From Bacillota bacterium (lineage in GTDB: Bacteria; Bacillota; Ch66; Ch109), in the NCBI GenBank assembly GCA_050952625.1, contig JBMNLH010000004.1, positions 192,001 through 256,000 of the forward strand: 64,000 nt of DNA, given 5' to 3'. Shown here one piece after another: positions 1 to 64,000 of the stretch. Under the pieces are notes generated by a model, which saw only the letters and a list, made by a program, of their open reading frames with translations, searched no databases and had not been told where the DNA came from. The position numbers and the translations under genes were made by a program. The number at the start of each line of letters is the position of its first letter. Within the stretch, counting starts at the first letter, position 1.

Positions 1-1099
<1,099 letters not shown>

Positions 1100-1195
1100 A
1101 GTAACATCCGCAAGGATGCGAAACTAGGTCGGTCATCAGACTTCGCAACAACTGTTTAGTTTTGAGGGACCAGTAAACTGGAAACTCAAAGAAGG

Positions 1196-1288
1196 GTGAA
1201 CTTGTTCAGCTTTGCTGAACATTGAGGCTTCAGCTAGAGACTCTACTCACCTGAAGTTTAAACAAGATAACCCTTTGATCCAGATAAA
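1196..1288 (-). mobile_element. IS200/IS605-like miniature element (PATE/MITE), copy A, internally shortened, inside the 16S-23S ITS
   Basis: GTGAACTTGTTCAGCTTTGCTGAAC...CAGATAAA matches seven other copies in the window. Confidence 0.8.
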
Positions 1289-2370
1289 AAGCCAAGGCTT
1301 CTAACCAAAGAAGCCGCGGTAAAAAGACTTCCCATAAATTTGGCCAAACCCAAAAGAACCAGGCCAAACCAGATGGAAGTCAAACTCGACTAACTAAGCG
1401 CAAACCGAAAGCTAGTCGAAACTGAACCCTGAAAACTGCACAGCGAATATAAAAAAAGTTCTGTCAAGCGCAAGCCAAAGGATAAACCGAAACAAACCTT
1501 AAGGTAGAAAGACTAAGGTCAAGCTACTAAGGGCGTACGGAGGATGCCTAGGCGCTAAGAGACGAAGAAGGACGCGGTAAGCTGCGAAAAGCCTCGGGGA
1601 GCCGCAAGCAGGCCTTGATCCGGGGATCTCCGAATGGGGCAACCCAACTGGAGTAATGTCCAGTTACGGCTAACTGAATCCATAGGTTAGTCGAGACAAC
1701 CAGGGGAACTGAAACATCTTAGTACCCTGAGGAAAAGAAAACAACAGTGATTCCCCAAGTAGCGGCGAGCGAACCGGGAAGAGCCCAAACCTCAAGAGTG
1801 TCAAAGCCTGCCGGCGTTGCTTTTGAGGGGTAGCGGGACCATCCTGGGCAGCGGCAGCAGCCCAAAGGAGTAAGAAACCATAATTCTAGGTGAAGCGGAC
1901 TGGAAAGCCCCGCCACAGAGAGTAACAGCCTCGTAACCGAAAGGATTATGGCTCCTGGATGGGATCCCAAGTACTGCGGGACACGTGGAACCCCGTGGGA
2001 ATCAGGGAGGACCACCTCCTAAGGCTAAATACTCCTTAGCGACCGATAGTGAACCAGTACCGTGAGGGAAAGGTGAAAAGCACCCCGGGAGGGGAGTGAA
2101 AAAGAACCTGAAACCGTATGCCTACAACCAGTCGGAGCTTTTTCGAAAGAAAGAGTGACGGCGTACTTTTTGTAGAACGGACCGGCGAGTTACAGTAACT
2201 AGCAAGGTTAAGGAAACGGAGCCGAAGCGAAAGCAAGTCTTAAGAGGGCGCAAGTTAGTTGCTGTAGACCCGAAACCGGGTGATCTACCCATGACCAGAG
2301 TGAAGCGATGGTAAGACATCGTGGAGGCTCGAACCAACCGTTGTTGAAACAGCGGTGGATGAGTTGTGGG

Positions 2371-2412
<42 letters not shown>

Positions 2413-2676
2413 CCCGAAATAGCTTTAGGGCTAGCCTCAAGGCATAATTGATGGGGGTAGAGCACTGAATAGGCTAGGGGCCTTACCCGGTTACCGAACC
2501 TTCTCAAACTCCGAATACCATCAATCGGACCTTGGGAGTCAGACTGCGAGTGATAAGATCCGTAGTCGAGAGGGAAACAGCCCAGACCGTCGATTAAGGT
2601 CCCGAAGTGAGGACTAAGTGGAAAAGGATGTGGGGTTGCCCAGACAACCAGGATGTTGGCTTAGAAGCAGCCATCA

Positions 2677-2712
<36 letters not shown>

Positions 2713-2759
2713 CCTGCGCCGAAAATTCCCGGGGCTCAAGTCCGCCACCGAAATCACGG

Positions 2760-2966
2760 ATTTTGGTGGTTGGCGGTTAGTGGTTAGTGGTTGGGAGGAA
2801 AGGAAATGGCTGGATATCGGACACTGGAAGTGTATCAAAAGGCATATAAACTGTCTTTAGAAATACACCGTGTCACCCAAACATTTCCTGAATTTGAAAG
2901 GTATGAATTAGGAAGCATGGTCAAACAAATCCCAACGACCAATTACTAACGACCAACCACCAAAAT
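2760..2966 (+). other. Intervening sequence (IVS) in 23S helix 45
   Basis: Lies between ACCGAAATCACGG and GGTAGGGGAGCGTT; complementary arms ATTTTGGTGGTTGG / CCAACCACCAAAAT. Confidence 0.9.
2806..2949 (+). pseudogene. Truncated 23S rRNA IVS four-helix-bundle protein (47 aa)
   Basis: RBS GGAGG, then MAGYRTLEVYQKAYKLSLEIHRVTQTFPEFERYELGS..., the N-terminal signature of the 23S_rRNA_IVP/four helix bundle family; the C-terminal half is missing. Confidence 0.85.
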
Positions 2967-3428
2967 GGTAGGGGAGCGTTCCCACAGCGTGGAAGTCATC
3001 CTGGAAGGGATGGTGGAGCGGTGGGAAGAGATAATGCCGGTATGAGTAAGCGAAAAGGCAGGTGAGAATCCTGCCCGCCGAAAGCCTAAGGTTTCCTGGG
3101 GAAGGCTCGTCCGCCCAGGGTAAGTCGGGACCTAAGCTGAGGCCGAAAGGCGTAGGCGATGGACAACCGGTGGAAATTCCGGTACCACCCCAAGCCGCTC
3201 GAGCGAAGGGGGGACGCAGGAGGGTAGGCGAAGCGTACCGTTGGTCGAGTACGCGCAAGCTGGTAGGGGGTAAGATAGGCAAATCCGTCTTACGTGAACC
3301 CTGAGAGGTGACGCCGAGGGAAAACTAAGTACCGAAGTCGCTGAACCCAAACTGCCAAGAAAAGCCTCTAGCAAGGCAAAAGGGTGCCCGTACCGCAAAC
3401 CGACACAGGTAGGCGAGGAGAGAATCCT

Positions 3429-3460
<32 letters not shown>

Positions 3461-3654
3461 CGGCAAAATGACCCCGTAACTTCGGGAGAAGGGGTACCCC
3501 GTGTAGCGTGACATTGTGAACACAAAAGAGCGTGAGGGGGTCGCAGTGAAGAGGCCCAGGCGACTGTTTACCAAAAACACAGGTCCCTGCCAAAGCGAAA
3601 GCTGAAGTATAGGGGCTGACGCCTGCCCGGTGCTGGAAGGTTAAGGGGAGGGGT

Positions 3655-3824
3655 TCCGCACTCCCGCGGGAGCACGGTGCGGGGGAAGCCTTGGGCGCGC
3701 CTCCGGATAGTCACATCGGGTTCCGCTCCGGGCATCAGTGGGCGAATAGAGCATACCCTGGAGCGGGCAGCAACAGGCGCCAGCGAGGCTGGGCGGATAT
3801 CCGCCCAGGGGGTTGAGTGCTGGA
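3655..3824 (+). other. GC-rich structured insertion in 23S helix 68
   Basis: About 170 nt replace the short apical loop between GGAAGGTTAAGGGGAGGGGTT and GAAGCTCTGAACCGAAGCCCCAG; closing pairing TCCGCACTC / GAGTGCTGGA. Confidence 0.85.
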
Positions 3825-3846
3825 GAAGCTCTGAACCGAAGCCCCA

Positions 3847-3931
<85 letters not shown>

Positions 3932-4178
3932 TCTGGGCACTGTCTCAACGAGGGGCTCGGTGAAATTGTACTACCGGTAAAGATGCCGGTTACCTGCGAC
4001 AGGACAGAAAGACCCCGTGGAGCTTTACTGCAACCTGATATTGGATTTTGGTAGGCAATGTACAGGATAGGTGGGAGGCAGAGAAGCAAGTCCGCCAGGA
4101 TTTGTGGAGCCAACGGTGGGATACCACTCTTTGTGTACTGAAGTTCTAACTCGGCCCTGTAAACCAGGGTGAGGACAT

Positions 4179-4214
<36 letters not shown>

Positions 4215-4370
4215 CAAAGCGTAACGGAGGCGCCCAAAGGTTCCCTCAGAATGGTTGGAAATCATTCGGAGAGTGTAAAGGCAGAAGGGAGCTTGACTGC
4301 GAGAGAGACATCTCGAGCAGGGACGAAAGTCGGGCTTAGTGATCCGGTGGTTCCGAGTGGAAGGGCCATC

Positions 4371-4407
<37 letters not shown>

Positions 4408-4436
4408 TATCTCGCCCAAGAGTTCATATCGACGGC

Positions 4437-4520
<84 letters not shown>

Positions 4521-4525
4521 TACGT

Positions 4526-4568
<43 letters not shown>

Positions 4569-4593
4569 TCGCAGGCGCAGGAAACTTGAGAGG

Positions 4594-4631
<38 letters not shown>

Positions 4632-4683
4632 GCTGGTGTATCAGTTGTTCCGCCAGGGGCAACGCTGAGTAGCTATGTTCGGG

Positions 4684-4715
<32 letters not shown>

Positions 4716-5028
4716 ACCGGCCTCAAGATGAGGTTTCCCATGGAGTCAATCCAGTAAGACCCCAGCAAGACTAGCTGGTAGATAGGCCAGGAGTGTAAGA
4801 ACAGCAATGTTTTGAGCTGACTGGTACTAATCGGTCGAGGGCTTGACCTAATCTTCTAGACATAAGGAGAGCAGAGATTGACAGACTAAGATATTCGCTG
4901 TGAAGTTTTGAGGGTTCAAAGTAGAAAGTAGAGAGAGGCGTCAGATGCAGATTGACGCGGACGCAGGTTAAAAGGCCTCAAAGAAGAGCATGCAATCTAA
5001 AATTAATCTAAAATTTAAGATTAAGATT

Positions 5029-5144
5029 TCTGGTGACGATAGCGGAGGGGAAACACCCGTTCCCATCCCGAACACGGCAGTTAAGCCCTCCAGTGCCGAT
5101 GGTACTTGGGTGGAGACGCCCTGGGAGAGTAGGTCGTTGCCAGG
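5029..5144 (+). rRNA. rrf: 5S rRNA
   Basis: CTGGTGACGATAGC...CCCATCCCGAACACGG...GAGAGTAGGTCGTTGCCAG. Confidence 0.98.
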
Positions 5145-5153
5145 ATATTTTAA

Positions 5154-5190
5154 AAGCCTCAGGTTTTTAGCCTGGGGTTTAATTTATTTT
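5154..5190 (+). terminator. Intrinsic terminator of the rrn operon
   Basis: AAGCCTCAGG-loop-CCTGGGGTTT followed by a T-rich tract. Confidence 0.75.
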
Positions 5191-5380
5191 GTACATTAAA
5201 TTTTTGAACATTAATTTGAACATTAAATTAAAGCTAAAAAATCACATACACTTTTCTTTTCATTAATGAATTTCCATAATGCTCTGCTTATTAAAGACTT
5301 AAAGACCGGTAACGTTCAACTTTCCAAACAAAAAGGAAGCAAGAGGACCGTCCCCTTGCTTCCTGAAAGCTTTAGTAACA

Positions 5381-5677
5381 TTAGTAACGTCTGAGATTAT
5401 TATAGCAGTCTCGGCAGTAGACCGGGCGGTCTCCACTTGGTCTAAAGGGAACCTGTGTCTCTTGACCACAAGTTGCACAAATTGTGGAGAACATTTCTCT
5501 TGGCCGGCGTCCAAAGCCGCTAGTGTTATTTCTGTTTTGTCTTCTTACAGCTCGACATTCAGGGCAGCGACCAGGCTCGTTAGTGAACCCTTTTTCTGCG
5601 AAGAATTCTTGCTCAGATGCAGTAAAGGCAAACTCATTACCACAATCCCGGCAGGTTAGGTACTTGTCTTGATACAT
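5381..5677 (-). CDS. Zinc-ribbon / CxxC-x17-CxxC domain protein
   Basis: DKYLTCRDCG..F.FTASEQEFFAEKGFTNEP.RCPECR and C-terminal CATCG...PFRP...RPVYCRDC. Confidence 0.9.
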   Translation of the reverse strand: MYQDKYLTCRDCGNEFAFTASEQEFFAEKGFTNEPGRCPECRAVRRQNRNNTSGFGRRPREMFSTICATCGQETQVPFRPSGDRPVYCRDCYNNLRRY

Positions 5678-6125
5678 TAATAAATCCCCCTCAAGATATT
5701 CTTGCCCAAACAGTAATAAGGAACTCAGCCATCAACCCGTTCCCGAATTACCTCAGGGCAATTGAGAAGGAGATACAAGAAGTACCTTATTGGTAAATTG
5801 AGCTATAGCTATAGTATAACCAATTTAATACTTCTCGTATAGTCTTTTATTTAGATTTAACATTACATTATCCAATTTCCGAATGTCAACGAATATTTGA
5901 GCCGGTTGATCATGAATTTTTGAGCCACGGTGATCACTAATAAGTGAGCCACCTGTCAGTCATTAGTTTACTGTTCTTTGAAGAAGAAAAAGAAGAAATA
6001 CGTTCGTCGTAGAAGTTGTTAAGATGTGGTCAATGCGCAGCATTGTCCAAGCAGTTGTGGAGTTTGTGGGTAACTCCGAAGGAGTTATCCATCATAATCC
6101 ACATCTGCGGCATCTTAACAACCCA

Positions 6126-6851
6126 CTAACCATGATCCATCCGATAGGACGGATTGTTCATGTTCAAAATGTGAGACCGAAAAGTGAGCCGGTCCACCAG
6201 TGCTGCGATGAGCGTGGTATTTTCAAATAACTCTGTCCAGCGCGAGAATTCCAAATTGGTACTGATGATTACACTGCTTTTTTCCGCCCGGTCAGATATG
6301 ATTTTAAAGAGTAGTTCAGACTGATGGCGGTTAAAGCTGAGGTATGAGAGTTCATCAATTATAAGTAGTTCTGCCTTCTGCAGCTGACGTTCCAATTTTA
6401 GGAGTTCTTTGGTTTCCTTGGCCTCCACCAGCATGGTGGCTAGAGTGGCGGCGGTGATGAATTTCACTCGAAATCCTGCCTGGCAGGCTCGAAGGCCTAG
6501 GGCAATGCTTAAATGAGATTTGCCACTACCGGGGTTTCCGATCATCAATATGTTTTGCCGGTTACGAATATAGTCACAACTAGCCAACTGGTGAATATAG
6601 GCTTCTTCGATGTGTTTGAGCCGTTTAAAATCGAATTCTTCCAGGGTCTTCTCGCTAGGAAAGCCAGCCTGCTTAATTCGTCGTTTTTGCTGATTGACAC
6701 TGCGAGAAGCCAATTCCTGCTTCATCATCGCAATGAGAAAGTCTTCATACCCTAGCTGCCCTTGCTGGCGCAGCACTTCTTCGTAACGAGTAAAGCTGGG
6801 GACCCGGAGCTGTTTGGCATAAAAGGCTATTATCTCGCTTTTTAGGTTCAT
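6126..6851 (-). CDS. istB: IS21 helper ATPase IstB
   Basis: Walker A GNPGSGKS, Walker B LLIIDELSY, ISTNL, LVDRL. Confidence 0.95.
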   Translation of the reverse strand: MNLKSEIIAFYAKQLRVPSFTRYEEVLRQQGQLGYEDFLIAMMKQELASRSVNQQKRRIKQAGFPSEKTLEEFDFKRLKHIEEAYIHQLASCDYIRNRQNILMIGNPGSGKSHLSIALGLRACQAGFRVKFITAATLATMLVEAKETKELLKLERQLQKAELLIIDELSYLSFNRHQSELLFKIISDRAEKSSVIISTNLEFSRWTELFENTTLIAALVDRLTFRSHILNMNNPSYRMDHG

Positions 6852-8383
6852 TGGGCCACCACCCGGTACTTGCGATCATAGCTTGCCAGGTCAATCGGGC
6901 TGACCGGAATATCTTTGATGGTGGTCAGTTTTACTCGCTTTGGAGGGGCCAGTTCATTTTGCACTAGCTCGATGGTAGGGGTAATCCCTGCTGGCAACTG
7001 GTCTCTAACCGCCAGGATCCGGTCAAGACCATATTCGACGCTGAGTTTCAGCAGTTTAACCGTATCTTTGGCACCGCCAGGGAATGTCTTGCCCCAGTTT
7101 AACAGTTCATTGGCCGCTGATCGACGGACCGGTTTGGCGTGAAACACTGACCGCGGTTTTTGCTCCAGAAGTGGTAGGTAGTGTTCCAACTCAAAGGATG
7201 TTTCGCCTTGGCCATAGCAACGAGGATGCCAAGCAACCTGGTCTCCTTGGTGATAACAGACCAAGTGGTTACCGTAGGCTTTAAGGCTGACCATTTTACC
7301 GACTAGATTGACGGGGACGGAGTATTGGTTCCGTTCAAACCGGATCAGGCTGTCATCCCCGACCCGAACCGTCAGGCTTTTACTGGTATCGAAGACAAAG
7401 GCGGGCAACGGGTTCAAACAGTGCTTGTCCGTCAAGAACTGCTCACCTACAGTCTGATTTCGGCCTTGGATCTTATGGCTGCGGTATTTCAGGCAGGAGA
7501 GCCTTAATATTTCATTCAGTTCATCCAGGCTGTCCACTCGGGGCACAGGCACCAGCACATTTCGTCTGCACCAGCCAACCAGGTTTTCAACTAGACCTTT
7601 TTCGTTACCGCTGTTGATGTTGGTAAAGTGTATTTCAAAAGCGTAGTGGGCACTTAGTGCCTGATAGGTATTCTGAGGTTTGGCATGAAGCCCAAACCCT
7701 TCTTTTACAGCTACTCTGGCATTATCAAAAATCACCTTCCGAGGGACACCGCCGCAATGGGTAAAAGCAGCCAGGTGGCCCTCCAGAAAAGATTCCTGGT
7801 TTTGACGAAAGAAGGCTTTAACAAAGATGTCCGCACTGTAGCAGAGTCTAAAACAAAATAACTGAACCTTAGTCTTAACGTCCTTAAGATAAACCGAGGC
7901 TTCACCCCAGTCAACTTGGGCCGCCTCACCGGGATCAAACTCCAGTGGGACAAAAGCCTCTTTAACCGGTTGTTTCATCTCCCGAACGACGCGTCGAATG
8001 GTGGATTCTGCGCCGGTAAAGCCTTTTTCGTCTCTCAACCGTTCGTAGATGCGTCTAGCAGTATGGCGTTGCTTTGGTAAGTTCTCGGCTTGATCTTGGG
8101 CGAAACACTGACGAATAAAGTCTTTGACTTCTTGAGTGACAACAGATGACTCCCGTTCATAGGTCTGTCGTTCCCAGGGGACGCGATCACCTCCACAGTA
8201 CTTTTTGACAGTGTTACGTGAGATGCCCAGTTCTCGGGCAATAGCTCGTTGTGATTTGTTCTGGTTGACATACATATGCCGGATACGGCCATAAAGATCC
8301 ACGTCGATGATCACACCTTTCGTCCTCCCTGTACATCGCTTCTGATTTATCAATTGTACAGGGGATTGGTTTGAGTGGCTCAC
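6848..8383 (-). CDS. istA: IS21 DDE transposase IstA (true start probably the GTG near 8315)
   Basis: HTH SQRAIARELGISRNTVKKY, PGEAAQVDWG, FDN, EKGLVEN. Confidence 0.95.
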   Translation of the reverse strand: MSHSNQSPVQLINQKRCTGRTKGVIIDVDLYGRIRHMYVNQNKSQRAIARELGISRNTVKKYCGGDRVPWERQTYERESSVVTQEVKDFIRQCFAQDQAENLPKQRHTARRIYERLRDEKGFTGAESTIRRVVREMKQPVKEAFVPLEFDPGEAAQVDWGEASVYLKDVKTKVQLFCFRLCYSADIFVKAFFRQNQESFLEGHLAAFTHCGGVPRKVIFDNARVAVKEGFGLHAKPQNTYQALSAHYAFEIHFTNINSGNEKGLVENLVGWCRRNVLVPVPRVDSLDELNEILRLSCLKYRSHKIQGRNQTVGEQFLTDKHCLNPLPAFVFDTSKSLTVRVGDDSLIRFERNQYSVPVNLVGKMVSLKAYGNHLVCYHQGDQVAWHPRCYGQGETSFELEHYLPLLEQKPRSVFHAKPVRRSAANELLNWGKTFPGGAKDTVKLLKLSVEYGLDRILAVRDQLPAGITPTIELVQNELAPPKRVKLTTIKDIPVSPIDLASYDRKYRVVAQ

Positions 8384-8791
8384 TTATTCGTGATCATTAT
8401 TGATCACTTAGGTTGATAAGTGGCTCATTTATTCGTGATCACTAAGGACCTTTTTGGCTCACTTTTAGATTATCATTCACATCCAATTTACTATATTTAT
8501 AAAACATATTTATAAAACATTTTAGATAAAATTAAAAATGAGCAAGTTTAGGATTAATAGTTTAATAACGATACCCCCAATGAATAACCAGGGTTGTTCT
8601 CTATATCCACTAACCGATTTGTCATATTGTTTCATGATGGATACCTCCTGCTGGTTTTATTGTACCAGCCATTTACCGTGTCCATCAAATTTGGTAAGGA
8701 TCAATTTAAGCCTTACCTTCATTATTTGTAAATTATATTTGCAAAAATAAATATATGCAGCTTAATATTCTAAGTATACTTTCAATTATTG

Positions 8792-8820
8792 TTGACAAAA
8801 ATAAATATTAGAGCTATAAT
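8792..8820 (+). promoter_or_regulatory. Consensus sigma-A promoter
   Basis: TTGACA-N17-TATAAT just upstream of the ATPase RBS. Confidence 0.8.
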
Positions 8821-8841
8821 GTAACAAAGGAAGGTGGGATT

Positions 8842-10290
8842 ATGGCGATTACAAGCAAGGAAGGCATTCTAAAAGTGCTGACAACCTATAATCCATGGTG
8901 GAAAACCGGAATCATGAATCCAAAGATGTCTAAGACTTATAAGAGATTTGCATTTTATGAGGCGATGAAGCGGCTGGAACAAAGGGATCTGCGCCGCACA
9001 GTTGTCTTGACCGGTACGCGTCGAGTCGGCAAGACCACTATCCAGTACCAGATGATTGAGGCACTGCTCAGTCGCGGTGTGGCACCGCAAAAAATAGTCT
9101 TCATTTCCATGGATCATCCTATGTTAAAGCTTGCCGGTTTCAACGAGATCCTGGAATGTTATCATGAAAGCATTTACGCCGAGCAGGACTGCTATTACTT
9201 CTTTGATGAGGTTCAGTATGCTCAGGACTGGGACAAATGGCTTAAAACAATTTATGATACTCAGCCGGATACGCAGGTGGTCGCCACAGGTTCAGCCAGT
9301 CCCGCCCTCATTGGGGGCAATCAAGAAAGCGGCGCGGGGCGTTGGACCGTTATCCAGGTTCCTACTATGTCGTTTTATGAGTACTGTGAATTGCTGGAGC
9401 TGGATCGTCCAGAGCTTCCTCAAAGCCTAAAGATCACGTCGCTGCTCTATAAGACGCAACAGGAGCGCACCCGAGTGATGGTGCAGCTTTCTAAGGTGCA
9501 GAATCATTTCAATCGTTATCTGCTGGTGGGGGGATTTCCGGAACTGGCGCTGTCGAACAACGACTTCATAGCACAGCAGATCATGCGAGAAGACGTGGTT
9601 GACAAGGTGCTAAAGCGTGACCTTCCTGCGCTGTATAACATCAGAAACGCCACTGAGTTGGAGCGGATATTCCTGTATCTATGCAATGTATCATCAGAGA
9701 TAGTTTCAATAGAGGCTATTGCCAAAGAACTTAGTGGTGTATCGAGGCCGACGGTCGAAAACTATATTCGATACCTGGAAAGTGCTAATCTGATTTATCA
9801 GAGCTGGCCGGTAGATATGGCGGGCAAAAAAGTACTGAAAGCCAGACCTAAAATATATATTGCAGATGCTGCTATTCGAAACGCCATTCTAATGGACGAT
9901 TCGTTGCTTACTGACCCAGTGGAGATGGGAAAGGTTGTTGAGACGGCGGTCTACAAGCATGTTGCGGCATTTTATTACCAACAGGCTACGTCCGTCGGCT
10001 ATTTCCGCGGCGGTAGAAAAGGAAAGGAAATCGATATTGTAGTGGATTACCCCAAAATAAAGAAGATCCTCATAGAGGTCAAATATCGAGAGGGTGCGCC
10101 CATTTCCGATGACGACGCGATTTCCGAGCTGTGTGGAGAGGCATTGGCTGCGATCATTGTAACCAAGAACGCCAGCGACTTTGGAATTCACAATACCAAG
10201 TCAGGAAAGGATATGATCCGGATTCCGGCATTTACATTCTTATATCTGCTGGGGCATGCAGAGAAGAACGGCTATAAAAGAATTGAATGA
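8842..10290 (+). CDS. AAA+ ATPase (AAA_14 + DUF4143-like) with a C-terminal PD-(D/E)xK-like motif
   Basis: GTRRVGKTT, FFDEVQ, TGSAS, YLLVGGFPE, EIDIVV...IEVKY. Confidence 0.88.
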   Translation: MAITSKEGILKVLTTYNPWWKTGIMNPKMSKTYKRFAFYEAMKRLEQRDLRRTVVLTGTRRVGKTTIQYQMIEALLSRGVAPQKIVFISMDHPMLKLAGFNEILECYHESIYAEQDCYYFFDEVQYAQDWDKWLKTIYDTQPDTQVVATGSASPALIGGNQESGAGRWTVIQVPTMSFYEYCELLELDRPELPQSLKITSLLYKTQQERTRVMVQLSKVQNHFNRYLLVGGFPELALSNNDFIAQQIMREDVVDKVLKRDLPALYNIRNATELERIFLYLCNVSSEIVSIEAIAKELSGVSRPTVENYIRYLESANLIYQSWPVDMAGKKVLKARPKIYIADAAIRNAILMDDSLLTDPVEMGKVVETAVYKHVAAFYYQQATSVGYFRGGRKGKEIDIVVDYPKIKKILIEVKYREGAPISDDDAISELCGEALAAIIVTKNASDFGIHNTKSGKDMIRIPAFTFLYLLGHAEKNGYKRIE

Positions 10291-10319
10291 TAAGCAAATG
10301 TAATGGCAACTAAATAAAA

Positions 10320-10352
10320 AAGCCCTGCTAACCGTTACGGTCGGCAGGGTTT
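10320..10352. terminator. Bidirectional intrinsic terminator
   Basis: AGCCCTGC...GCAGGGTTT with an upstream A-tract. Confidence 0.7.
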
Positions 10353-10366
10353 CGTGCTACCTGGAA

Positions 10367-10426
10367 TTATTCTTCCACATCCATCGTCACGCCGGACTTA
10401 AATACCACGGTGAACTGATCCTCGAG
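10367..10426 (-). pseudogene. C-terminal scrap of a large serine recombinase
   Basis: Minus strand reads EDQFTVVFKSGVTMDVEE*, resembling the typical tail of Firmicutes large serine recombinases. Confidence 0.55.
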
Positions 10427-10666
10427 CAAATTGCATAACTGAAAACCTTTGATTTTATTGCTTTCTAGCCCCTGAAAAAAAGGAATTCACCCCTATGGAT
10501 GTAGAAATATTAGGTAAGCCCACCATAAACTCTACGACGCAAAGAGGCGAATTACCTTGTATATTCTACAACTATCGTTATTTTCCTTTGATGAATTGAT
10601 GAAATGTGAGCCAGAAACATGTTGCCAAAAGTAACTAAAATAAATATGAGAAAGGAATGAAGTATT

Positions 10667-11095
10667 ATGCTATGGAAAGATGAATATGAACTTGGCGTTC
10701 CATTGATAGATGCGCAGCATAAAGAATTATTTAGGCGCGTTGAATCGTTTTTGAAGGCATTGCGGTCTGAGGATTGCTGGAATGAGAAGATCCCGAAGAT
10801 AAATGAAACGCTGGAGTTTATGAAAAGATACGTTGTTGAGCATTTCCATGATGAAGAGGAATACCAGCGAAGTATCAATTATCCTGGATACGAAGCTCAT
10901 AAACAGATACATACCGGTATGATCAAATATGTGCAAGAGGTTTCTGAGCAATACGAACAAGCCAATGACAACGAGCATTTGATGCAACAGTTTGGGGGTA
11001 GACTGCTTGCCTGGCTGATTAACCATGTGGCCGCAGAAGATCAACGCATCGCGGATTATGCCAAAAAGAAAGGGATGAGCGGAAATGAAAGATAA
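10667..11095 (+). CDS. Bacteriohemerythrin
   Basis: W...Y.LGVPLIDAQHKELF, HF.DEE, H...H, WLINHV..ED. Confidence 0.93.
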   Translation: MLWKDEYELGVPLIDAQHKELFRRVESFLKALRSEDCWNEKIPKINETLEFMKRYVVEHFHDEEEYQRSINYPGYEAHKQIHTGMIKYVQEVSEQYEQANDNEHLMQQFGGRLLAWLINHVAAEDQRIADYAKKKGMSGNER

Positions 11096-11534
11096 ACTTT
11101 ACAGAGCATTTGTCGATGCAACACGGAATGTATTTAAAATGATGCTTAACATTTCAGAGATTTCCGATCATCCGACAGAGGATTTCAAATGTGACGATGA
11201 GGTCGATATCGCCATCGGCATTATTGGTGACCTTCAGGGAGAGGTTATTTATCGATTTCCAGTCTCGACATCTCTTAATATCGTAAACATCATGAGCGGT
11301 ATGCAGTTTGAAGCGGTGGATACTTTCGTGACCTCTGCAATATCAGAGATTGCGAATATCATAAGCGGTAATGTCCTTACTGCACTTTCAGATAGCGGCA
11401 TGATCTGTAATATATTACCTCCGGTGCAAAGCAAGCTTGATGAAGAAAAGGAATATGAAATGAAAACAAGTTGCTGCATTTGCACAACGATCGGTGAGAT
11501 ATGTCTGGAAATAAGATTGAATCGGGCTTCTTGA
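11085..11534 (+). CDS. cheX: Chemotaxis phosphatase CheX family
   Basis: IGIIGDLQG, SAISEIANIISGN, ILPP. Confidence 0.85.
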   Translation: MKDKLYRAFVDATRNVFKMMLNISEISDHPTEDFKCDDEVDIAIGIIGDLQGEVIYRFPVSTSLNIVNIMSGMQFEAVDTFVTSAISEIANIISGNVLTALSDSGMICNILPPVQSKLDEEKEYEMKTSCCICTTIGEICLEIRLNRAS

Positions 11535-11585
11535 ACTCTTGGAAACAGGCGTTAATGCTCCTCTAGATAAACAGGAGGGAAATAA

Positions 11586-11978
11586 ATGCAGGAAGTTTAT
11601 GAATTTCTCAAAAAATGCGGGGTATATTATTTGGCTACAGTCGAAGGAGATCAGCCAAGAGTTAGACCATTTGGTACAGTGGATATTTTTGAAGGAAAAC
11701 TATATATCCAGACGGGAAAGGTAAAGAAAGTATCTAAGCAGATCCAGGCAAATCCAAAAGTAGAGATCTGTGCTTATGCTGATGGAAAGTGGCTTAGAGT
11801 AACCGGTAAACTTATCAGAGATGACAGAGTAGAGGCCAAAAAACATATGCTAGATAATTATCCGGAACTTCAAGCTATGTATTCACCGGAAGATGATAAT
11901 ACAGAGGTTCTCTATTTTCAGGATGCAACAGCGACCTTCTATTCATTTACCGATGAGCCAAAGGTAATAAAATTTTAG
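11586..11978 (+). CDS. Pyridoxamine 5'-phosphate oxidase-like FMN-binding protein
   Basis: YYLATVEGDQPRVRPF, K.KQIQANPKVEIC. Confidence 0.88.
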   Translation: MQEVYEFLKKCGVYYLATVEGDQPRVRPFGTVDIFEGKLYIQTGKVKKVSKQIQANPKVEICAYADGKWLRVTGKLIRDDRVEAKKHMLDNYPELQAMYSPEDDNTEVLYFQDATATFYSFTDEPKVIKF

Positions 11979-12053
11979 TATAGTTTTTGCTTTAAGCATC
12001 TACTTTCGTAGGTGCTATTTTTATGCCTATTTTTAGGAGCGATGCCTATAACT

Positions 12054-12153
12054 CATGTTCATTATGTCACTCTAAATCTTTTCGATTTATGACAACAGGA
12101 AACTATTTCCATAAAATAGGCGTTTAGTGATATTGGTTTGAGATAGATTTCTT
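12054..12153 (-). mobile_element. Orphan end fragment of the IS1634-type element
   Basis: About 100 bp closely similar to 36923-37022 (CATGTTCAT...GGAAACTATTTCCA...GCGTTTAGTGATAT.GGTTTGAGATAGATTTCTT). Confidence 0.8.
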
Positions 12154-12284
12154 ATTGTTGATATGCTGAATGCAGATTATAGATAATATAAAAAGTAATA
12201 TTTAGTATGTACATACTAAAATATTAATGATATACTACTATTACCGGAAATGATTACACATTTGGATTAGGCAGGAGGAAAATC

Positions 12285-13868
12285 GTGAACCCATCAATAA
12301 ATATTTTTATTAATTCGTTTGCTGTGCGCGGTATTACCTCCCGAGAGCAATTATTGAACGAAATGCTACGCGTCAAACTTACGGCGCGAGCCGTGAAATC
12401 ACAGAAAAAATCTCTACAGGATGTAGCACAGCTTTTCGAATTAATGAAGCATTCTACCGAAAATACAATCCTGGGATACTTTCCGGGCGATAGGGATTTC
12501 TTTTCTTTTATATATAAGGTTGCACAAGAAATCAATCTTATTGAATTTACACTTAAGCTATACAAAAATGACCGTTTTGGACAGATATTCTCTCCAACTT
12601 ATTTGACGGAATATGTCTGTGGCCTGATAGATGATGCAGCATCGCAGTCAATACTTATTGCTGAAGCAGAAAAAGGCTTGTCGGGTCTTAAAAAATTGGT
12701 GGAGAAGCATCGGTCAAGCAATATAACCTTTACCACATCCAATATGCTTATGTTTATGCTTTTGCAGCTTGGATTTGAAGAATTTGAGAACGTAAGTATT
12801 CTTAATCAGTCGATATACCAGGAGCTACTTATTAACACCCGTTTTGACTTTATATATTCACTGCCTGATTTTGGCGGCAAGATTGAAGCCGTTAACCATA
12901 AATATATGTCCTCCAGACCGGATATTGTAGCAACACAGAATCTACTTGGGCATTTATCAGACAGGGGTACGCTGGTGACTGTGGTTCCTGCTAAGATTGC
13001 ATTTGCAAGTGGATCTGAAGCAAAGCTACGTGAGCATATCATAACTAATTATCAATTGGAGGGTATTTACAGTCTTCCTGAAGGCACTTTCAAGCCGTAC
13101 ACTGCCATAAAAACCTATATGCTTAAAATAGGTGTTGTAAAAAAGGATAATGTGAGCGTGGGATATTTCGGTTATGATAATGGTCTTTATGTCGATAAAG
13201 CGAAGATATTGGGGAGCAAAGATTTTGCTGCTCATGAGGATTGGCGAATTGAACTCATACTTGAAGATGATGATGAGAATATCAGAAAGTATAAGACATC
13301 AACTCTTGAAAGAGTTAAACTTCATGAAGTTGCAGAGGTTTTTAGGGGAAAATCAATCCTTAAAAAGGATGTTAAGCCTGGGAAAATCAAGGTGCTGAAT
13401 ATTTCAAACATTACTGATACCGGCATTGATTATTCCAATATGGACAGTATTGACGAAGAGGAACGAAAAATTAAAAGATATGAACTGATAGATGGAGACA
13501 TTGTCTTATCTTGCAGGGGATCAGCAATTAAAACGGGTGTATACCGTAAACAAAAAAGTATCGTTATCGCCTCGGCCAATCTTATCGTTATCAGACCCAA
13601 TAACAGGATCTTAAGCGATTATCTTAAAATATTCTTAGAGAGTCCTGTCGGAATAGCACTTATAAAAAGCTTCCAACGGGGGACAACCATTGTAAATATA
13701 AATCATACTGACATTATGGAAATGGAAATACCGCTGTTAAGTATCGAGGAGCAGACAGAGCTGGCGGCAAAGTATGCAAGAGAAAATGCGTTATATCAAG
13801 AGACTGTGGCCAGAGCTGAGAAACGTTATTTGGAAGAGAAGGAGAAAATTTATAATCAATTAGTGTAA
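12285..13868 (+). CDS. Type I R-M associated protein: degenerate N6-MTase-like domain fused to one specificity (TRD) domain
   Basis: FDFIYSLPDFG at the NPPF position, LPEGTFKPYTAIKTY; C-terminal VKLHEVAEVFRG, GDIVLS, IPLLSIEEQ. Confidence 0.75.
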   Translation: MNPSINIFINSFAVRGITSREQLLNEMLRVKLTARAVKSQKKSLQDVAQLFELMKHSTENTILGYFPGDRDFFSFIYKVAQEINLIEFTLKLYKNDRFGQIFSPTYLTEYVCGLIDDAASQSILIAEAEKGLSGLKKLVEKHRSSNITFTTSNMLMFMLLQLGFEEFENVSILNQSIYQELLINTRFDFIYSLPDFGGKIEAVNHKYMSSRPDIVATQNLLGHLSDRGTLVTVVPAKIAFASGSEAKLREHIITNYQLEGIYSLPEGTFKPYTAIKTYMLKIGVVKKDNVSVGYFGYDNGLYVDKAKILGSKDFAAHEDWRIELILEDDDENIRKYKTSTLERVKLHEVAEVFRGKSILKKDVKPGKIKVLNISNITDTGIDYSNMDSIDEEERKIKRYELIDGDIVLSCRGSAIKTGVYRKQKSIVIASANLIVIRPNNRILSDYLKIFLESPVGIALIKSFQRGTTIVNINHTDIMEMEIPLLSIEEQTELAAKYARENALYQETVARAEKRYLEEKEKIYNQLV

Positions 13869-13883
13869 GGAGGATAAATAAAA

Positions 13884-14510
13884 ATGGCAACGGTGAATTT
13901 GGGGTTTGAAAACAATCTATGGGAGATGGCGGATAAACTGCGCGGTAACATTAAGGCTTCGGAGTACAAGCATGTAGTATTGGGACTAATTTTCCTTAAG
14001 TACATCTCCGATGCTTTTGAGGAGAGATATAACGAGCTAGTTGCAGAGGGCGAAGGGTTTGAGGAAGATATAGATGCTTATACAGAAGAGAATGTTTTTT
14101 TCGTACCGAAGGAAGCCCGTTGGGAATATATAAAAGCAAATGCCAAACAGCCTACTATCGGACAGATTATTGACGAAGCGATGATAGCTATTGAGAAGGA
14201 AAATGCTTCCCTTAAAGGCGTACTGCCGAAAAACTATGCCCGGCCGGAAATAGACAAAACAAAGCTTGGCGAGCTTATAGACTTGTTTTCCTTTAAGGTT
14301 GGCGATAAGGAGGCAAGAGCAAAAGATGTCCTCGGCAGGGTTTATGAATACTTCCTTGGAAAGTTTGGTTCGTCGGAAGGAGAATTTTACACTCCACCAT
14401 CTATTGTAAAGCTGCTTGTTGAAATGATTGAGCCGTATAAAGGCAGGGTATATGATATAATCACTACGAAAACGATACAATTTAATTACCCTATTTTGAA
14501 GGCTTCCTAA
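13884..14510 (+). pseudogene. hsdM: Type I R-M methyltransferase, truncated after GRVYD
   Basis: [37 protein letters not shown]; the expected YDPxCG motif is replaced by IITTK... Confidence 0.9.
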
Positions 14511-14745
14511 GGGGGTTAAGGTTCAAAAAAGGGGGTTTAATTTTGCCCATGTGGCAAACCCAAGAATGCCAGCACAGGGAATATACCTGCGCTGGCTTTT
14601 CGTTGAAGCAAAACCTATGTATACAAAAAACAACTTGATGTTGTCGTTGGGCTTTCATAATATAGAATAAAATTTATAATTTGATGTAATATTTGGCTTT
14701 CAAACAGTAGTACACGGGTGAGGCGGAAAGGAAGGTGATGTAATA

Positions 14746-15303
14746 TTGCTCGATAATGAAATTGTTAACTTATTCTATGAGCGCTCAGAGCAGGCAATTA
14801 TGGAATTATCAAACAAATATGGCTCTGTATGCAGAAAAGTCGCCAAAAATATTTTGAACAACGATCTTGACGCAGAAGAATGTGTTAACGACGCCTTTTT
14901 AGGAGCATGGAATACGATACCGCCTCAAAAACCAGATCCTTTGCTAACATATATTTGCCGTATTGTCCGAAACATCTCTATTAAAAAGTATCATGCGAAC
15001 ACTGCTCTTAAGAGAAATAGTTTTTATGATGCTGCATTAGATGAGTTGGAGGATTGCCTTGCGTCGCCGGTCAATGTAGAAAAAGAATTAGCCGCAAAGG
15101 AATTAACGCTCCTATTAGATAGTTTCCTTGATACTTTAGATAAAGAAAATCGCATGATGTTCGTGCGCCGCTATTGGTACTCAGATTCCATATCCGATAT
15201 TGCGGCAAGGTTTCAGATCAGTAGCAACAATGTTACTGTCCGTCTTTTCCGAACTCGGGAGAAATTGCAAATTTATTTACGAAAGGCAGGTTTTATATTA
15301 TGA
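14746..15303 (+). CDS. ECF-type RNA polymerase sigma factor
   Basis: DAEECVND..L.AWNTIPP; region 4 SISDIA...NVTVRLFRTREKL. Confidence 0.92.
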   Translation: MLDNEIVNLFYERSEQAIMELSNKYGSVCRKVAKNILNNDLDAEECVNDAFLGAWNTIPPQKPDPLLTYICRIVRNISIKKYHANTALKRNSFYDAALDELEDCLASPVNVEKELAAKELTLLLDSFLDTLDKENRMMFVRRYWYSDSISDIAARFQISSNNVTVRLFRTREKLQIYLRKAGFIL

Positions 15304-16337
15304 AACGTGAAGATATTTCACATGCCGTCGGGAATATTAGCACCCGGCATATCCAGGAAGCGGAGAGTTTTTCGTCGCAAAATATTTCTTTTGTACACAA
15401 ACGGTTTTCCGCAAAAAGGATAGCGGCTTTGGTTGCTTCTGTTGCGCTTATTTTTACTCTTGCAGTACCTGCACTGGCGGCCGCAGATGTGCAAGCAGCG
15501 TATGAAATTCTGTATACAATATCTCCTAAAATTGCACAGGAACTCAAGCCTGTTAGAATGTCTAGCGAAGATAACGGTATTAAGATGGAAGTCATTTCCG
15601 CTTATATCAACGGTGATAAAGCCCATATATACATTTCTATGCAAGACATGACCAGCGAACGAATTGATGAAACAACCGACCTGTTTGACAGCTACAGTAT
15701 CAATCGACCTTTTTCCAGTAGCGCAACCTGTGAGAGGATAAGCTATGATGAAGAGAGCAATACAGCAACTTTTATGATTAGCATCACACAATGGGGGGAA
15801 AAAGAAATTGGCGGGGAGAAAATTACGTTTACAGTTGATAAATTTCTTAGCAACAAGCAGGAATACCATGATAAAATCCGGCAGATTGATTTAAGCAAAG
15901 TAAACCTCTCTCCGCAGACGCAGACCGATGTGAATATGAGAGGTGGGAGTTTTAGTGGCGATATCAGCGAAAAGCCGGAATACACTCACTATTTAACAGC
16001 AACTTCCGAAGGATCTTTTTCTCCTATTAACGGTGTCACTGTTACGGGTGTTGGCTTCATTGCTGGAAAACTCCACATTCAGGCCTATTATGAGAACATT
16101 CATGAAACTGACAATCATGGTTATGTCTATTTAGTGAACGCTGCCGGTGACGAAATTAGAAGCGAAGCCTCTGTTTCTTTTTGGGATTCAGAACGGAGCG
16201 GAAGCTATGAGGAGTATATTTTTGATGTTACGCCAAGTGAAATCAATAACTACGAACTCTACGGTCATTTCTGGACATGCAACTCTTTATCAAATGGAGA
16301 TTGGCAAGTAACATTCCCTCTTGAATACGAAGAATAG
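15300..16337 (+). CDS. Membrane-anchored anti-sigma factor (DUF4179-like)
   Basis: Overlaps the sigma stop codon; short cytoplasmic N-terminus, one TM helix, extracellular domain. Confidence 0.75.
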   Translation: MKREDISHAVGNISTRHIQEAESFSSQNISFVHKRFSAKRIAALVASVALIFTLAVPALAAADVQAAYEILYTISPKIAQELKPVRMSSEDNGIKMEVISAYINGDKAHIYISMQDMTSERIDETTDLFDSYSINRPFSSSATCERISYDEESNTATFMISITQWGEKEIGGEKITFTVDKFLSNKQEYHDKIRQIDLSKVNLSPQTQTDVNMRGGSFSGDISEKPEYTHYLTATSEGSFSPINGVTVTGVGFIAGKLHIQAYYENIHETDNHGYVYLVNAAGDEIRSEASVSFWDSERSGSYEEYIFDVTPSEINNYELYGHFWTCNSLSNGDWQVTFPLEYEE

Positions 16338-16414
16338 GTTATAATTTTCTGTAAAAGAAATACTCCTCACCGTTGATTAAATGTCAGCGATGGGGAGTTT
16401 TGCTTTCGAAGGCC

Positions 16415-16549
16415 TTATGCCTGAATTTCATTGCCGTCCTTAAAGGTGAACCGTACATCGTCTTTATCATAAACAGTAGCGTAGTCCACAAGGCTGCACC
16501 ACAGCTTTTCATCAAATTCGGTAAGTAGGTTATCTTGTTTGTTTAAAAT
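16415..16549 (-). pseudogene. C-terminal scrap of a large serine recombinase
   Basis: Minus strand reads ILNKQDNLLTEFDEKLWCSLVDYATVYDKDDVRFTFKDGNEIQA*. Confidence 0.7.
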
Positions 16550-16617
16550 CCTTGCTTATTAGTTAGTCTGAGCAGAAAGCTAGGCTGAAGTATGTGTGAA
16601 AGTGAGAATCGACAGTT

Positions 16618-16732
16618 TTTATCTGAGTTCAAAAGACCCTGCTCCTACAAGTCGGGGTTACCTTGTTCAAACTTCAGGTGGAGTAAAGTCTCCACCTGAA
16701 GCCCCGATGTTCAGTGAAGCTGAACGAGTTAC
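16618..16732 (+). mobile_element. IS200/IS605-like miniature element, copy B
   Basis: TTTAT-CTGAGTTCAAAAGACCC...CTTCAGGTGGAG...CTCCACCTGAAG...GTTCAGTGAAGCTGAACGAGTT. Confidence 0.8.
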
Positions 16733-16740
16733 GATTTTTA

Positions 16741-18435
16741 TTATAATCTACCGGTCGCAATAATCGGCCCGGCTGGTTCAACAGTATTTCCTCTTCTTTC
16801 CGCGGAAATAATTACCCCATCATAGTCTCTCAGCTGGTTGTCTACGGTTCCACGGTATACCCAGACATCTTGCGGAGTTTTATATAACGTATGAACCGAG
16901 TACCGGTCCCGATGCCGCAGCCATACTTTATAGGTGTCATATTCATGGCCGAGTTGGTTTGGATCCGGCACCCGATCCAAATGGACTAGGATACAATTAC
17001 GGTTGTAGTCCAGGAGGATGTAGGCCATCGCTCTCGGTACCCGATTGGTAGTCCTCAAAACCAAAGCCCTTTTTTGTCGATCAGCCACTGGATACGGTTC
17101 ATAAGCCAGGATTTCTTCGGCGAAACCATTCTCTACCCCTTCAGTAATCTCTTCTTCGAGTATTTCTTCCGCAGGAATTTCTTCTTCTGGTACCTCCGGT
17201 GTCAATGTGGGTCTCGGTCTTGGTGTTGGCCTAGGTCTCGGTGTCGGTCTCGGTCTAGGCGTTGGTCTGGGTCTTGGTGTTGGCGTAGGAATCGGAATGG
17301 TAATATCACAAGTTACCCCCGGGATAGCGAGTCTTTGACCGATAGCGAGTGTGTAAGGAGCTGAGATTTCATTAACCCGGGCAATATCCCGCCAGTCAAA
17401 ACCATAGAGCTCACCGATACTATATAGGGTTTGCCCCCGGGTGACAGTGTGGACCTTAATTGGCAGCACTACTTGATCGCCGGGATAGATTGTATACGGT
17501 GGTTCGATGTCCGGATTAGCCTCAAGCACTGATTGTAATGGAATCCGGAACTTGTTAGCGATCGAGGACAGGGTATCACCAACTCTGACTGTATAGAGCC
17601 AACCACAATCTGGTGGCAGCGGCGGTGGTATGGTCGGGGTTGGCGTTGGGGTCGGTGTTGGGATAGTAATGTCACAGGTTACCCCCGGGATAGCCAGCCT
17701 TTGACCGACGTAAATCGTATATGGGGGTGAAATTCCATTAACGCGAGCAATATCCCGCCAGTCAAAACCGTAAAGCTCACCAATACTGTAGAGGGTTTGG
17801 CCCCTGGTAACCGTGTGGACCTCGACCGGGATGAGTATCCGTTCTCCAGGATAGATCAAATATGGCGGAGGGATATTGGGATTAGCCTCAATTACTGCTT
17901 GGACCGGAATTTGGAAGTTTCGGGCGATTATGGCTAGGGTATCGCCTGATCTTACGGTATAGAGCCAACCGCAATCCGGCGGCAGCGGTGGTGGTATGGT
18001 CGGGGTTGGCGTCGGGGTTGGCACGGTTATGTCACAAAATACCCCAGGGATGGCCAGTCTTTGCCCTGGATAAATAGTATAGGGAGCCCGAAGCCCGTTA
18101 ACCCGGGCGATATCCCGCCAATCTACGCCATAGGAATTGCCGATAGCGGATAGGGATTGTCCTTGGAGAACGGTATGCACTCTAATCGGTATGACCAGCC
18201 TTTGTCCAGGAGTAAGGGCATAGGGTGGTCTTAAATCCGGATTAGCATTGATTATTTCTCGGACTCGAATCTGCAAGTCACGGGCAATCGAAGCTAGGGT
18301 ATCTCTGGCCGTGACCGTATAAACCCAGCCACAATCTGATGGAAGTGGTGGTATTCGTTGTTGAATTTGCGCTGAATTGTATTTCTCAGGACTCTTTTGC
18401 CTGTACACAGGATCACTCTCCTTATTAAGAATCAA
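16741..18435 (-). CDS. Multi-LysM protein (three tandem double-LysM modules, Pro/Thr/Arg linker, acidic stretch); start uncertain
   Basis: Repeated YTVRxGDTL..IA / HTVTRGQTLYSIG...N...PY.IY.GQRL.IP; (PTPRPR)n. Confidence 0.9.
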   Translation of the reverse strand: MILNKESDPVYRQKSPEKYNSAQIQQRIPPLPSDCGWVYTVTARDTLASIARDLQIRVREIINANPDLRPPYALTPGQRLVIPIRVHTVLQGQSLSAIGNSYGVDWRDIARVNGLRAPYTIYPGQRLAIPGVFCDITVPTPTPTPTIPPPLPPDCGWLYTVRSGDTLAIIARNFQIPVQAVIEANPNIPPPYLIYPGERILIPVEVHTVTRGQTLYSIGELYGFDWRDIARVNGISPPYTIYVGQRLAIPGVTCDITIPTPTPTPTPTIPPPLPPDCGWLYTVRVGDTLSSIANKFRIPLQSVLEANPDIEPPYTIYPGDQVVLPIKVHTVTRGQTLYSIGELYGFDWRDIARVNEISAPYTLAIGQRLAIPGVTCDITIPIPTPTPRPRPTPRPRPTPRPRPTPRPRPTLTPEVPEEEIPAEEILEEEITEGVENGFAEEILAYEPYPVADRQKRALVLRTTNRVPRAMAYILLDYNRNCILVHLDRVPDPNQLGHEYDTYKVWLRHRDRYSVHTLYKTPQDVWVYRGTVDNQLRDYDGVIISAERRGNTVEPAGPIIATGRL

Positions 18436-18574
18436 TTGTTAACTTCATTAACAGATTGTAAATCCAAAGTTGCCTGCTACTTATATTCAAACTCATTATA
18501 TGGAGCAACTACTTGGACTGTGCCTATCCAAAGCCTACTTGCCTGATTTTTCAGCCATTTCCGGTTTAATAAAA

Positions 18575-18690
18575 GTGAACTCGTTCAGCTTCGCTGAACA
18601 TTGAGGCTTCAGATGGAGACTCTACTCCCCTAAAGTTTAAACAAGGTAACCCTCGCTTATAGAAGGAGGGAGTCTTTTGCTTCAGATAAA
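18575..18690 (-). mobile_element. IS200/IS605-like miniature element, copy C
   Basis: GTGAACTCGTTCAGCTTCGCTGAAC...GTCTTTTGCTTCAGATAAA. Confidence 0.8.
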
Positions 18691-18794
18691 GGAATCGAAT
18701 CAACAATGTCGAAGAAAAAGGGAGACCAGGAAGATATAAGACGGAGATGGAAATTTCGGATTCGGGTTAAAGATAATGGACAGGAGAAGTCAGG

Positions 18795-19289
18795 GTGGCA
18801 GAAAATAATTTGATCTTAGGAATTGATCCAGGGCTGGCGGATACCGGGTACGCTATAGTCAATGGGTCAGGGAGATTGCCGTTTTTACTGGAAGGTGGGC
18901 TAATTCGGACAAATCGAAAGGTCCCGCTAAACTTTCGACTCAAGGAAATCTATGATGAACTGGTTTCTGTGATCCAGGCAAAGGCTCCGACCATTGTGGC
19001 CATGGAAGATTTATTTACGGACTACCGTAACCCGAGTACGGCCATCCTGATGGGGCATGCTCGGGGAGTTTGCCTTTTAGCAGCAGCTAATTGTGGATTA
19101 GCGGTTATGAGTTATAGCCCGGCCCGGGTTAAGAAATCATTGACCGGCAATGGTCGGGCTAGCAAAGAACAGGTCAAGGCGATGATCCGGGTTACCTTGG
19201 GCCTGCGGGAAGAACCAAGTTCTGAGCATGTGGCCGATGCCATTGCGGTTGCCTTATGTCATTTACGAGAACTAAGTGCTAGAGATTAG
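18795..19289 (+). CDS. ruvC: Holliday junction resolvase
   Basis: ILGIDPG, E..F, GHARGV, VKKSLTGNGRASKEQV, ADAIAVALCH. Confidence 0.96.
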   Translation: MAENNLILGIDPGLADTGYAIVNGSGRLPFLLEGGLIRTNRKVPLNFRLKEIYDELVSVIQAKAPTIVAMEDLFTDYRNPSTAILMGHARGVCLLAAANCGLAVMSYSPARVKKSLTGNGRASKEQVKAMIRVTLGLREEPSSEHVADAIAVALCHLRELSARD

Positions 19290-19300
19290 AGGGTTGAAAA

Positions 19301-20029
19301 GTGATTGCTAAAATTTATGGAACAATAGATGGGTTCAGTCATCGGGGGATTTATCTTCGGGTGGGTGGCTTGGTCTATGAGGTCTGCCTGACCGCTGCCG
19401 AAAGGCGGGCGATGGAGCACTATCCAATCGGCGAAGAGATTTCCTTGCATACTCTTTATTTTATGGAGGGCGGCGTCAGCGGGGGAAATCATACACCCTT
19501 GCTGGTCGGGTTTCAAAATCCGCAGCACCGGGAATTTTTTGAACTGCTGATTCGGGTAGAAGGAATTGGGGTGGGGAGTGCCTTGAAGATGTTGACGGCT
19601 CCAATTCCTCTAGTTGCGCAAGCGATTGAAGAGAATAACCTGACTTTTTTATGCACCTTAAAACATGTGGGGGAGAGGACCGCCCGGAAAATTGTCGCCA
19701 GTCTGATGGGTAAAGTAAAGATCTACGCCCAGCCCGTGGTCGAATCAATGGAGGTCCCCAGAGAAGGTGAAACCGCAAAGACAGGGCCTGTTAAGCTGAC
19801 CGGGGATCCTGAGACTCCAGCAGCCAATTCGATTAATCCGACTTCACCGGGACAGGTCCAGGAGCAGTTGCGGTCTCAGGCAACGGAAATTCTGGAGCAG
19901 TTAGGTTATTCTAATAGTGAAGTCAAAAAGATGTTAAACCAGGTTTTTGAGAAACGGTCAGATTTCACGAGGGTTGAGGAGATTCTGGCGGAAATTTATC
20001 GCAAACAGGAAAAACCGATTATAAAGTAG
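19301..20029 (+). CDS. ruvA: Holliday junction DNA-binding subunit
   Basis: MIA.I.G, FFELLIRVEGIG HhH motif, VGERTARKI, LEQLGY; located between ruvC and ruvB. Confidence 0.93.
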   Translation: MIAKIYGTIDGFSHRGIYLRVGGLVYEVCLTAAERRAMEHYPIGEEISLHTLYFMEGGVSGGNHTPLLVGFQNPQHREFFELLIRVEGIGVGSALKMLTAPIPLVAQAIEENNLTFLCTLKHVGERTARKIVASLMGKVKIYAQPVVESMEVPREGETAKTGPVKLTGDPETPAANSINPTSPGQVQEQLRSQATEILEQLGYSNSEVKKMLNQVFEKRSDFTRVEEILAEIYRKQEKPIIK

Positions 20030-20161
20030 CCAGAAACAAGTTGACTTACCTCAGTCATCCTGAGTGTTGCGGCCGGCAGCCATGGGCGGTAGTAAGATGA
20101 AAAAGAAGAAAAAGGCTAGCAAGCAATATTATTTAGAAAAATTAAACGGGGGTGAAGAGGG

Positions 20162-21151
20162 GTGCCCCGATTAACGCTGTTAGATGGTCAGGAACAGATC
20201 GAGGATTTGCTGCAAGCCGGACTGCGACCAGTTCGCTTAGAGGACTATATTGGGCAGCCAGCCCTAAAGAAGCGGTTGGGGATCGCTTTAAAGGCAGCTC
20301 GGAAACGGGGGGAGCCCTTGGAGCATTTACTTTTGTACGGTCCTCCTGGACTGGGCAAGACCACGTTGGCCCACATTATCAGTCGCGAAATGGGAGGGAA
20401 TCTGGTTACTTCGTCCGGTCCAGCCATTGAACGGAGCGGAGATTTGATGGGGATCTTGACCAATTTGCAGGCCGGGGATATTCTGTTTATTGACGAGATT
20501 CACCGTTTGCCCCGTCCGGTGGAAGAATTTCTGTACTCCGCGATGGAGGACTTTCAAATAGATTTTGTGGTTGACAAGGGCGTCTTCGCTAAAACCGTCA
20601 AGATCACCTTAAAACCTTTTACTCTGGTTGGGGCAACGACCCGAGCTGGCTTGGTTTCCGCCCCTATGCGGGAGCGATTTGGCTTATTATATCACCTCGA
20701 TTTTTATCCAGTTGAGGATTTGCAAGAAATCGTCCTGCGCTCCAGTAGTATTCTGGGGGTCTCAATTGATCCCCTGGCCGCCAGGGAAGTAGCCAGCCGC
20801 TCTAGAGGTACCCCGCGGATTGCCAATCGATTGCTGAAAAGGGTTCGAGATTATGCCGAGGTAATGGGTGATGGTTTTATTAATCGAGAAATTGCGTCAA
20901 AGAGCCTTGTTTTAGAAGGAATTGATCCAGTTGGTTTGGATGAATTGGATCTCAGTTTTTTAAAAACCATTATCCAGATTTATAAAGGTGGGCCGGTGGG
21001 CATTGAAGCCCTAGCTGCCACGCTTAATGAAGAGGTGGATACTTTACAGGATGTAGTGGAACCTTATTTATTAAAATCAGGTTTTATTATTCGGACTCCC
21101 AGCGGCCGGAAAATCACTGAATTGGGACTGGCCCATCTTGGGTTAACCTAA
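20162..21151 (+). CDS. ruvB: Holliday junction branch-migration ATPase
   Basis: LRP..L.DYIGQ, GPPGLGKTT, FIDEIHR, GATTR, RGTPRIANRLL. Confidence 0.98.
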   Translation: MPRLTLLDGQEQIEDLLQAGLRPVRLEDYIGQPALKKRLGIALKAARKRGEPLEHLLLYGPPGLGKTTLAHIISREMGGNLVTSSGPAIERSGDLMGILTNLQAGDILFIDEIHRLPRPVEEFLYSAMEDFQIDFVVDKGVFAKTVKITLKPFTLVGATTRAGLVSAPMRERFGLLYHLDFYPVEDLQEIVLRSSSILGVSIDPLAAREVASRSRGTPRIANRLLKRVRDYAEVMGDGFINREIASKSLVLEGIDPVGLDELDLSFLKTIIQIYKGGPVGIEALAATLNEEVDTLQDVVEPYLLKSGFIIRTPSGRKITELGLAHLGLT

Positions 21152-21267
21152 GGGGAACTGTATGCAGGACTGATGGAGCTTGTGTTTACCAGTTGAATGT
21201 AGTAGAATTTAAGCGCAAATTTACAATTAAATCGCGGGTATGATAGAACCCAGGGGGGAGAATCTAA

Positions 21268-22152
21268 ATGGTAGAAAAAGGGACTTGGACGGTCAAAAAG
21301 GGTTTGGCCGAGATGCTTAAGGGTGGAGTGATTATGGATGTCACTACCCCAGAACAAGCCAAAATTGCCGAGGAGGCCGGAGCCTGTTCAGTAATGGCAC
21401 TGGAGCGGGTTCCAGCGGACATCAGGGCAGCCGGGGGAGTAGCCCGGATGGCTGACCCTACAGTTATTCTGCGGATAATGGAGGCTGTAACCATCCCGGT
21501 TATGGCGAAAGCCAGAATAGGTCATTTTGTAGAAGCGCAAATCCTCGAGGCCCTGGGGGTTGACTATATCGACGAGAGCGAAGTCTTAACCCCGGCGGAT
21601 GAAAACTACCACATCAATAAGCATGCCTTTAAGGTACCGTTTGTGTGTGGTGCGAAAAACTTAGGCGAAGCATTGCGGCGAATTGGGGAAGGGGCCGCGA
21701 TGATCCGCACGAAAGGCGAACCGGGCACCGGCAACGTGGTGGAGGCCGTGCGGCATATGCGGGCCGTAATGGGGGAAATTCGTTGGTTGCAAAACCTTCC
21801 GGAAGAAGAACTAATGACCGCTGCTAAGAATATGGCTGCTCCCTACGATTTGGTGGTGCAGGTGGCGAAAGCCGGCAAACTGCCAGTGGTTAACTTTGCC
21901 GCTGGAGGCATTGCCACCCCGGCGGATGCGGCTTTGATGATGCAGTTAGGTTCGGATGGCGTGTTTGTCGGCTCCGGGATTTTCAAATCGAAGGATCCGG
22001 TGGCTCGGGCCAAAGCAATCGTCGCGGCGACGACTCACTATAATGATCCCATAATTTTAGCGGAAATTTCCCGTGACCTGGGCGAAGCCATGCCTGGACT
22101 CGAGATCAGCACCTTGGGACCGTCCGATCGCATGCAGGAGCGCGGCTGGTAG
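21268..22152 (+). CDS. pdxS: Pyridoxal 5'-phosphate synthase, lyase subunit
   Basis: [41 protein letters not shown]. Confidence 0.98.
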
Positions 22153-22226
22153 GGTATAAGAGTAGGGTATAAGATATGCCTGTTTTGGTATTTATAGTGA
22201 ATTTGGTTAGGGAAGGTTAGGGAAAA

Positions 22227-22328
22227 GTGAACTCGTCCACCTTCGCTGAACATCGGGCTTCGGGTGGAAACTCTACTTTACCTGAAGTTTGAACAAGGGA
22301 AACCCACTTTGTTTATGAAAGAGGGTAG
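22227..22328 (-). mobile_element. IS200/IS605-like miniature element, copy D (degenerate)
   Basis: GTGAACTCGTCCACCTTCGCTGAAC...CCTGAAGTTTGAACAAGG. Confidence 0.75.
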
Positions 22329-22339
22329 AACCAGAAAAA

Positions 22340-22999
22340 ATGCTTGAGTCTGGTAATAACCCGCCGGAAGCCGAATCGGACATGACCTCAGCTTCAGGCA
22401 ACCGACCAATCCGGATTGGTGTGCTGGCCATGCAGGGGGCCTTTATTGAGCACTGTCGCATGATGGAAAAACTAGGCTGTGAATGCAGGCAGGTCCGGAA
22501 ACCAGAGGATCTTGAGGGTTTGCACGGTTTGATCATTCCTGGTGGAGAAAGCACCACTATTGGCAAGCTGATGGATAAATTTAAACTATTTTCGGCCTTG
22601 CAGGAAAAAGTCAGACAGGGTCTACCCGTGTATGGGACCTGTGCGGGTTTGATTCTATTGGCTAAAGAGATTACTGGTAGTACGCAACCCCGTCTAGGGT
22701 TTATGGATATAAGCGTTCAAAGAAATGGTTATGGGCGTCAGATTGACAGTTTTGAAGCGGATTTGTCTGCCCCTTTGTTGGGCGACAATCCATTTCACGC
22801 GGTTTTTATCCGGGCACCTTTTATAGAAAAGGCCGGGCCGGAGGTGGAGGTGCTGGCCGAGTTGGATAAGCGGCCAGTGCTGGCCCGTCAGGGAAAAATG
22901 TTGGTGAGTTCCTTTCATCCAGAGCTGACGGATGATCTGCGAATTCATGAGCTTTTTCTCCAGATGGTGAAGAATAGTGAATTCGTCCAGCTTCGCTGA
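22340..22999 (+). CDS. pdxT: PLP synthase glutaminase subunit
   Basis: IGVLAMQG, IPGGESTT, GTCAGLI, RNGYGRQIDSFE, FHPE. Confidence 0.97.
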   Translation: MLESGNNPPEAESDMTSASGNRPIRIGVLAMQGAFIEHCRMMEKLGCECRQVRKPEDLEGLHGLIIPGGESTTIGKLMDKFKLFSALQEKVRQGLPVYGTCAGLILLAKEITGSTQPRLGFMDISVQRNGYGRQIDSFEADLSAPLLGDNPFHAVFIRAPFIEKAGPEVEVLAELDKRPVLARQGKMLVSSFHPELTDDLRIHELFLQMVKNSEFVQLR

Positions 23000-23092
23000 C
23001 AGCGGGGCTTTTGATAGAGACTTCGCTCTATCTGGAGTTTGAACAAGGTAACCCCCGTTTATAGAAGTAGGGGTCTTTTGAACTCAGATAAA
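22977..23092 (-). mobile_element. IS200/IS605-like miniature element, copy E, overlapping the pdxT 3' end
   Basis: GTGAATTCGTCCAGCTTCGCTGA...GGGGTCTTTTGAACTCAGATAAA. Confidence 0.78.
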
Positions 23093-23423
23093 CATTCAAT
23101 AAGACATTAGTCGAGGATTAAAACGTGAGACGTTAAATGGTTATCCTTAAATATGGCGCATCAAACATCGGGTTGATGATACGTTTCGGATTTCGTCAGG
23201 CAAAGTGCTTGCCCCATGGCGGTAAAACGCAAGGCGAAATGCTCTATGAATTGGTGCTTATCAGGTATGAACGTATCTGCATTGACCAACTATTGGAGTG
23301 GCTGACAAGCATCTGGTTTTTTTAGCAAGATGTTACAAAACAATATTTATAATTTTGCTTAAATATCGACTTGCCTTATTTATGGCTCTGTGCTAGAATT
23401 GGTGAAAAATTGATTTTCTTAAA

Positions 23424-23684
23424 GTGGTGATAGGGAATAGTAGGCTGCAGCGAGCTTCTCCAGAGAGTTGGTGGTCGGTGCGAACCAACGTAGCACACAG
23501 CTGAATCCACCCTGGAGCGGGAACGAAAGCGGAGCTGGCAGCCGCCTAAGTTCTACCGGTCATGTCCGTTATGCATGTTGAGTGGGTTACCGTTTAATGA
23601 TGTTTTTTAGGTGGGGTAACCAATCAGGGTGGCAACGCGGGAAGAAACCTCTCGTCCCTAACAATGATTGGGACGAGGGGTTTA
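23424..23684 (+). promoter_or_regulatory. T-box riboswitch with Ser (UCC) specifier
   Basis: AGTA, AGAGA, GGTGCGAA and specifier GAA-TCC; T-box AGGGTGGCAACGCG; terminator CCTCTCGTCCC...GGGACGAGGGG-TTT. Confidence 0.92.
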
Positions 23685-23716
23685 TTGTTTCTAATATATC
23701 CAGGAGGGAGAAGGTA

Positions 23717-24874
23717 ATGTCCATGTTTCAAGAAAAACAGTTTTTGCAAATGCCGGGTCCAACACCGGTACCACCTCAGGTATTAAGGGCCTTGAGCCAG
23801 CCGATGATCAACCACCGGGGGCCAGAATTTAAGGAACTCTTTGAAGAGGTCACCACTGGGGTGCAAAAAACTTTTAAAACAGAAAATCCGGTTTTGATCT
23901 TTCCAGCCGCTGGTACCGGGGGGTTGGAAGCAGCAGTAGTTAATTTTATCTCCCCAGGAGAAAAGGTTTTAGTAGCCTCAATCGGCGTATTTGGCAACCG
24001 GTTTGCAGAAATCGCCAGTAAGTTTGGTGCTCAAGTGGAGAAGATGGAGTTTGAATGGGGAACCGCCGTAGACCCAGCCCAGTTGGCGGACCGGCTGGCC
24101 TCAGATCAAGCCGGGGAGATCAAGGCAGTGATCGTTACCCATAATGAGACCTCAACCGGGGTGACTAATAATTTACCAGCAATTCGGCAGGCTATGGGCA
24201 ATCATCCGGCCCTGTTAATAGTGGATGCAGTCAGCAGTCTGGGAGCAGTTGATTTGCGAACTGATGAATGGGGCCTGGATGTCGTGGTCACCGGGGCGCA
24301 GAAGGCCTTTATGCTTCCGCCTGGTTTAGCCTTCGTTAGCGTCAGTCCTAAAGCTTGGGCGGTCGCCGAAAAATGTACTAACTCTAAATATTATTGGGAT
24401 CTGACCGCGGCTAAGAAGTATCTAGAAAAAGGGCAGACTCCCTATACCCCGGCCATATCCTTATTGACCGGGTTGCGTGAATCCTTAAAAATGATGCACG
24501 CGGAGGGATTGGATCAGGCTTTTGTCCGGCATACCCGGTTGCGGGATATGACCCGAGCCGCGATGCGGACCCTGGGGTTGCGGCTGATGGCCGCCGATGA
24601 CATTGCCTCCTCATCCTTAACTTCGGTCTACGCCCCAGAGGATGTCGAGGCCAACAAGCTGCGAAAGGTGGTCCGGGAAAAGTATAATGTGATTCTGTCA
24701 GGAGGACAGCAAAAGCTGGACAATAAAATATTCCGGGTTGGCCATTTAGGCTGGGTGCAGCCCCTAGATATCGTAGCCACCATTGCTGCGATTGAAATGG
24801 GGTTACTGGATTGCGGCTGCAGTATTGAATTAGGCAGCGGAGTTCGAGCAGCGCAACAGGTTCTGAGAAGCTAA
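23717..24874 (+). CDS. Class V PLP aminotransferase (serine-pyruvate/alanine-glyoxylate type; likely phosphoserine aminotransferase role)
   Basis: PGPTPVP, HNETSTGV, VDAVSSLG, GAQKAFMLPPGL, FRVGHLG; the RBS places the start at 23717, not at the longer ORF start inside the T-box. Confidence 0.9.
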   Translation: MSMFQEKQFLQMPGPTPVPPQVLRALSQPMINHRGPEFKELFEEVTTGVQKTFKTENPVLIFPAAGTGGLEAAVVNFISPGEKVLVASIGVFGNRFAEIASKFGAQVEKMEFEWGTAVDPAQLADRLASDQAGEIKAVIVTHNETSTGVTNNLPAIRQAMGNHPALLIVDAVSSLGAVDLRTDEWGLDVVVTGAQKAFMLPPGLAFVSVSPKAWAVAEKCTNSKYYWDLTAAKKYLEKGQTPYTPAISLLTGLRESLKMMHAEGLDQAFVRHTRLRDMTRAAMRTLGLRLMAADDIASSSLTSVYAPEDVEANKLRKVVREKYNVILSGGQQKLDNKIFRVGHLGWVQPLDIVATIAAIEMGLLDCGCSIELGSGVRAAQQVLRS

Positions 24875-25055
24875 TCTAGCCTATGAATATAACCATTTAT
24901 TCGTTAATCGCTATGCGAGCAACGCGTGACTAATTCTGAGCATGGGCGGTTAGCAAGTAAGTAAATAATACGCATACAGGTATGGGTGGTTTGGGACGGT
25001 TTGTAAGAAAATTGCGTCGATCATTCAAATGACTAGAAAATAGGGGGTTATAGAG

Positions 25056-26648
25056 ATGGCTGAAAGAATGAAAGTTGTCGTGGCAGAACGGATTGCTGAC
25101 GCCGGGATCGAGATTTTGCAAAAAGAACTAGATGTTGATATCAGATTCGGCATCAAGCAAGACGAATTGCTGGAGATCATTGAGGACTATGATGCGCTGA
25201 TTGTGCGCAGCGTCATCAAGGTTAACGAAGAATTGCTCAATCGGGCCAAGAAGCTGAAGGTGGTCGGACGGGCGGGGAATGGGATTGATAATATAATGGT
25301 GCCAGCGGCGACGAAGCGTGGGGTGCTGGTGGTCAATACCCCAGAGAGCAACACTATTTCCGCTGCAGAGCATACTATTGGACTGCTCCTGGCTTCCATT
25401 CGCAACATCCCGGCTGCGACCATGCAGTTAAAGAGTGGTGGTTGGGACCGCACTCCTTTTAAAGGGGTAGAACTCTACGGAAAAACCGTCGGGATCGTTG
25501 GTTTGGGACGGATTGGTTCCATGGTCGCGACCCGGTTAGCCTCTTTTGGGATGAAGGTTTTAGCTTATGACCCCTACATTGCTGACGAGCGGTTCAAACG
25601 GTTCGGTGCCGAAAAGGTGACGGAATTAAATGAACTGGTCCGGCGTTCCGATTTCATCACCGTTCACACTCCACGGACTGCTGAGACCATGGGGATGATT
25701 GGCGAGGAGCAATTCAAGATTGCTAAACGGGGCGTTCGGGTAGTTAATTGCGCCCGCGGCGGGATTATTAACGAAGCGGCTTTAATTAAAGCCATGGAAG
25801 AAGGCATTGTCGCCAGTGCCGGGATTGACGTCTTTGAGAAAGAGCCGTCACCGGGGAACCCGATCTTTAACTTGGAAAAAATCGCCGTTACTCCCCACTG
25901 TGGTGCCGATACTGTCGAAGCTCAGGACCGGGTCGGAATCACCATCGCCAATCAGGTCATTGCCGGGCTGCGGGGAGAACTGGTGCCCAATGCCGTTAAC
26001 CTGCCGACCTTACAGGAAGAGGAATTGGTTTCACTGCACCCGTTCCTTTGCCTAGCGGAAAAGATGGGTAAAGTTTACTTCCAACTGGATAAAAATCCAG
26101 TGGAACGAGTAGAAATTACTTATAGCGGACGGGTAGCCAACAAAGACACAGATATGTTAACCATCTCCTTCCTGAAGGGTTTGCTGGAGCCGATTATGGG
26201 AGAAAAGGTTAACTACGTTAATGCTTCCTTAATTACCGAACACCGGGGAGTCAAGGTGATTTCCAGCAAGGAAGAGTCTAATGATCGGAGATTTGTCAAT
26301 CTGATTACGGCCCGGGTCTACTCAAGCAATACCTTTATGGAGATTGCCGGTACCTTATCTGCTAACCAGGAGCCCCGCTTAGTGGGAGTTAAGGGTTACG
26401 ATACAGATATTACCCCGACAGATAATATGTTGTTTGTGGAAAACATTGATCGTCCTGGGGTGATTGGCCCGTTTGCCTGTGTGCTGGGTGAACATAATAT
26501 TAATATCGCGATGATGGGTGTTGGCCGGCGGCAGCGCGGCGAGGTAGCCCTGATGACCTTGAATGTAGACAGCCAGGTAGACGAGGACGTAGTCCGAAAA
26601 TTAAAAGAGATCGATGGGATTATAAATGTTAAAGTGGTTAAGTTTTAA
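25056..26648 (+). CDS. serA: D-3-phosphoglycerate dehydrogenase
   Basis: GRAG.G.DNI, GLGRIG, NCARGG, DVFEKEP, TPH; C-terminal ASB and ACT domains. Confidence 0.96.
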   Translation: MAERMKVVVAERIADAGIEILQKELDVDIRFGIKQDELLEIIEDYDALIVRSVIKVNEELLNRAKKLKVVGRAGNGIDNIMVPAATKRGVLVVNTPESNTISAAEHTIGLLLASIRNIPAATMQLKSGGWDRTPFKGVELYGKTVGIVGLGRIGSMVATRLASFGMKVLAYDPYIADERFKRFGAEKVTELNELVRRSDFITVHTPRTAETMGMIGEEQFKIAKRGVRVVNCARGGIINEAALIKAMEEGIVASAGIDVFEKEPSPGNPIFNLEKIAVTPHCGADTVEAQDRVGITIANQVIAGLRGELVPNAVNLPTLQEEELVSLHPFLCLAEKMGKVYFQLDKNPVERVEITYSGRVANKDTDMLTISFLKGLLEPIMGEKVNYVNASLITEHRGVKVISSKEESNDRRFVNLITARVYSSNTFMEIAGTLSANQEPRLVGVKGYDTDITPTDNMLFVENIDRPGVIGPFACVLGEHNINIAMMGVGRRQRGEVALMTLNVDSQVDEDVVRKLKEIDGIINVKVVKF

Positions 26649-26676
26649 CAAGTTAAGCTAAAGGATCTGAAGTTAG

Positions 26677-27982
<1,306 letters not shown>

Positions 27983-28109
27983 CCGCTTTTTGACCTGGAT
28001 TCGCCGCGATAAGGGGATGGAAAACCTTTAGAGAAATTCGACGGGCTTGACAAAATCAGCGTAGCTGTGCTATGATTTATCCGCCTTTGCAGAGTTGCAA
28101 AGGCGACGC

Positions 28110-28199
28110 GGAGGGGTGTCCGAGCGGTTGAAGGAGGCGGTCTTGAAAACCGTTGATGGGGTGACTCATCCGTGGGTTCGAATCCCACCTCCTCCGCCA
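28110..28199 (+). tRNA. tRNA-Ser(TGA)
   Basis: Cloverleaf with long variable arm, anticodon loop CT-TGA-AA, GGTTCGAATCC, CCA. Confidence 0.97.
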
Positions 28200-28275
28200 T
28201 TATTAAAGCTTCTAGCTTGACTTTTGACGAAGAGTTACGTATAATTAACCTTGGCTTTGACAATGAATGTTTTAC

Positions 28276-28370
28276 GGAGAGATGGCCGAGTCGGTCGAAG
28301 GCGGTCGCCTGCTAAGCGATTAAGCGAGCTAAAACTCGCTTCGAGGGTTCGAATCCCTCTCTCTCCGCCA
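28276..28370 (+). tRNA. tRNA-Ser(GCT)
   Basis: Anticodon loop CT-GCT-AA, long variable arm, CCA. Confidence 0.97.
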
Positions 28371-28737
28371 TTACAGAGATTTAGCCTTCATTCAATAGTT
28401 AATTGGATGGAGGTTTAAGTTTTTATTACCTGATGAAAGGTGAAATATTTTGTATTAGATCGAGTATCTTTCACCGGGTAGAGTTGGCCCCAGGATTCAG
28501 AAGACGATGGGTTTACACCCGATCTTCATGTTATAAGTTGACTTAGATTAGCGTTATTGATAGAATTAACTGTACATTAACGGACTTTGCGGTTCAGAGA
28601 TTTACCTAGCAAGCATGAGATCCGTTGTACCTGAAAAGTGAAAAAGGGGTAATCCGAAGCGTAAGGCTTCCCATCTTGGCCTTGACCAAAGCCAATGTTC
28701 TTGGTATAATGCACTGGTCAGGTTTTAAAGTTAATAG

Positions 28738-28813
28738 GCGCCCGTAGCTCAGTGGATAGAGTAACGGACTACGAATCCGGAGGTCGCAGGTTCGAATCCC
28801 GCCGGGCGCGCCA
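28738..28813 (+). tRNA. tRNA-Arg(ACG)
   Basis: Anticodon loop CT-ACG-AA, GGTTCGAATCC, CCA. Confidence 0.97.
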
Positions 28814-28891
28814 TGTGAAAGTCTTATCCCGCAAGTGATTGCGGGATTTTTGCTTTTGTAATGAGTCACCAGGAATTCATTTTGAAGTGCG

Positions 28892-29045
28892 GTGATCTCT
28901 ATTCCTAATGGGGAATTAATTGAAGGATATTTAAGGACCGGGAAAATGAAACTGGTGCAAGCCTGGATAGAAATACATCAGGACGAATTGATCGCCAACT
29001 GGGAACTGGCTATTCGTGGTGAGAGTATATATAAAATAGATCTAA
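28892..29045 (+). pseudogene. DUF4160-like protein fragment (N-terminus missing)
   Basis: ISIPNGELIEG.L...KMKLVQAWIEIHQDELIANWELA..GE..YKID. Confidence 0.65.
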
Positions 29046-29096
29046 TTTCGGTACGACGAATTGGACGAAGTACAATGCATGAAGAGGTGGCTAATC

Positions 29097-29663
29097 ATGG
29101 AAGTCAGATATCCGGAAATGGGCATATGTGGTCTCTCGTGTCAATTATGTCCGAGATATCATTCTAATAGCAACAGTAGATGTGAAGGCTGTAAAAGCAA
29201 AACAAGAATGAATGCGGGATGTCCTTTTATTACATGCGCTATCAAGAAAAAAGAAATTGAATTTTGTTGGGAATGCCATGATGACAATAAGTGTGAAAAG
29301 TGGGCAAAACATCGGGAAGCGGGAAGAAAATTCGATTCGTTTTAGTGTTACCAAAAGCTTGAAGAAGATATTTATTTTATCCAGGAAAATGGATTTGAAG
29401 AATATAAAATATTACAGAACATGCGGGAAGAAATACTAAGGGAAATGCTGGAGAATTATAATGAGGGACGTTCAATGAGTTATTATTCTATTGCGGCAAC
29501 TGTTTTGACAATTGAAGAATTAAAAGGGGCATTAATAAAAGCAAGTAAAGATTCTAATGGCTTAGATATCAAAAGTAAATCAAAAATTCTTCACTCAATA
29601 TTAGACGAAATTGGTCAACGGAAAGGGTATTTCCTAGGACTACGTAAAAAAGGGAAGTTTTAA
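29097..29663 (+). pseudogene. Cys-rich DUF3795-like protein interrupted by an in-frame TAG at 29343-29345
   Basis: ICGLSCQLCP, CEGC, CPFITCA..K.IEFCWEC; the same frame continues past the TAG into ORF 29421-29663. Confidence 0.7.
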
Positions 29664-29761
29664 TGCTTAATCACTTTTATAGATCCAACCTGATTAATTC
29701 AAAGTTTAGTTGTAATATTTTGATTCTGGGAAAACCTAATCATACGGGAGGTGCTTAAATA

Positions 29762-29929
29762 ATGCGAGGAACTAACACAAGCTGGCTGGTTACTGGTTTA
29801 GGTGCGGCAGTTACCGGAATTGGAGCAACCATGCTCAGAGGTCCTCTCGCATCCGGCACCATTGGTTTTGGTCTAGCCCATATGGTATTGGGCGTGGCGG
29901 ATATGTTTCGGCCAAGCGTTCGCCATTAA
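29762..29929 (+). CDS. Small Gly-rich membrane protein (55 aa), absent from the ORF track
   Basis: RBS GGAGGTG; MRGTNTSWLVTGLGAAVTGIGATMLRGPLASGTIGFGLAHMVLGVADMFRPSVRH; downstream hairpin AGGCATCAGG/CCTGGTGCCT. Confidence 0.75.
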   Translation: MRGTNTSWLVTGLGAAVTGIGATMLRGPLASGTIGFGLAHMVLGVADMFRPSVRH

Positions 29930-30358
29930 CCTTATCCCGTAAGAGGCATCAGGTTTAACCTGGTGCCTTAAAAATGTTCGGAGACCGAGAATACATTTTA
30001 ATTTGGCAATCAGGAGGCTGCTGAAAGGACTTTGAATGATCGAAGACAATAATATATATTATATGTGGTACGTAAATAGGGAAGGGTGTTTAGCCAAAGA
30101 TATTTGATATCTCGGCCAATAAGAGCATACACTGAATTATGATTAGAGATAATACTTTTGTACTCGTACCGTTAGGTAGCTAGATCAAAATTTTGAGCAA
30201 ACTTGTCTAAATAATTATATGGTCATAAAATAAATATTGGGCTGGTCATTGCCTTCATGACTCTTAGAATACAGTGACCTGGAAGAAGTCATAAATCCGA
30301 TTGCTGCTGGTTGCTAAGGTTAGAGACGTCAATAATAATATGGAAGGATGGGATATTT

Positions 30359-30571
30359 GTGAGAGATCATTTTGTTGAACTGCCTATTTTAGCAGATTCC
30401 AGAGAATTCTTAGATAAAGAGATTGAGATCTTTCGGAAGAATAACGAGGAATTGAACCCAAGGTTTAAAATATTTTTAAACAGGATAGAGCCGAACCCGG
30501 ATACGGTCGTTTTTACCGAAAACAATCACCAGTTGTTTCAGGTGTTTTTCGATTATGAAATAAGCTTATAA
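30359..30571 (+). CDS. Hypothetical small protein
   Basis: Purine-rich RBS-like sequence before the GTG; open frame. Confidence 0.45.
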   Translation: MRDHFVELPILADSREFLDKEIEIFRKNNEELNPRFKIFLNRIEPNPDTVVFTENNHQLFQVFFDYEISL

Positions 30572-30582
30572 GATAAACCCGA

Positions 30583-30693
30583 GTGAACTCGTTTAACTGC
30601 GCTGAACATCGAAGCTTCAGACGGAAACTCTATACTCCACTTGAAGTCTAAACAAGGTAACCCCCACCTAATAGAAGTGGGGGTCTTTTGAAC
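30583..30693 (-). mobile_element. IS200/IS605-like miniature element, copy F
   Basis: GTGAACTCG...CCCCAC...GTGGGGGTCTTTTGAAC. Confidence 0.78.
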
Positions 30694-30765
30694 GCGCTTG
30701 AGTTTTCATACTCAGTTAGTGCCACCCTAGTGACATGAGGATCGAATTGGAAGATAACAGATTTG

Positions 30766-32781
30766 CTACACAACAAACTTTTTCGTCTCTTCTTTGAGAC
30801 TATCCATCATTGCCACCAGTTCCTTCAGGTTTTGACCGACTGTTTGCGTCGAAGCAGTCATTTGCTGCGTTGAGGCAGCAATTTCTTCTGAGGCGGCCGC
30901 ACTTTCCTGCGAAATAGAGACAATGTTTTCGATCCGTGAATTAATTGTTTGGGTTTGCTCTTGTACAACGCCAGCCTTGGCTTCCGCATCATGCAGAAGT
31001 TCGGCTACTCTTAGCGTCTCATCTGCGATTTGTTTGAACCGTTCCCGGGCTTTGTCCCCAATGCTTGTTTGCTCGCTGATCAGTTTAGCAGTCTCCATGG
31101 TAGCGGTAACGGCTGTCGATACATCGAGCGTTATTTGTTTGATTAAGGCAGCGATCTCATTGGCCTGGGTACTGGAGGCTTCGGCCAGTTTTCGGACTTC
31201 GTCAGCCACAACCGCGAACCCGCGGCCGGCATCGCCGGCTCTAGCTGCTTCGATAGCGGCGTTTAGGGCCAGGAGATTTGTTTGTTCAGCAATGTTGGCG
31301 ATAACGGAAGTAATCCCGTTGATTTGTTCAGCCTGAGCCGTTAAACGGTCCATTAATGTTTGGACTAGCTGAGATTTATTATTGGTTTCTTGCATTCGGT
31401 CAGTCAGTTCCTGCATAACCTGTTCACCTTGGCGAGTGTTGTCGACGGTCTCTTCGGTTGTCTGAGAAATGACACTAATATTTTGCGCCAGCAGATTCAT
31501 TTGATTGCCGGTATTAGAGACCGCGGCAGCGATACTGGTTAAATCATTCACTGTTTCTTGAGCACCGCTGCTGATTTGATTAATAGAGATCGCTACCTGA
31601 TCGGATACTTGAGCAGTATTCTCGGTCGCCTCGGAAATGTCCCGGACGTAAGAATCCACGTTGGTAATTGCATTCTGAAGAGACCTAATAACCCCTCCAG
31701 TATTCTTGACCATCGTTTTTAAGGAACGGCCGAGGAGTTGTAATTCGCCGATCGAACTGGTATCCTCAATATCAACCTGGAGGTTTCCGGTGGCCAGGAT
31801 ATCCGTTTTATTAACCAGCGCGCTAAGCGGTTGAGATAGCTGGCGGCTAATGAAAATCGCTATGATAGCCACAATTATTATTGATATTAAAGTGACTCCC
31901 AAATTTGTCCGCATCAGGGATCCGGTGATGTCATAAACCTCGTTGGCCGGTTGGGATAGGAGAACATACCATTCGGCGTTCTTAAAGGTAGAGTAAGCGG
32001 CTAATTTTTGACTGCCATCATTATAGAGATAGTCTATGTATCCCGAACCCTTTTGACTTAACATGGTCTGCAGGCCGGTTTTTAAGCTTTCGGTGGCTGT
32101 CTCTAGATAATTATTGCCAACCATTTTTTCATCCGGGTGAGCAACCGCTGCGCCGGCATAGTCCAAGATTACTGCATAGCCAGAGTTACCGTATTTAGCA
32201 TTTGCAATCATTTTCCTAAGGTATTCGGCTTTCACCGAAATCGCTAGCACCGATGGTCCCGTCGGAGTTGTTACCGGAACCGCCACGACAAAAATCTTAT
32301 TGCCGGTTGATTTAGCAATCACCAGGTTTGAAACCCAGGTCTCTCCTTTAATCGCGTGCTGAAAGTAGTCTCGGTCCTTCAAGTTATTGCTAGTGCCCAG
32401 GGAACTAAATTGTTGACCGGTCTCGTCAACCCAGAAAATCAATTCCGCTTCAGGCCAGGCATTTATTTCGCTCTTCATTAATTCCATAATCTGCTGACCA
32501 TCGCCAGTTTGAATAATCGGGTTTTTTCCAAGATCATTTAGCTTGTCAATTTTTTCGTTTAACCAGGCATCAATAACCTCGGCCGTCATTTTGGAGGTTG
32601 CTTCTAATCCGTCATTGATTTTGGCGGTCATCTGGTTATTGGCGTAGTAATAGTTTACAGCACTAACGACAATCAAGGGAACAATGGATAAAACAAGGAA
32701 TAGAATGGGCAGTAATGTTTTAATTGTTCTAATACTAGTTGATTCGTCTGACAACTTCATAGGTTTTCTCTCCTGATACAT
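30766..32781 (-). CDS. Methyl-accepting chemotaxis protein (dCache + HAMP)
   Basis: Two TM helices, DRDYFQ, and the signalling hairpin [36 protein letters not shown]. Confidence 0.96.
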
Positions 32782-33016
32782 TAAAAATTGAATTATTGAT
32801 TTTTATGTCCAAAAACTATAAGTAATTTTTAGATTTTAGTTTATTAATAACTGAGGCACCACACCCCTTTCGGTGGATTGGAAGGTTAATTTTAACAAAT
32901 AAACTAAATAAATAATTTAGGAGTTTAGTCCTAAGTTTGTTAGGAATCTAGATTCGACATAAATAGGCAAAATCCTTTAATATATCCAAAATATCCGGGC
33001 TTTTTCAAAAGTTACC

Positions 33017-33132
33017 TTTATCTGGATCAAAAGACCCCCACTTCTATAAATAGGGGTTGCCTTGTTTAAACTTCAGGTGGAGTAGAGTCTCCATCCGAAG
33101 CCTCGATGTTCAGCGAAGCTGAACGAGTTCAC
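33017..33132 (+). mobile_element. IS200/IS605-like miniature element, copy G (most complete)
   Basis: TTTAT-CTGGATCAAAAGACCCCCACTTCTATA...CTTCAGGTGGAG...GTTCAGCGAAGCTGAACGAGTTCAC. Confidence 0.82.
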
Positions 33133-33287
33133 TTTTCTGCTAAAAAGGGATCAAACCAGTTTGAATGAAGAAGATAGATAAGCGGATATCAACACTATAA
33201 TGCTTAAGTAGCCATACATTTGAGATTTTATCAGATTGCATCTAACCGATTAACGTGCTATAATAATGTGCGCATTATATCAGATGG

Positions 33288-33364
33288 GCGCCCGTAGCTC
33301 AGCAGGATAGAGCAGCGGTTTCCTAAACCGGAGGTCGGGGGTTCGAATCCCTCCGGGCGCGCCA
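33288..33364 (+). tRNA. tRNA-Arg(CCT), likely an integration site
   Basis: Anticodon loop TT-CCT-AA, GGTTCGAATCC, CCA; adjacent convergent integrase. Confidence 0.95.
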
Positions 33365-33506
33365 TGCGAAAGTCTTGTCCCGCAAGCGTTTGCGGGATTT
33401 TTGTTTTTTAGCGTTTATCGCTAAATATGTGTTTTGGGAGCAAATTGGGAGCAAAGATAATTAACGGGTATAAAAAAGACAGGTTTATGCCTGTCTTTCT
33501 GACGGC

Positions 33507-34105
33507 CTAGGTTAAACCTAGACCATTCATCCTCCAATTTTTGTATCCTTTTGTATAAAACGCTGGTATACATTTTCTAGCTTGTCTGATATGGCTTTGT
33601 CGGCACTTTGCAGGTAATGGCTATAAATGGCTCCAGTAGTGGCTGGGTTAGCATGCCCCAGCCTGCCTGATATGTTTTTCAGCGGGATGTTCTGATTAAT
33701 TAGCATTGTGGCCGCGGTATGGCGAAGGCCATGAAAGGGCAGGGTGGTAGCTGGTGTTTTTTAATAAACTTATGGAACCATCGGGAAGGCCACTCTGGGT
33801 GTCCAGGCCTGCCGTCCCATGTGGTGAATAATCTATCTGATCCCTGCCACAAATCTCCGAGCTTAAGCCGGTCCTGAGCCTGCTGGGCCTTGTATTGTTT
33901 AATCATAGCCATGACAAAACCTGGGACTGATATAACCCTTTTCGACGTTTCGTTTTTGGGTTCCTTCGTAATAATGCCTACGCCAGTTATGTATTGGCTG
34001 GATCGCCTTACGCGAAGTAAGGAATTGTCGAGGTCCATATCCTGCCACTCGAGTCCCATTATTTCACCGCGGCGTAATCCAGTGAACAGCGCTAAAAAAT
34101 TGATG
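33507..34105 (-). pseudogene. Tyrosine integrase, C-terminal catalytic half only, frameshifted
   Basis: LFTGLRRGEIMGLEW, PK..TSKR; after the shift FHGLRHTAATMLI, RLGHAN, IYSH. Confidence 0.88.
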
Positions 34106-34291
34106 AATTAGTTGAAGAAAAGGCCATTACTGAACGCCCCAAAGAAGTGTTTATCGCAAAGCCTGTAATGAAATATATTCACCCTGAGTTTGCGGACCCC
34201 AAATATGAAACTTATCTTGGCGATTATCAGTACACGTTTGAACAATGGTTAAACGACCAGCTTAATTAATAATATTTAGGAGGTAATTGCC

Positions 34292-36196
34292 TTGGGTAAA
34301 AATCTTGCACTAAGACAAGAGCAAATTAATACTATTCTGATGGGAGTACATCTGACAAGAACTGCCGCCCCGGTGAGAACACAACAGATGAGATCTTCTG
34401 CTTTTGATTTTCGTGCGGTGGAGGGTAACGATAACCAGATCGAGTTGTCGTTCTCTTCTGAATTCCCTGTTAAAAGGTTGTTAGGGCTAGAGATCTTGCT
34501 CCACGAAGAAGGCGCGGTAGATTTTGGTAGGCTGTTGACTGCGGGGACTCTGTTGTTTAGTCATGGACAGGACCCCCAGTACGGCAAGATGCCGATCGGC
34601 AAAATTGAAAAAGCTTGGCTTGATATGGCCCAGCGCAAGGGCAAAGCCTTGATAACCTTTGATGACGACGAGGACAGCCAGAAGGTTAAGAAAAAAGTCT
34701 TGAACGGTTCTATTCGCGGTGTATCCTTCGGTTACCAGGTGGACAGCTGGGAGGAAGTTCTGCCTGGTAAGACATCCAGTAACGGCAGATTTACCGGTCC
34801 GGCATATATTGCTTTAAAATGGGCGCCAATCGAGATAAGTATTGAACCCGTGCCGGCTGATCCGACGGTGGGGGTTGGGAGGTCTGAGGAAGAATTATTC
34901 GGTCCTATGAACGCGCCGAGAAAAAGTGAAACAGTAGAGGATGCGGTCCAGGATGTAAGGCGAGAAATAAGTGAAATCATCAGGCTTTGTAATGATTTTA
35001 ATATTGATTATACAAAGTATCTTAATTCGTATTTTAATTCCGGTGCCACGTTTGAACAGGTAAGAACGGCCATCCTGGACAAGTTTAAGGCTGAAAGAGC
35101 CAACCCAAAGTCACTATTACTGCAGACGAGACTGATAAATTTAGGGCCGCTGTAATGGATGCTATCCTATACCGCGGCGGTATTAGCGTCCAGGAATCCT
35201 GCCAGTGGGTATAGAGACCTTCTGGGGATGCACTTAACCGCTCTGGCATCAGAATGCGTTATGAGGAAAGGCATCTATAACCCGCAGAGGCTTGACGAGG
35301 ATACCCTATTGAGAGAAGCATTTTCGCCAGATAGTCAATTTGCCGGCATTTTAAGTGATGTCGCCAACAAGGCCATGGGCGTATCATATAAAGCCGCAGG
35401 AACAACATTCCAGCGGTGGACCAGCCGGGGCAGCAATCCTGATTTTAAGGCCGTCACACATTACCAAATCAGCGAAGCGGGGGACCTGCTGCCGATAACC
35501 CAGTCCGGTGAGTTTGAGTTTGATGAGATGACCGATCAGGGGGTAAGGAAGTCCGTCGCCACTTTTGGCCGCTCCTGGGGCTTAACCAGGCAGGCGATCA
35601 TTAATAATGACATTGGAGTATTAACAAAGATACCTGCAGCATATGCCAGGGCGGCGGCTAGGGGCATTAACCGTCTGGTCTATATGCAGCTGGGGCAGAA
35701 TCCGATAATTTATGACGGCATTCCTCTATTTAACGCTGCTCATGGGAATATAGCTGCTGTCGGCGGGATTATTAACATTCAGAACGTCGGCGCCGGTCGG
35801 GCCGCAATGCGGCAGCAAAGAGGGCTGCGCGGGGTAGAGACATTAAATATTGAGCCCAGATATTTAATTGTGCCAGCGTCACTTGAAACGGAGGCGCAGC
35901 AGTTTATATCAAAAGGCTATATTCCCACCACTCAAGGCGCCATCAACCCGTTAGCAGAAAAAATGGAAGTTGTTGTGGATGCTGAATTGGATCCGTACAG
36001 CCCTTTCGCCTGGTACCTTGCGGCGGATCCTCAAGTTGTGGAAACTATCGAGGTTACTTACCTGAACGAAAAAGACAGACCTACAATTGAAAGCCATGTT
36101 GACTTTGATTACTTGGGCGTTAAATGGCGGATATATATTGATTATGGCGTAACCGTACTTGATTATCGCGGATTATACATGAATGCGGGGATATAA
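34292..36196 (+). CDS. Phage prohead protease-major capsid fusion, split by two compensating indels around 35105-35195
   Basis: HK97-type protease motifs LLFSH, GVSFGY, EISIEPVPADP; a bridging frame reads ADETDKFRAAVMDAIL; capsid motifs LTRQAIINND, PRYLIVP, DYRGLY. Confidence 0.85.
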
Positions 36197-36921
36197 TTAT
36201 GCAAACTTTACAACAACTATTTGAAAAAATCGGTGGCTCATTAAAAATAATATTATTGCTGAATTTAATTTTATTTTTGATACATTAATTTCAAAGGAAA
36301 GAGAAAGACAATTAGATAATCGGGATTCAAAATGCTGGGATGTAATTAAGATTCTACTAGAGATTCTACTAGCAGTGCTGGTGGGATTCATAATAGGTAA
36401 AAATTGTGGATAGGGGCCTTCGAGCTCTTTTTTGCAGGAAAATTCCTCCTTTTGCCGAATTATGTCGGTGAAAGGGGGTTATTTAATTGGATGCGGTTGC
36501 AGTTACAAGTAAAATAATAGCTTGGAAGTTGCTGGCATGGTGGGCAATACCGTCATTTATATCATGTTTTATAGTTAGCAGAGTGTTGCCAAAGGTGATG
36601 CATGGGTTAGGTTTTGGTGTTGTAAGGTGTAATCACATTAGCCGAGGTTTTAAACCGCCTTAAAATCGCTTCTAAGGGTTCCCTTCATTTTGAAGGGGAT
36701 CAGTGCTAGATGGTACGACGGGGGGCTTTTTTTCTTTTAGGAAAATGCCTAACAAATATAAGGGTGCGTACAAAGTACCGACCCCTGGTGGAGACCAAAA
36801 GTGATTATCCTATTTCTGAGCTACTCACATAAAAAGAAAGAACCGGTCTAAGTAGTTTAATATGGGGTTCATACTATGAACGTCATCGACCATTTAGACA
36901 GAGTTAATCTACTTTTGTATC

Positions 36922-38560
36922 CCATGTTCATCATGTCGCCCTAAACCTTTTTGATTTATAACAAAAGGAAACTATTTCCACAAATTATGCGTTTAGTGAT
37001 ATCGGTTTGAGATAGATTTCTTCCGGGTTAAACCCGGCCCAACGGACCATATTTAAAGCTTGACGGTTAACATTATCCGGAAAATATCTCTGACCCTGAA
37101 TACTTACTGTTTGAATAGTACCCAATACTTCCAGTATAGTTTGCACTGAAGGTCTGTCTGTACTTTTGTTTCCCGGTAATTTCACTGCTTCTCCTCGTTC
37201 CTTTAGGGCCTTGCGAACTCGGTACTCCAGGTAGGAAGCCAGCAGTAAGACCAGGATAAACACGTAGCCTAGCGCATAAATTCGCTTCGGGTTTTCCAAG
37301 TATACTGGGCCTAAATATACGCGGTTTTTGAGGAATCGAAACTTGGTTTCAATTGAGATCTGCCGTTTATACTCTAATAAAATCCCTTGATCATCGTATT
37401 TTTGACGATCTTTCACATTGGCGATCAGCACGAAGGTAGATTCCATTTGGAGCAGGTACTGGTAAACCTCTGGTTTTATATCGCCAACACTGACTTCAGC
37501 GTGATATGTCGTGGTAATCGTCGGTTCTTCTCCATTGCGGGGTTTTCCTCGGTGACCGTAAGACTTTTTGACGCAGATCTGAACCGTTCCTTGAACCTCA
37601 AAGCCTTTTCGCTGGCATTCTTGAAGGAAGACATCTAAAGCAGCCTGGGCATCAGGTTCACAGGCAAAAGCCTTAGTTTTTAAGCCTTTACTCTGTTTAA
37701 TTAACTCCTCTTTTTGCTTCCCGATCCGTTTTTGTAAGGTCTTTTCTTTCTGGGCTTCCAGGGAAGAGGAGTGAACTACCACAAAATCATAAGTGTGTCC
37801 TTCCAGTTCATGATGGACCAAATAGGTTCGGTAGTGAGAAGCCTTTTTCGAGTTGGTTTCACTGACTATCCCAATGTCATGCCAGGAGTTTTCGGCCCAG
37901 GCCAGTGTTTTTAGTTCTTTCGCCAGGTTATAGGTTTCCGGCAGTCGAGAGATAAACTGAACGTGCTGCTTGGTCAGATTGGCTAAAGATTCGTTAGAGA
38001 TCAGGGCACAGTCACCAACAAAAACGACATCCCGATAACCTTGGGTATCAAAGAACTCTTTCATTTTCAAGGCTGCTTCCGGGTTCCATTTGTTATCAGA
38101 TTTGTTCCCAGAGAGCATTTCACCCATGACTACTTGGCCGTTTTGTTGCACTGCAGCCCCAATTTTGAATTGTTTAAGGTCCGGGCGCAGATCCTTACTG
38201 TGGCCTCTATTAATCGTAAAATCGTTGTATGGCTCTACATCATAGATTCCTTCGACCGATATGGAAGTAGTATCTAGATGAACCGTGGAGATATCTAAAT
38301 TGTGAATATCAAGCATCACCAAGGATACCAAACTGATCAGTTTGTTCAAATCAACTTCAGCTAGTTTATCTAAGGCCCGGCCGTAGGCATGTTCGTTAAG
38401 CTGATCAATTGATAATTCCACATCGGGAAACAGGTTAGATAAATCCTGCTCAGCCCAAAATTGATGCACTTTCCATAAAGGCATCCGGCCGCAGAAGATA
38501 CTAATAATGAGGGTTTCGATCAGGAGACCCGGAGAGATTTTAGAATTATCTTCTCTCCAT
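36922..38560 (-). mobile_element. IS1634-family element, 5' end removed at the IS110 junction
   Basis: VHLDTTSISVEG, RGHSKDLRPDLKQF, GNKSD, FISRLP, Y..Q..IE..FRFLK; coding part 36985-38560. Confidence 0.9.
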
Positions 38561-40216
38561 AATAACCTCCATCTCGCTGCAAGGGCAGCGATACAAATAG
38601 TAATGAAAACGGGGGCGCAAATTACCCCGGATTTCGGTAGAATGGGTCTGAGGAGAAGGCAAACTACAAAGCACGGTGAGGTAAGTAGTAGACCGCTCAT
38701 ATTTGACCCAAAACCGTATAATAACCAGTGTAAGGACTGCCTTCCAAGCACAAATGAGTGGTTCTTCGAGACCGTACGCTAATCATTGTTTTAACTCCTT
38801 GTTAAATGTGCGGCAGCCCAGTCACTGCCTTCTCCACACCATTTTTAAGAGGAGGCAGTAGCTTGAAAGTCGTTTACCCAATTTGCTGTGGCGTAGATGT
38901 CCACAAAAAATTTTTCGTTGCCACCATCATCACATCTAAGGGGATTACCCCTCACTACCAGAAGAAACGCTTCTCCACCTTCAACAATTCCATCCTACAA
39001 TTTAAACGCTGGTTGTTGGATAACAATTGTAGAGACGTCTGTATGGAATCTACCGGGAAGTATTGGGTTCCCGTGTTCAATTTATTGGAGGATTCCATCA
39101 ACGTCACCGTTGCCAATCCCAAATGGGTCAAGGCCGTTAAAGGCAACAAGGACGACACCAAAGATTCTAAATGGATCGGCGACCTGTTTCGTCTGGGCCT
39201 TGTACCAGGCAGTTTTATCCCCAATAAATCGATTCGAATTCTGCGCGAGTATACTCGCTACCGGTTTAAACTGATATCTTGTAAATCCAGTGAGAAGAAT
39301 CGTTTCCAAAATGCTTTCACGGTCTGCAATGTAGCCCTTGATGCTGTCGTTTCGGACATGTTTGGCAAATCTGCCTCATCCATCACCGACTACCTTGTAA
39401 ATTCAGATTCTTTTGATCCGCAACACTGCGTATCCCTTCTGAAAAAGTCCCTTAAGAAAAAGGCTGATATAGTAATTGAATCCATTGAGGGATATCAAAT
39501 GATGCCCGAGCAAAAGTTCCGCGTCCGCATGATTCGCAATCACCTGGAATTTATCGAGAAATCTATCAATAAACTGGACGATATGCTTAATATTTTGGCC
39601 TCGCCCTATGAAAGCGCGCTTCAACTTCTTTGTACCATTCCCGGAGTTGACCGCACTTCTGCTATCACGGTCATCTCCGAGATAGGTACTGACATGTCTC
39701 ATTTCTCGTCCTCAAAGAGGCTTTGCTGCTGGGCGGGTCTAACGCCTGGCAACAATGAATCTGCCGGCAAGAAAAAGTCGGTCCGCATCACAAGAGCCGG
39801 GGTTTATCTTAAGCCTGCTCTGGTTCAAGTCGCTCACGCCGCGGTAAAATCCAAGGACAGTCCTTATTACCGTATCAAGTATGAGCGCATTTCCAAGAGA
39901 AGAGGCAAGAAACGAGCCATTATCGCTATCGCCAGGATGATTCTCTCCGCCATTTATCATATGCTTTCGACCGGCGAGATCTTCAATCCATGTGACCTCT
40001 ACAAGGTTGATATGCCTCTGGAACTATGTGATAAACAGAAGGAGAAAGCTTTAAAAAAGGCTGCTAAGCTTCTGATTGCGCAAGGGCTTATTCAGGAAAC
40101 TGACATACCAGGCTTATTGCAACCAGCTTAAATTTTTACTTATAATTCAAGGGGGAAGTGTGCCCTTTTTTAGCTCCCGTCCTTATTGTCCGGTGTTATT
40201 GTTGTTTTCACGCTAA
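38561..40216 (+). mobile_element. IS110-family element, copy 1 (about 300-nt 5' non-coding region)
   Basis: Near-identical inverted copy at 48336-49993; AA dinucleotide at both junctions; no target duplication. Confidence 0.92.
38863..40131 (+). CDS. IS110 DEDD recombinase/transposase
   Basis: CGVDVHK, MESTGKYW, KDDTKDS.W, TIPGV, WAGLTP...ESAG; RBS AGGAGG before the TTG. Confidence 0.95.
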   Translation: MKVVYPICCGVDVHKKFFVATIITSKGITPHYQKKRFSTFNNSILQFKRWLLDNNCRDVCMESTGKYWVPVFNLLEDSINVTVANPKWVKAVKGNKDDTKDSKWIGDLFRLGLVPGSFIPNKSIRILREYTRYRFKLISCKSSEKNRFQNAFTVCNVALDAVVSDMFGKSASSITDYLVNSDSFDPQHCVSLLKKSLKKKADIVIESIEGYQMMPEQKFRVRMIRNHLEFIEKSINKLDDMLNILASPYESALQLLCTIPGVDRTSAITVISEIGTDMSHFSSSKRLCCWAGLTPGNNESAGKKKSVRITRAGVYLKPALVQVAHAAVKSKDSPYYRIKYERISKRRGKKRAIIAIARMILSAIYHMLSTGEIFNPCDLYKVDMPLELCDKQKEKALKKAAKLLIAQGLIQETDIPGLLQPA

Positions 40217-41015
40217 AAACTTTACCCTAATTGAAGATGATATTCGAAACTTGGAAGCCTGCCTGGTAGCTTGCGAAGGGGTAGATTATGTCCTCCATCA
40301 AGCAGCCTGGGGGTCGGTACCCAGAAGCATTGAAATGCCCTTATTATATGAAGAAATAAATATCAGGGGCACCCTAAATTTGATGGAGGCTGCAAGACAG
40401 CAGGGAGTCAAGAAATTTGTTTATGCATCCAGCTCATCGGTATATGGAGATCATCCCGTACTTCCCAAGAAAGAGGGCCAGGAAGGTGAATTGCTTTCTC
40501 CTTATGCTTTGACCAAGCGCGTTGATGAGGAGTACGGTAGGCTATATAAGGAATTATATGGACTGGATACCTATGGCTTAAGATATTTTAATGTGTTTGG
40601 CAGGAGACAGGATCCGGATGGGGCTTATGCGGCTGTGATACCTAAGTTCATTAAGCAGCTTCTGAATGACGAGCAACCTACTATCAATGGGGATGGAAAA
40701 CAGTCGAGAGACTTTACATATATAGAGAACGTAATTGAAGCTAATCTTAAGGCCTGTTTAGCATCAAGTGAGGTGGCAGGCCAGGCGTTTAATATTGCTT
40801 ACGGAGGCAGAGAATACTTAATTGACATCTACTATGAACTGTGCAAGGCATTGGGGAAAGATATCGAACCGATTTTTGGTCCGGACAGGCCTGGGGATAT
40901 CAAGCATAGTAATGCCGATATCAGTAAGGCCAGAGAACTACTGGGGTATGAACCGGAATGGAGCTTTGAACGGGGGATAAAGACTGCCATTGAATGGTAC
41001 CGGGAGAATTTGTAA
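40217..41015 (+). pseudogene. NDP-sugar epimerase (WbpP-like UDP-GlcNAc 4-epimerase), N-terminus lost
   Basis: HQAAWGSVPRS, YASSSSVYG, SPYALTK, LRYFNVFG; no GxxGxxG start, begins at the IS110 end. Confidence 0.88.
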
Positions 41016-41055
41016 AAGAGTCGATAGGGCTAGCAAACCATTTTAGAAATAACGG

Positions 41056-42108
41056 TTGAGAAATACGAAAGGTCGCCAGGTTATGCTTAGATTTAAAAAT
41101 ATAATTTTTAGCGTTGGTTTTCTATTTCGACCGATGACTCCAGTGGCAGTTAGTTTTGCATTTTTAGTTTCAACCTGCGTCCTGCTCGTTGTTATTATTT
41201 TAAACCTAAATGAGAGCACTAAAGTATATCAGGTGCTATTGTCGATTTTGACTGGCGTCACAGCATCTCTTTTAATTGCAATAATGATGGAATTATTTAA
41301 TAACTATCGTTTCAATACTAAGAGACAACGTGAATTACGAGAATACTTCCGGCAAGTGGCTAGTTATGAACTTAATCAAAGTTCAATTATAGAAACGAAT
41401 GCTAAGGATAAGTATGATTCTGTGTTGGGAAGTGGGCGATCATACGCTGTTTTCAGTCAGTTAAAAGATATTATTCCTAATCTTAGAGAAGTGCTGAATC
41501 ATAGGGACTATTTATATCGGCTTGAAATTGAAGAGATAGATGATATTCTGTCCGATTACGAGGACTTAGTTAAAATAATATGGATTGGCGTACTTAGTAC
41601 ATATATGGGATTTATTAGTGGAGAAACGAATGAAGCTGCAACTCATGATGATAAATTAAATGCTGATCATGAACATATGGACTTAGAAGGAGATGGAGCA
41701 GATGCCTATGAATCCATCGATGAATCAATTATGGATTACCCGGAGCTGTTCAATTTTCTAAAAAAAGAGGCAATGCATTATGTTGAAAAGAAATATGAGC
41801 CAAATTTCTATGATGATGGCCCTAAACACTTGGAATCTGTAATAGAGAAAGCCATTTTTTACGGGCGTTGTATCTTTAATGGTTACTTTGAGGTGACAGA
41901 TGCTCGATGTGAATTTGCCAAGTCAATGGACGATGAAGAAGATTTGGATAGCAAAGCACCATTGAAGAATAGAAAATTTGAGTTTCGTTCTAATATGATT
42001 AGTCACGCCTGTGGCAATATTGATAAAGCCATGAGAAAGCTCCATAGAAGAGTTGCAAAAGAGCCTTATTTTTGGGTAATGGCAAGCTACAATAGGCGAA
42101 ATATTTAA
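41056..42108 (+). CDS. Hypothetical protein with two N-terminal TM helices
   Basis: 350-aa ORF, hydrophobic N-terminus, acidic helical body. Confidence 0.7.
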   Translation: MRNTKGRQVMLRFKNIIFSVGFLFRPMTPVAVSFAFLVSTCVLLVVIILNLNESTKVYQVLLSILTGVTASLLIAIMMELFNNYRFNTKRQRELREYFRQVASYELNQSSIIETNAKDKYDSVLGSGRSYAVFSQLKDIIPNLREVLNHRDYLYRLEIEEIDDILSDYEDLVKIIWIGVLSTYMGFISGETNEAATHDDKLNADHEHMDLEGDGADAYESIDESIMDYPELFNFLKKEAMHYVEKKYEPNFYDDGPKHLESVIEKAIFYGRCIFNGYFEVTDARCEFAKSMDDEEDLDSKAPLKNRKFEFRSNMISHACGNIDKAMRKLHRRVAKEPYFWVMASYNRRNI

Positions 42109-42132
42109 ATGGAAATGGAGGTGCCGCACGAA

Positions 42133-42269
42133 TTCAAGCGGGGACGGTTCTTGACTTGAATTGTCTGCGAAAAATGTTTATAATGTTTGTTTTTTGAATA
42201 GCCTGCCAAGGGAGCAGCCCTGGCAGGTTCTTTGTTTGCAATTCAAGTCAAGAACCGTCCCCACTTGAA
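42133..42269. repeat. REP-like MITE with 31-bp terminal inverted repeats
   Basis: TTCAAGCGGGGACGGTTCTTGACTTGAATTG ... CAATTCAAGTCAAGAACCGTCCCCACTTGAA; internal hairpin CCTGCCA/TGGCAGG. Confidence 0.88.
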
Positions 42270-42344
42270 CGGGCCAATTTTGTAACCATTTACCATTTAA
42301 TTGCATATCATAGTTATATATTACTTAGAAAGGAGGGATTTTAA

Positions 42345-42797
42345 GTGTTAAGAAAATTAAAACTTTTATCAGTTTTCGTAGTCGCTCTGATGTTGATACT
42401 TGCACCGGCTTCAGTAACATGGGCTCAAGACGAACCGGCACAGAACTCCTATGAAGGAGAAGGTTTCCACTTTATATCCGGTGAAAGTTTCCCCACCGAT
42501 ATTCAGGTTGCCGGCTACGATCAAAAGAACCGAACTTACTATCTAAACTACACCCTTCATACCACAAAAGTTGTTAATCCTGGAAGCACCGCTACTTTTA
42601 ATTACGTAATTGAGGTATTTGATGACAATGGTGCTACAATAGGTAGTTTGGGTTCTTTTGAGGAACCTCAACAAGTTGTGGGGGAAGACGGTTCCACAGA
42701 TGCGGTGGTGGAAAATAGTGACATCACCATCGATGAACCAGGGCTTCCGGCCGCTTACCGGGTTGTAGTTACGATTACTGACACACAAGTGAATTAA
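42345..42797 (+). CDS. Secreted beta-rich protein of unknown function
   Basis: RBS AGGAGG; signal peptide ending TWA-QD; paralogous to the next gene. Confidence 0.8.
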   Translation: MLRKLKLLSVFVVALMLILAPASVTWAQDEPAQNSYEGEGFHFISGESFPTDIQVAGYDQKNRTYYLNYTLHTTKVVNPGSTATFNYVIEVFDDNGATIGSLGSFEEPQQVVGEDGSTDAVVENSDITIDEPGLPAAYRVVVTITDTQVN

Positions 42798-42917
42798 TTA
42801 TTAAAAATACTGGGTGGGTTTTACCCTTTACCCAGTATTTTTTTCAGTTTTCCGGTAGCACCAAACCAGCAAAATCATATGATGGTTTTGAGAAGTGATT
42901 ATAAGGTGGAGATCAGG

Positions 42918-43482
42918 TTGAAAATGTACAGGGCCTTATTAATTCTGATTATTGTTCTCACGTCGATTCTTTTAATTTCCGGGGATTGGGCCCCATGGTT
43001 TATCACAGGATCAAGAAACAAAAAGTGAGCTGCAGCAAGGTCCGGAGCCTATTGAGAACTCCTCTGAGCCCACCTGCGATGATGAGTCACAGAAACCGGA
43101 GGAACTAACTGAAACTAATGTGACAGAACCTATGGAGGAACAACTTGAGGAGGTCGAAACAGAAAATATAAGTTTCCCTACGTCTATCCGGGTAGTCGGC
43201 TATGATTCAAAGCTTAATTATTTATATATTAATTACAGTTTAACAACTACAAAAACTGTTTCTTCTTCAGAAAGAATAGTTTTCAACTATGTAGTTGAGA
43301 TATTTAACGGCAATGATGTACTGATCGGCAGCATAGGTTCTTTTGATTCACCAGAACAAGAAATCGGAATGTTAGGTCAAAACTCGCTAGATATCAGGGA
43401 TAGGAGAATAAATATCCGAACTGATAAACTTCCTGCTGCATACCGCATTGTGATCACTGTAACTGAAACTTATGTAATTTAA
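42918..43482 (+). CDS. Paralog of the preceding secreted protein (N-terminal anchor in a shifted frame)
   Basis: Shared FPT.I.V.GYD, NY.L.TTK.V, FNYV.E.F, GS.GSF..P, LPAAYR.V.T.T.T motifs. Confidence 0.7.
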
Positions 43483-43606
43483 GCATAATGTTGTCTTTCA
43501 CCTTACCACCCCCTGATTGCCAAATTTTTACTTTTTTTGAGCTGCACAACTCATAAAGAATGAGGATTATATGCAAGAAAATTTAATTTGTAAAGGAGGT
43601 ATATAA

Positions 43607-44354
43607 GTGTCAACTAACCAAGAAACAAAAGAAATAATTCATAAAAAACCGGTTAAGCGAAAAAAGAGGTTTTTTATATTAGCAACCTTGTTTCTTATTG
43701 CTATCTTTATTCTGCTGCTGTGTCACCATTGTCCTAAACCTACTCCACCGTTGGAAGTTTGGTTCGAAGAATATTTTGAACATGGTCTGGAGGACTGGGA
43801 AAGTCTGGACGCCAAATGGATTGATAATGATGGGGTAGTTCATAATACTTCGGCCCGAGTGGCTAAGGAAGTTTATCTGGCTCCATATCTGGGTTATGAA
43901 TTCAATACTCCAATCCATAATGATCAGATAGTTGTTGAATTTTATACTAAAATAGAGAAAATCACCGGTGCCATGACTCTGGCTTCGCTTGATTTTCCTT
44001 CTGGTGAGATTAGCGCGGTTATAAGTAAAGACGGATACCTCGGAGTGGCTTTTGGGCTGTTTGAGCCTGCCCGGTACAGTACCAAGCGCCCTGACCCCTG
44101 GGGAGTGGCAAAAGGTACAGATCTATGTGAATAATTCAGAAAACAAGTTATCATTACGATATAATGACTCGGAAGTTTTAAACACTCACTGGGCGGGAAC
44201 ACTACCCCTCATGAAAATTTGGCTGGGTTCGGTCTGGATTTACGGTGCAGAAAACTATGTGCCTACTTTGGGGTCTTATTACGACGCAATTCGGGTTGGA
44301 AACCTTGGTTTGTTAGACTCAAAGACCCCAAAATCAAGCAGGGACGGTTCTTGA
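43607..44354 (+). CDS. Membrane-anchored protein with a probable lectin/LamG-like beta-sandwich, frameshifted near 44090
   Basis: Basic N-terminus plus TM helix; EEYFE, LTPGEWQKV, YYDAIRVG patterns. Confidence 0.55.
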
Positions 44355-44456
44355 CTTGAATTGACTGTGAAAAATGTTTACATTATTAGTTTTTTAAATA
44401 GCCTGCCAGGAATGCAGTTTCCGGCAGGTTCTTTGTTCGTTCAAGCAGGGACGGTT
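44334..44456. repeat. Second copy of the REP-like MITE, ending in a direct-orientation arm interrupted by IS110
   Basis: TCAAGCAGGGACGGTTCTTGACTTGAATTG...; final arm TTCAAGCAGGGACGGTT abuts the IS110 end. Confidence 0.85.
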
Positions 44457-44577
44457 AGTGTGAAAACAACCATCCCAAGTGATCGAATTACTACTCAAAA
44501 ATTGCAACACAAAATAAGCCCGTAAACATTGATTTTTTTACAGGTAATAGATAACATATAAACAAAGGGCTATTATT

Positions 44578-45754
44578 TTAACGAGGCGATTGAACTGGCA
44601 CTTTTGCCACCATTGGGTCATAGAACTCTCCAGATTTTAGTAGCTTGTAAATTAGCACTAGAATCTTTCTCGCCACTGCAATAATAGCCTTTTTTCTACC
44701 CAATTTACCTTGATGTGTCCAAAACCAGTCATGAAAACTTGATTTGCGTGTACGCACCGCTGCCCATGCAACCTGACATAAAATTGCTTTAATATAAGGA
44801 CTCCCTTTTGTAACTTTACGAGACTTTATATTGCCTGCTGATTCATCATTTCGAGGTGATAATCCAGCCCAAGATACGATCTTCTTAGCACTATCAAAAC
44901 TATCCTGGGGAGTTGCGCTGGTTTCAGCTATAATTGTAAGGGCCGCTGCTATGTCAATGCCGGGTATAGAATCAAGCTGCTCAAGCTGAATTTTATAGGG
45001 TTCAGCTAAATGTTGCATAAGCAGAAGAATATCATTAATCTCACCATCAAGAGTATCAATTTTATCAAGTAAAATTTTGAGATAAGAACGTTCGGAATAG
45101 TCAAGTTTACCAGTAACGGTTGACCGAATCTCTTCCATAGACTTTTTAACACGTCTGTCCATAGCATCACTCACATCAATAGGCGATAAAACACCTTTTT
45201 GAGACAAGGTAGCAAGCAGCCGTCTACCACTTACCCCTAAAATACTGCTTAGAACAGAAGATAGCTTAAACCCATGAGCCTGCAGAAACTTCTCAAGCCT
45301 ATTAGAATAACGAGTACGCTCTGCTACCAAAGTACGACGTAGCCTTGAATATTCTCGTAAATTTCTAATAAGCCTTTCTGGAACAAAACTAGGCTCCAAA
45401 AGACCATGGCGAAGCAAGGTAGCAATCCACTGGGCATCCTTGACATCACTTTTGCGACCGGCCAAATTACGCATATGATGAGCATTCACAACCATTAGAC
45501 ACTTATAACCATCCAAGAACTCTTCACATGCTTCATAAACAGGCCGCCAATAAACACCGGTACTCTCCATAGCAACATTAAAACACTGATTTTCTAAAAG
45601 CCAAGAGCACATCGCTTGCAAATCGGATTGAATAGCTTTAAATTCGGCGTGAATAGAAATAGGCTCTTCATCAGGAGAACCTTTTAAAAATACAGGCATG
45701 AATAACATCCTTGTGCACGTCCAAACCACAGCAACAATCCAGTAAAGCAAGCAT
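44578..45754 (-). CDS. IS110 recombinase (N-terminal frameshift; RBS displaced)
   Basis: MLALLDCCCGLDVHKD in a shifted frame; MESTGVYW, KSDVKDAQW, SIPGI, WAGLSP. Confidence 0.9.
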
Positions 45755-45757
45755 AAC

Positions 45758-47328
45758 CGGCTTGAACCCCTATTATTGGAGAATATACACTTAAAGCTTA
45801 AGCTTACATGAAATATAACGTTTTACCTTGAGCAACCGCCCTTGACATGGGGGCCCCTGGTGTCCGTGTTTCTTAGGGCCGGCCAGGGCCCGCTGCAGCT
45901 AATGCTTTTGCGGCCCTTTGCCAGGGATAGGCTAACACGGACACCCTCCCCATGTAAAGGGTCTTCGATGAACGGTTGCTAGGCGACCATTTTCTTCTCT
46001 GTAATCTGGTTGCTCATAACAGCTTCATAATATTTAGCAGGTGCCATGTACCCTATGCTGCCATGCCGGCGACGATTTGTTGTAATAATCCATGTATTCG
46101 CTGATGACTCTGTATGCATCTGTAAAAGCCTGGTAAACTCATTTCTTGCTATAGCATTCCATCTTCTAATATAGAATGAAAAGGACTCAATATAGGCGTT
46201 CATATTAGGACTTTTAACTGGTATTCTTTCGTGAGTTAATTTCCATTTCCAGCATGTCTCTTCAAATATTTTAGCGGTAAACTGCGGGGCCATTATCAGT
46301 CCTTATTATTGGAAGTTCCATGCCAGGCTTTAAATTGCGTTTATTAAGCGAATTTATAAGTACTGCGCAGGGCATCCTTAGCTGTAGCACTTAATCCAAG
46401 GTGATAGTCAATTACTGAACGGTCAAACACGTCTATAAGGGATAATTGGAAGAAGAACCTGCTCATACCCTCAATGTAACCATACTTCAGGTCCATTTGC
46501 CATGTGTTGGTTAGGGGCAGTTACTTCATCTCGCTTTGCCAGTTTTCCTCGGCCGGTCTAGATATATTTTTCTCTGAGGACGCAATACGTTAAGTTCTTT
46601 ACAGAGCCGGTATGTTTTCTTATGGTTTATGATAAGCTGGTAATCCTCTTTCAGGGTTGCGTTGATTTTTTTATAGCCATAAGGGAAACCATCCCCGGTA
46701 ACTATCTCTTTAATATATTCCTTAATTAATTCGTCAGAGATTTGCTCACCTTCTAGATTTTAATGAGTACTCTGATATCTTGCGCCCCGGTTTCTTCTTT
46801 GGTAGTTCCTGGTTAATAGCACTTATAGTTTCTTTGATTTTATGATAGTAGGTGGATGAAGCCAAGCCGACAGAGCTAAGGACCAGAGAAGCTTTATAGC
46901 CCTTATCTATCCACCTTTTAGCTATGGTAACACCTGTCGGCTACCGAGGGTTTTGGATATCCCTTAATCTCTCTTAAAATAGCCAACTCTAATTCTTTAT
47001 CAGCCAGAAGGCGTTTTAGCCTGTCATTCTCAGTACTAACTTCTTTAAGCTGTTTTTCCAGAGCTTTTTGGCGGTCATCTTTAACTTTAGGCAGTCTCTT
47101 TATGGAGCCGTTTTTTTCGATATTTACTTAACCAAGTATGAATTGTATTAGCCGACATTTTCATGCCTGCGAGCTACCAAGGCAACGTTACCTGTTTCCT
47201 GGCACTCTTTTATAATTAATTCCTTGAATTCATCGCTGTATTGCTTGCTTTTCATGAAAATCTACCCCCTACTATTATGTTAACGTATTACACGTGCTTT
47301 CTCCAAATTTATTAGGGGGCTAGATAGT
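45758..47328 (-). mobile_element. IS3-family-like element with multiply frameshifted orfA/orfB
   Basis: orfA MKSKQYSDEFKE..; orfB WQMDLKYG, TDNG, NMNAYIESF, RRHGS; 3-bp duplication AAC at 45755-45757 and 47329-47331; imperfect IRs sharing CCCCTA...TTGGAGA. Confidence 0.85.
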
Positions 47329-47339
47329 AACGACACCTC

Positions 47340-47510
47340 CGAAGATAATAATGCAGGGAACAATTGTCTGATAAAAATTGAAGTTTAGTGTCCGTGGTCA
47401 CCGTCAATGTGCCACAATTCTCTGTACTCAAAGGACAATTTAGTCATGTTCTAAAACCGGGGTATAAAGTCTCCCCAAACCGTCCCTCGACCTTACCCTG
47501 CAGTACCATT
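47340..47510 (-). ncRNA. Putative bridge RNA region of IS110 element 3
   Basis: Two stem/internal-loop/stem units carrying GGGACGGTT + AGAA (target match) and ACACTAA (donor-end match). Confidence 0.7.
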
Positions 47511-47676
47511 ATATAATGTCGTTATTTCCCGGGAAGCCCTTTGTATCTGCTTTGGCCAGTTTTTCAATCCATTCTCCTGTGTCAAGCATTGTCATGGATG
47601 TTCTCCTGGTTGTAATTATAGGTAAAAAGTGAAAAGTTGGTATCGTAATAAGTGGTATAAGCTTCGGTGCCAGGCA

Positions 47677-47850
47677 GTGCGCGCCCGAGCAAGGTCGTTT
47701 CATATAGTGGGTGGGAAGCCTACTGGATAAGGTAGACCAACCATCCGTAGTTAGCCTTGGAGCTTATCAGGTAACTGGTAAGTTTTAAGCGTAGGCAAAC
47801 AGGGTAGCAGGCTGAAAGCTGAAAAGCTGAAGTGATTGAGCCACGTAATG
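47677..47850 (+). ncRNA. Group II intron 5' fragment (part of domain I)
   Basis: Starts GTGCG; GTAGTTAGCCTTGG...AAGCGTAGGC and GCAGGCTG...GTGATTGAGCC resemble bacterial group II intron domain I; no RT ORF or domain V follows. Confidence 0.65.
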
Positions 47851-48335
47851 CTTCGGTGCCTGACATGAACTTATTAAGTTATTCAATATTCAGATAATTA
47901 TCAATAAAAGTACGGCTATTATATGCTATTACATAAGCTACATTATCGGAATTTAAAGAGTTCATGCAAAAGAAGAATGGCAGGTGCCTGACCCCAAGTT
48001 ATTTAAATAAAGACCAATCCAGATGTTCTAGGGGTTGGGAAACATAACATGTATTATCAGAATAAACCTAGTTGTTGAGATAAATTCATGGTAGAGTGGC
48101 AAGGGGCCATTTCGTTTTCGCATTTAATAAAAAGAGCTTGTTTAAGGCTAGCGTAATCACTTTACAAGGACCCCTGGTGCCTGCCACCAACTTATCAACT
48201 TATCAACTTATTAAATATTATGACAATTTGGGACTGGGTGTAGGAATTATTAGAAGCAAAAGGTGCTTAGGGGTTTATGCCAGGGATTGATTTAATAGCG
48301 ATGAAAAAAGCCATAAATATTGGAGGCTGATGGTA

Positions 48336-49993
48336 TTAGCGTGAAAACAACAATAACACCGGACAATAAGGACGGGAGCTAAAAAAGGGCACACTTCCCC
48401 CTTGAATTATAAGTAAAAATTTAAGCTGGTTGCAATAAGCCTGGTATGTCAGTTTCCTGAATAAGCCCTTGCGCAATCAGAAGCTTAGCAGCCTTTTTTA
48501 AAGCTTTCTCCTTCTGTTTATCACATAGTTCCAGAGGCATATCAACCTTGTAGAGGTCACATGGATTGAAGATCTCGCCGGTCGAAAGCATATGATAAAT
48601 GGCGGAGAGAATCATCCTGGCGATAGCGATAATGGCTCGTTTCTTGCCTCTTCTCTTGGAAATGCGCTCATACTTGATACGGTAATAAGGACTGTCCTTG
48701 GATTTTACCGCGGCGTGAGCGACTTGAACCAGAGCAGGCTTAAGATAAACCCCGGCTCTTGTGATGCGGACCGACTTTTTCTTGCCGGCAGATTCATTGT
48801 TGCCAGGCGTTAGACCCGCCCAGCAGCAAAGCCTCTTTGAGGACGAGAAATGAGACATGTCAGTACCTATCTCGGAGATGACCGTGATAGCAGAAGTGCG
48901 GTCAACTCCGGGAATGGTACAAAGAAGTTGAAGCGCGCTTTCATAGGGCGAGGCCAAAATATTAAGCATATCGTCCAGTTTATTGATAGATTTCTCGATA
49001 AATTCCAGGTGATTGCGAATCATGCGGACGCGGAACTTTTGCTCGGGCATCATTTGATATCCCTCAATGGATTCAATTACTATATCAGCCTTTTTCTTAA
49101 GGGACTTTTTCAGAAGGGATACGCAGTGTTGCGGATCAAAAGAATCTGAATTTACAAGGTAGTCGGTGATGGATGAGGCAGATTTGCCAAACATGTCCGA
49201 AACGACAGCATCAAGGGCTACATTGCAGACCGTGAAAGCATTTTGGAAACGATTCTTCTCACTGGATTTACAAGATATCAGTTTAAACCGGTAGCGAGTA
49301 TACTCGCGCAGAATTCGAATCGATTTATTGGGGATAAAACTGCCTGGTACAAGGCCCAGACGAAACAGGTCGCCGATCCATTTAGAATCTTTGGTGTCGT
49401 CCTTGTTGCCTTTAACGGCCTTGACCCATTTGGGATTGGCAACGGTGACGTTGATGGAATCCTCCAATAAATTGAACACGGGAACCCAATACTTCCCGGT
49501 AGATTCCATACAGACGTCTCTACAATTGTTATCCAACAACCAGCGTTTAAATTGTAGGATGGAATTGTTGAAGGTGGAGAAGCGTTTCTTCTGGTAGTGA
49601 GGGGTAATCCCCTTAGATGTGATGATGGTGGCAACGAAAAATTTTTTGTGGACATCTACGCCACAGCAAATTGGGGTAAACGACTTTCAAGCTACTGCCT
49701 CCTCTTAAAAATGGTGTGGAGAAGGCAGTGACTGGGCTGCCGCACATTTAACAAGGAGTTAAAACAATGATTAGCGTACGGTCTCGAAGAACCCACTCAT
49801 TTGTGCTTGGAAGGCAGTCCTTACACTGGTTATTATACGGTTTTGGGTCAAATATGAGCGGTCTACTACTTACCTCACCGTGCTTTGTAGTTTGCCTTCT
49901 CCTCAGACCCATTCTACCGAAATCCGGGGTAATTTGCGCCCCCGTTTTCATTACTATTTGTATCGCTGCCCTTGCAGCGAGATGGAGGTTATT
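48336..49993 (-). mobile_element. IS110-family element, copy 2 (CDS 48421-49690, one homopolymer frameshift)
   Basis: Reverse-complement duplicate of 38561-40216, two bases longer through homopolymer differences. Confidence 0.92.
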
Positions 49994-51255
49994 ATGAAAT
50001 ACTGCCTTACTATGTGAATGGTGACCTGGAACGAGCTGCCCCACTGGAGGCGGAGTTCATTATCAATACCGTTGTGCCTAGCATTAATGAAGGTTTTGAA
50101 GTTCCTGCACGATCTGGGGATTATTCATCGGGATATTAAGCCGAATAATATTTTTTTTAGTGATGACCGGCGGCAGGTAGTTATTGGTGATTTTGGGATT
50201 AGTTCAGTAACAAATCAAAAAATCAGTATTCGGGTTACTAATGGTGATCGAACAATTGGCTATGCGGCTCCAGAAACCGCGCAGGGCTTTGTGATGAAGG
50301 AATCAGATTACTATTCATTTGGCATAACCCTGCTGCATTTGGTGACCGGCTTTGACCCCTTTGAGGGAATGACTGATACCCAGATTTTACTGCAAACCAT
50401 CAATTATCCGCTCAATATCCCAGCCTCAGTGCCCTCCCGTCTGGCAGAGTTGATCAGGGGATTAACCGTCAAGGATCGCAATTATCGTTGGGGTTATGCC
50501 CAGGTACAGAGATGGTGCAACCAAGAAGTCGTTCCAATTTATGAGGGGGATACGGGAAACCCCGGCCAGGTCCAATATTAAACCTTACACTTTTGCCGGG
50601 CGCAAATTATACGAGTTGGAAGAATTTTCGCTCTGCCTGGCGGAGAACTGGACCGAAGGAATTAAGCATTTATACCGGGGATATATTGCTGATCACTTAA
50701 AACAATTTGGGCAGGAATTAACCTCCCAAGGGGACGGATTGTGCCGAGGAAAGGGACCAAGACCTGGGCTTTTTTAAGCTGATTTATCTCCTAAACCCTA
50801 AGGCCCCCCGCTCTGTTGGCGAGGCGAAATGTTTATTGACCTCTATAAGCTAAGCACGAGTATCAGTAAAGAACTGCCTCAAGTGAATCAAAGTTATTTG
50901 ACTTTGTTAACCAGCGGAGCCCTGCAGCATTTTTTGCAGGTTAAGGGTTTTGATAGCCGTTTTATCTCTCTTGTGGCAAGAGTTAGAAAAGCAAGCGGTC
51001 CAAGATCCCGACTTAGCCCTATTATCGATTAGCTAGACTCCTCGGGGAGAACCCCTGAGTTTCATTATGCCGGGCAGACATTCTCCACACCGCGATGACT
51101 TAGTTCATTACCTCTATGAGCAGCGCTCCAGACTTGATCAACTGGCAGTCGAGTTATTGGCGAATAAAGACTTCTTGGCTTGGCTTTACCATTTGGGCTA
51201 CAGTGAACATATCGCACAGTGGCAGGAAATTGACTACTTACAGGAGGGGAGCAGG
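49994..51255 (+). pseudogene. Ser/Thr protein kinase, N-terminus lost, several frameshifts
   Basis: EILPYY..GDL, IIHRDIKPNN, GDFG, GYAAPE, DYYSFG. Confidence 0.85.
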
Positions 51256-52815
51256 TTGAGCGGTCCTAAGAGCAGTGAGTATTATCTAACCCTCGCTGAG
51301 TCAAGGCGGCAGGAAGAGGAACGGAGAATCCGCCTGGAACAGGAAATGTGCGACTTGCTCGAGCGAGAAATAGAAGCCAAAACGCGGAGTCTGCACCAGA
51401 TAATGCAGCAGGTCGAGCTAGCGGCGGCTGACTTAATCAATGAAGCCAAACTGACCATGCAGGACAGTGGCTTAGTAAAACACATTGAACAGATGTTACA
51501 GTGGATGCAGGAAAGAGCCGGGAACATCTCGGCTAAGCCGGGTGTTAGAACCAGTACTGAGTTGGGCAATTACTTGGCTCAAGTGGAGCGAATCCAGCAA
51601 CAATTAACTGTTCAGGAAGGAACCATCCAAGAAGCATTAACCGTGCTCAATAAACTGCTGAAAGATGAAAGGATTAACCGTTTAGAGTCTAAATTGCTCA
51701 CTGAGACCAAAACCTTAAACCCAGTGCAGCCTTATTCGTTTGATCTGACTATGCCGGTTAGTCAATCCAGTGAACCGGTCCAAACAACGGTTGATCTCGC
51801 CGAAGCGCTCGTGGAGTTTATCGGGTTGGTGGATCCTTTTTTAAACAATGAATTATTAGGGAAAATGCAGGAAATAGCTCAACTCAAAAAGTCGGTGCTT
51901 GATCTGGCGGAAAATCAGGCGGTGGATGATGTATATAAGTGGCAGCAGATTAAAATGCGCCAAAAGGCCTTTATAGCCACCTGCCATAAGTATGAACAGC
52001 AGTTAACCAATAACCAGAGGCTTTACCAGGAATATCAGATGCAGCAGCGAACCTACCACACAGTCTGCCAGCTGCTAGGGGAAACACCGAAACCGTATTC
52101 ATTTACCCTTAATGAGGCGTCTCAAACGCTGATAGACCTAACCCAGGAAATAAAACGATGTCAGTCACGGCTCACCAAAAAAGAAGAAGCCGAGTACATC
52201 GCAGCCTCAATCAATGAAGTTATGGCCGAATTGGGGTATGAAATTGTGGCTACGGATTTTTTAAGGACACCCAAGCGGGATATCATCCACCATATCTATG
52301 AATTTGAGCAGGGCAATGTGGTTAATGTCTTTTCCTCCGATAACGGAAGCCTCATGTTCGAAGTAACCGGTGTGAAGGCAACAAACGATTTGACGGAATT
52401 AGAAAAACTGAAGATCAAAGAAGGGATGGAAAGTTTTTGCTCAAAGTACGATGAAATCAAAAAAAGACTTTTGAGCAAAGGCATTGAGATTCCCACCGCC
52501 CATGCGGAGATTATAGCGATTCAGGCAGCCTCACGCAACCTGGGAGGGTGGCGGTTACTGGGAACCACCCTTTACGTAACGGTCGAACCGTGTTTTATGT
52601 GTGCTGGGGCTCTGGTTTTGGCTCGAGTGGAGCGGCTGGTTTACGGAGTTAAGGACCCGAAAATGGGAGCAGTGGATTCTCTGGTAAATTTGGTCCAATT
52701 CCCGGGGATTAATCATCGGGTTGAGGTAACCCAGGGTGTTTGCGAAGCAGAATGCCGGGAGATAATCCAAAAGTTTTTTCAGGAGCTGCGCCAGCGGAAA
52801 AAAAATGAGGGTTAA
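51256..52815 (+). CDS. tadA: Coiled-coil protein (start MSGPK) fused in frame to the C-terminal two-thirds of tRNA adenosine deaminase
   Basis: RBS GGAGG before TTG at 51256; from 52492 PTAHAE, TLYVTVEPCFMCAGA, DPKMGA, FFQELR. Confidence 0.8.
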   Translation: MSGPKSSEYYLTLAESRRQEEERRIRLEQEMCDLLEREIEAKTRSLHQIMQQVELAAADLINEAKLTMQDSGLVKHIEQMLQWMQERAGNISAKPGVRTSTELGNYLAQVERIQQQLTVQEGTIQEALTVLNKLLKDERINRLESKLLTETKTLNPVQPYSFDLTMPVSQSSEPVQTTVDLAEALVEFIGLVDPFLNNELLGKMQEIAQLKKSVLDLAENQAVDDVYKWQQIKMRQKAFIATCHKYEQQLTNNQRLYQEYQMQQRTYHTVCQLLGETPKPYSFTLNEASQTLIDLTQEIKRCQSRLTKKEEAEYIAASINEVMAELGYEIVATDFLRTPKRDIIHHIYEFEQGNVVNVFSSDNGSLMFEVTGVKATNDLTELEKLKIKEGMESFCSKYDEIKKRLLSKGIEIPTAHAEIIAIQAASRNLGGWRLLGTTLYVTVEPCFMCAGALVLARVERLVYGVKDPKMGAVDSLVNLVQFPGINHRVEVTQGVCEAECREIIQKFFQELRQRKKNEG

Positions 52816-52968
52816 CTCATAAGCTATTGGAGAGTAGAGTAATGTTTACTGGCTCTTTCGGGGACTAAAGCAATGGATTGATTTCAGATAAGATGACTTG
52901 ATCTAACTAGATTAGTCAAATAGCTGGATTAGTCAGATTATCGTCACAATTGCAGAAATACTTTACGC

Positions 52969-53060
52969 GGAGAGATGGCTGAGCTGGTCTAAGGCGCTCG
53001 ACTCGAAATCGAGTGTGCCCTGATAAGGCACCGTGGGTTCGAATCCCACTCTCTCCGCCA
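52969..53060 (+). tRNA. tRNA-Ser(CGA), prophage integration site
   Basis: Anticodon loop CT-CGA-AA, long variable arm, CCA; followed by a terminator and a convergent integrase. Confidence 0.97.
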
Positions 53061-53069
53061 AAAGCTTAT

Positions 53070-53102
53070 AAAACAAGGGGTTGCGGCCCCTTGTTTATTT
53101 TT
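53070..53102. terminator. Bidirectional terminator
   Basis: AAACAAGGGG-TTGCGG-CCCCTTGTTT followed by a T-tract. Confidence 0.8.
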
Positions 53103-53169
53103 CCAGGGGGTCAAAAAGGACACGGAAAGATACGTTTAGACAAATAAATTTGCACCGTTTTTGCACTCC

Positions 53170-54255
53170 TTATTCGGACATAAGTTGGTCAAAATGGTTG
53201 GCTACTTCTTCCTGTTTGTTGGGGAGGACATGGGCATAAATCTTTAGAGTGGTGAAACTGTCGTTATGGCCTAAGCGTTCGCTGACGGCGTTGATATACT
53301 CGCCAGCCGACAGAAGGATCGTGGCATGAATATGCCTGAGATGGTGAAAGGTGAGATCAGGGTATCCAAGTTTTTCTGCCATGTTAACAAACCGGTGATG
53401 AAGGTTTCGCCGGTCCTCGTAGCCGCCATTTCTGATGTTAGGGAAAACAAGGTTGTTTTGATTGTTAAATTCTCCACCGCTGGCCAGTTGCAGTTCAAGT
53501 TGTTTTTTTCGATGTTCTTTTAGAACATTAATAACCCGGTCCGTAATCTTTACATTCCGGGTACTGCTAACATTTTTGGTTCTCTCGCGGTGTTCGAATT
53601 TTTCCTCATCGTCAGAAAGGTGCAGGGCCTTGTTGACCCTAATGGTTTTTTCGTCCCAGAGGATATCGGACCAGGTTAACCCCAATAGCTCTGATTGACG
53701 CATACCTGTATAGGCGGCCGTATAGACAATCGCGTAATCCCGATGCCCTTCAAATCCTTTAAGAAATTCCCTCAATTCCTCTTTAGTCATTGGCACCCAG
53801 GCTTGGCCTGGGTGTTTTTTGCTCCTTGGGGGTTTGGCCTTGGTGCACGGGTTCTTTGGGATCAGCTCAAGATCAACAGCCTTTTCTAGGGCCTGACGGA
53901 GAATGGCGTGCTGGTAAGTTATTGCCCTGGCAGAAAGGCCCCCGCTTCGAATCACCTCATTACCTTTTTTGACCAACTTTCCATTTTCAGCCAGATAGTT
54001 ATAGTATTCCTGTATGTGTAAAGGGGTTAAGTAGCACAAGGGAATATGCCCCATAATGGGGATCATGTGTCGGGTAATTTCTTTGCGGTAAGCCTGGTAG
54101 GTTGTTTTCTCCAGATTTGGTTTAGCGTAGTTGTCCAAGACTTTTGTTTTGCGAGGTGGAGTTTTTCCTGTGCCGCCCTTTTTCAGATAGACAATTATTT
54201 TATACTTTTTCCCTTTGATTATCTCCTGGACTTTGCCGCTGAGTTTTTCGTTCAT
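53170..54255 (-). CDS. Phage tyrosine integrase (possible internal deletion near 54140)
   Basis: TGMRQSELLGL.W, TFHHLRH.HAT, RLGH, IYAH. Confidence 0.92.
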   Translation of the reverse strand: MNEKLSGKVQEIIKGKKYKIIVYLKKGGTGKTPPRKTKVLDNYAKPNLEKTTYQAYRKEITRHMIPIMGHIPLCYLTPLHIQEYYNYLAENGKLVKKGNEVIRSGGLSARAITYQHAILRQALEKAVDLELIPKNPCTKAKPPRSKKHPGQAWVPMTKEELREFLKGFEGHRDYAIVYTAAYTGMRQSELLGLTWSDILWDEKTIRVNKALHLSDDEEKFEHRERTKNVSSTRNVKITDRVINVLKEHRKKQLELQLASGGEFNNQNNLVFPNIRNGGYEDRRNLHHRFVNMAEKLGYPDLTFHHLRHIHATILLSAGEYINAVSERLGHNDSFTTLKIYAHVLPNKQEEVANHFDQLMSE

Positions 54256-54283
54256 GGGCCATCACCCGATAGTATTAATTTTT

Positions 54284-54964
54284 TTACTTAATATTCAGTT
54301 TTGGTTTTGGAGCGCACGAACGCAGGCCGTCGATATGCTCAAAAAGTTCTGGTTTAATGTCGGCGTGTAGGGGGTCCAAAACAAAATCCAAACCCTCCCT
54401 GCGAGCCAATTTAGCGGCAGGAACAAAATCACTATCACCCGAAATAAGGACGATTTGTTCAATTTGCTTTTTATAAGCGAGTGAAGCAATATCTATGCCT
54501 ATTTTAATATCAACGCCTTTTTGTTCAAGATTAAGAACAAAATCTGCGGCTTTTATTTCCTCCCATTTCTTCCTTCCGTTACATAAGTCTTTAACCGCGT
54601 CATTGCTAAGCGTATAAACAGATTGTTTCTCCGCAAGCATACCAAGCCTGAGAGCGACTTTTCTCTTTTTTCTAAGCTCATTTAAAAAATCTGTCATCCA
54701 GATATATGATTCTGTCTTTTTTAGATTAACATTAGTTTTCAAAAACGGATGGTATTTTGGAATGCCGATAGGCGGGCAGTCATAATAAAAAATTCGGTAT
54801 AATTGATGATCTTCATGTTTTTCTTTTAAATGGTGCATGCAATAGGTTATCAACTCATTTGCCCGATCAGCCGGTGTTTTTCTCCCCCACAAGTATTGCG
54901 CCCGTTTTTGATAGAATCCTCCATCAACAAGTATTGCTGTTTTAGACATAAAAGTTTTGGACAT
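54284..54964 (-). CDS. NYN-domain (PIN-like) RNase
   Basis: AILVDGGF, RIFYYD, QKGVDIKIGID, LISGDSDFVPA...ARREG. Confidence 0.92.
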   Translation of the reverse strand: MSKTFMSKTAILVDGGFYQKRAQYLWGRKTPADRANELITYCMHHLKEKHEDHQLYRIFYYDCPPIGIPKYHPFLKTNVNLKKTESYIWMTDFLNELRKKRKVALRLGMLAEKQSVYTLSNDAVKDLCNGRKKWEEIKAADFVLNLEQKGVDIKIGIDIASLAYKKQIEQIVLISGDSDFVPAAKLARREGLDFVLDPLHADIKPELFEHIDGLRSCAPKPKLNIK

Positions 54965-54989
54965 AAAACCCTCCCTTTAAAATACTAAA

Positions 54990-55041
54990 GGCCCTTGGTT
55001 TTAGCACTTCCCTAATACTGGGAGACCTACTTCCAAGGGCC
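54990..55041 (-). ncRNA. Structured leader RNA upstream of the NYN gene
   Basis: Perfect 9-bp stem GGCCCTTGG/CCAAGGGCC enclosing an inner TCCC/GGGA hairpin; candidate promoter TTGCAT-N17-TAATAT upstream on the minus strand. Confidence 0.6.
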
Positions 55042-55386
55042 TGTTTAACTTTGTGACAGCTAATTTGCTTAACTGTATTACTATATTATGCCCTTATTTG
55101 TAAAAATGCAACCATTATATTTCGACATTTTTCAAAATCAACTGGTCTTTTTGCTGATTTTTTTCGTCTCCCCGTTCATTATTCTTTAATGGTCATTTTT
55201 AGTTGGCTTGCCCCATACATTTCCTCCGTATTATTGAAATATATTTTAATTCTGAAATATATTTTAATCCCCGGAGAGGGGCTTCAAATTTCAAATTCAT
55301 AACTTAAAAATTATATAGTCTGGTCGCCGCCTGACCGCCAAGTCAACTAAGTTGGGCCTGGCTATATAACGATCTCTAAAGTATAG

Positions 55387-55737
55387 TTAAACATTCAATC
55401 GACGTACAAATTTAACATCATCTTCAATCAAGATACAAATCCCTTCAACTAAGGCTAAAATGGCAGGAATGAATGTCCAGCAAAAGAGTATATACAAAAT
55501 GCCCTTCCCTGTTTGGCCCATGTAAAATTTATGCACTCCTATCCCTCCAAGCAATAAGGCAAACAAACCCGCAGCAATTCTGCTTTTATTCCCTGGGATT
55601 TGGGGCTGGGGGGTAAATTGTCTGACTCCGCAATGCGGACATATTTCAGCCTCTTTTTTTACTTGACCTCCACAAGATCTACAAAAGACATCGGTGGGAT
55701 AATTTACTTGAGGCCCAATGGTTGTATCATTCGACAT
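55387..55737 (-). CDS. Zinc-ribbon + TM2 domain membrane protein
   Basis: FCRSCG, ICPHCG, KSRIAAGLFALLLGGIGVHKFYMG; RBS AGGAGG before the ATG at 55737. Confidence 0.9.
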   Translation of the reverse strand: MSNDTTIGPQVNYPTDVFCRSCGGQVKKEAEICPHCGVRQFTPQPQIPGNKSRIAAGLFALLLGGIGVHKFYMGQTGKGILYILFCWTFIPAILALVEGICILIEDDVKFVRRLNV

Positions 55738-55820
55738 TTTTAAATCCTCCTTTTGAATCATGTATTCATACCCGACAAATTTACTCAGAATTCTCCATAA
55801 AACACAAAATCTCGGAGCCC

Positions 55821-56271
55821 TCATTTTTGCTTCCAAGATGCTAGGTTTATGATTACGTTTTTATCGATTTCGGTTATATCTGGATCCGATCCGCCGGCTA
55901 CGTCGCCGTGAGCCTGTATCAATTCCTCCCAGGTCATAAGTAGTCCTAGACGGGTCAGTTCGGTTTCTGCACCGCAATATTCGCAGTACCGCGCATCCCC
56001 GGGATTGTTTGCACCGCACCACTCGATATATAGCATCGTAGAGCTTTTTTGTTTTTGGTGCAGGTGGGGATGGGTTGCTTGTACTACCAAGCAGATAATC
56101 AACGGAAACTCCAAAAAAATCCGCGAGCTTTTTTACAGTCTCGAAATCGGGTTCGCGTTTACCGTTTTCGTAATTGCCGTACGCTTGACGGGTTACCCCT
56201 AAAAAATCAGCTATTTGTTGATGCGTAAGGTTTTTGTCCGTGCGCAATTTTTCTAGTCTTTTACAAAACAT
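55821..56271 (-). pseudogene. CI-like XRE repressor N-terminus joined out of frame to a zinc-ribbon C-terminal fragment
   Basis: HTH LTHQQIADFLGVTRQAYGNYENGKREP; second frame CGANNPGDARYCEYCG. Confidence 0.75.
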
Positions 56272-56307
56272 ATTTTCCCCACCTTATCGAATTACTTTAA
56301 TTATACA

Positions 56308-56414
56308 GCAACTTATTGTTGCGGAAAATAAACGTAACAATAAGTTGCAATAGGACTTGACAGCAACGATACGTTGCGTATAATGTAAGGTATAGCGACG
56401 AAACAAATCGTTGC
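56308..56414. promoter_or_regulatory. Lysis/lysogeny switch: four 15-bp operators and a rightward promoter
   Basis: G(C/T/A)AAC-N5-GTTGC at 56308, 56334, 56363 and 56400; TTGACA (56357) and TATAAT (56379) bracket the third operator. Confidence 0.85.
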
Positions 56415-56429
56415 ATCGGAGGTGATAAC

Positions 56430-56624
56430 TTGACAAGGGAGTGGTTGGTTAAGGCCCGGGGCGATATTACCCATGAACAAGTCGCTGAACAGGTGGGCAT
56501 CAGAAGACAATACTATGGCATGATTGAGAACGGTAACCGCACCCCTAGCGTAAATATAGCTAAAAAAATTGCTGCTTTTTTAGGGTTTGATTGGACTATT
56601 TTTTTTAAAGATCAAGGCAACTAA
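56430..56624 (+). CDS. Cro-like HTH regulator
   Basis: THEQVAEQVGIRRQYYGMIENGNRTPS...IAAFLGFDWTIFF; divergent from the repressor. Confidence 0.88.
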   Translation: MTREWLVKARGDITHEQVAEQVGIRRQYYGMIENGNRTPSVNIAKKIAAFLGFDWTIFFKDQGN

Positions 56625-57726
56625 TCAATTCGCCTACTTGACCTTGGGGAACCGGCTGACCATTCTCATCCACCAGCCTAGCCTCCCAGTTAAATCCCGG
56701 CTGGCCGATCGCTCCGACTTTGTGGATGTTTTCTAGCCCCAGGTGAACGCAGCCTGGTCCGGTTGCTTCACTCAAACCATAGTTGGTATCATACAGATGA
56801 TTCGGAAAATATTTTTTCCACCGGCGGATTAGACTTGGCGGTACCGGCTGGGCCCCGATGTGCATTAACCGCCACTGGTCAAGTTCATAATTTTTTTGGT
56901 CAACTTCGCCACTTTCGATGGCGTCCAGGATGTCCTGAGCCCATGGCACCAGTAGCCAGACAATGGTCGCTTTTTCTTCGGATACTGCTTCCAAAATCCA
57001 CTTGGGCGTAACCCCGCGCAGGATCACCGCCTTTGCCCCGACAATCAGATTCCCAAACCAGTGCATTTTCGCCCCAGTATGGTACAGCGGCGGGATGCAC
57101 AGAAAATTATCTTCCCCGGTCTGGAGATGATGCCGGTTTTCGGTAATCGCGGCGGAGACGAGGTTTGCATGAGTTAACAAAATCGGTTTTGGGGTCCCGG
57201 TGGTCCCAGAGGAAAAATAAATAGCGGCAGGATCATGATCAACTACAATTACTTCAGGTGCCTCAGCCGGGAATCTTTCCAGGAGTTGGGCGTAGCTTTC
57301 CGCTTTGTCCGGGCAGTCTTCGCCCACATAAATAAAGTGTTCAACTTGCGGCAGTTGGTCCCTAATCGTCTCAATTCTTTCTTGGAACTCGGGTCCGTAG
57401 ACCAGCACCTTGGCGTCAGCCGCCTCCAAACAACTCTTGATTTCTGCCGGGGTTAACCGGAAGTTGAGGGAAACCGCTAGGGCACCGGTTTTCATAATTC
57501 CGAAATAAACCGGCAGCCATTCCAAACAATTCATCATCAATAGAGCAACTTTGTCTTCGCGCTTAATACCGTGAGCCATTAAGGCATTAGCCAGCTTATT
57601 GGCCAGGTTATCAAATTCCAGCCAGGTTATTTCCCTTCGCCGGTTTGCCCCTGGTTCGCGCTCAATTAAAGCTGTCGCGTCAGGCTGAACCCGGGCATTC
57701 CGGGCGAGCATTTCCATTATTGGCAT
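56605..57726 (-). pseudogene. Acyl-CoA synthetase (AMP-forming), C-terminal part lost
   Basis: FSSGTTGTPK, YGLSE; ends at GELI and lacks the TGD/RxK motifs and the small C-terminal domain. Confidence 0.88.
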
Positions 57727-57989
57727 AAAACAATTACCCCCTTGCGTTACGACGCAGCTTAAAAACTAGCTATACTGTGCTTAACTTGTTCTTCGGTTTA
57801 CTTGCTCATCCCTAAAAAGCAAAATAATCCTCGATCGGGCGAGGATAGAATGCAAAAAAATAAAACTACCGTCCTGCCATCCTACTACCCTCCTCTTCCT
57901 TCAGAAGTTAAGTTGTCCTGATTGACATTTTAATTCTCTATAATTGTCGTATTTCCTGCTATTAACTACTCCTTGAATTAGGTTTCTTA

Positions 57990-58066
57990 GTGAACTCGAT
58001 CAAGCTTCGCTGAACATCGGAGCTTCAGAATGGATGCTCCACGCCACCCGAAGTTTAAACAAGGTA
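57990..58066 (-). mobile_element. IS200/IS605-like miniature element, copy H (partial)
   Basis: GTGAACTCG...CTTCGCTGAACATCGGAGCTTCAG...GAAGTTTAAACAAGGTA. Confidence 0.72.
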
Positions 58067-58600
58067 CTAGAATTAGGATGCCTGTGTCTTAACTCGGTCA
58101 GCAGGCTTAACTGGAAACGAAAACAATAATGTAAACTGCCAATTGCTGATCCTCGTTAAAACACAACGCGGATCATAGTTTTCATGTTCTAATGGTACTG
58201 CTTTGCGGTATAGAGATTCACTATGCGATAATGGTTTTCCATAGACTCACCAGTTAAATATTGGTATGGAAATTGACCCGATTTTTAGCAGGAATTGTCG
58301 TTCCTTTGTAGAAGGATAATTTGTTAAAGAGTTAATGGAAATCTGCCTAAAGTTTGGAGTGTTTTTTCGGTTTACAACTGGGTATATCAAATGAAGTATG
58401 TCAAAAACAACACTATTATATCATAGATCGAGTACCAGAACTCCTTGGGGAGTTTACAATGGCGGAGATTTCTTTGATTGGGGTTATTGTGCAGTTGTTG
58501 CCTAAATTGTTGAGACAAAGATTTCTGGGAGAATAGATGGCTATTTTGTGATTACTGGCTTAGTCCATATCTTTTCCACTTTAAGAAAGGAACGATAAAC

Positions 58601-60396
58601 ATGTCTATTGATAAACAACAATATTTTCGAAAAGTACGGGCCATTATGCGTACAGTCATTATCTTGTTCGCGATTAGTCTCGCTTTACCAACTGTAACTT
58701 TGGCCAGCGAAGGAATTGTCAACGGTTCAGTTGTGAACCTGCGGAGTGGGCCGGGCCTTGAGCACGCTCGAATTAGCCAGGTGCTAAAAGGTGACAGGCT
58801 TGATATTTTGCAGGAAAACTGTGGCTGGTACCAGGTAAAACGAGGCGAAAAAACAGCCTGGATCGCCGGTTGGCTGGTGGAGTTGGTGAACGCGGAAATA
58901 GTCCCTAGTGTCAATCAAGGGGCTGACCAATCACTAAATAATGGCCAACCTGATCCGATAAATAGTGATGATACTACTACCGAAGTCAATCCAAACCCAA
59001 ATAGTTCTGCTCCCAACGAAACCAGTCTTAATCCACCCGACACCTGGCTAAACATCCCCGGGCTGACCGAAAGCGGGTCAGAAGGTGTGCCACAGGATCA
59101 GAATCAAAGCAATCAGATACCAGAGGCGGGCACGGTCCAGCTTAGACTGGAGAATAGTGAAGCCGGTATTAAACTGTTTATGGATTCGGTCGAAGAGTTG
59201 GAAGCCGAGGTAAAAGAGTATAGCGCCCAGGATAAAAGTCAGGTTGTTTATCGTTTTAAAGACAAAAAAATAGCGGGCGATTCGCGCTTGTCAGTTAAAT
59301 TGGGCGGGGGAAAGGGAGAATTGCTTCAAGTAAGTGCCGTGGAACTAACCGATTCCCTGCAGGTGCTGATCGAATTCCCTAAAGGATTAATCTACGAAAC
59401 TGCTTCAGACAGCAATGACGGTCAGTATCAATTCTATTTACCGAACCAGTTGACTGAGATCACGGAAGTGGTTTCCGGGAACGGGATGCAGACAATCCTT
59501 CTTCGGGCTACTTCCCCGATTAAGTATCAGTCTGATAGCCCCGACGGTAAGGTCCAAATTGATTTATTGGGAATTCACCAGGGCGATCGCTTAACTATCC
59601 CTTATTTAAAAGGGGCAGTGGCTAGCCGTGTGTCGGTTAAGGAACAGACTGAAAGGAAGCCGGCTGAAAAGAAGCAAACTGAAAAAGAGCCGGCTGGAGA
59701 GTCGCCGGTAACTAAGTTGGAATTCAAAATTCAGGATATGAAACGGTTCAGCACGGCTGAATTATGTGATAATACCGTGGTCAGTTTGGTCCTGATCCCA
59801 GTTAAAATGACAGGGGATGCGGGAACTGATCAGGAAACAGTCGTGGTTATTGATCCCGGCCATGGCGGAAGCGATCCCGGAGCGATCGCGAGCAGTTCCA
59901 AATGTCAGGAAAAAGACCATAACTTAGCGATCGCTCTATTGGTCAAAGAACAACTGGAGCAAGAAGGATTGAAGGTTATCAGCACTCGAACGGATGATAG
60001 GTATCTTAGTTTGGAGGAAAGAAGTCAGATAGCGAACCGGGCTGAAGCTAGTGTGTTTGTGGCCATCCATTGTGATTCGTTTACCAGTCCGACGGTGTCC
60101 GGGACGACAACCTTTTACTATGCTCCCCGGACAAGCTGCAATTAGCTGCGCAAAGAGAGGAACGGAAACGACTGGCCCAATTTGTCCAGCAAAAGCTAGT
60201 TCAGGAGCTAGGCAGAAATAATCGAGGGGTAAAAGAGCAAAATCTATCTGTTTTACGTAATACGGAAATGCCTTCAATTCTAACCGAAGTAGCTTTCGTG
60301 AGTAACCCAGAAGAGGATCGGCTCCTGCAGCAGCCTGATTTCAGGAAGCGTGCGGCCCAGGCGATCGCCGCCGGCATAATGGAGTATTTAGATTAG
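58601..60396 (+). CDS. N-acetylmuramoyl-L-alanine amidase (SH3b + Amidase_3), frameshift near 60130
   Basis: Signal peptide, VNLRSGPG, IDPGHGG.DPG, EK..NL, IHCD; the shifted frame gives VLRNTEMPSILTEVAFVSN. Confidence 0.9.
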
Positions 60397-60444
60397 AAAA
60401 AAAGGATTTTTCTGATTGGTGGAGAATAGTATTTTATAGAAAAC

Positions 60445-60592
60445 TTAATAAACGGCAAACAGACAGGGAAGCCGGTGAAAATCCGGCGCGGTCGCGCCAC
60501 TGTCAGGAGGAGCGATCTCACATTAGGCCACTGGGTAACACCTGGGAAGGCGTGGGAGAGCGGTGAATCCGAGCCAGGATATCTGTTGTTTG
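60445..60592 (+). promoter_or_regulatory. Cobalamin riboswitch
   Basis: AGGGAAGCCGGTGAAAATCCGGCGCGG, GCCACTGT, CCACTG...GGGAAGG, B12 box GAGCCAGGATATCTG; terminator near 60660-60698. Confidence 0.93.
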
Positions 60593-60748
60593 TTGATAAA
60601 CGTTTTACGTAAACGTTAAGCTCCCTACGCAGGATGGGGTAGTTATGATCCTAGTTATGACCCCTTGTTCTTTTTTGGAGCAGGGGTATTTGTTTTTTCA
60701 GGGCATGTATTTCGCGATGTAGGCAGGCTTAAGTCTGCCTATTTTTTA

Positions 60749-60845
60749 CATAATCAGAAAGTATAAGTGACTTTCTGATTATAAGTAAGGGCAACTAGGG
60801 CTTACGCCTGCACCAAGGGCTTGGCGTAAGCCAAGTTTTCTTTAT
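60749..60845. repeat. Palindromic interspersed repeat
   Basis: ATAATCAGAAAG/CTTTCTGATTAT and GGCTTACGCC/GGCGTAAGCC hairpins ending AAGTTTTCTTTAT. Confidence 0.55.
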
Positions 60846-60900
60846 TTACTAACCGCCCGTGCCCGTTAGGCACAACTACCGATAAAAATAGCGGACATAT

Positions 60901-60970
60901 GTCATCCTGAGCGTGAGCGAATGATCTTGCTTCTCAGCGTGGGAAGGATTCTTCGCTTCGCTCAGAATTA
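60901..60970. repeat. REP-like palindrome
   Basis: GTCATCCTGAGCG..AGCGAA.GATC ... GATTCTTCGCTTCGCTCAGAAT. Confidence 0.6.
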
Positions 60971-61191
60971 TCAGGCGTTGCCAGCACCACCATAAACGAA
61001 TAATGGTTGTATTTAGCAATAACACGATAATAACTATTTCCGTTTAGACAATTCATTGTAAAACCAGGATTAATGGAAATTTTGTCGGAGGAGTTGATGC
61101 GAATAAGCGACTAGGAATAAGTAAAGATGACTAAAAGGAAGACAAGCATAACATAAGAGAAGTGGAATCATTTGAAGGGAGGTTTATCTCG

Positions 61192-64000
61192 ATGCGGAGA
61201 AACCAAAAGTTTTATCAATCCTTGGCAATGCTGCTGGTTGCCCTGATGATCTGCGCAACGATTGTGGGACAGACCGACATGTCGGCGCGGGCAGACAGTG
61301 GAAACCTGGCTGACAAAGCGGTCGCTTTTCTCAAGAGTGAATACCAGGCCAATGGAGCTCAGGGCGGTATTGGAAGTATCGGGCCCTACGACGCTTACGT
61401 TCTTCAGTCTGTTGGGGTGGATGTGAGCGACTGGAAGTATAATGACCAATCCCTGCTGGATGCTGTGACCAATTTGGTGAATCAAGACCTCAGCAATCCA
61501 ACGGCCCCGGTTAAGCACCTCGCTGAGGACCTGATTGCGATGCAGGAACTTGGCAACAACAGCTTAGTCGATCAGTTGAAAATGCTTTTACAGAACAGAC
61601 AAAACAATGACGGCTCGTTCCAAGACGATGCCAGTGTTTATAGCATCATCCCGGCCTATGAATTGTTGGGCCGGGCCGGTCAACTCAGTGCGGTTAATAG
61701 TGTGGTTAATGCGGCATATGCCCAAAACTATATTCTGGAACAGCAGGACACTACAACCGGGGCCTGGCCCAAAGATTGGCCTGATTTTATGGTCACTGCC
61801 CAGGCAGTGCGGGCCCTGAACTATCTCGTTCCCGGAGCTGCTGCCGATTCCGCGGTCGGTCAGGCTATAGCCCGGGGCTGCGACTGGCTCAAAGACCAGC
61901 AGCAGTCGGACGGCAGTTTTCTAGCCACCCAATTTGACGATCCTCTGATGGATACAGCGGAGGCGATCCTCACCCAGAAGGCCCTGGGCCTTGATCCAGC
62001 TAACGCTTGGACCACTGACGGCCAGAGTGCCGTTGATTATCTAACTAAGAGTGCTTTGAATGATGATGGCAGTTTTGGCTTCAGCCGGAATACCACGGAT
62101 GCCACCTGGGCCTTAGATAGTCTTAAACTGCTGGGGATTCTGCCTTCGGGCAGCAACGGCAGCAGTGGTGACAAGCCTTCAACCAACGTCAATGTCCGGG
62201 TTCGGGTCGAAGGGATCACAGGTCCGCCAGTGGACACTACGGTGAGTGTGTCCGGCACGGCCCTGGATGCCTTGAAGCAAGCAGTGGGCAGCAGCAACGT
62301 GGCCGCTCCCGGCGGATTTATCAACAGCATTAATGGTGAAGCGGGCGATCCGGCCGGGAATCCCCCTACCAGTTGGTTTTATTATGTAATAAGAGATGGG
62401 GAAATCGATCCGGTAGCGTTTGGCAGTGGCCCCGACGGGTACCAAATTCAGAATGGCGATCAGGTGATTTTCTACATTGGGGCTTATGATGCGGAGAGTT
62501 ATGCCAATCTGACCTATTTCCCGGTGGTGAGCCTAACGCCCGAGGCACCGATCGCCGGCCAAACAATCACCCTCAGCATTTCAGCCAAGAAGTATGACTG
62601 GAATACGGGTTTGCTGCAAGACCTGTCCAGTGCCGAAGCGGCGGCCATCGGCGACTATACGGTAACCTTCGGGGAAACAACCTACACCAGCAGTAATGGG
62701 CTGGTAGTCATTCCCAACGTAGCAGCGGGTAACCTGAGTTACGTGATTACTAACCAGAACAGTGTCGGCTATCCCAACGTGGTGCCCTGTCGGGGCAGCA
62801 TCAATGTTGCTGCTGGAAGCGGCAACAGCCCTCAACCTTCAACTTGCAGCGTGAGCATAGCCGTGGTGGGCAGAAACGGAGAAATCCTCTTTGGGCCGAC
62901 AACCGTGACCGTAATCTCCACCAATCCATGGGGACTGACAGCCCTGGGGGCCCTGGATGCTACTGGACTGTCTTACACTATATCAACCAAATGGGATGGC
63001 TACGTGGACTCCGTTGCCGGACAGGCCAACAGCGGGATGCAGGGATGGATGTACACGGTCAATGATACTGCCCCTTTGGGTTTAGCCAAGGATCAGGTTA
63101 TTGCCAGCGGTGATCGGGTGATCTGGTATTATAGCCAAAACATTGACCAGGCAGCCCCAACCTGGGCGCAACTGACTTCCGGAAGACCGTTAACTCCCGA
63201 AGTGGTGACAAGTACCACCGGGAACGCGGTGGTCAACCCGGCTGCCGGGGGTACTGTCGGATTGGGTAATGAGGTAGTGGTCAGTATTCCGGCCGGTGCT
63301 TTGAAAGGAGCTACCGGCGTGCCTGTGACCATTCAGAAAGTAAGTACTCCGCCCGCTGCTCCGACCGGGTTCAAGCTGCTTGGCCCAGTTTTTAAGATTA
63401 ACGTGGGTGATACTAGCGGCTATCAATTTAACGAGCCGGTTACCCTGACTTTTAGCTTGGATTTAGCCGATCTGCCCGAAGGAGAAACACCGTCGGTGTA
63501 CTATTACGATGAAACTGCTTTAGAATGGGTGAACCTGGGCGGGACCGTATCCGAGGGCACCATTACGGTAAGGATTGACCATTTGACCAAGTTTGCGGTG
63601 TTTATCAAGGATATTCAGGAAGAAGTCCCTCTTCCGGTTCCGGCCCAGGTATTTACCGATGTTCAGCCATCCTCCTGGGCCAGTGAGGCGATAAACCAGT
63701 TGTCTGGACTGGGCTATATCAGCGGCTACCCAGATGGAACCTTCAAACCAGATAACCAGATTACCCGAGCGGAGTTGGTGTGCCTGCTGAACAAGGCACT
63801 AGGGCTGTCCGCCTATACCCCCGCGGTGCCGGATTTTCGTGATGTGTCCGCGGCAGACTGGTTCTACGAAGCAGTGGAGAATGCAGTCCACGCCGGCCTG
63901 GTCAAGGGTTACGGCAACCTCTTTAACCCGAACGATCAGATCAAGCGGGAAGAGTTGGCCACCATCATGGTCAATGCCCTGGGCAAACATGACGAAGCCA
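61192..64000 (+). CDS. Large SLH-anchored surface protein with prenyltransferase-like alpha/alpha repeats and DUF4430-like domains (runs off the window)
   Basis: RBS GGGAGG; signal peptide MRRNQKF...; QNNDGSF, QQSDGSF and NDDGSFG repeats; TALGAL...GWMYTVN..GDRVIWYY; SLH FTDV..SWA...GYPDGTFKPD..ITRAE; absent from the ORF track because no stop codon is reached. Confidence 0.9.
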   Translation, partial: MRRNQKFYQSLAMLLVALMICATIVGQTDMSARADSGNLADKAVAFLKSEYQANGAQGGIGSIGPYDAYVLQSVGVDVSDWKYNDQSLLDAVTNLVNQDLSNPTAPVKHLAEDLIAMQELGNNSLVDQLKMLLQNRQNNDGSFQDDASVYSIIPAYELLGRAGQLSAVNSVVNAAYAQNYILEQQDTTTGAWPKDWPDFMVTAQAVRALNYLVPGAAADSAVGQAIARGCDWLKDQQQSDGSFLATQFDDPLMDTAEAILTQKALGLDPANAWTTDGQSAVDYLTKSALNDDGSFGFSRNTTDATWALDSLKLLGILPSGSNGSSGDKPSTNVNVRVRVEGITGPPVDTTVSVSGTALDALKQAVGSSNVAAPGGFINSINGEAGDPAGNPPTSWFYYVIRDGEIDPVAFGSGPDGYQIQNGDQVIFYIGAYDAESYANLTYFPVVSLTPEAPIAGQTITLSISAKKYDWNTGLLQDLSSAEAAAIGDYTVTFGETTYTSSNGLVVIPNVAAGNLSYVITNQNSVGYPNVVPCRGSINVAAGSGNSPQPSTCSVSIAVVGRNGEILFGPTTVTVISTNPWGLTALGALDATGLSYTISTKWDGYVDSVAGQANSGMQGWMYTVNDTAPLGLAKDQVIASGDRVIWYYSQNIDQAAPTWAQLTSGRPLTPEVVTSTTGNAVVNPAAGGTVGLGNEVVVSIPAGALKGATGVPVTIQKVSTPPAAPTGFKLLGPVFKINVGDTSGYQFNEPVTLTFSLDLADLPEGETPSVYYYDETALEWVNLGGTVSEGTITVRIDHLTKFAVFIKDIQEEVPLPVPAQVFTDVQPSSWASEAINQLSGLGYISGYPDGTFKPDNQITRAELVCLLNKALGLSAYTPAVPDFRDVSAADWFYEAVENAVHAGLVKGYGNLFNPNDQIKREELATIMVNALGKHDEA

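Follow-up and report, generated by a model that had tools for sequence, protein, structure and literature searches.

The window analyzed here, a stretch of 64,000 nucleotides, contained at positions 44457-47598 an insertion sequence of the IS110 family, 1570 nt in length, which lay on the minus strand and was interrupted by an IS3-type insertion (Table 1). The recombinase comprised 391 amino acids and matched the domains DEDD_Tnp_IS110 (2.3e-23) and Transposase_20 (9.6e-19). The profile NF033542, "IS110 family RNA-guided transposase," recognized it with 233.7 bits (cut-off 140). The element also conformed to the IS110 family in the sense of ISfinder: it was devoid of long terminal inverted repeats, carried a core at both junctions, and had inserted site-specifically. 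The left end (LE) comprised about 280 nt and carried the RNA, and the right end (RE) measured 121 nt; a long LE and a short RE are features of the IS621/ISEc21 type.

Table 1. Features of the IS110-family element and its flanks (positions in the window)
Feature	Position	Strand	Remarks
Right half of target	44448-44454		GGGACGG on plus strand, CCGTCCC in element orientation; in repeat hairpin
Core dinucleotide, right end	44455-44456		TT on plus strand, AA in element orientation
Right non-coding end	44457-44577	minus	Terminal pentamer 44457-44461
Subterminal inverted-repeat arm, right	44462-44467	minus	Co-varies with left arm across lineages
Recombinase gene	44578-45745	minus	DEDD_Tnp_IS110 and Transposase_20; start codon 45745-45743
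IS3-family element, 1574 nt	45754-47327	minus	rve_3 fragment, many frame breaks; between ribosome-binding site and start codon of recombinase
Left non-coding end	45746-45753 (proximal 8 nt), 47328-47598 (distal)	minus	
Putative bridge RNA	47345-47505	minus	Closing stem, target-binding stem-loop, donor-binding stem-loop; 162.9 bits
Donor loop, 3' strand	47385-47391	minus	Sense to right-end pentamer plus core
Donor loop, 5' strand	47414-47428	minus	Sense to left-end subterminal segment
Target loop, 3' strand	47446-47452	minus	Sense to left-target dinucleotide, core, and first 3 nt of element (handshake-like)
Target loop, 5' strand	47478-47486	minus	Putative 9-nt guide, antisense to core plus right target
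Left arm, subterminal inverted repeat	47559-47566	minus	Two extra bases nearby in window copy (47564, 47567)
Left-end subterminal segment	47569-47586	minus	Co-varies with donor loop 5' strand
Core dinucleotide, left end	47599-47600		
Left target dinucleotide, then hairpin-arm-like flank	47601-47613		CT on plus strand at 47601-47602; arm unpaired with arm at 44438-44447

The left end was mapped by comparison with homologous loci. Sixteen of them aligned out to window positions 47602-47604 (L045 partially), and their flanks diverged directly before AA-CATCC. Thus, the end of the element was placed at 47598 and the core copy at 47599-47600. An original prediction, the motifs of which were all found in place, had set this end at 47526; the same 16 loci aligned past that position, and the boundary was moved outward by about 74 nt. 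The TT/AA core that had been proposed was borne out, as AA (TT on the plus strand) flanked both ends in all copies examined. The hairpin arm beyond the left end mismatched the arm on the other side of the element, and partner halves of the two flanking arms were found nowhere else in the genome. There was therefore no support for an inversion whose reciprocal product has survived.

The window copy is probably dead, because the IS3 element splits the gene from its ribosome-binding site, the reading frame breaks, and single bases have been inserted in the left end. One extra base at 45690 shifted the recombinase frame after approximately codon 22, and three further single-base insertions were located in the left end. 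The intact homologue L031 possesses an N-terminal GLDVHK segment, which in the window copy lay outside the reading frame. A recombinase start at 45738 was considered and rejected; the start codon lies at 45745, with the frame break downstream of it. The uninterrupted form was encountered in contigs from all four metatranscriptome-labelled runs (four studies), which joined 45753 to 47328; these are contigs without RNA ends or strand, they may derive from DNA carry-over, and their depth and coverage are unsuited as a measure of expression.

The sequence GGGACGGTT adjoined the element on the plus strand at 44448-44456, and the same 9-mer was present within the left non-coding end on the minus strand at 47478-47486. 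The minus strand also carried AGAA at 47449-47452, with a GGGG/CCCC stem between AGAA and the 9-mer. By simple arithmetic, a given 9-mer is expected by chance about 0.0025 times in approximately 330 nt when both strands are considered, and coincidence is improbable. The 9-mer formed the 5' strand of the target loop and was antisense to the AA core of the top strand together with the 7 nt that follow on the right (CCGTCCC). In the 3' strand, the dinucleotide left of the core, the core itself, and the element's initial 3 nt were repeated. Jointly, the two strands specified GGGACGG-TT-CT, and the intact repeat did continue with CT, as had been noticed originally.

The corresponding 11-mer GGGACGGTTCT occurred 59 times in the genome as compared with about 1.4 expected occurrences. 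At least five closing base pairs surrounded 30 of these 59 sites versus 10% of 2000 random places. The target thus represented a REP-like hairpin loop at about half of the sites, with stems that differed between copies, and this 59-site family was identified as the landing sites in the genome. The earlier designation "MITE arm" was appropriate for the site occupied in the window and failed elsewhere, where the sites mostly were REP-like hairpin loops with other stems. Insertion sites of related elements were then tabulated. Exact CCGTCCC followed the core in 18 of the 20 elements with a readable right flank, and the remaining two exhibited one mismatch, in line with the insertion site that had been predicted. 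This tally combined the 99% clade (8/10 including the window, with one mismatch each in L034 and L036) with further sets of 5/5, 4/4, and 1/1 (L091). The dinucleotide preceding the core was AG in 12 of 17 cases (including the window), GG in three, and TG and TA in one each.

The upstream non-coding end encoded a structured RNA, about 160 nt long, in which two internal loops were present. Covariance modelling of the non-coding ends of homologs had been suggested as a check on the original prediction. Among nine sequences, 8 of 36 pairs were compensatory. With 29 distinct sequences, 95.2% of the cells were paired and 31 of the 36 pairs changed on both sides; none of 500 shuffles reached this, and slid controls attained 35-42%. 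Alignment A2 had been fitted to the model. At four positions, G-U pairs that varied little or not at all favored the strand of the gene as the RNA strand. The covariance model matched 30 loci plus 11 more at E values up to 1 (seven of them below 1e-5). The RNA was located upstream of the gene in every examined relative with at least 40% identity, and a homologous fold was situated downstream of the gene, the usual IS1111 arrangement, in L102, L120, and L148. Rfam yielded chance-level matches and contained no family for the RNA. Single-sequence folding resulted in unremarkable z-scores of about -1, and the case for the fold consequently rests on co-variation. A scan for consensus promoters upstream of the RNA did not detect a full sigma-70 site. 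In a further difference from IS621, some 85 nt of left-end sequence come before the RNA, so that a candidate RNA promoter would not have to span the circle junction.

The stems around the 9-nt guide varied among homologues, but the guide itself was conserved to as low as 50% protein identity. This invariance across the 50-99% clade made the pairing of the 5' strand inaccessible to a co-variation test within the clade. It is also what might be seen in close relatives if the 9-mer were a passive relic, that is, a REP-like fragment captured in the left end, with the protein alone recognizing the hairpin loop. As the repeat is abundant (59 copies), captured pieces are conceivable. We nevertheless consider this explanation very improbable. 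The 9-mer occupies one internal-loop strand of the compensated fold, it persisted to 50% protein identity while the stems around it changed, and the hairpin stem of the repeat does not accompany it. Moreover, the opposite loop strand carries the remaining four target nucleotides plus the first bases of the element, and in lineages whose targets differ it co-varied with the left junction. In permutation tests, which took in related lineages, the cognate score for the target 3' strand and the left junction was 97 versus 62.8 ± 4.7, and 0 of 20000 permutations reached 97. Of the distant single-copy relatives that carry a different guide, L072 alone showed a good fit between guide and right flank (seven Watson-Crick pairs and one G-U pair of nine); the matches in L002, L004, L007, L102, and the L060 group were unconvincing. 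When right ends were sought automatically by means of the donor guide, the picks for several loci fell spuriously inside genes, and scores were kept solely for L072, for which the right-end pick agreed with that of another comparison. Support for a guide function of the target 5' strand thus comes from the site counts and from L072.

In the donor loop, the minus-strand motif ACACTAA at 47385-47391 was identical to the last 5 nt of the element plus AA (44455-44461). In copies 1/2 the loop read ACGCTAA (38776-38782), and ACGCTAA was again present at the right end (40211-40217). The co-variation of end and loop that had been noticed for these copies held through about twelve lineages, with about twelve different pentamers that matched between the donor 3' strand and the right end. 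A right-end match was not detected in 6 of the 21 loci of one set, all of which were cut or truncated contigs.

The donor 5' strand did not pair with the left terminus, contrary to the IS621 model, and the original prediction had rightly remarked that the left donor guide had no obvious match. The strand instead repeated a segment located 20-35 nt into the left end, beside a subterminal inverted repeat of 6-9 bp. The score for the donor 5' strand and this segment was 78 versus 52.4 ± 4.6 (0 of 20000 permutations). By eye, the subterminal arms changed together in L007, L002, L060, L072, L004, and L102. The match might reflect a shared protein-binding motif or a duplication relic of a moving RNA module rather than a guide, and we regard this as a distinct possibility that falls somewhat short of even. 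If the strand were a guide, one and the same DNA strand would be paired by both loop strands, an arrangement without counterpart among solved complexes, and part of the match consists of a constant trinucleotide and a few stem bases. On the other hand, the variable part tracked across 10 lineages, and with the RNA gene downstream the segment kept its place at the left end, i.e. it behaved as a DNA site.

When these observations are taken together, the element is very likely a copy that moved by bridge-RNA-guided recombination. By analogy with IS621 and the IS1111-type seekRNAs, a recombinase tetramer would hold the RNA, both target strands would be paired by one loop and the joined ends of the element by the other, and strand exchange would take place at the AA core. 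The resemblance to IS621 (PMC11208160, PMC11208158) extends to the combination of DEDD and Tnp domains in the recombinase, an RNA in the long upstream end with two internal loops, a target guide of 9 + 4 nt that includes a 2-nt core, an 11-nt target in a repeated extragenic hairpin, and extra handshake-like bases beside the short guide. There are also differences. The similarity of the proteins is only remote (E 2.7e-8 across the C-terminal domain; 391 amino acids here versus 326-328), the core is AA rather than CT, the loop strands read the DNA strands opposite to those read in IS621 (a mirror image), the subterminal repeats measure 6-9 bp as opposed to 2-3 bp, and the donor 5' strand matches an internal segment of the left end.

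For RNAs of the IS110 type, the available portions of two reports (PMC11208160, PMC11187229) describe a bottom-strand match first and a top-strand match second, products LT-RD and LD-RT, and an RNA located in LE. The strand rule of IS621/ISEc21 failed for the present element: right of the core, it was the top strand to which the 5' strand was antisense, and the left flank was matched in sense orientation by the 3' strand. The loops fitted the IS621 pattern only when the DNA was read on the other strand, in agreement with the earlier proposal that the guides read the strand opposite the recombinase gene. Compared with IS621, for which the convention was taken from the accessible text of the papers, the guide order is thus mirrored, with the top-strand complement first, and IS1111-like. 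One might object that this is an ordinary bridge system of the IS621/ISEc21 type whose mirror polarity is an artefact of reading strand conventions, the convention having been derived from parts of the text of Durrant 2024 and Siddiquee 2024 rather than from the IS621 sequence. We judge this to be unlikely: in the parts available, both papers independently give the bottom-strand match first and the top-strand match second, the long 5' strand has the antisense relation described above, and in L102, L120, and L148 the homologous fold lies downstream of the gene.

[quoted passage not shown] Further common traits are subterminal inverted repeats (at least 7 bp in these elements, 7-17 bp in the IS1111 group, and 6-9 bp here) and a specific target for each lineage. 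There are also differences: here the region without coding sequence lies upstream of the gene, an arrangement known in that text from rare exceptions such as ISMtsp17, and the recombinase has 391 residues instead of 330-350. ISPpu10 and ISPpu9 of Pseudomonas putida are IS110-family elements that, as far as the accessible text of two reports goes (10.64898/2026.03.19.712850; PMC12288879), also land in one repeated intergenic hairpin. For ISPpu10 the stem-loop is described there as extending beside the paired target, whereas in our case the 11 paired nt themselves make up the loop and the stems vary. CazIS110-1 of Caloranaerobacter azorensis, by its description in the available part of 10.1101/2025.10.25.684509, is an IS110 element of a Clostridia host, with an RNA about 170 nt long and loops that form pairs with the junctions LT-RD and LD-RT.

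The principle, in which an IS110 element is directed by RNA to a REP-like repeat, has already been published, and the lists that give RNAs and targets predicted for hundreds of elements (Durrant 2024; Siddiquee 2024) may already cover the clade. We tentatively suggest, as a rather unlikely reading, that this Clostridia-wide clade represents a third bridge-RNA architecture with a portable RNA module (upstream or downstream of the gene), mirrored loops, and a donor loop that reads the right terminus and a left-end segment beside co-varying repeats. If so, the donor would be read as a folded or repeat-synapsed structure and not as a simple linear junction, and a hairpin-loop motif common to many Clostridia genomes would have been followed by a single, unchanging 9-nt guide. 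Bridge recombinases are under development as programmable tools for DNA insertion, and their mechanism is known almost wholly from IS621 and its close relatives. The clade is distant from IS621 and offers a clean 11-nt natural target, many natural copies, and about twelve co-varying donor variants. It could reveal how subterminal repeats and a second donor guide work in IS1111-like systems. The finding accounts for one of the three IS110-family copies in the genome.

Three IS110-family genes were present in the window. The protein of copy 3 shared only 34% identity with those of copies 1 and 2, and copy 3 had no second copy in the host genome. It was interrupted by an IS3-type element of 1574 nt, of which the genome holds two further copies; contigs of RNA-labelled runs connected 45753 directly to 47328, the insert being absent. 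Every motif named in the original prediction was found where it had been placed. The left boundary proposed there (47526) had to be moved, as 16 homologous loci aligned on to 47602-47604 (L045 partly only) and divergence of the flanks started immediately before AA-CATCC. Minus the IS3 insert, copy 3 comprised 1570 nt (44457-45753 plus 47328-47600, one core copy included) with non-coding ends of ~280 nt (left) and 121 nt (right). Copy 3 is very probably a genuine bridge-RNA element, a type already known; the original prediction was correct except for one boundary.

A homologue scan with one genome per species yielded 60 loci. A single Bacillota MAG accounted for eight copies of 99% identity, one copy each at 98-99% was found in MAGs of Syntrophomonadaceae and Pelotomaculum, four copies were ~85% identical, and the remaining ones lay at 56-81%. 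All copies had the same layout in element orientation: flank, two bases, AA core, element, AA core, flank. The right flank read exactly CCGTCCC in 18 of 20 cases, window included: in seven of nine close copies plus the window (L034 and L036 had one mismatch each), and in 5/5, 4/4 and 1/1 of the further sets, two flanks of the four-member set carrying an extra A. The two bases preceding the core were AG in 11 of 16 loci and in the window, GG in three, TG in one and TA in one. L032 and L042 had an identical 45-nt left flank and therefore represent one site. Thus, the predicted target GGGACGG-TT-CT was borne out by both sets of counts.

Alignment of nine left ends gave a fold consisting of a closing stem plus two stem-loops that both contain an internal loop, with compensatory changes in 8 of 36 pairs. 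The covariance model built from this alignment recovered the fold down to ~37% protein identity, and in nearly all relatives that it matched the fold lay upstream of the gene. For 29 distinct sequences, 95.2% of cells were paired and both sides changed in 31 of 36 pairs (0/500 shuffles reached this result; slid controls, 35-42%), figures flattered by the fitting of this alignment to the model. Four positions carried G-U pairs that were invariant or almost invariant; on the opposite strand these would be A-C mismatches, so the RNA is predicted to be read on the strand of the gene. No Rfam family matched the RNA. A conserved -10-like hexamer immediately preceded the closing stem; a consensus scan found no full promoter upstream. 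Contigs of four of four metatranscriptome-labelled runs from four studies carried the left end in uninterrupted form, continuous with the start of the gene; these contigs may derive from DNA carry-over.

Relations between loops and DNA were evaluated with the top strand defined as gene sense. The 5' strand of the first (target) loop was antisense to the core and right target. It was invariant throughout the 50-99% clade, and co-variation could therefore be sought only in distant relatives; there, L072 fitted its right flank (seven Watson-Crick and one G-U of nine), and no convincing fit was seen in L002, L004, L007, L102 or the L060 group. The 3' strand had the same sense as the left target, the core and the opening 2-3 bases of the element. 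L007, L002, L060, L072, L087, L101 and L102 each showed an exact match of 7-9 nt with letters of its own, and the cognate total was 97 versus 62.8 ± 4.7 for permuted pairings (0/20000 reached it; 13 lineages, some related). In the second (donor) loop, the 3' strand was sense to the right-end pentamer and the core, with about 12 different pentamers matching; a match adjoining the right repeat arm was present in 15 of 21 loci, and the remaining six were cut or truncated sequences. The 5' strand did not match the left terminus. It was sense to a segment that lies immediately outside the left repeat arm (cognate total 78 versus 52.4 ± 4.6; 0/20000 reached it; 10 lineages, some related), and the antisense total against this segment was 33. 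Read by eye, the subterminal repeat arms also co-varied between lineages.

In IS621, bottom-strand pairing is assigned to the 5' strand of each loop and top-strand pairing to the 3' strand (Durrant 2024, PMC11208160). IS110-type RNAs match the bottom strand first and IS1111-type RNAs the top strand, and the non-coding region usually lies upstream in the former and downstream in the latter, with few exceptions (Siddiquee 2024, PMC11187229). By the rules given in these two papers, the copy 3 clade has the guide order and subterminal repeats of IS1111 types, yet an upstream RNA gene. On the opposite DNA strand, the first loop of the clade copies that of IS621 in detail, down to additional bases next to the short guide, which serve as handshake guides in IS621 (Hiraizumi 2024, PMC11208158). 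The protein bore only a remote resemblance to the IS621 and ISCro4 enzymes of solved structure. In L102, L120 and L148 (37-39% protein identity), the homologous fold was encoded downstream of the gene for the recombinase, with the left-end segment and the repeat arm still in place at the left end, pointing to a change of ends by the RNA module during evolution of the group. The paper sections covered by the literature search contained no description of this combination of features. The element has a mirrored guide layout and a putative second donor contact.

Coordinates of the elements, repeats and sequence changes (L loci in their own numbering)
Feature	Position	Strand	Remark
Copy 1	38565-40217	+	IS110-family; near-identical to copy 2, inverted
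Copy 2	48324-49996	-	IS110-family; near-identical to copy 1, inverted
IS3-type element	45754-47327		interrupts copy 3
Insertions versus L031	45690, 47434, 47564, 47567		single bases
Downstream RNA fold, L102	1622-1776
Downstream RNA fold, L120	1466-1618
Downstream RNA fold, L148	1337-1483
11-nt loop motif	42141-42151, 42253-42263, 44341-44351		window examples
MITE-like units	42125-42275, 44331-44456
Group II intron	47678-48323		5' part
Rfam D1-D4 match	47715-47868		within intron fragment
86-nt repeat family	1189-1274, 18568-18653, 22220-22305
Related inverted copies	30582-30632, 33083-33133		near tRNA genes
Tandem repeat	17274-18299

Relative to L031, the window copy had four single-base insertions and two substitutions (6 of 1570 positions). 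The insertion at 45690 broke the frame after about codon 22, so that the codon for the first catalytic aspartate is no longer read in frame. The IS3 element separated the start codon of the recombinase from its ribosome-binding site. Compared with its sister on contig C8, the IS3 element had ~15 extra single bases and broken reading frames, reflecting either real decay or assembly error; some single-base changes in copy 3 may thus be assembly errors as well. At least 12 of the ~15 extra bases were absent from RNA-library contigs of related IS3 copies.

The 11-mer target occurred 59 times in the 2.9-Mb genome versus ~1.4 expected from length alone. At least 5 bp closed directly around it at 30 of the 59 sites, versus 10% of 2000 random places, and these stems were mostly similar to one degenerate consensus; the 59 copies form a REP-like family. 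The MITE-like elements carried it with another stem. Short complementary arms flanked the same loop at insertion sites in other hosts, and several other Clostridia genomes carried related elements inserted in it. The flanks of copy 3 were halves of different hairpins whose partner halves were absent elsewhere in the genome, which leaves two possibilities: insertion into an imperfect hairpin, or loss of adjoining DNA. The two MITE-like units had a common 87-nt core (85% identity), the first being a ~150-nt palindrome, each arm of which contained the loop motif; for these units, Rfam returned only chance-level matches to long hairpins (microRNA precursors).

Copies 1 and 2 enclosed ~8 kb containing copy 3; their right flanks were unlike and their left junctions had ~8 nt in common. 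Read by eye, a 9-nt stretch of copy 1 (38718-38726) repeated its left junction (38559-38567), the same rule as in copy 3. An IS1634-like element ended at 38564, immediately next to copy 1. The group II intron fragment, starting ~75 nt past the end of copy 3, appears to be truncated by copy 2. Elsewhere in the window, members of the 86-nt repeat family were 62-88% identical, and the tandem repeat consisted of three units of ~360 nt with 64-74% identity.
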